Below are positions 1-37,237 of a stretch of DNA of 37,237 bases, in pieces. Every line of letters begins with the position of its first letter. Position 1 is the stretch's first letter. Position numbers and translations under genes: made by a program. The stretch is from Octopus bimaculoides. Its lineage: Eukaryota. The stretch lies in contig NC_068981.1 of assembly GCF_001194135.2 (NCBI RefSeq), forward strand, positions 28,635,055 to 28,672,291. The letters are read 5' to 3'. The notes beneath the pieces are model-generated. The model was not told where the DNA came from and did no database searches. It saw nothing but the letters and a program-made list of their open reading frames with translations.

Positions 1-59
1 TATATATATATATATATATATATATATGCATACATATATATATACACGAATCACAAACC

Positions 60-770
60 TTGAGGTGGCTGTATACTGGACTGTGTTCACATTGCTTTAC
101 AAAAGTGTTTGGAAGACTTTCTGTATAGTAATCCGTGTACAAAATAGACACCTTGCAGTTGGAACTTAATTTGAAAGAGAGGAGGGTTGCAGTATGTTCT
201 GATCTGCATGAACCGTTTGAAATCAATGAAGACATCTCTTCCGATCTGGTAAGAGGGAATGATAATGAAACGTAGCCTATCCTTGATTTGTAAATGAATG
301 TTTAATATTTTGAGGGTGGCAGAAATGACAACGGTGCTATTCTCGTTGATTTTCTGAAAGTTGGCACTACTGTGACCAGCAAGTGGCACGTTTTCATACT
401 GCAAAAGCTTAGAAAAGTCATTAAGAGAAAGCAACCATACAATAACCCGAAAATGACCCACATTCAACATAAAAATTCTTGGCTACTCATACTTATAGCA
501 ACAAAGCAGGCAATTAGAAAATTGGACTGTTTAGTTGTTCCCCATCCACCATATAGCCCGAATATGGCGCCCGCGACTTCCCCAGTTCGGTGCAATGAGA
601 TACTACTTTCGGGGATAAAAATTTGATGATATGGACTTATCAAAATGTGATTTTGACGAAGTGAGCACACCTAACTTCTTTCCAAAGATGATTTGATAGT
701 TGGGTTCATCTATTAGCCAGATGCATTGTAGTGTTGAAAGAAGAGTTTCTCTAACGACAGGCCAATTTTA
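60..770 (+). mobile_element. Decayed mariner (Tc1/mariner) transposase remnant
   Basis: Fragmented + strand peptides appear in mariner order: ERRVAVCSDL..LVRGNDNET (cf. IVTGDETW, first Asp), ILVDFLKVGTTVTSKWHVFILQKLRKVIKRKQP (cf. GTTINSEYY..LRKAIRRKRP) and VVPHPPYSPNMAP (cf. HPPYSPDLAP). Stops and frameshifts throughout; no TIR recognised. Confidence 0.85.
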
Positions 771-1399
771 AAGACCTATGCCACTTAATAAAAAAGTTAT
801 GCCTACATTTCCATTAGTTCCAGTACAATTCTTATATATTATTGCTGGCTAAAGTTTGTGAAATAAGAGATGCATGTTTTGCTATAGTATCCTTTTGATT
901 TTCAAAAAATTAATCGTACAAATCTCACACTGCTCTATTGGATTCACCTGCCTAGAATCGTACACTGTGTTCCCTTTGTAGTACCTCAAAAATTTAATTA
1001 CGCCTTTGTTACGTGGTGTCTTTGCAGTTAGCGACCACCTTCTAATTACTTCCTTGCCTTAGAATCTAAAATCACACACACTACTGCTGAAAACGCAAAC
1101 ATCAGGTTTTGCGCTGCAGGGAGAGCCATTATTGCAGTAGTCCGTTGATTTTAATGAAACTTTTAGTCGTTGTTTCAAACATGCTGACTAGCAACTCTTC
1201 ATATCCATTGTCCTTTATCTCTACCACATGCCCAAATTTGTTGAGTGACTCTTGAAGGAAGGCATGGTTGTCACGATGCAAGGCAAATAGCATGTGAACT
1301 CACTAACCGTTTAGTCGGTTTATATATGTAGGTAACGTTCAAAACTTCTAGGCATTTTTCATCAGTCGTCTCGCAATACTAATAAATACAGTCCGCTAC

Positions 1400-1560
1400 G
1401 TAGTTGCCTGACGAGCTAGAAATAGCAGCTATATTCGCTTTAAATCACAACATAATATATATAATCACATAAATCACACAATAAAAATATATATGGGAAA
1501 ACAATGCAATGTTCACAGAAGTAATGCTTTTGTTCACATCTCTGCTCGACAACAGCAGCA
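1400..1560 (+). mobile_element. Degenerate fragment of a retroposon 3' end (element C)
   Basis: GCTAGAAATAGCAGCTATATTCGCTTTAAATCACA resembles 25669-25700 (AAAGATAGCAGCCAAATCTCGTAAAATTACA) and the reverse complement of 28715-28745. Confidence 0.35.
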
Positions 1561-3224
1561 AAAACATTAAAAAAATCTAAAGTTGGTTGCATGAAATATC
1601 TAGATATAGGATTGTAATAATGGCATGGTAAGATACAGGCGCTGTGAGAATTTTAAAGTTTCTAGTTTTTTTTTTCTCAGATAAAATGCTCATTCATACT
1701 TACATACACATGCATATGTTGTCGCATACATACATACATACATAGATACATACATACATGTGTGCGTGTATGTGTGTGCGTGTATGTGCGTGCGTGTATG
1801 TGTGTGCGTGTGTGTGTGTCCGTGTGTGTATATAGTTTAGAACACCTGCAAAATGTTTTCAATCAAATGCAACAATGCAAGATATGAAAAATGAAAGAAA
1901 GAAAAAACGTTACAACCAAGGTTTCATGTTATTGTTTAATTACTATGGTGATAAGATTTTCTGTTTGAAATATGAAAATGACATTGATTTTATCTTTATT
2001 CTGTTATTTTGATTTCTATTCCTTCCTCTCCATTCTGACCAACCTAACCCTACCCACAGCAGATTCGTTAACATTTATGTACAAAAGATTTTCTTTTTTT
2101 TTTTACATGGATATTTTTACTACTGTTATCGTTTAATAAATGTATACAGAAAAGTCTCAAGAATAACCCTCGTATTTCCCATAGAAGAAAATATTGTTTA
2201 ACTTTATGATGAATCTCTCTCATCCTACAGACTGAACGCGGACGCACATACACACACACACACGCACACAACTACATACGTACACGCACAAATATATACG
2301 CATGCATATATGTATAATGTATGTATTTTTATATATGAATTCACGCACGCACACATACATACACACACTTGTATGTGTGTGTAAATAAAATGAGACAACA
2401 AAGCCAAGGCAGTGTGGAATTATCAGGACATTTACAAAAAGAAAGTTAGTCTTTCATAGTTAATCATATTTATCCAATATTTTCTAAAAAGGGAATATGT
2501 TAACATTCTTTTACCATGTTTATTATATGAAGTGCTGACTATTCTCGGTTTAGTTTCGGATTTAGAATTCTTATAAAGTATTCTTCTTTTGGCTTATGTG
2601 TGCATGTGTGTGTGTGTGCGTGCGTGCGTGTACAACAATAAATTTTCAGAACTAGAAATCAGAACAGATATTCCAGATTTATTCATTTTATATAAGATAC
2701 TGATACCTGAAACAGTAATTCTGACATGAATATTTTCACACGACAAGATTTGATAAGCGATTAAGATTTACATGACTCTTTGAAGCGGGGCGGTGAGCCG
2801 TTATGGAGCTGGTTTCGCTGGATAGACTACGTAGTTTCCAGAATCAGATTCAGATGGTGAATTGTCTTTGCGCATCCGTTTTCTAAAGACTCTTGAAATC
2901 ACTTCAAGTATCTTACTAAAACATCAGTTCATTTAGGTTGAAAATGACCCCTGTAAATTTGAACAGATTGCCTTGAAAACGAAACAGCTGAAATGAAAGA
3001 AAAAGCGGGGCAGCTGTTAGTATATAGTAAGCAAAAGACCGGTATAGAGAGGAAGAGAGGGGTAACGACATACATGCGCGCACGCGTGTGTGTGTGTGTC
3101 TCCGTTAATCACTTGCAGGCCAAATGTACAACAACCTGGCATATTTCGAAATTGAATTTGCATATCAAAGGTCGAATTTTAAAGGTAACCACATGCACAT
3201 TCCTGTTAATATTCATATTGAAAG

Positions 3225-3411
3225 AAGGCAGAGCACTAGCTAAATCGTTTGCTCATCGGGCGAAATGCTTCGTGTTAAAGTTCCGCAGAGGTTGACTTCG
3301 CCTTTGATCCTTTCATGGTCAATAAAATAACTACCAGTTGATCATTGAGGTCGATGTATTCAACTAAGCCCTTCCCACGAAATTGCTCGTCTAGTGCCAA
3401 AATTTGAAATC
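3225..3411 (+). mobile_element. SINE-B copy 1 of tandem array (degenerate)
   Basis: Degenerate head, central GCCTTTGATCCTTTCATGGTCAATAAAATAACTACCAG and tail GTGCCAAAATTTGAAA match the other copies in the window. Confidence 0.8.
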
Positions 3412-3636
3412 GAGACGGTGAGCCAGCAGAATCGTTAGCACGCCGTTTAAAAATGTCTGGTGGCAAGCCGTCCGTCATAATGTTCTGAGTTCAAATGCCA
3501 CCGAGGTCGACTTTGCCTTTTATCCTTTCTTTCGGGGTTGATGAAATGAGTACCAGTTGAGCACTGCGGTCGATTTAATCTATTTACTCCCTCCACCCTG
3601 AACTTGCTGGCTTTGTGCCAAAACTTGAAATCAATA
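3412..3636 (+). mobile_element. SINE-B copy 2 of tandem array (full length)
   Basis: Head GACGGTGAGCCAGCAGAATCGTTAGCACGCC (A-box-like), B-box-like GAGTTCAAATGCC, central domain and tail TGTGCCAAAACTTGAAA. Confidence 0.9.
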
Positions 3637-3673
3637 TCTACACGTAAAAAGCTGCCTTCTTTCAATGTGAATA

Positions 3674-3855
3674 TTAACAGGCCGGGCGAAATGCCTAGCG
3701 GCATTTTACCCATCTTCATGTTCTGCGTTCAAATTCTACCGGAGTCAAATTCGCCTTTCATTCTTTTGAAGTCGAGAATATTTATTAGCAGTTGAACATT
3801 TCTTGTTCCCTTCCCCGAAAGTGCTGGCCTTGTGCCACAATCTGAAAGCAGTATT
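3674..3855 (+). mobile_element. SINE-B copy 3 of tandem array (5' truncated)
   Basis: GCCGGGCGAAATGCCTAGCGGCATTT..GCGTTCAAATTC..GCCTTTCATTCTTTTG..GGCCTTGTGCCACAATCTGAAA. Confidence 0.8.
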
Positions 3856-3868
3856 CACATGGAAAATT

Positions 3869-4088
3869 ACGGTGTTGAGTTGATAGAATCGTTAACACGG
3901 CGAACAAAATGCCTAGCTGTATTTCGCCCGTCTTTACGTTCTGAGTGCACATTTCGCCCAGGTCGACTTTGTCTTTCATCCTTTGGAGGTCAATGAAATA
4001 AGTACCAGTTGAAAACTGAGTTCGATATAATCGATTTACCCGCTTCCCCGGAATTAGCAACCTTGTGCGAAAATTTGAAATCAATATT
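3869..4088 (+). mobile_element. SINE-B copy 4 of tandem array
   Basis: GAGTTGATAGAATCGTTAACACG..GGTCGACTTTGTCTTTCATCCTTTGGAGGTCAATGAAATAAGTACCAG..CCTTGTGCGAAAATTTGAAA. Confidence 0.85.
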
Positions 4089-4253
4089 CATATGGTAACA
4101 GCTGCTTAATAACCATTTGTTTATTAATTCAAATAGTATATATATCTGCACAATGCAAAAACGCAATTCAAAAACATAATAAATGTCTAAAGCGCAATAA
4201 TACTCTGCCAAAGAATGTTTGATAAAGTAAAAACTAAAAACAACAACAAAATA

Positions 4254-4626
4254 TTTCTTACCTCCGACTTAGCGAAGGCAGAGGTATTGTTTTTCAGTCG
4301 TGTTTGTTTGTTCGTCCGTGGACAAGATATGTCAAGAACCGCTGGATGGATTCGGATGAAACTTTCAGGGATGTTTGGTCTCGTAACTGGCATGAACGTA
4401 TTAGATTTTGAGATTGACCCGGTACCGGACTAGGTTTCTGGATTATTATTTCTATTTTTTTTACTTAATTTTTAAGAGCGGTCGCGTTCATTTTTAGTAT
4501 TCTCATCATTGAGAGCTGTCGTGTTTATTTCAGATATTCTCATTTTAAAAATCATCTCTGGCTAATCGTTGAGAGGACGTTGGTGTTGCCTCGGTGGAGG
4601 TTTGCGATCTCTGAGTGCTCTCGTTT
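4254..4626 (+). mobile_element. Non-autonomous Helentron-associated element (HINE / DINE-1-like)
   Basis: The 5' end has TTACCTCCGACTTAGCGAAGGCAGAGG (subterminal repeat plus hairpin) followed by GTGTTTGTTTGTTCGTCCG. The body contains GGATGGATTCGGATGAAACTT. The 3' end has CCTCGGTGGAGG plus a terminal imperfect stem-loop GCGATCTCTGAGTGC, with T-rich flanks. This matches HINE architecture as recalled. Confidence 0.75.
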
Positions 4627-4867
4627 AATATTTATTTTGTTATATTAATAAACTTTGAAAATCAAGTTCCCCCTATATAAGTTCTCTTTATGCGAGTTCT
4701 CTCAATATAAGTTCAAATTCTTTTTAAAATACGGACAAAATACCTTATTTCATTGACACTGAGAAAATGCAAAATGAACCTAACCTCACAGATATTGGAA
4801 TCCAAACTAGAAAGAGCCCGAACAAATGCTGTAAGGCATTTGTTTCAGCCAGCTTGTTACATTAAAT

Positions 4868-5318
4868 AATAATAATGATAAGTTCAAATTTTGGCACATG
4901 GCCAGCAAGTTCGGTGGGTGGGCTAGGTCGATTACACCGACCTCCAGTGCTTAACTGGTACTTATTTTATCGATTTCGAAAGGATGAAAGGAGGAATTTG
5001 ATCCCAGAACTTAAGGATGGACGAAATACCTATTTCGTTATTGCCCACAAGGGGCTAAACATAGAGGGAACAAACAAGAACAGACGAACGGAATAAGTCG
5101 ATTACATCGACCCCAGTGCGTAACTGGTACTTAATTTATCGACCCCTAAAGGATGAAAGGTAAAGTCGACCTCGGCGGAATTTGAACTCAGAACGCAACG
5201 GCAGACGAAATACCGCTAAGCATTTCGCCCGGCGTGCTAACGGTTCTGCCAGCTCACCGCCGAAATACCGCTAAGTGTTTTTCCTGGCGTAGTAAAGATT
5301 CTGCCAACTTACCGCCTT
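4868..5318 (-). mobile_element. Older SINE-B (host), split by a nested insertion into 4868-5030 and 5262-5318
   Basis: Tail TTCAAATTTTGGCACATGG and central domain lie at left; head (GGCGGTAAGTTGGCAGAATC on minus) lies at right. The two halves rejoin at the duplicated GAAATACC (5023-5030 and 5262-5269). Confidence 0.85.
5031..5261 (-). mobile_element. Young SINE-B subtype with alternative tail, nested in an older SINE-B with an 8-bp TSD
   Basis: On minus, an intact head GGCGGTGAGCTGGCAGAACCGTTAGCACGCCGGGCG, B box GAGTTCAAATTCC and tail ..TTTAGCCCCTTGTGGGCAATAACGAAATA. Flanked by direct repeats of GAAATACC. Confidence 0.9.
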
Positions 5319-5334
5319 AATAATGATGATAATC

Positions 5335-5505
5335 TATAATTTTGGCCAAAGGCGAGTAATTTTCAGAAGATTGTCCTCCTCGGTACCATCTACACCAATA
5401 CATGACGGCTACGCAATTTCATGGACTACGGAGTGATGAAAATCAGATTTCGCCTTGGCAGCATTTGGAATTAGATCGCAGAGACGGAAGAAATACTGCA
5501 AGATG
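5335..5505 (-). mobile_element. Highly degenerate SINE-B
   Basis: AATTTGGCCAAAGG (tail) ... GATGAAAATCAGATTTCGCCTTGGCAGCATTTGGAATT ... GAAATACTGCAAG are weakly colinear with minus-strand SINE-B. Confidence 0.5.
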
Positions 5506-5875
5506 TATAATTATTACTGCAGCAAAGAGATCGGTACCAGTAAGAATATCCGTATGTTACAAATTATATAAATAAAAAGATAAAACAAAAGACAAACGAA
5601 AAAAATGATGTCAAGATAAGTTGAAGCACTAAGGGTTTAAGTACTATTAAGGGGTACTTTAAGGTTACTTGATAGGGGGTCCAGAATACTGAACCCGTTT
5701 TTATTATTTAGACTGATGTTATTGGTTACCGAGAGACTCGTCGCCTCCGTCCTCGTCTCCATTGTTGATTCGTTCTCTAAACTTTCTAAGGAACTTTTTG
5801 AATTTCATATTCTTTTGCCGTCGCCCGCTCTTTCTCTACATTGTCTTTTCTTGTCGGTATTTATCTACCCATAAT

Positions 5876-6100
5876 CTCTCTCTCGCTCCCTCTCTCTCTC
5901 GCCCCCCCCCCTCTCTCTCTTGCTCTCTCTCTCTCTCTCTCTCTCTGTCTATTTATCTCTTTTTCTCTCAATCTATCGCTTTTACTCTCTCTCTCTATCA
6001 ATCTATCGCTTTCTCTCTTTCTGTCTCTCCCCACCTACTTGCCTACATAATACTGTATCCCACCGCCCCCCCTCTCTCTCTCTCTCTCTCTCTTTTACAA
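5876..6100. repeat. (CT)n-rich compound microsatellite
   Basis: Long CT runs, with a short internal duplication of TCAATCTATCGCTTT. Confidence 0.95.
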
Positions 6101-6562
6101 GTCCCCCACTTAATCGTTAGTTGTAGTAACGTCCTAGTGGAAAATACTTCTCGTATCGCCCACTTGTTCATTGTATACTTCTGGTATAATGGATATGTCC
6201 TCAAGATTACAAATGTTTTAGATAAAAATCAATTATATAAATATTTTTCCCAAATGTCACTCGGTACAAACAATCCCTAATTTCTTAAATGTAGTAGAAG
6301 ACAGATTCACACAGAAACTGAAAGGAAGTTCGTCAATTTGTGTGTTTGTGTGTGTGTGTGTGGGGGGGGTGAGTTTGTGTGCGTGTGTGTGTGTATGTGT
6401 GTATGTCTGAGTATGCGAGTGTATGCTTATATGGAAACTTGTATTTTGGGAAAAGAACTGAAGTTTGTAAATTAATCACAGTATTAATATTAAGCATATC
6501 AAATGTAAGAGAGGAATATGAACTGCCCTATCTGCACAGATCAAAGACTCCATTATAGCCTT

Positions 6563-6659
<97 letters not shown>

Positions 6660-6899
6660 TGTATGTGTGTGCATGTGTGTGTGTATATGTAAATATATAC
6701 ATACATGTCAATATACATATATGTGTATCAGTTTTTTTATGACACCTTTTTCAAGAGCTCTAACATTCTTCTATTTTTTCTACCATAATTCTTAGATAAA
6801 TAAAGTCAGACTCAGCAAATTAAAAGGCACGCTGTCATTGTTACCGTAAAAGCATGGTATAGTGATACAAGGATAGCTCGCTCCCTGATCGTCGTTCGC

Positions 6900-7320
6900 A
6901 GTGAAATTTCGAAAGGAACTGGAACCTGTTGATGAGATTCCAACACCAGCAGTTAAATGCAAAACAGAAAAATAGGATCCTAATGACATCAGAGCAGGTA
7001 ACTTTGTACAAAACGTCCAAGAAACAATCGATAATATCCCCGAAAAGTCAATCAGAGCCATTTCAAAGGACCTCAAGTTTCTTGTATATCTCATCAGAAT
7101 AGCTGTGCATGAAGACATCCGATACAAGTTGTGTGCAATGCGAAGGGGTCAGTTTATATCGGTTGTGACAAGAGAAAGTCGTTCTATCCGTGCAAAGTGC
7201 TTACTAAACAAGTTAAAACAGCAAACGGTCGGAATATTTTGGGTTTTCTCCCATGCGAAAACTTCGACCAGGACAAAGGTAAACCGAAGAAACGACAGAT
7301 GGTTATGCAGAATATCACTA
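6900..7320 (+). mobile_element. Decayed Tc1/mariner-superfamily transposase, DD37D(maT)-like N-terminal to first-Asp region
   Basis: Peptides FVQNVQETIDNIPEKSIRAISKDL (HTH-like), HEDIRYKLCAMRRGQFIS..RSIRAKCLLNKLK and NFDQDK / KVNRRNDRWL (cf. FFSDEKNFDQDQKVNRRNDRW as recalled). Frameshifted. Confidence 0.75.
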
Positions 7321-8250
7321 AAAAAAAAAACAAATATCAAGCAAATCTAAATATTGGCTTCTTGTTCTCACCGATATATCCTTGTGTAGATAAGTATTTT
7401 TCTGTGTCTTGTAAATATGTCAGGTAGCTGACAACATTTCAGAAAAACACATTTCCGTTTTACTGTTTACACTCTCGGACAATTTCTAGGTGAAAGCTTT
7501 CTAATGATGACATACACAAGTCTTAGATTTTTATGTAGTTAGAAGAGAAAACAAATAGTCAAACCTCCCAGCAGTGTTTATGTCCATTTTCTTTCCAGTT
7601 AGTTCGTTGTATATAAATTACATTTATAAGTGTTTCCTTTCTTTTCTCGTACATTAAAGATGCATAGGACATAGCCTTGATTGACATCTTTTACATCTTG
7701 CATACATTGTCCATTCATATTAATGGATTGGGATACATATGAATATATATGAATAAAAGAACTACTGTAATGATGGTATACAATTTTAGTATTTTTCTTC
7801 TAGGTCATTGTAAACAAAGTATTTGGTGGTTTCCAGTGGAATAAATTTCAACAGATGTCTAAACAAGAGCTTATTTGAAAAGTAGATTATTTGAGCCACG
7901 GCAATCCCCGATGAGTTGAGGTTCATGAGAGTAGATTCATACAGTTAGACACAATGACATTTTTTTACGTCCAGACGATCAAAATCAGGTTTTTACTTTA
8001 TTTTACACCAATGTATTATGAGTCATATCGGTAACAATATACCGAGTATGTATATTTTAGTTGTGAGAACAGTGCCGTTATGAAGCCGATCACTCAAGGC
8101 TTGGGGCCTGTGAGTTATACACTCCTATAACATTTGAGCTCACACCGAATAACAACATTGCGACAACACTTCTTTCTTTCATTGTTCTTTTTTCTCCAGC
8201 GACCCTATATACATGTACACACACACACACATGTATATGTGTGTGTATTG

Positions 8251-8283
<33 letters not shown>

Positions 8284-8564
8284 NNNNNNNNNNNNNNNNN
8301 NNNNNNNNNNNNNNNNNNNNNNNNNNNNNNNNNNNNNNNNNNNNNNNNNNNNNNNNNNNNNNNNNNNNNNNNNNNNNNNNNNNNNNNNNNNNNNNNNNNN
8401 NNNNNNNNNNNNNNNNNNNNNNNNNNNNNNNNNNNNNNNNNNNNNNNNNNNNNNNNNNNNNNNNNNNNNNNNNATATATATATGAAAGCGCGCACGCTCA
8501 CACACACTCACACATACACACATGTATATAAGCAATATATATATATATATATGCATGTATGCCT

Positions 8565-8623
<59 letters not shown>

Positions 8624-9639
8624 CACGTATGTATCTATTGTTAGGAAGTTATGAATTATAATGTTAAGCTAAACAGGTAAACAGTTTTTCATGCTGCACA
8701 ATAAGATCAGGATGAAGTCCATTGTGAAAAGGGTAGAAGCTAGGTGTTATTAGCTCAGACTGTGAAACTATAACAAATTGGCTAGACCTTGCAAACCTTT
8801 ATAAGGAGAGATAATTGTACTCCCTAGATTTTTTGTGACAGTTTTGTCTGTGAGACAAAGTTGTTCAATTGGATTCTGGGAATTATGATTTCTTGTTTAG
8901 TTTATGCACTTTGTGCTTTGTGTTAGGTATTTATGGATTTATTTTATGCTCCAGGAATTCGCCAGAACTTTTGTCAGACTTAAAATAATATTTATGTTAT
9001 ATCTGGGTCCTATGTTCGAAAACCGAATCGGTACTAAAATGGAAATCCAAATTTTTTGAATGCATATTTTTGAAAAACCAAATTTTTTGAGGCCAGGTTT
9101 TGTGTGAGGCCATTTTTGGTGAGACAAAAAATCAGGATTCTGAGTCCGAATTTGTGAACTGTATTTATGTTACCTTTGTAAATATTTTGACTGCACGTCT
9201 GGTGTGGCATTGATATTTTTGTTCGTGTATATATTTGTTTTTTGTGTGTAGGCTGCTTTTCCATGCTGACAATTGTTGATAATATTTTACAAAAAATGTC
9301 ATGCTGTATTGTTATTTTGGGTTCACTCTATCCTCATTCATTCTGTAAATTCGGGTTATGGTCACCAGGTCGTAACAGTATGTATGTATGTATGCATGCA
9401 TGTATGGATGGATGGATGTATAAAATCGCTGGTCTTTTGCTTAGAGTGCAAATCCGAGTAGCTTCCGGGTTTATATTTTTCGTATTGATGCGGCCTAGGC
9501 TTCAGGCGTTACTTGCATACGTGGCACTAGATGGTTGTTTGTTCTGCAAAAGAGAACAGCAAATATTCCCTATAGATAAGACGTTAACAACTGAGCCACA
9601 GAGAATAATTTCGTTGAGATTATTTTGGTCTTTAATTCT

Positions 9640-9940
9640 TCTGCTCGTTTAGAGCTGACCTGAGACACAAGTAGCACTTTCACTGCCTTATCGTGTCGCC
9701 ACAACTTGTAGTGGTTTTGGGCAAGTCTACAGAATTCGTTCGTGATATGGACAATGGTTTCGCCCCAATCTATTGCAGATGTCACACAGCGGAGACACTT
9801 GCTCATTTCGAAGATTGGCCTTATTTCAGGGAGAGAGTTCATATGCGGTACGAACATTTGATCACTATAAACAAATCATTTGTGCAGGCCTTTCGGCAAC
9901 TGCTGAACACTCACATGTCGTCTTCGACGGATGAGTTCAT
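9640..9940 (-). mobile_element. R4/Dong-like non-LTR retrotransposon fragment (CCHC zinc-knuckle region)
   Basis: ETIVHITNEFCRLAQNHYKLWRHDKAVKVL. Nucleotide match to 18950-19070 (TCGTGTCGCCACAACTTGTAGTGGTTT). The 5' end abuts (TTA)n. Confidence 0.8.
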
Positions 9941-9984
9941 CATTATTATTATTATTATGTTTATTATTATTATTATTATTATTA
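9941..9984. repeat. (TTA)n microsatellite
   Basis: Direct reading; it separates the Dong fragment from the SINE-B head. Confidence 0.95.
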
Positions 9985-9989
9985 GTAAG

Positions 9990-10280
9990 AAGGCGGCGAG
10001 TTGACAGAATCATTAGCACGCCGGACAAAATGCTTAGCGGCATTTTGTCTGCAACTATGTTCTGAGCTCAAATTTCGCCATGGTCGACTTTACCTTTCAT
10101 TCTTTCGGAGTAGTATTTTTCTCAGTTTTATGTTCTAAACTCAAATTCAACTGAGGTTAACTTTGCAAACATCTTTTTGGGGTCGATAAAATAATTACTT
10201 GTTGAGAACTAGCATAGATGCAATTGATTAAACTCCGCCCACCAAAATTTCAAGCTACTTGCCTATCATAGAAAATATTA
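9990..10280 (+). mobile_element. SINE-B with internal duplication or nested partial copy
   Basis: The head AAGGCGGCGAGTTGACAGAATCATTAGCACGCCGG runs to CTTTCGGAG (10110). The sequence then restarts at TAGTATTTTTCTC..GTTCTAAACTCAAATTC and continues to a degenerate tail. Confidence 0.8.
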
Positions 10281-11089
10281 TTATCTTCACCAGAATTATT
10301 ATTGTCATTATTTTCCATTTTCTTTCCTTATTACGTTTTGTTTTAATAATACAGGTTTACAATATCATCGTTATATCCTCTGTATCTAGCTTTCTCATTT
10401 ACTATAGAGGAAAATTAACTCTGTCATAAATATTGTTGAATTTTCAAGATCTCAAATACAATCAAATATGGCGCCCGTCCTACGACATTTATATTTGATG
10501 AACCTCTCAACACTTCTCTATACATCACATTCTTCTCGCTTTTCCTCCTTCTGTCTTTCTCTTTTTCCTTCTCTCCTATTCCCTAAACCTCTTCTCTTCT
10601 TCCTTCTCTCTCTCTCTGATTTCCTTTTCTCTTACCGTTTTCTCTGCTTCCTTTTCTTACCCCCCTCCTCCTCTCACTATCCTTCTCTCCTTCACTCACT
10701 GACTATTATGATTCTGATCAAGCAGCAGGTGATGGTCGAAAGAAAAGCCAGGATTGCTCGGAGGCACTCTTAGAAGCTCAGTAGATAAGAAATCATTTAC
10801 TAGCCAGTGACGACTAGATCGACATCTAAACGGTGGTGTCAATTCTGGCTACATTCTCAATTTCATTGACGTCTCAGTCATCCCCGCCCTCTATACACCT
10901 TCTTCTCCTTCCTTGTCATCGTTGTCTACAACGTCATCTACAACGTCATCACCTTATATACACCTATGTCATTGTTATGATCTTTCAAGTTAACTGTCGT
11001 TATCACGATGAGCTTCATTTTAAATCGTTGTCTACTGTCTACAGTCTACAGAATTATTACCAGCATCGTCCAGAGGGTGATGCGGAATA

Positions 11090-11426
11090 ACCACCATCAT
11101 TGAGACCACCATCACAACCAGCACCAACAGCACCACCAGCACCACCACTATCACCGCCGCCACCACCACCGTCACCACCACCGCCACCACCACCACCGCC
11201 GCCGCCGTCGCTACCATCTCAATCTATGTTCTCCTCCTCCCCCTCATCATCATCAACCTCAACATCATCATCCTAATTCTTCTTTTAAGTACCACCAACG
11301 TCACCACTGCGCAGGTCAACATCACGAACTCCACTAAAACTACCACCATCAACATTACCACCAACCCCAGCACCATCATCCTCATCATTCTCATCATCAT
11401 TCTCATCATCATCCTTATCATCATCC

Positions 11427-11484
<58 letters not shown>

Positions 11485-11555
11485 TATCATCATCATCATC
11501 ATCATCACCATCATCATCATCATCGTCGTCGTCGTCATCATCATCATTGTCATCT
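11090..11555. repeat. Compound (CAC)n/(CAT)n trinucleotide low-complexity tract
   Basis: Direct reading; it produces the spurious poly-Met and poly-Val ORFs. Confidence 0.95.
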
Positions 11556-12654
11556 ACTATGAGAACTATTGGTTCTCATCAACATCGTTGCCGATATAAC
11601 AAAATGTTTATTATATACTAATATTACGTGCGCGTGCGTAAGTTCTCGTGTGTGTGTGTGTGTGTGTGTGTGCACGCGCGCGTGTGTGCATTAGTGCTAT
11701 ATGAGGTTTTCCTTCAAACTGTGCATCTATGCATCTTTGAGTGTGTATGAGAGTATTTTTGAATGTTTGTACGTATTTGTATGTAGATGTGTATATGTGA
11801 TTCCATATATGTATCTATCACCATGTGCATGTGTGCGCATGTGCGCATGTACGTATGAGCATGTGTGAATGCATGTGTGTATGATATCGTCATTATCGTA
11901 TTTCTTTTCTAACGTATAACGAAAGACAACTAAAACACAAACAAAACTAAGCGGAGACTAACAGACAGAGAAGGAGAGACAAAGAGGTGGGAGTATAGAG
12001 AGAAACAGAAAGAGTACTCGAGAGGGTGAAAATAAAATGGAGGAATACAGGAAAAGAAAATAGTAACAGGAAAGAGAAGACATGAGAGAAACAGAGAGAG
12101 AGAAGAAAGAGATAAAGAAGGAGAGAGAGAGAGAGAGAAAATAGGCAAATATAATATGAGAAAAAAATGTGAGAAAGATCGTAAAATAAATAAATGAATA
12201 AAGAAATAAAAAAATAAAAGAATGATAAAGAGTGAAATAATTGTTGTTTTTCTTTATTGATTTTGACAGTGTGACCAAAAATGCGGTTCCTGCCGGTTAG
12301 AACAACATCAAGATCTGACACCTGATCTTTGGTCAGTATTAAATCAATATTTTTAACACGGAATGTTGCCAAATGTGTGAAACCCAACAAGGAAGTGCAA
12401 AGATACACGCGCTCGTTCACATTCACACGAAAACACATTCGGACGCATACTGATACACGTGTGTGCACACCTACACACATACATACATACAGATACGCAC
12501 GCAAATTTCGAGGCATATTCCCATTCAATCGCATAGACGCACACACACAAAAGCAAACACGGATATATTTGAACCGTGAGTCTCTTGTATACACTGATGC
12601 ATATATATATATAAACATACATATATGTATACATATATATATCATATGTATGTA

Positions 12655-12716
<62 letters not shown>

Positions 12717-13426
12717 CAATGTTAATTCTCTATATGAAGTATTAACAGTAACTGCACGATAAAGTGTAGTNNNNNNNNNNNNNNNNNNNNNNNNNNNNNN
12801 NNNNNNNNNNNNNNNNNNNNNNNNNNNNNNNNNNNNNNNNNNNNNNNNNNNNNNNNNNNNNNNNNNNNNNNNNNNNNNNNNNNNNNNNNNNNNNNNNNNN
12901 NNNNNNNNNNNNNNNNNNNNNNNNNNNNNNNNNNNNNNNNNNNNNNNNNNNNNNNNNNNNNNNNNNNNNNNNNNNNNNNNNNNNNNNNNNNNNNNNNNNN
13001 NNNNNNNNNNNNNNNNNNNNNNNNNNNNNNNNNNNNNNNNNNNNNNNNNNNNNNNNNNNNNNNNNNNNNNNNNNNNNNNNNNNNNNNNNNNNNNNNNNNN
13101 NNNNNNNNNNNNNNNNNNNNNNNNNNNNNNNNNNNNNNNNNNNNNNNNNNNNNNNNNNNNNNNNNNNNNNNNNNNTATATATGTACATATATGTACATAT
13201 ACACATATATATACATGCATATATGTATATACACACGATATGTATATATAGAGAGTTAGGTGTGATATACACACACACACAGATGCATGCGCGCACACAC
13301 ACACATATATTTGGATATATGTATCGGATGGAGTATATCTGTATATGGATATATAGGCGACAGTGTATGTGTGTGTATGTGTGTATGTGTGTGTGTTTGT
13401 ATGCGCACGCCTTTTATATGTGTGTA

Positions 13427-13502
<76 letters not shown>

Positions 13503-14246
13503 TATATATCATGTGTATATATACGCACGAATCTGGATATATCTATGTATATGTATATGTATGCATATTTGTATGAGTGTAGGGTTACAATGCCGTGTCA
13601 TATTACTCTATGATATAATAAACTGCATTGTATTATCACATTATAGTATATATTAGAACACATGTTACGACGAACAATTATGGTGCCTTATATAGATGCA
13701 AGCAAGTTTATCTGCTCTATAAAGAATATACTTACACCAACTAATATAAAAAATGGACTGTTCAAAAACGTTAGTGGTTAAGGAAAATGATGAAAAGGAA
13801 TCGCATGAGCTGTAAAGATCTATTCTCTAACTGCAATCTTTGAAGAATATACGTATTGCCACGACGTAAATGTATGCTGCCACACGCAAGAATAATGAAC
13901 CTAGAATCATTTGGAATATACGATTTATTTCTGTAATATTTAAGAGTATTTACTATTATAAAGTTTAAAATATAAAAACAAAATGATTGGATCCTTAGAT
14001 AAAATTTTTAAATTTTTATGAAATCGAAAACAACGCTTATACTAAAATCCATAAAAGAATTGCTCAAGCTACAAACAAACTCGCACACTAACAATAATAT
14101 TAAAAGGGAAGCAAAACAGCATAGTTTATAATCTTAAATTGTGTATGGCAAACCCAAAAAGATATAGCGAGTTTTCTTTCTAATCATAAATGCGGATGAA
14201 TTAATTTTGCAAAATCACACATCGTATAATTATTTAGATGATCTTA

Positions 14247-14542
14247 AACAGACGAAGACAGGTGGTGTAAACAACAAATGGATGTATTAGTATAACGCTC
14301 GGGAATAGAAAAGTCTTCAACGTTTCGAGCCTACGCTGTTCAACAGAAAGGAACACTGAAAGAAACAAAGAGAGAAACAAGGAGAGAAAAAAAGGAAAGA
14401 AAAAATATTTTTTCTCTCCTTGTTTCTTTCTGTGTTCTTTTCTGTTGAAGAGCGTAGGCTCGAAACGTTAAAGATTTCTTCTGTTCCCGAGCGTTATACT
14501 AATACATCCATTTGTTGTTTACACCACCTGTCTTCGTCTGTT
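14247..14542. mobile_element. Imperfect inverted repeat of Penelope-like terminal (pLTR-like) sequence, each arm with a hammerhead-like motif
   Basis: AACAGACGAAGACAGGTGGTGTAAACAACAAATGGATGTATTAGTATAACGCTCGGGAA (left) is mirrored at right, with scattered mismatches further in. The motif CTGTTGAAGAGCGTAGGCTCGAAACGTT resembles Penelope-like termini. The inverted repeat is seen directly; the PLE assignment is inference. Confidence 0.6.
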
Positions 14543-14567
14543 GTTTTTTCGTGAATTCTCCCATATG

Positions 14568-14605
<38 letters not shown>

Positions 14606-14667
14606 CATACGCATATAAACACATACATACATGCATACATACATACATACATACATACATACATACA

Positions 14668-14698
<31 letters not shown>

Positions 14699-15348
14699 TA
14701 ATTAGTGAAATTCCAACTTAGTCTGACTTTCACATTTTATTATTCGCACTTCTTTCAAGTCTACAATTTTACAATAGCTGTCAATTGTGGAACACGACTG
14801 TCACTACATAAACCTGATGATCGCGTAAAGCATGAACGTGCTAGTTTATTTCAATATTGTAAAACTGGGATTAATAACACGTGATAATGAGATTAAGTTG
14901 GTATTTCATTTATTAATCTATTCTCGTATAAAAAAAACTCGGATATATATATATGTGTGTGTGTGTGTGTTTGTGTTTGTATGTGTGTGTGTGTGTGTGT
15001 GTCTGTGTGTGTGTGTGTGTGTCGGGTGGGGGTATGAATTGATCGTTTCCTACCAGGAATTGGCTTCTAAAGGTAGTGGAGGACTCCATATATCATTTCC
15101 AGGTATTGAACTCTGTTTTATTGCTCATTTTCAACAGTTTTGTTATGTACATATATATATGCATGCATGCACACGTACATACATACATACATACATACAT
15201 ACATACATACATACATACATAGAGAAATTAGGCTTCTGAAAACCAGAGAGAAAGCTTATTCCAAGGTTACATATCCAGTCCATGTCTGGAATAGTAATAA
15301 AAAAAAACCTGTAAACCTTTCCAGAAGTTTATTATTTACATATATATG

Positions 15349-15570
15349 ATATGCAACTATATGCATGAGAATACATACATAAAACGTACAAATCTACAAA
15401 TCTACACATACATACATACATACATACATACATACATACATACATGCATACAAATATACAAAAATACCCTGTTGTTGATGTTCACATTCCAATGAAGGAG
15501 CCTTGGATCTAGGTTAGAAACCGGTTCTTTCTCTATTTGCAATGAATCTTGAAATAAAGTGAATAATGAC
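15349..15570 (+). mobile_element. Short interspersed repeat embedded in (CATA)n (element D), possibly a Penelope-like 3' end
   Basis: CCTGTTGTTGATGTTCACATTCCAATGAAGGAGCCTTGGATCTAGGTTAGAAACCGGTTCTTTCTCTAT..CTTGAAATAAAGTGAATAATGAC, with homologues at 27812-28225. The upstream ATGCATGAGAATACATACATAAAAC is also shared with 28060-28085. Confidence 0.75.
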
Positions 15571-16829
15571 ATACATACAGGAATGCATATACACATACAG
15601 AATATTCATATATTTGGGTGTGTGCATGTAGAGAAAAGGAAAGAGAGAGAGAGAGAGAGAGAGAGACCAGAAAAGATATCTCTACACCAGCTTACACTTT
15701 AAAGGTAGTTGTACTGGTGTTGGCGAATTGAATTTGTACAGAAGATGTTTCACAGTTTTAATCTGAGTATGTGTACGCGTATGTATTTATGTATACTTGA
15801 TTGTTTTGCTTATGCATGTGTGTATATGGATGCGATTTTACGTGCACATTACAACGTAGTGGCCTGTAGATATAAAGAATCATTTCTTGACCTTCTCATC
15901 AGTTATATGCCTGAAAGTCTTTGAGGTCAGATAAATGTCTAACGATCTTGGGCCATCTCATGCCAAGTTTTTCAGATGAGAGTGATCGACATTGTGTTAG
16001 AAATTCCCCCACATTCCATGACATCTCAAGTTTGCATGGAAGAGATAAACCATGTTATATTACAGTCATAAATTGAAATCAAATCTCTATCTTTACTTTC
16101 GTTGCACATTCTGTACAGATATGCTGATATCATGCACACAAAATGACGCTGAAGAATTGAATAACAAAATCTTGATTTATATTTTCAACCGTTATTTGTT
16201 CGGCCTCAAATAAATTTGATGTGATCTCAAAGCACGTTTGGATGCCATATTATGTACTGATCATCAAATTTGGATTTTTAACTTGAAACTTTTAAATGAA
16301 CCTTCATTCAGCTGGTGTAGGCGGTGCGCTGCAGTTACTGCATTGATTATATAGACGAATTCTTAACAACGTAGATTGTAAATGTCCTTTTACGACAATG
16401 GATGTGTTTGACTTACTAATCACCGATTCTGAGATTTTGCACAAATCTTCAAGATTTGAAGAACAAACGTTTCGCCTCAAAAATTTTTGAAGCTATTTAA
16501 TATTTTCTCCCAATCAACTATGCATCTATAAATGGTTTTAATGTTTTAGTTAAAAACATTCTTTCAGAGATAGTTAGCGTTTGAGCTACTTAATTCATAC
16601 ATGTGTAGAACAAAGCAATGCATCGAAAGAAAGCAATGAAAAATAAAAAAAATTTTGTTGTTCATGCAGAACAATACAGAAACGAAATTTCTCTCATATG
16701 ACGTCATGCCTTCTTAACACAACTATAAGTATATGTCGCGTAAAATACATTTACAATAGATCTGATAAATACTGGAATGTCATTCGATTATAGGTAAGAT
16801 CAGAACTGATTTAAGATAGCATAATAATA

Positions 16830-16960
16830 ATGAGGAGGAGGAGGAGGAGGGGAAGAAGTAGGGGAGGAGAAAGAAGGGGAGGAAAAGGAAGAGTGGAGGA
16901 GGAAGGTGAGAGTACTAAGGGTGACGATGAAGAGAGGGATAGGAACGACAGTAGCAACAA
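16830..16960. repeat. GGA/GAA purine-rich low-complexity tract
   Basis: Direct reading. Confidence 0.85.
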
Positions 16961-16984
16961 CATCAACATTATTGATAATAATAA

Positions 16985-17165
16985 TGGTTTCAAATTTTGG
17001 CCCAAGGTCAGTAGTATCAGAGCAGGGGCTCTAAGTTGCATTCATTCAACAACCCCAGTGCTCAACTGGCACTTATTTTATCGACCTCGGAAGGATGGAA
17101 GGCAAAGTTGAATTCGGCGTAATTTGAACTGAGAGCGTAAAGAGAGACGAAATGCGCTAAGCCTT
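16985..17165 (-). mobile_element. SINE-B with internal head deletion
   Basis: TTTCAAATTTTGGCCCAAGG tail and CTGGCACTTATTTTATCGACCTCGGAAGGATGGAAGGCAAAG central domain. The head is reduced to AAGGC-TTAGCGCATTTCG. Confidence 0.85.
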
Positions 17166-17203
17166 AATAACTTAATAATAAAAATAATAATAACAACAAC
17201 AAC

Positions 17204-17263
<60 letters not shown>
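17166..17263. repeat. (AAT)n microsatellite
   Basis: Direct reading. Confidence 0.95.
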
Positions 17264-17415
17264 CTGGAAATAGAGATAACTCGAATGTGGAATCTAAAAA
17301 CAGAAACAATTCCTATCATAGTAGGTGCCTTAGGTATAATAAAAAAATATTCAGACAAATACATAACAAAAATACCAGGACTTACAAATATATATAACAT
17401 ACAGAAAATTGCACT
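17264..17415 (+). mobile_element. R4/Dong-like retrotransposon, 5'-truncated C-terminal fragment running into a gap
   Basis: LEIEITRMWNLKTETIPIIVGALGIIKK..IQKIA is the typical end of an RLE domain. It starts immediately after (TAA)n. Confidence 0.8.
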
Positions 17416-17668
17416 NNNNNNNNNNNNNNNNNNNNNNNNNNNNNNNNNNNNNNNNNNNNNNNNNNNNNNNNNNNNNNNNNNNNNNNNNNNNNNNNNNNNN
17501 NNNNNNNNNNNNNNNNNNNNNNNNNNNNNNNNNNNNNNNNNNNNNNNNNNNNNNNNNNNNNNNNNNNNNNNNNNNNNNNNNNNNNNNNNNNNNNNNNNNN
17601 NNNNNNNNNNNNNNNNNNNNNNNNNNNNNNNNNNNNNNNNNNNNNNNNNNNNNNNNNNNNNNNNNNNG

Positions 17669-17850
17669 TATTTCGTCTGCCGTTACGTTCTGAGTTCAAA
17701 TTCCGCCGAGGTCGACTTTGCCTTTCATCCTTTCGGGGTCGATTAAATAAGTACCAGTTACGCATTGGGGTCGATACAATCGACTTAATCCGTTTGTCTG
17801 TCCTTGTTTGTCCCCTCTGTGTGTAGCCCCTTGTGGGCAGTAAAGAAAAA
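17669..17850 (+). mobile_element. Young SINE-B subtype with alternative tail (5' end in gap)
   Basis: Highly similar to the reverse complement of 5031-5261; tail ..GTAGCCCCTTGTGGGCAGTAAAGAAAAA. Confidence 0.9.
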
Positions 17851-18013
17851 GGTATTTCGTCTGTCTTTACGTTCTGAATTCAAATTCTGCCGACGTCGAC
17901 TTTGCCTTTCATCCTTTCGGGGTGGATAAATTAAGTACCAGTTGCATACTGGAGTCGATCTAATCGACTGGCACCCTCCCCGCAAATTTCGGGCCTTCTG
18001 CCCAGATTAGAAA
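17851..18013 (+). mobile_element. 3' part of an older SINE-B starting exactly at GGTATTTC
   Basis: GGTATTTCGTCTGTCTTTACGTTCTGAATTCAAATTC..GGCCTTCTGCCCAGATTAGAAA. Same junction as 5030/5031. Confidence 0.85.
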
Positions 18014-18284
18014 ATAATTATAATAATAATTAATTATTTTATCAGCAACAACAGCTCAAATACAAAACATGAATTGACATACAACATAAAAGATAAAAAC
18101 AGGACGATATAATGGGTTTTCGCGAGTACAGAATATAAATAACAGTTAAAAATTAAACAAATTAAACTCCCAATAAGGAAGCCGCTTTAAGTTCCTACCA
18201 ATGTATAGAGTACGTTTTTCTGCCCTAGGTGTTAGGAAGACACTCAGAAAAAGATGGAAAAAAACTGAAAGAAGATGCATATGA

Positions 18285-18286
18285 AG

Positions 18287-18341
<55 letters not shown>

Positions 18342-18399
18342 GGATAATAATAACAATAAACAACAACAACAATAATATTATTATTATCATTATTTCTTT
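18285..18399. repeat. (AAT)n/(AAC)n switching to (TTA)n microsatellite
   Basis: Direct reading; it flanks the 3' end of the Dong element. Confidence 0.9.
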
Positions 18400-19705
18400 T
18401 TTTATCACTGGTTTTGTTGGAACTCCTGGGGCCTTGCATGCGAATCGGCTACCTGCAGCCTACGGTACCATACTATCCGTTCTTTTAAGCTATCTAATAC
18501 TTTCCTGATTATTCTGGCCGTGCAAAAGAAGTAAAACTTTTGTAACTGTTCTACTGGGCACTCTATTCCAATTTCTTTTATATTCCTCTTGATGCTTTTT
18601 GATGCTGTCCACAAGGACCCAACAATAATTGGCACTATCTTCATCTTGTTCATTTTCCATAGCCGGGCTATATCGCATTTAAGAGGGCTGTATTGATCTA
18701 TTTTTTCTCTTCCTTCTTGATTATTCGTCGGTCAAGGGGCATGCAACAACAACTATATAACACATGTGGTGGATCTTGTCCACCATCACTTGATTCGGTC
18801 TGTTACGCTCTAACACCTGATCTGTTTGTATTGTAAAATCCCAGAGGATTTTGCTAGCCTACGACTCCGTCTCTCTGCGGTTTCTGCTCATACCACATCT
18901 TGACTCTCTTTGGCCCCCAGTTTTCGCACCGTTTCCACTGTAGCACTTTCGCTACCTGATCGTGTCGCCACAACTTGTAGTGGTTTGGGGCAAGTCTAGG
19001 GCATTCGTTCGTGATATGGGCAATGGTTTCATCCACTCTATTGCAGAGGCAGCACAGCGGAGACACATGCTCATTCCAAAGCTTGATCCTCCAATTCCTA
19101 GCCAAAGCTTGGTCTTGTGCTGTCACTATAGTGGTTTTGATCTCTTTTTTTTAGTGTTACTTTCTTCAGCCAATCCCACCCATTTTTTCCAGCAGCTTCT
19201 GTTGTGGCTAATGGAATTGATTGTGCAGTCCATTGTTGCGTAATTCTTCTTCGTGTTCTTTCTGTACTTCTTCCTTCGTTTTTCCTTTTTTTTTCTCTGC
19301 TTTCAATACTCTCTCGTTTCTATTTGACACTAGTAAGGTTTACTTACGTTGGACTAGGTATTTCGCTAAGCTCACGATTTCGATACGCACGCAGTCTTCC
19401 TCACTTATCAGTCCTTTTCCTCCATTTGCTCTTTTCATGTACAGGCAATCAGTGTCATCACGTGGATGATTGGCTCCATGCATCGTTAGGAGCCTTCTCG
19501 ATTTCCTGTCCATCTCCTTTAGCTCTTCCTCTGTCCACTTTAGGATTCCAGCGCCATACCGAGCTACTGTGACTGCGCGAGAGTTTATTGCCGAAATTAT
19601 GTTTTTGGCATTCTGCTCTGAAGCCAGTATTTTTCTCACTCGCCGCAGGTACTCTCTTTTTCCTTCATGTCGTTGTGTTTATTCCATCTGTCTCAAGTAT
19701 TATTA
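18400..19705 (-). mobile_element. 5'-truncated, decayed R4/Dong-clade non-LTR retrotransposon (late RT/thumb, CCHC zinc knuckle, restriction-like endonuclease)
   Basis: Colinear minus-strand peptides: YLRRVRKILASEQNAKNIISAIN..RYGAGILKWTEEELKEMDRKSRRLLTMHG..LYMKRANGGKGL; TAQDQALA..CCLCNRVDETIAHITNECPRL..RHDQVAK; KILWDFTIQTDQVLERNRP; KIVPIIVGSL..TARIIRKVL. TAA-type repeats lie at both ends. Confidence 0.92.
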
Positions 19706-19944
19706 CATAACAATAATAATTATACTTCATTTCAATATTGTGGAAATAAATATGTACATGAGAGTGGGTTTAAGAAGCTCAAATCGTGGTCTTGTAATTC
19801 AAATTCGTGGCTAATTGATCGAGTCGATATATATACATATATAGATGTATTGCATATATCTAGATATCCATACAAGACATTGAGTTACTCGTTTTCGACA
19901 ATCTCCTAATAACACGAGCTTCAGTTGATGTGTGCTATGATATA

Positions 19945-20035
19945 GACACGTGAACAAGATGTCATGCATTTAGGATCGAACCTGGAATCTTATGGTTCCG
20001 AATTGAATTTCTGAAACTCTTACGCCAAGCCTGCA
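19945..20035 (-). mobile_element. Very degenerate SINE-A head fragment
   Basis: GACACGTGAACAAGATGTCATGCATTTAGGATCGAACCTGGAATCTTATGGTT aligns loosely to 26668-26725. Confidence 0.45.
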
Positions 20036-20276
20036 TTTTATGTGTTCTATACATATGATGCTGAAGTCATGAAAGCATCACGTTTCTCACCTGAATAAAT
20101 GACAATATTATAGGTTCTGCACATGATTATTGAAAAGATAATTGTAAATTTCATTTTCTAACAGATTTTTTGAATAATCAATGAAATCTCATCTCGGTGT
20201 ACTTTTGTTTCACACAGCAAATTTTGTAGAGTGAGGTTTATGTCACGCAAAAAAGAAACGCAGTCGAAATAAATAA

Positions 20277-20346
<70 letters not shown>

Positions 20347-21430
20347 NNNNNNNNNNNNNNNNNNNNNNNNNNNNNNNNNNNNNNNNNNNNNNNNNNNNNN
20401 NNNNNNNNNNNNNNNNNNNNNNNNNNNNNNNNNNNNNNNNNNNNNNNNNNNNNNNNNNNNNNNNNNNNNNNNNNNNNNNNNNNNNNNNNNNNNNNNNNNN
20501 NNNNNNNNNNNNNNNNNNNNNNNNNNNNNNNNNNNNNNNNNNNNNNNNNNNNNNNNNNNNNNNNNNNNNNNNNNNNNNNNNNNNNNNNNNNNNNNNNNNN
20601 NNNNNNNNNNNNNNNNNNNNNNNNNNNNNNNNNNNNNNNNNNNNNNNNNNNNNNNNNNNNNNNNNNNNNNNNNNNNNNNNNNNNNNNNNNNNNNNNNNNN
20701 NNNNNNNNNNNNNNNNNNNNNNNNNNNNNNNNNNNNNNNNNNNNNNNNNNNNNNNNNNNNNNNNNNNNNNNNNATATATATATATACATATATATATATA
20801 TGTATGTATGTATGTATGTATCTTATCTATAGAAGATAATCTCAGAAACAGTTTCATTACTAAAACAGTACCGTCTTCTGATCAATATATTTATAGCTTC
20901 AGCTCCTTTTATATTTCAAGTATTTTTTTCATATATACTCTATTGTTTGCTCGTATGTGTGTCTGTATTTTTAAGCAGTTATAACGAAGGCAAGCAACTA
21001 TGAATATCATTGCTTGTTAAGTGCAAGTACAACATAGGATCGTTAGCCTGGATAGCGTGACACGATGGCACATTTCGTTCAGTCAGATATTATTCAGGTT
21101 GACGCAAATCAATCTTTACAACTATGTACAGATATGAAAACGGTTAGAAAATTTGACAAATATTTGTGACCCTGTGTCAAAGAGTCTTCATGTTGATAGA
21201 ATTAAATTAAGACTCTACTAGTGGCATCATGAGTGGGGAGAAGGTGAGCTGCCATTCATGGCATCAACAGTGCGGAAGAATTTCTTGACGCGTTGAAAAT
21301 TTAGGGATAATGAACCTGTTTCTTGAACGTCGACGTTGATATGGTTTGTTGGACTGTCGGGTGGAAATTTTGCTCACACACATACACTCGCACGCGTAAA
21401 AGCACATATAGGCATAAACGCAATTAGACA

Positions 21431-21466
<36 letters not shown>

Positions 21467-21588
21467 TACACACACACACACACGCACACAAACACACACA
21501 CACATACCCCAACACACAAATATATATTTATATACACACATTTTCATATATATATATTATATATATATATATATATATGTATGTATAT

Positions 21589-21632
<44 letters not shown>

Positions 21633-22049
21633 TATAAATATTCCAATATGTCTATATGCATGTACATACGTATATACGTATACATACATGTATATATGTG
21701 TGTGTGAGTGTAGAGACGCAAATAATATGCACGCACTCATATATAAGGTTTTGAATCTCAACACAAACATTTAGGACAATTTCAAATATAAGGTTCAAAC
21801 GTTCTTCAGAACACACCGAAATATAGCACCCCCCCCCGTCCCCAAACACACAGAGACACATGAAAATGGGATTCACCACAGAATTTTCTCGTTAAGGTAG
21901 AGGGAAAAAACTGGAAAAAATTCAACGAAGCTTCTCGTTTTATCCTTTTATTGAAACTCTGCAATGCCGTCATGAGTGATACTTTATTTGCACCATGTGG
22001 AAAATATTCCACCAATACTATGCTAATGATATCGTTATTATGTTTACAG

Positions 22050-22315
22050 TTCACCCAAGACTATCCCCCCACCACCGGAATAAGTCCCCTACAAAGTTCG
22101 AGATCACATCAAATAAGAACATTGCGACACAATTTCTTCATTGCAAATGGTCCTGCTCTTTTCAATGTTATTCCGAAAAAAGCTAAAGTAGAAAAAGACA
22201 CCACATCTTTCAAACGGTACCTGGACAAATTTCCCCAGGAAATATCGGATAAACCACCTACACCTGGATACGTCTCAACCAGCAACAACTATCTGCTTGA
22301 GAGGTCCATGGTGTC
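22050..22315 (+). mobile_element. 3' end of an APE-type LINE (CR1/L2/Jockey-group-like) ORF2
   Basis: RTLRHNFFIANGPALFNVIPKKAK..FKRYLDKFPQEISDKPPTPGY..NNYLLE resembles the ORF2 C-terminal motif (GPxLFNxLP..FKxxLDKF). The exact clade is not determinable. Confidence 0.75.
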
Positions 22316-22322
22316 CGAAATA

Positions 22323-22495
22323 ATATATATATACAACGGGCTTCTTTCAGTTTCCGTCTACTAAATACACAAGCAAAGCTTTTGTTCAATTGAGGCTATA
22401 ATAAAAAAAATACTTGTCCAAGTTTACACGCAATGGGACTGAACCCGGAACTATGTGGTTGGGAAGCAAGCTTCTCATTACACAGCCATACTTGC
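22323..22495 (-). mobile_element. SINE-A 5' half (tRNA-like head plus CORE-like region)
   Basis: On minus: TATGGCTGTGTAATGAGAAGCTTGCTTCCCAACCACATAGTTCCGGGTTCAGTCCC..GACGGAAACTGAAAGAAGCCCGTTG, then (TA)n. Confidence 0.85.
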
Positions 22496-22611
22496 ATATT
22501 TGTATATATTAACAAATATATTTTAGCCGCTCTCAGAACACCATGCAAAGTGCTAAAAAGTTATCTAAACGCTTAATAACACAAGAACTACTCACGCCGA
22601 TGTCTCCTACT

Positions 22612-22978
22612 GTCCATTCCACTCCACCTCCACTCCACCCCACCTCCACTCCACTCCACTCCACCCCACCTCCACTCCACTCCACTCCACCCCANNNNNN
22701 NNNNNNNNNNNNNNNNNNNNNNNNNNNNNNNNNNNNNNNNNNNNNNNNNNNNNNNNNNNNNNNNNNNNNNNNNNNNNNNNNNNNNNNNNNNNNNNNNNNN
22801 NNNNNNNNNNNNNNNNNNNNNNNNNNNNNNNNNNNNNNNNNNNNNNNNNNNNNNNNNNNNNNNNNNNNNNNNNNNNNNNNNNNNNNTCCACCCCACCTCC
22901 ACTCCACCCACATCCACTCCACCCACCTCCACTCCACCCCACCTCCACTCCACCCCACCTCCACTCCACTCCACCCCA
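22612..22978. repeat. (CTCCA/CCCCA)n pentanucleotide satellite spanning a gap
   Basis: Direct reading on both sides of gap 22695-22886. Confidence 0.9.
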
Positions 22979-23285
22979 AACAAAATTCCAGTAGAAAATT
23001 CCAGTAGAAGGTATAGCATTTTGTATAAATACACACTCTTAAGGATTAACTTATAAAAAAAAATAACCCACATACACACGCATATATTACTCAGCTGAAA
23101 AGCTACAAAGCTGAATCGGAGCTAGACATTTTTGCGCATTGGCAATTACAGTACTCGAAACAGTCGGTAGTTGAGTTTCTTTCTTACTTTTACAGCCGAT
23201 AAAAAATGCATTTATATTGACGCTTTGAGTTGTATTTTACAGGTACGTGATACATGCACATCTGTGTGTCTTTGTATGTCTGGGA

Positions 23286-23332
<47 letters not shown>

Positions 23333-24294
23333 TTGAAAGCTAGATATGTGTATCTGTGACGGAGCATGTAAATAATTACTCTGACCTTTAATGCTTTCGT
23401 TTCATTTTAAATAAAACCAGAAGTCCTTGGATAGAAGAATCAGCAAAGTGTTAACCATACTGCATATAATGTCACAATAAATTATATGTTCAAAGTCAAT
23501 CTGAGTACACTTAGCCTTTCAATATTCCGGTGTTGATGAAACAACCAAGTTTTAATACTGGGTGGTGTGGAGTGGTAGTCATTAAAGTAGTTTTTATACT
23601 TTCCAACGAAAAGAAAAACTCCTTGAATTCATGCAACTGTATGTGTGTGCTTATCTGTCTGTCTGTATCTTTGTATGCGTGTATGTATGTATGTATGTAT
23701 GTATGTATGTATGCATGCTTGTCTGTATATGTATATGTATGTATATGTACATGCATGTATGTCTGTAAACATACATATACACATACGCATTTACACACAA
23801 ACACACACACACATAGTATACTGTTCGATTGTTAATTAGTAAAGTTTTTCACGTTCGCAATTCTTTCGCTGATTCCCATGACTCTCTGTTACTCTCCAGT
23901 TCCCTTATAATGAATTTGAATTGAATCTTTCATTGACTGATTACACAACAGTGGACGCAATCCCTAAGAATGCCTTGTATTCACTTTCTTGACAGAGCGC
24001 GATGATTCCGACAGCTGATCTTCTAGCATTCCCCTGCACAGCATCAATGTAAGAAGCAACTTGACTCAGTTGAGCTTTTCCGTTAAATCTTCACAACCCG
24101 TAATTCTGCAGGACACAGTCGTCACTTCGCGAGGTTTTCCAAAATTACCCGCATGCACATACTAAAAAAAAAAAGTGCGGAAGTTAGCTCTTATTTTATG
24201 AATAAATACGTGAGATGCTTCAAGTTTGAAGCTCGGAGAGTGAAGTAATCGTATCGGCTTGCGCAGCGTACCGTGAATAATGCATCAGTTGTTG

Positions 24295-24465
24295 AGACTC
24301 AAATGCTGAGCAGCATTTCGTCTCTCTTTATGTTCTGAGCTCAAATTGTCTTTTATCCTTTCGGTATCATTGGTATGACTAACAGCTAAGCACTAGAAGT
24401 TGATGTAATTGTCTTCCCACCCCTCAAAATCAGCTGACCCTGTACGAAAATTCGAAATAATTATA
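24295..24465 (+). mobile_element. Degenerate SINE-B
   Basis: AAATGCTGAGCAGCATTTCGTCTC..GTTCTGAGCTCAAATT..CTTTTATCCTTTCGG..CCCTGTACGAAAATTCGAAA. Confidence 0.65.
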
Positions 24466-24748
24466 TCGGTTGATTTTCTTGTGTACTCTACGATAAATCA
24501 AGGTGAGTAAACGAAATTTCCCCAAGTACATAAAGTACTGGATTAAACGATAAGCAATCTTTTACTCATATATGTTGTTGACTTTCTTTCTGTATTTCTG
24601 AAGATGGAGAACTTTTTAGTCTACATAATATTAGTTGATTTCGCTGTCAGAAAGAGCTAACTGTTCATATGGGAGAATTAACATGATAGAACAGCGTCTT
24701 ATCCACGCGTGAATTTACCCCTTAACCATTTCATTAACCATTTTAAAA

Positions 24749-24783
<35 letters not shown>

Positions 24784-25649
24784 AGGTTAAGCAGTGATTG
24801 CCAAGAAAACTTCCCCGGGGCACAGATTCATAAATTTCAAGCTTTTTCCGGCTTAGGAAATCATTATTTATCATCGTTCTTGTATTTGGAGTAGATAGCT
24901 TTTACAGCTGCTGTTGCGCATATGTGTTTACGTATAAATCAATTCAACAAAAATAAGTATAATAAACACTGCTTGCTGTTCATCTCTAATAAATAAGTAA
25001 ATAAATAAATAAATAAATAAATAGCCACTGCCTGCTCCAAGTTGATTATTTTCATTCCATCGAAATATCTAAAGATATTGAGGTCAGAATCTTGTCATTG
25101 GCGTGATACTTAATGTGTTGCTTGCAGTGGAAAGACATTTAAACTTCTAGTCCAAATCTTACTCGAGGTTACAGTGACTGCACACAACTTAAAACGCAAT
25201 TGCAGGAAAATAAATTGAATATTTTCTCCAAGGATATCATTTTTTTTTTACTCCGTCCTCTTTTATATGTTCTGTTATCAAAATGTTAGGTCAAACTTTA
25301 AAAAAAATATGAAATCTCTTTTTCCTAAGATTCTCTTCAAATATATTGATTTTATAATGCGTTTGATTTTAGTTTCTAGATTATCCATGAATTCGTTAGT
25401 AGCCAATGTGTCGAGGTTAAATTAAATGTGCGTAGTTACATTAAACGTTTATTTTATTGTTTTAAAAAAGCTATTAAAAGCTAAAGAAAAACAACAAATT
25501 AAAAAAATGACCACATTAGCTTTAAAGCATTCCACTTTAGTGTCCTTATCAGAGAAGCACCTATCACACCGAAAGAATCCTTTCTTTTGCATTCATCTGT
25601 ACACAGAACTATATCTACTGAAGACAACTAGGAAACTGTTATATGGTCA

Positions 25650-25836
25650 CTTGATCTACTAAAGATAGCAGCCAAATCTCGTAAAATTACACTGCAACGA
25701 CTTAAAAAGGGAGGAATGGGGTTCATGAAGTCTCAGATAAATAAGATGAGATATTCACAATTTGAATGCCTTTGATTATGATTTTGTTCTATCAGGGTTG
25801 ACCGGGGTTAACAGCAACAACTACAAAAATGACAAT

Positions 25837-25883
<47 letters not shown>

Positions 25884-25900
25884 CGATAACAGTAACATGA
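25650..25900 (+). mobile_element. Retroposon 3' end (element C) with (AAC)n tail
   Basis: ATAGCAGCCAAATCTC..GAATGCCTTTGATTATG..TCAGGGTTGACCGGGGTTAAC followed by (AAC)n. Partial homologues at 1400-1560 and 28700-28750. Confidence 0.55.
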
Positions 25901-26353
25901 AGAATAATATCAACCCTACTGAAGAAACAAGTTGTGTTCAGTAGTTTTTTTTCTTAATTTAAAAAATAATTGATTAACGGAAGATATTTAAATTCAGACT
26001 GATCCCGTTATACATCGTTGATCGCCATAAACACGTAATGTCTCTGAAATCCTTTGATCATGAACAATCTTTTCATCTGGATTTTGGATTTTAAGTCATG
26101 ATTCTAAGTAACTTAAATTGTTTTCACTGTAATTCTGTTCTTCACTAATGTGCGACATTCGGGCTTTGCACGTCTATCATATACTCGCTACCTGCCACCA
26201 CCACTCCACACATATATGCATGAATGAACGCATGCATGCGTGTGTCTTTGTGAGTGCATGTTCATGTATGTATATACTCCATTTTTTAAAAGTGAACGTT
26301 TTGTATGCAATGACATAATATTCTAATCAAAGATGTGCAGACCATTAAATCAT

Positions 26354-26736
26354 CTCTTTTCCTCTTTTACTTGCTTCAGTCATTTGACTGCAGCCATGCT
26401 GGAGCACCGCCTTTAATCGAGCAAATTGACCCCAAGACTTATTCTTTGTAAGCCTAGTACTTATTCTATCGGCTTCTTTTGCCGAACCGCTAAGTTACGG
26501 GGCGTAAACACACCAGCACCTGTTGTCAAGCGATTTTAGGGGGACAAACACAGACACACAAACACACACATACATATATATACATATACATATATATGAC
26601 AGGCTTCTTTCAGTTTCCGTCTACCAAATCCACTCACACGGCTTTGGTCGGCCCGAGTCTATAGTAGAAGACACATGCCCAAGGTGCCACGCAGTGGAAC
26701 TGAACCCGGAACCATGTGGTTGGTAAGCAAGCTACT
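26354..26736 (-). mobile_element. Near full-length SINE-A (tRNA head, CORE-like CCTTGGGCA, internal (TA/TG)n, 3' module, AAGAG-type tail)
   Basis: On minus: GTAGCTTGCTTACCAACCACATGGTTCCGGGTTCAGTTCC..CCTTGGGCATGTGTCTTCTACTATAG..microsatellite..GGTGCTCCAGCATGGCTGCAGTCAAATGACTGAAGCAAGTAAAAGAG. Confidence 0.92.
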
Positions 26737-27027
26737 AATCTTCACAATAGTTTAAATCTCAGTCAACTTAAGGGTTGTAAAAGCATCAATACCATACTAT
26801 TGAGAAGTCTGCGGTTACTTCATTCGGACTGTGGCTTTGGAATCTTATTAGAGCTTTAGGCTACGCAGTTTAAAACTGCAAGACAAATGTTTAGAAGTTG
26901 GGCCTTACACAATGCGAAAGAATAAGGCAGATACGAAAAATAAGGCTCGAAGTTCAGAGGTTTAGCGTATAATAAATGCATATAGACATTTGTATATATG
27001 TGTAAAAGTGATCATGTATTCATACAC

Positions 27028-27500
27028 ACGCGTGACTGTGTGGTAAGAAGTTTGCTTCATAAACTCATGGTTCCAAGTTCAGTCTCGCTGCGTATCACCT
27101 TGAGCAAGTTTCTTGTACTAGTCTCATGACAACCAAAGCTTTGAAAGTGAATTTGGCAGACGGAAACTGAAATAATCCGGTCGGATTTATATCTGTGTGT
27201 GTGTGTATGTGTGTGTGTGTGTGCGTGTGTGTGTGTGTGTGTGTGTGCACTTGTGTGTTGTCTGCATGTGTATGTCTGTATTTATTTATGTCTCTGTGTT
27301 TGTCTCCAACCACCGCTTGACAACCAGTGCTGGATTGTTTGCGTCCCCGTAACTTACCGGTTCGGCAAAAGACACCGATAGAATAAGTACTAAGCTATTA
27401 AAAACCGTATTCGGGTCAATTGATTCGACTAAAATTTCTTCAATGTGGTGCCCCAGCATAGCCGCAGTCTAAACGACTGAACGCAGTAAAAGATAAAATA
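27028..27500 (+). mobile_element. Full-length, more diverged SINE-A with expanded (TG)n
   Basis: GTGACTGTGTGGTAAGAAG..GGTTCCAAGTTCAGTC..GACGGAAACTGAAA..(TG)n..GCTTGACAACC..GGTGCCCCAGCATAGCCGCAGTC..GTAAAAGATAAAA. Confidence 0.9.
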
Positions 27501-27811
27501 TGTAATAAGCTACGATACTGTGAATGCAGTGCCAATGATGTAGAAATGTCTTGACTGCATCATTATATACGAATAAATACAAAATAAAGTCGTACATTAC
27601 AAACAGGATTAAGTGAATTCATAACGTGTGAATTGTCATTGTTAAAATAACCATCAGATTGTAATTGAATGTTTATTTATGTACATACATTCAAGTATAC
27701 ATGTATACGTACATACATACATACATACATACATACATACGTACGTACGTACGTACGTACGTACATACATACATACATACATACATACATACATACATAC
27801 ATACATACATA

Positions 27812-28225
27812 CAAATTGTTGCTGATGTTGAAATTCCAATGACGGAGCCTCGGATCTAGGTTGGATGTCTTGAAATAAGCTGAATAATGACATACATACA
27901 TACATACATACATACATACATAAGGGGCTTTGGATCTGGGTTAGAAACCGGTTCTTTCTCTATCGGCAAGAAATCTTGAAATAAACTGAATAATGTCATA
28001 CATACATACATACATACATACATACATACATACATGAGCATGTCTAGATATGCAGCTACATGCATGAGAATACATACATAAAACATACACATTTGCACAT
28101 ACATACATACATACAAAAATATCCTGTTGTTGATGTTGAAATTCCAGTGAAGGAGACTTGGAACTAGGTTACAAAAAGCTTCCTATTCTAGTGGCATGAA
28201 ATCTCGAAATAAAGTAAATAATGAC
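27812..28225 (+). mobile_element. Three tandem partial copies of element D separated by (CATA)n
   Basis: Copies at ~27812-27891 (internal deletion), ~27922-27997 (5' truncated) and ~28114-28225. All end in GAATAATG(A/T)C or AAATAATGAC followed by ATACATAC. Confidence 0.8.
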
Positions 28226-28699
28226 ATACATACATATACACATATGAACGCGAAGCGACAGATCGTGTAACTGGAGTAGAAGTCTATTTATCGAAAATAC
28301 GTTGAATGCTATCTCCAACTTCCAACCGTGTTAAAGAACTGGTTAATCTTCTGATGAATTAATCGAGGGCGCCTTTTATTCAAGACCATAGTGATGGAAA
28401 CTCGAATTTACCATGCAGAGAGTTACAACACAACGTGGCTAGACACAACATCAACAACAACAACACAATTGATTAACAGAAAGAAAACAACAGCACAACA
28501 GGTAAACAGATTTTTCTTCTAGCTGTAGTTATAGCAGAAACCGTAATTACAAAACTCACTTTTCGTGACATACACCCTCGGACATACACACAGGACAAAA
28601 GGTACTTATATTCACGTGCATACATACATACATACATACATACACGCACACATACAAACACGCACACAAACAAACACGCACACATACATACATTTTGTC

Positions 28700-28750
28700 A
28701 GGCCATAAGATGTGACTTGAGGAAAATTTGGCTACAATTTCTAGCGCACA
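28700..28750 (-). mobile_element. Short fragment of element C
   Basis: GTGACTTGAGGAAAATTTGGCTACAATTTCTAGC is a reverse-complement match to GCTAGAAATAGCAGC(C)AAAT. Confidence 0.4.
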
Positions 28751-29506
28751 AAACAACCGTGTTCCCTCATTAGCTGTTATTTTAGATTATGTTTTTTGTC
28801 TCTGGGCTAGATAACCTAAATATCCGTGTTTATAGCAGCTGTTCTTTTCCGGATGTATGAGCGATAGAATTTCATTAAATGTGAACTACCATACTATCGG
28901 ACGAGATTGCAGAGAGTGAATAATCGATCTATTCTTTGTTATTGATTTATGCATTTATCTATTTCATTCTCATGATGCTTATATATTTTTTCTATATTGT
29001 AATTAACAGCGTCGAAGAATGGTGAAAATCATTTTATTTCTTACTAGATTGTTTTAAACATGCTCGTATTAATTTGAATTGCTCATTATATGTGCAAGTC
29101 TACATGTGGATGTGTACATGGACGTATGTATACGAACGAGTGAGAACGCTCGCAAATATATACGCGTGTGTGAGTGTATATGCGTATGCGAGGTGTATTT
29201 GTATGTGATATCTGCGTGCGCATCCGCCTCCATTGTTTATCAATTCTTTCAACATGTGACATTATTGATTCTGGACTAGTTTATTGCTTTGTTTAGCCAA
29301 TTCTAAAGTTATGATTTTAAAATAATAGAATTTTAATGAAATGAAAATTGTAACATGCTCATAGCCCAAACAGGTATATATGCACGAATATTCATACATA
29401 TGAAATGCATACATGAATGCTTACAGATGAAATACATACATATTTATGCCTGCGTGCACGCAAAAACTCACATACATACATACACACACATGCATATACA
29501 CATACA

Positions 29507-29540
<34 letters not shown>

Positions 29541-29586
29541 CATACATACATACATACATACATACATACATACAAAGTCTTGAACA

Positions 29587-29812
29587 GCGCAGGAGTGACT
29601 GTGTGGTAAGTAGCTTGCTTACCAACCACATGGTTCCTGGTTCAGTCCTACTGCGTGGCACCTTGGGCAAGTGTCTTCTACTATAGCCTTGGGTCGACCA
29701 AGCCTTGTGAGTGGATTTGGTAGACGGAAACTGAAAGAAGCCCGTCGTATATATGTATATATATGCGTGTATGTATGTTTGTGTGTCTGTGTTTGTTCCC
29801 TTAGCCTTGCTT
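29587..29812 (+). mobile_element. Young SINE-A 5' half running into a gap
   Basis: GCGCAGGAGTGACTGTGTGGTAAGTAGCTTGCTTACCAACCACATGGTTCCTGGTTCAGTCC..CCTTGGGCAAGTGTCTTC..GAAGCCCGTCG-(TA/TG)n. Confidence 0.92.
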
Positions 29813-31459
29813 NNNNNNNNNNNNNNNNNNNNNNNNNNNNNNNNNNNNNNNNNNNNNNNNNNNNNNNNNNNNNNNNNNNNNNNNNNNNNNNNNNNNNNNN
29901 NNNNNNNNNNNNNNNNNNNNNNNNNNNNNNNNNNNNNNNNNNNNNNNNNNNNNNNNNNNNNNNNNNNNNNNNNNNNNNNNNNNNNNNNNNNNNNNNNNNN
30001 NNNNNNNNNNNNNNNNNNNNNNNNNNNNNNNNNNNNNNNNNNNNNNNNNNNNNNNNNNNNNNNNNNNNNNNNNNNNNNNNNNNNNNNNNNNNNNNNNNNN
30101 NNNNNNNNNNNNNNNNNNNNNNNNNNNNNNNNNNNNNNNNNNNNNNNNNNNNNNNNNNNNNNNNNNNNNNNNNNNNNNNNNNNNNNNNNNNNNNNNNNNN
30201 NNNNNNNNNNNNNNNNNNNNNNNNNNNNNNNNNNNNNNNNNNNNNNNNNNNNNNNNNNNNNNNNNNNNNNNNNNNNNNNNNNNNNNNNNNNNNNNNNNNN
30301 NNNNNNNNNNNNNNNNNNNNNNNNNNNNNNNNTATATATATATATATATATCATATAATGAATATTTTTTATTTGTGTGCTTGTGTGTGCGTAAGAATGT
30401 GTGTGCATGCGTGTATTTGTATCTATGTGCGTGTGTGTGTGTGTGTAAGTGTATTTCTGTGTGTGTCGCTTTACTTCCAGATTTCATATTATCTTGCAGA
30501 CCAGTGTATTTAACGCTGAGCATCGTTATATTCTGTTTAATCATAATCTTTTACTTTATATATTTATTTTCAATTCAACGTCTTTGTAATCAATTTCTTA
30601 TGGAAATACATTCTTTGGAAATATATTTTGGATCAGATAACTCATTATGACGAACTGGAAATAATTCTTTGATAATTTTTACTTTTGTTATATTTAAGGA
30701 TAAAATCTATTAAAAATATAGGTTCTTGCACAAATCACGATTTGCGACTGTTTTTTCTTACATATATTTTGTTGTTGTTTTTCTGAACATAATTTATATG
30801 TGGCGCTCGTTGCTATTTTCATCATCCAATTTTTTCTTTTCTCTTTCAATGGTGTGTGGTCGTGTTTTGTTTTTAAATATGTAATAATCTGAATTGCTCA
30901 AGTAAAATTTCTTTTATTCTCATACAGCTTGAAATTCTCCCTCTTTCTCTCATCCTCTTTCTCCCCCTCTCTTTCTTACTTAATATCTCCCTCAGCCAAT
31001 TTCTCTCACACACACTTCGTATCTATCTATTTATCTGTCTATTTATCACACACACGATGTTATATAAGTTTCATATTTTCGTATGAGTTTAGTTTTATAC
31101 TGCTCAATCTCAAACGTTGATGTTGTTCTACTACAAATCAATTCTACTTCTATTAAAGCAGGCCAAAACGTATTGAGTATATCCAGGACTAGATTATTCA
31201 GTAATTCCTTTCTTTTCATTGAAGAGAATAAGCTAGATTTTGAAGAATATAAGTATATCAAATGTAAACCGGTACTATGTAGCTTGGGAATGTAAGAATA
31301 TGACCAGTTTCTATAAACAAGAATATGTTAGTTCACATTTCTCCATAAATGTTTTTTTGTGATTGATTTCAAATTTTCACGCAGTAACTTGCTTAATGCA
31401 CATGAAATGCTGTCTCTATGCAATCTATTATTAACAATCCTTTAATCTGAATCAGGATA

Positions 31460-31680
31460 TACGAGTGGTTGCTGAAACGTTCCTGGCTTTGTGTAAAAGA
31501 GATTACAGCAAAATCAGTTAATTATGATTTTATTCAATATATTTCCCTCTCAGATTCACACACTTATTGCAGCGTTCCTTCAGTTTGTCTGAGATATGTA
31601 AAAGAACTCGGAATGTTTCGACTCGAACAAGGCCTTTCGCGATACCCTTAAAGCCCGGAACTTTTCAGTTTCCCCTCGTA
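31460..31680 (-). mobile_element. Mariner-derived MITE (internal-deletion derivative) with ~30-bp TIRs and TA TSD
   Basis: TA-CGAGTGGTTGCTGAAACGTTCCTGGCTTT at left and AAAGCCCGGAACTTTTCAGTTTCCCCTCG-TA at right. The interior encodes KLKERCNKCVNLRGKYIE* on minus, a mariner transposase C-terminus. Confidence 0.88.
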
Positions 31681-31744
31681 GAGATTTTCACAAAACTCCT
31701 TGGATTCATATGAAGTACTGCCCTATTAATATTAGGACACAAGA

Positions 31745-31950
31745 GGGCAGAGAGTTGACAAAATCGTTATCGCACCGGTATAAATGCTTAGTAGCATTTT
31801 CCCCGACCTTACGTTGAGTTCAAATGCCACCGGGGTCGATTTGCCTTTCATCATTTTGGAGTCGATATAGTAAGTACCAGTTGGTCACTGGGTCGATGTA
31901 ATCGACTAATCTTCTCCCCCGAAATCGATGGCCTTGTGCCTTAAGCATAA
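31745..31950 (+). mobile_element. SINE-B, full length, diverged
   Basis: GGCAGAGAGTTGACAAAATCGTTA..GAGTTCAAATGCC..GCCTTTCATC..GTAAGTACCAG..GGCCTTGTGCC. Confidence 0.85.
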
Positions 31951-32551
31951 AAAAGAGAAGAAAAGAAAACATAATACAGGTTTAATCAATACTTTTTTAT
32001 ATTCCTCTAGGAAGTATATCTTCCCAACTCTAAAAGATTTGGTGGTATGCTTTTTGAAGAATGTCAAACTGAAATTCTTGTGCACAAAAGCATCGTCATT
32101 TTAGGAAAGAATGCAAAACGCTGCATGTGCAATATTAACACACAGAGACACACNNNNNNNNNNNNNNNNNNNNNNNNNNNNNNNNNNNNNNNNNNNNNNN
32201 NNNNNNNNNNNNNNNNNNNNNNNNNNNNNNNNNNNNNNNNNNNNNNNNNNNNNNNNNNNNNNNNNNNNNNNNNNNNNNNNNNNNNNNNNNNNNNNNNNNN
32301 NNNNNNNNNNNNNNNNNNNNNNNNNNNNNNNNNNNNNNNNNNNNNNNNNNNNNNNNNNNNNNNNNNNNNNNNNNNNNNNNNNNNNNNNNNNNNNNNNNNN
32401 NNNNNNNNNNNNNNNNNNNNNNNNNNNNNNNNNNNNNNNNNNNNNNNNNNNNNNNNNNNNNNNNNNNNNNNNNNNNNNNNNNNNNNNNNNNNNNNNNNNN
32501 NNNNNNNNNNNNNNNNNNNNNNNNNNNNNNNNNNNNNNNNNNNNNNNNNNN

Positions 32552-32585
<34 letters not shown>

Positions 32586-32588
<3 letters not shown>

Positions 32589-32748
32589 CAAACGATATTG
32601 GTGTGTTTATGTCCCCGTATCTAGCCGTTCAGCAAAAAAGCCCGATAAAATAAGTACTAAGATTACAAAGAATATTTATTGGGGTCGATTTATTTGGCTA
32701 AAGACGGTGCTCCAGCTTGGCTGCACTCAAATGACTGAAACAAGTCAT
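32586..32748 (+). mobile_element. SINE-A 3' half (5' half probably in the gap)
   Basis: TGACAAACGATATTGGTGTGTTTATGTCCCCGTA..AATAAGTACTAAG..GGTGCTCCAGCTTGGCTGCACTCAAATGACTGAAACAAG. Confidence 0.85.
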
Positions 32749-33588
32749 TTCAAAAGCTATCTGAAATTAGAAATAAGTGAAATTCAATTTGAGCCTCTGA
32801 ATTGTGATGTCATTGGATAAAGAAAATGTGTTATAAAAATGAAATATAAAAGAGAAATATTTAAGAGAAGTCAATTTTGTAGTCAACTATTGATGATGTG
32901 AGTTGATAATGAAATCATAAAAATTGATAATAAATATACAAACGTAAGAATTCTACATTATGACAACTAGAAATCTATACAGAAATATAATCTAAAAAAG
33001 CCATTTTTGAATAGAACTATTGGGGATGTCACTGGATAACCAAAGAATAAAAATTAAAGATAAGAATTCTGCGTTATGAATAATAGAATCTTAGATACTT
33101 TACGTCTCCACAATTAGTTATCTGTTTACTCACATCATCGTAACTAATATCTGAAATTATCATAATTAATAACTGAAATATTTACGTGTCTTTCTGAATT
33201 TATGGTGACATCTTATTGTAAAGTTTCCATTAAAATTCAGTAAAGTTAATTCAGAAGTAATTATATTGTACAAATATTGTACGATTGTCATGACTAATAA
33301 TGGCCCACTTTAAACCATATTTAATGTTCTTATCCTTTAAATCCCAAAATATATTTACTAAAATTCGAAGAATTACTTTTTCTTCTATATTTAAATGAAT
33401 GAAAATGATTATAAAATCAATATTTTCAAATTGTAGCAAACGAATCAATATAATAATATTTACGATCTCCACTAATTACCTTACACTGATATACTATATT
33501 TTGCCTTAAGCATTGATTTTCTTAAGTCCACCCTNNNNNNNNNNNNNNNNNNNNNNNNNNNNNNNNNNNNNNNNNNNNNNNNNNNNNN

Positions 33589-33621
<33 letters not shown>

Positions 33622-33623
33622 AT

Positions 33624-33747
33624 AAGACTTGAAGACAATATACATTATATCGATAGACTATTATTTGTGGGTTTTGGTCATATATATATATGACCAAAAC
33701 CCACAAATAATAGTCTATCGATATAATGTATATTGTCTTCAAGTCTT
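33624..33747. repeat. Perfect 124-bp palindrome centred on (TA)n
   Basis: AAGACTTGAAGACAATATACATTATATCGATAGACTATTATTTGTGGGTTTTGGTCATATAT followed by its exact reverse complement. Confidence 0.95.
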
Positions 33748-36274
33748 GTAACATAGCAACAATTGACGCTTTGGTTTTGTGGACTAGGAGACAGTGCATC
33801 AGCTCTGTTTTAGACAACCCATGAAATTCTAAGCTGTTCCTCAATATTTTTGTCGAGCCACTAAATAAAAATGCTAAATGCTTTGCCAAATAAATCTACT
33901 CCTCTCTTAAATTTAGAACTCAAGACATTCCTAAACTCAGCATATACTATACTGTTTTCTATGTAATTTAAAGCACTAGAACCTCTTGATTATGCCTACA
34001 AATGTGCCTTTTTCTTGGCGTGAAGAATTAAAACTGTCACTAATCTATGTCCTTTGTGTATATATTAATGTACTTATTGATCTATGAAATTAAGAGGAAT
34101 TATATTCCAAATATTAAGAGATTTCGTAGGATACATAGTGGAAGTTGAAGGCATCATTTTGTTTGGCGCCAATTTCTTGTAAACTTATGACATTATCACT
34201 TTTATGTACATGGAGATATCTAAGAGCTACTTAAACAAAATAACTTTATCAGATAAAAGTGTTTTCAGCACTCTACAACTAAACACACATACACACGAAC
34301 ACAAACATTTTTATATAAGCACAGAAGAACGTGGATGCATGCATCTTCGATACACACGCATATGTTTAAGTATGCATGTACCTACACATACACACACGTG
34401 CACACGCACACACATACACACACGCACACACGCACTCACACACACGCACTCACATGCACTCACACGCACGCGTATATATATATACGTATATACACACAAC
34501 ACACAGATGCATATCTATACATGCATCCACATACACATATACACATACTTAAAATAGCTTATTTTGATCTAGTAAGTCTCTTGCTACTCTGAGACTTGCA
34601 CGTGGATGCATAGCGTCTTCAGACGAAGCCCAGAAATGGAAGGGAGCGACTCAACCATGATCAAATAGTATTGAACTTCAGTCCGGTATCGAGCACCCTT
34701 TGTTACTGACAGTCAACACTATACACATGTATACATTATGTGTGCATGTAAGTGGTTGTGTTTGTGCATGTGTGTTTACGTGTGTGTTTATGTGTGTGTA
34801 TGCATATGTATATATATATATATATATATACATATATATGTATGTATGTATATATNNNNNNNNNNNNNNNNNNNNNNNNNNNNNNNNNNNNNNNNNNNNN
34901 NNNNNNNNNNNNNNNNNNNNNNNNNNNNNNNNNNNNNNNNNNNNNNNNNNNNNNNNNNNNNNNNNNNNNNNNNNNNNNNNNNNNNNNNNNNNNNNNNNNN
35001 NNNNNNNNNNNNNNNNNNNNNNNNNNNNNNNNNNNNNNNNNNNNNNNNNNNNNNNNNNNNNNNNNNNNNNNNNNNNNNNNNNNNNNNNNNNNNNNNNNNN
35101 NNNNNNNNNNNNNNNNNNNNNNNNNNNNNNNNNNNNNNNNNNNNNNNNNNNNNNNNNNNNNNNNNNNNNNNNNNNNNNNNNNNNNNNNNNNNNNNNNNNN
35201 NNNNNNNNNNNNNNNNNNNNNNNNNNNNNNNNNNNNNNNNNNNNNNNNNNNNNNNNNNNNNNNNNNNNNNNNNNNNNNNNNNNNNNNNNNNNNNNNNNNN
35301 NNNNTATATATATATATATATATATATGAGAGAGTGACATATTCATAGAAATAACGGCCTTCCTTCAGATTCTGTCTAAAGTCCAACCGTACTCGTTCTT
35401 GTTGACTCCAATATTTTTCAGTTATCTATTCACACAACAGAAAACCTGACGCAAACCTGGATCTACGTATAGTACCACTACTGGATAGCACACTTCAAGA
35501 CATACACGAGGTGTGCGTGTTATTAGTTCGTAGGGTGGCTGTGTTCTTTAGGTGTAAGAGATAATAACCTCAATGCCCTTGGTGTATGAGCACCTGAAAG
35601 CAGGTCCTATCTAAGTCTTTAGTCGGAAGTGATAACCTAAAGAGAACGGAGTATAAAGTATTTGAATGAATGTTTCACTTGCACTGACCGTACAAATTGA
35701 AGACTTCTAAGTTACCCCAACGTAGAAATATACATCTAAGAACTTATGGTAGATTTGAACTATTGACCTTAGTAACAACATTTACATCACATTACTGACT
35801 TTACAATATTACATCCACAAAAGGAAATATGTTTTCTTTAAGTATTATTTGAGAGAATCGAACAACACATAAATGATTCCGCTGGTTTCTCAATCTATGA
35901 CTATCAATCAGATATAAATTATATCAAATAATATTAATTCTATACCTAGGATGTAATCGGTCATAGCCCTGCTAGCGTTTTGTGTCGTGAACCACAGGGG
36001 AACCTATTTCAATAACATGTACAGAAGCAGATATGTATAGTCCGACCTTCGATAAAAATGAGTAACAGTAGAAATATAATTATCATATTATGTGCAGTTT
36101 CACGTATGGGACATCTGTAGTACCTGTGTGAATGTGTAAAATCGATATTCAATCTACCACAATTGTTATAAGCACAGAAAGATATTTTTTCGTGCGTCAT
36201 TTTTTAGGAAAAGTTGTTGGGATAAAATATTTATTATGTTGTCTTTGGCATTTATGAATAGATTCTGAAGTGTA

Positions 36275-36337
<63 letters not shown>

Positions 36338-36734
36338 CATATATATGTGTTTGTATATATATATTTGTATGTATGTATGTGTTTATATGTATTATATTTT
36401 ATATTTATACGTATTATGTGTATATATATTTTGTATATGTATATATGCATATATATATATAATACACATAAATATAAAATATATTATATATATAAAATAT
36501 AATACATATAAATATAAAATATAATATATAAGATATTTATATATATGTGTGTTTGTGTGTTTGCGCACAGAAATTTATATACATAAATATATTTATATAA
36601 GTATGTGTGTGTGCGTGTGTTCCGGAAGTGTACGTATCTGTGTATAACTCTCTCGGAATTACATACATCAAAACGTAAAGATGCATGAATGATATAGGTA
36701 AATATGCACACACACACATACATACATACATACA

Positions 36735-36767
<33 letters not shown>

Positions 36768-36807
36768 CGCTCTTTCTGTATCAATGGAAAGAAGAAATTT
36801 TATAAAA

Positions 36808-36920
36808 TCCGGGTAAAATGCTTGGTAGCATTTCTTTCAAATTATATTCTGAGTTCAAATTTCGCCGGGGTCGACGTTGATTCATCCGATCGGGATCGAT
36901 AAAATACATACGAGTCAAAC
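36808..36920 (+). mobile_element. Degenerate partial SINE-B
   Basis: CCGGGTAAAATGCTTGGTAGCATTTC..TTCTGAGTTCAAATTTCGCCGGGGTCGAC..GATCGATAAAATAC. Confidence 0.7.
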
Positions 36921-37237
36921 AGAAGGGTGTCTCCGATGCTTATTGTCTACAGAGTGTTTTTCTCTGGGAAAAGGATGGTTTAAACTGAATTCAAGACACC
37001 AAGACTTGCTCTATTAATTATCCTTTCAAATAATCAACCTTTAACCGAGTTTGTTCATATGAGGGTTTTTTTTACATTTTAGACTCTCGTTTTTATATAA
37101 AATAAAGTATCCTAATAAAATTTTGCCATTTTAAACATTTTAAATTAATAGTCTGAAAATAAATGAAGTCTCCTTCCATCTCTCTCTCTCTCCGTCTCTC
37201 CCTCTCTCCCTCCTTCCCTATCTCTGTCTCCCCCTCT

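What the first reader, a model, noticed from the sequence alone, without database searches (positions are those of the whole stretch)
4868..5318. SINE-in-SINE insertion with an exact 8-bp TSD at GGTATTTC: candidate self-targeting, site-specific SINE
Seen: a near-intact young SINE-B with a distinctive tail (5031-5261) sits inside a decayed SINE-B and is flanked by GAAATACC direct repeats. The site lies between the host's A-box-like and B-box-like motifs. The same 3' junction recurs at 17850/17851 in a host carrying different mutations. Inference: this subtype is mobilised by a sequence-specific endonuclease, or by homology-primed TPRT, that targets its own parent family, making it a hyperparasite of SINEs. 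Established: some non-LTR clades (R2, NeSL, Tx1) are target-specific. The junction GAAATA-GG-TATTTC is itself a small inverted repeat.
Basis: partly seen in the sequence, partly recalled or inferred. Interest (0 to 1): 0.75.

Follow-up and report, generated by a model that had tools for sequence, protein, structure and literature searches.

The report
Young SINE nested inside older SINE
A young short retroposon (SINE) has copied itself into the middle of an older relative in an octopus-type genome, and a second copy 12.6 kb away joins a different relative at exactly the same nucleotide. This hints at, but with two copies does not prove, a SINE lineage that homes to one site in its own family.

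Summary
At 4880-5316 (minus strand) an older tRNA-like SINE with its own 15-nt flanking repeats is split by a full-length 231-nt younger SINE (5031-5261). The younger copy has a distinctive 3' tail ("tail A") and is flanked by an exact 8-bp duplication, GGTATTTC.

The only other tail-A copy in the window (17668-17850) abuts a different SINE at the same nucleotide. The two inner copies are 90.7% identical with no gaps. The two hosts are 81% identical with 22 gap columns and belong to different tail subfamilies. One composite amplified as a unit is therefore not supported.

The site is the 3' arm of the head's anticodon-like hairpin. Tail A is a genuine tail: its stem-loop covaries with that of ordinary tails. 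Ordinary copies sit in (ATT)n with tail/target microhomology, and an R2-superfamily LINE ending in (ATT)n lies in the window.

My best reading is a true nested retrotransposition plus a site preference, probably through homology-assisted priming.

Site specificity therefore rests on n=2.

The parts
5031..5261 (-). Inner, young, full-length 'tail-A' SINE (231 nt). It has a tRNA-like head, a body, and tail A with stem-loop GCCC-CTTGT-GGGC, ending ...AACGAAATA.
   Evidence: It is 6.6% from the window consensus with 9.6 CpG per 100 nt. Fold.
5262..5316 (-). Head (SINE positions 1-55) of the older host SINE. It is 80% identical to the inner head.
   Evidence: (D1).
4880..5030 (-). Body and tail B of the same host SINE, from position 48 onward. 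It carries a 15-bp deletion across the B-box-side region and ends ...GCCAAAATTTGAACTT.
5262..5269 (-). Target-site duplication, 5' copy (GGTATTTC in SINE sense).
5023..5030 (-). Target-site duplication, 3' copy (GGTATTTC in SINE sense).
5021..5038 (.). Junction inverted repeat ACGAAATA-CC-TATTTCGT (plus strand), formed by the host site and the end of tail A.
   Evidence: I4.
4867..4881 (.). Flanking direct repeat of the whole host element, 3' side, within an ATT-rich microsatellite.
   Evidence: (D5).
5318..5332 (.). Flanking direct repeat of the whole host element, 5' side. It lies in the ATT-rich tail of a still older SINE at about 5340-5545.
   Evidence: (D5).
17668..17850 (+). Second tail-A SINE copy (positions 49-231). 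Its 5' part is lost in the N gap 17416-17667.
   Evidence: It is 90.7% identical to the inner copy with no gaps.
17851..18010 (+). Second host: a SINE of another subfamily (tail B2, like the O. bimaculoides copy in L122), starting exactly at GGTATTTCG.
18150..20346 (-). Degenerate R2-superfamily LINE fragment with CCHC and PD-(D/E)xK-type C-terminal motifs. It ends ...AAAGAAATAATGATAATAAT(ATT)n. It is a candidate source of the machinery and of the tail end shared with B2 tails.

Best explanation
Shown:
- An older SINE had itself inserted into the ATT-rich tail of a still older SINE.
- It was later split by target-primed reverse transcription of a full-length transcript of a younger subfamily (tail A).
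- The antisense strand was nicked between SINE positions 47 and 48, and the sense strand between 55 and 56. This produced the 8-bp duplication GGTATTTC.
- These nicks bracket the upper 3' arm of the 13-bp anticodon-like hairpin of the head.
- The same 3' junction occurs in an unrelated host 12.6 kb away.

Inferred:
- The tail-A lineage prefers this site.
- The likely mechanism extends the family's normal mode. In that mode the RNA's 3' tail, (AUU)n-like, pairs with the nicked target strand.
- In the tail-A lineage the microsatellite tail is missing.
- A founder copy nested at this site would be transcribed into the host's GGUAUUU(U). Several copies carry a T4-5 run there that could stop Pol III.
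- The resulting RNA 3' end would be complementary to ...AAATACC-3' on the antisense strand of other SINE copies, so reverse transcription would start exactly at the end of tail A.
- An R2-superfamily LINE of the kind present in the window would supply the enzymes.
For: Nested insertion:
- The host halves are collinear with an exact 8-bp overlap.
- The inner copy starts at the family's first base, GGCGG.
- The host has its own flanking repeat (D5).
- The inner copy is much younger than the host: 6.6% versus 16.9% divergence, plus the host's deletion.

Recurrence with independent hosts:
- The inner copies are 90.7% identical with no gaps.
- The hosts are 81% identical with 22 gap columns and have different tail subfamilies (Fisher p=0.013).
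- Tail A occurs only twice in the window, both times at this junction.
- The chance of a second random hit at the same bond is about 1.6e-4.

Tail A is a true tail:
- Its stem-loop covaries with that of ordinary tails. 83% of cells are paired versus 63% in shuffles, and 0 of 500 shuffles reach the observed value.

Site and mechanism:
- The site is the 3' arm of the hairpin.
- Ordinary copies show tail/target microhomology in (ATT)n or TAAT.
- The LINE fragment's relatives match R2 reverse transcriptases and carry CCHC and PD..D..K motifs.
- Its 3' end resembles B2 tails and the end of tail A.
- Both occupied hosts carry the exact 9-mer GGTATTTCG. All unoccupied copies differ from it by at least 1 nt.
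Against: - There are only two tail-A copies. The second one's 5' junction is inside an N gap, so a host head and TSD there are unverified.
- No tail-A copy outside a SINE, no master copy and no transcript end were seen, so read-through is pure inference.
- At both loci the downstream run is TTT, not TTTT.
- As seen, the tail end is identical rather than complementary to the priming strand, so the homology model needs the extra read-through bases.
- A third junction at the same nucleotide (10112/10113) has no tail A and no host head. This suggests position 48/49 may be a breakpoint for another reason as well.
- The assembly could not be checked with reads.
Confidence: 0.5

Rival explanations
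1. Dedicated sequence-specific endonuclease. A LINE lineage of the R2 superfamily, with a restriction-like endonuclease, recognises the SINE head sequence around GC|GGTATTTC|G and mobilises tail-A SINEs there. No RNA-target homology is needed.
For: - R2-superfamily LINE fragments are in the window.
- This superfamily is known for target-specific lineages (established knowledge; PMC4640811 and PMC5035012 abstracts).
- The 3' junction is identical at two loci.
- Both hosts have the exact 9-mer.
Against: - No LINE with tail A was found in the window or in L122.
- Ordinary copies of the family insert with variable TSDs and microhomology rather than at one sequence.
- No LINE copy was seen at this site. 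The one possible case is hidden by the gap at 17416-17667.
Confidence: 0.15
2. Template-switch or breakpoint hotspot. SINE RNAs are often cut or abandoned at the loop/3'-arm boundary of the head hairpin. Reverse transcriptase then jumps to the 3' end of another RNA. This makes chimeras (upstream partner + SINE from position 48/49) in one event, with no targeting of DNA sites.
For: - A third junction at the same nucleotide has a different upstream partner: SINE positions 1-118 joined to GTATTTTTC at 10112/10113.
- A contig edge falls exactly at position 49, at 17668.
- At locus 2 the host and the inner copy are of similar age, 9.8% versus 6.7%.
- R2-type reverse transcriptases are known to jump between templates (established knowledge).
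Against: - It cannot explain locus 1. There the host head up to position 55 lies upstream of the inner copy with an exact 8-bp overlap, and the host is far older than the inner copy.
- It requires both tail-A RNAs to end at exactly the same base.
Confidence: 0.12
3. Composite (dimer) family. One ancestral nested structure, or a unit of [tail-A unit + 5'-truncated unit], was amplified as a whole.
For: - Both tail-A copies are followed by the same 9-mer and a SINE body.
- SINE units form head-to-tail arrays elsewhere in the window at 3190-4100.
Against: - The host parts differ much more than the inner parts: 81% with 22 gap columns versus 90.7% with none.
- The hosts carry different tail subfamilies.
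- Locus 1 has an internal TSD and a host head.
Confidence: 0.08
4. Coincidence or assembly artefact. Either these are two ordinary nested insertions that happen to share a site, or contigs were mis-joined through repeats in a gap-rich short-read assembly.
For: - SINEs make up a large share of octopus genomes (PMC13282606).
- The window has nine N gaps.
Against: - The chance of the same bond and orientation is about 1.6e-4.
- Each junction joins inner sequence to locus-specific, mutated host sequence.
- The two host halves match in age and overlap by exactly 8 bp.
Confidence: 0.05

Closest known systems
Target-specific non-LTR retrotransposons and their short derivatives: R2/R4/Dong, R1, the telomeric SART1/TRAS1, NeSL, Tx1/Keno/Utopia, and R2-derived SIDE elements.
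   Same: - The 3' junction is constant at a defined sequence.
- R2-superfamily LINE fragments are present in the window.
- In R1/R2/SART1, downstream target sequence carried on the RNA aligns the template on the nicked strand. This is the mechanism I propose here.
- Dong-type elements use (TAA)n, like the ordinary copies of this family.
   Different: - The target would be an interspersed SINE family related to the inserting element itself, not an rRNA, snRNA or spliced-leader gene or a microsatellite.
- No autonomous partner with this specificity has been identified.
- Only two copies have been seen.
Ordinary nested TE insertions, such as Alu-in-Alu and SINEs inserting into A-rich or microsatellite tails of earlier copies.
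   Same: - A younger element lies inside an older one with a TSD.
- In this window, ordinary SINE copies do land in the ATT-rich tails of earlier copies (5318-5340; the array at 3190-4100).
   Different: - The tail-A insertions are not in a tail. They are at one internal nucleotide position of the head hairpin.
- That position is used twice, in hosts of different subfamilies.
Dimeric or composite SINEs and template-switch chimeras: Alu-type dimers, tRNA dimers and trimers, and LINE-mediated chimeric retrocopies.
   Same: Two SINE-like units lie in the same orientation, joined without spacer.
   Different: - There is an internal TSD and a host head at locus 1.
- The second units are not the same sequence at the two loci.
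Octopus tRNA-derived SINEs OK/OR1/OR2 (Ohshima and Okada 1994, as cited in PMC4824008 and PMC4758252).
   Same: - It is an octopus-type genome. The same SINE is found at 84% identity in O. bimaculoides.
- It has a tRNA-like head with box-like motifs.
- The body recalls the CORE region. This is from memory and was not tested.

Membership tests
SINE (LINE-dependent short retroposon) | Short, many dispersed copies | tested here: met
   At least 14 copies or fragments of about 170-230 nt in the window, plus one in O. bimaculoides locus L122.
SINE (LINE-dependent short retroposon) | Target-site duplications flanking copies | tested here: met
   - 8-bp TSD of the inner copy.
- 15-nt flanking repeat of host1.
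- About 14-nt TSD of the L122 copy.
SINE (LINE-dependent short retroposon) | Head derived from a small RNA gene with an internal Pol III promoter | tested here: inconclusive
   - A-box-like and B-box-like motifs and an acceptor-like/anticodon-like fold are seen.
- ARAGORN and Rfam report no tRNA.
SINE (LINE-dependent short retroposon) | 3' tail shared with a partner LINE | tested here: inconclusive
   - The terminal about 20 nt of B2 tails and the last about 7 nt of tail A resemble the LINE end ...AAAGAAATAATGATAAT.
- The conserved tail stem-loop was not found in that LINE.
Target-site-specific non-LTR retroelement | Nearly all copies at one target sequence | tested here: inconclusive
   2 of 2 tail-A copies are at GGTATTTCG of a SINE head. 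A genome-wide count was impossible.
Target-site-specific non-LTR retroelement | Independent insertion events rather than copies of one locus | tested here: met
   The hosts differ in subfamily and are 81% identical with indels, against 90.7% and no gaps for the inner copies.
Target-site-specific non-LTR retroelement | Autonomous partner with a specific endonuclease found at the same site | not testable with these tools
   - R2-superfamily fragments are present.
- None shares tail A.
- The only candidate junction is inside the gap at 17416-17667.
Composite SINE amplified as a unit | The same second unit, with shared diagnostic mutations, in all copies and no internal TSD | tested here: not met
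Octopus OR-type / CORE-SINE | tRNA-Arg-derived head and CORE central domain | not tested
   No reference consensus was available. The resemblance is recalled from memory only.

The most novel reading that the evidence does not exclude
A SINE lineage swapped its microsatellite 3' tail for read-through sequence from the SINE it sits in. It thereby became self-homing: each new copy lands at the same hairpin arm of other family members and recreates the read-through context. This would be an R1/R2-like, RNA-guided target choice arising in a non-autonomous element, with dead SINEs as its safe harbour.
Probability: 0.25. Interest if true: 0.75.

Novelty: new variant of a known kind. Interest (0 to 1): 0.5.

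Why it matters
If the site preference holds genome-wide, it would show that target specificity in non-LTR retroposition can be set by the template RNA's 3' end alone. It would also show that this specificity can arise in a non-autonomous element by a single nested insertion.

That would give a natural, easily testable system: swap the 3' end and watch the target change. It would also explain how SINE-rich cephalopod genomes build nested and tandem SINE clusters.

If it does not hold, this is an ordinary nested insertion, useful only as a relative-age marker.

Tried and rejected
So there is no read support, no polymorphism or empty-site test, and no genome-wide flank count.

2. Metagenome scan with a 14-mer of tail A. 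It gave only chance hits, and none contains the SINE. A longer pattern would have been the better choice.

3. Genome contigs (2 scans) and viral contigs (1 scan). All gave 0 hits.

4. Protein database search with the antisense ORF that runs through tail A, hoping to find spurious gene calls on octopus contigs. It gave 0 hits.

5. LINE-fragment and helicase protein searches to reach octopus loci.
- Only one O. bimaculoides locus was obtained (L122). It holds one ordinary B2 copy.
- L121 and L123-125 are from other organisms and lack the SINE.
- P0022 and a window ORF are not on record.

6. Papers. No description of nested or self-targeting octopus SINEs was found. Sequence strings were absent from main texts. 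They were also absent from the stored part of an O. vulgaris transcriptome supplement.

7. Microhomology between the observed tail end and the priming strand. Rejected: the two are identical, not complementary. A sense-strand primer would pair but predicts the opposite orientation.

8. Direct PDB match of the degenerate LINE fragment. None was found. Classification rests on its homolog P0002.

Full report
**What is there**

The window is AT-rich eukaryotic DNA with nine N gaps. It is dense in one SINE family: BLAST of the inner copy finds 15 hits. The same SINE occurs at 84% identity in an O. bimaculoides chromosome locus (L122). A LINE fragment in the window is 72% identical over 18% of its length to an O. 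bimaculoides protein. The source is therefore an octopus-type genome, but the species was not determined.

**The nested structure at 4868-5318**

Read on the minus strand, the region contains:
- the host head, SINE positions 1-55 (5316..5262);
- a complete 231-nt SINE (5261..5031);
- the host continuing from position 48 (5030..4880).

GGTATTTC is present at both junctions. The repeat tools recover three features:
- the tandem 55-nt heads, at 80% identity;
- the 8-nt inverted repeat at the 3' junction;
- a 15-nt direct repeat flanking the entire host (4867-4881 and 5318-5332).

The host was therefore one element. It had itself landed in the ATT-rich tail of a still older SINE at about 5340-5545.

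**Relative ages**

Divergence from a consensus of 14 copies:

| Copy | Divergence | CpG per 100 nt |
|---|---|---|
| inner | 6.6% | 9.6 |
| c17668 (second tail-A copy) | 6.7% | 9.2 |
| host2 | 9.8% | 6.6 |
| host1 | 16.9% plus a 15-bp deletion | 5.2 |

The inner copy begins at the family's first base, GGCGG. A later full-length retrotransposition into the host, with an 8-bp TSD, is the simple reading.

**Recurrence at 17850/17851**

- Tail A (…AGCCCCTTGTGGGCA[A/G]TAA[C/A]GAAA…) occurs exactly twice in the window, against 0 expected. A looser search adds nothing.
- The second copy (17668-17850) is followed at 17851 by GGTATTTCG and a SINE body.
- The two tail-A copies are 90.7% identical over 183 nt with no gaps.
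- The two host bodies are 81% identical with 22 gap columns (Fisher p=0.013 on substitutions).
- The hosts carry different tails. Host2 shares the diagnostic GGAGTCGATCTAATCGACTGG…AGATTAGAAAA with the L122 copy, whereas host1 has …GTGCCAAAATTTGAAC.

With about 11 copies retaining the site in 34,350 non-N bases, a second independent random hit at the same bond and orientation has a probability of about 1.6e-4 (my arithmetic).

Two limits apply. The 5' part of the second copy lies in the gap 17416-17667, so a host head and TSD there are unverified. Host2 is also not much older than its insert.

**Is tail A a real 3' tail?**

Yes.
- It contains the stem-loop GCCC-CTTGT-GGGC. Ordinary tails have GGC-CTTGT-GCC, GGGC-CTTCT-GCCC or GCC-TTT-GGC.
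- On 12 tails, 83% of cells pair versus 63% in shuffles. There are 8 double-sided changes versus 2.8 expected, 0 of 500 shuffles reach the observed value, and the slid controls are far lower.
- Its end, …CGAAATA, corresponds to …TTGAAATC or …AGAAAAT in the other tails.
- What it lacks is the ATT/AAT-rich extension.

**The site**

In the RNA fold of the inner copy, positions 31-43 pair with 48-60 to form a 13-bp stem with the loop UAGC. The TSD, positions 48-55, is the upper 3' arm. The antisense-strand nick is at the boundary between the loop and the arm. Those motifs were read by eye, and tRNA and Rfam scans are negative.

**How the family normally inserts**

- Ordinary copies are flanked by ATT/AAT-rich repeats, or by a TSD that begins with the tail's own last bases. 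In L122 the element ends …AAATGA, followed by the TSD TAATCTCATCC.
- Units also form head-to-tail clusters at 3190-4100 and 5330-5560.
- A degenerate LINE at 18150-20346 (minus strand) ends …AAAGAAATAATGATAATAAT(ATT)n.
- Its homolog P0002 matches R2 reverse transcriptases in the PDB at E=1e-21.
- P0002 also carries a CCHC motif followed by KPD…D…K and a sub-threshold Pfam zf-RVT match. These features indicate a restriction-like-endonuclease LINE of the R2 superfamily.
- In O. vulgaris, Dong-R4 is reported as the LINE group with the most recently active insertions (PMC13282606). Whether the LINE in this window is the SINE's partner is inferred only from the shared terminal bases.

**Mechanism**

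- The priming strand at the nested site ends …GACGAAATACC-3'. The tail as seen ends …ACGAAAUA-3'. The two are identical, not complementary, which is why the junction is a palindrome (I4).
- Homology-primed TPRT therefore works only if the RNA extended into GGUAUUU. A copy nested at this site would produce such an RNA.
- Several family members have T4-5 at that point: c9985a GGCATTTTG, c10113b GTATTTTTC and L122 GGTGTTTTG. Such a run could end a Pol III transcript there.
- Such an RNA would pair with the antisense strand of other copies up to G48. This would explain four features: the exact tail end, the missing microsatellite, the fixed orientation, and the fact that both hosts carry the exact 9-mer while unoccupied copies differ.
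- This is inference. It parallels the use of downstream target sequence by R1, R2 and the telomeric LINEs (established knowledge).
- A dedicated endonuclease is the main alternative.

**What does not fit**

- At 10112/10113, a SINE (positions 1-118, 15.7% diverged) is joined to a much older SINE (29% diverged) that starts at GTATTTTTC, position 49. There is no tail A and no host head.
- The contig after the gap also starts at position 49.
- Position 48/49 may therefore also be a breakpoint for template switching or truncation. That model cannot account for locus 1.

**Limits**

- Public-collection scans and protein-based routes yielded only one further octopus locus.
- The stored part of an O. 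vulgaris transcriptome supplement contains no tail A.
- No paper found describes such targeting.

**Verdict**

- The nested insertion is very likely real (about 0.9).
- A site preference of the tail-A lineage is more likely than not (about 0.6-0.65 across mechanisms).
- The mechanism is open.
- Interest is moderate until the simple genome-wide tabulation is done.

Noticed in passing
window 9992-10268 (junction 10112/10113): A SINE (positions 1-118, about 16% diverged) is joined directly to a much older SINE (about 29% diverged, almost no CpG) that begins at GTATTTTTC. This is the same nucleotide position as the tail-A junctions, but there is no tail A and no host head. It is unexplained; possible causes are a template switch, a partial duplication or a deletion.
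   Followed up: partly
window 17263-17667: The C-terminal coding end of an R2-superfamily LINE (…IPIIVGALG…, plus strand, 17285-17415) runs into the 252-N gap. The contig after the gap starts exactly at SINE position 49 (GTATTTCG). The gap could hide the LINE 3' end, SINE heads, or a LINE sitting at the same site.
   Followed up: no
window 3190-4100: Four diverged SINE units lie head to tail on the plus strand with a spacing of about 218-238 bp. They share a linker after the tail (…GAAATCAATATTCAYATGG…). This is either a tandemly amplified SINE-plus-flank unit or repeated insertion into tails.
   Followed up: partly
window 3202-3231 and 3652-3681: A 30-nt inverted repeat, 97% complementary (CCTGTTAATATTCATATTGAAAGAAGGCAG), brackets the first two units of that SINE array. 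It could be the ends of a DNA transposon or an inversion breakpoint.
   Followed up: no
window 18150-20346 (-), 9570-9857 (-), 17263-17415 (+): There are three degenerate fragments of one LINE type with a CCHC motif and a restriction-like nuclease region. Relatives match R2 reverse transcriptases. The first fragment ends in a long (ATT)n run at about 18290-18400.
   Followed up: partly
window 5340-5545 (-): A very old SINE copy lies directly upstream of the host. The host's 5' flanking repeat lies in its ATT-rich tail, giving three generations of SINE in 700 bp, all in the same orientation.
   Followed up: partly
SINE tails, e.g. window 5040-5052, 17829-17841, 3606-3616; L122 7780-7795: A conserved 3'-tail stem-loop (loop CTTGT) with compensatory stem changes between subfamilies. 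It is a candidate recognition element for the partner reverse transcriptase.
   Followed up: yes
window 21951-22364 (+): An ORF whose end (…FFIANGPALFNVIPKKAKVEKDTTSFKRYLDKF…) looks like the C-terminus of a different LINE type.
   Followed up: no
window 22613-22978: A (TCCAC)n-based minisatellite lies on both sides of the N gap 22695-22886. Most other gaps sit in TA/CA-type microsatellites.
   Followed up: partly
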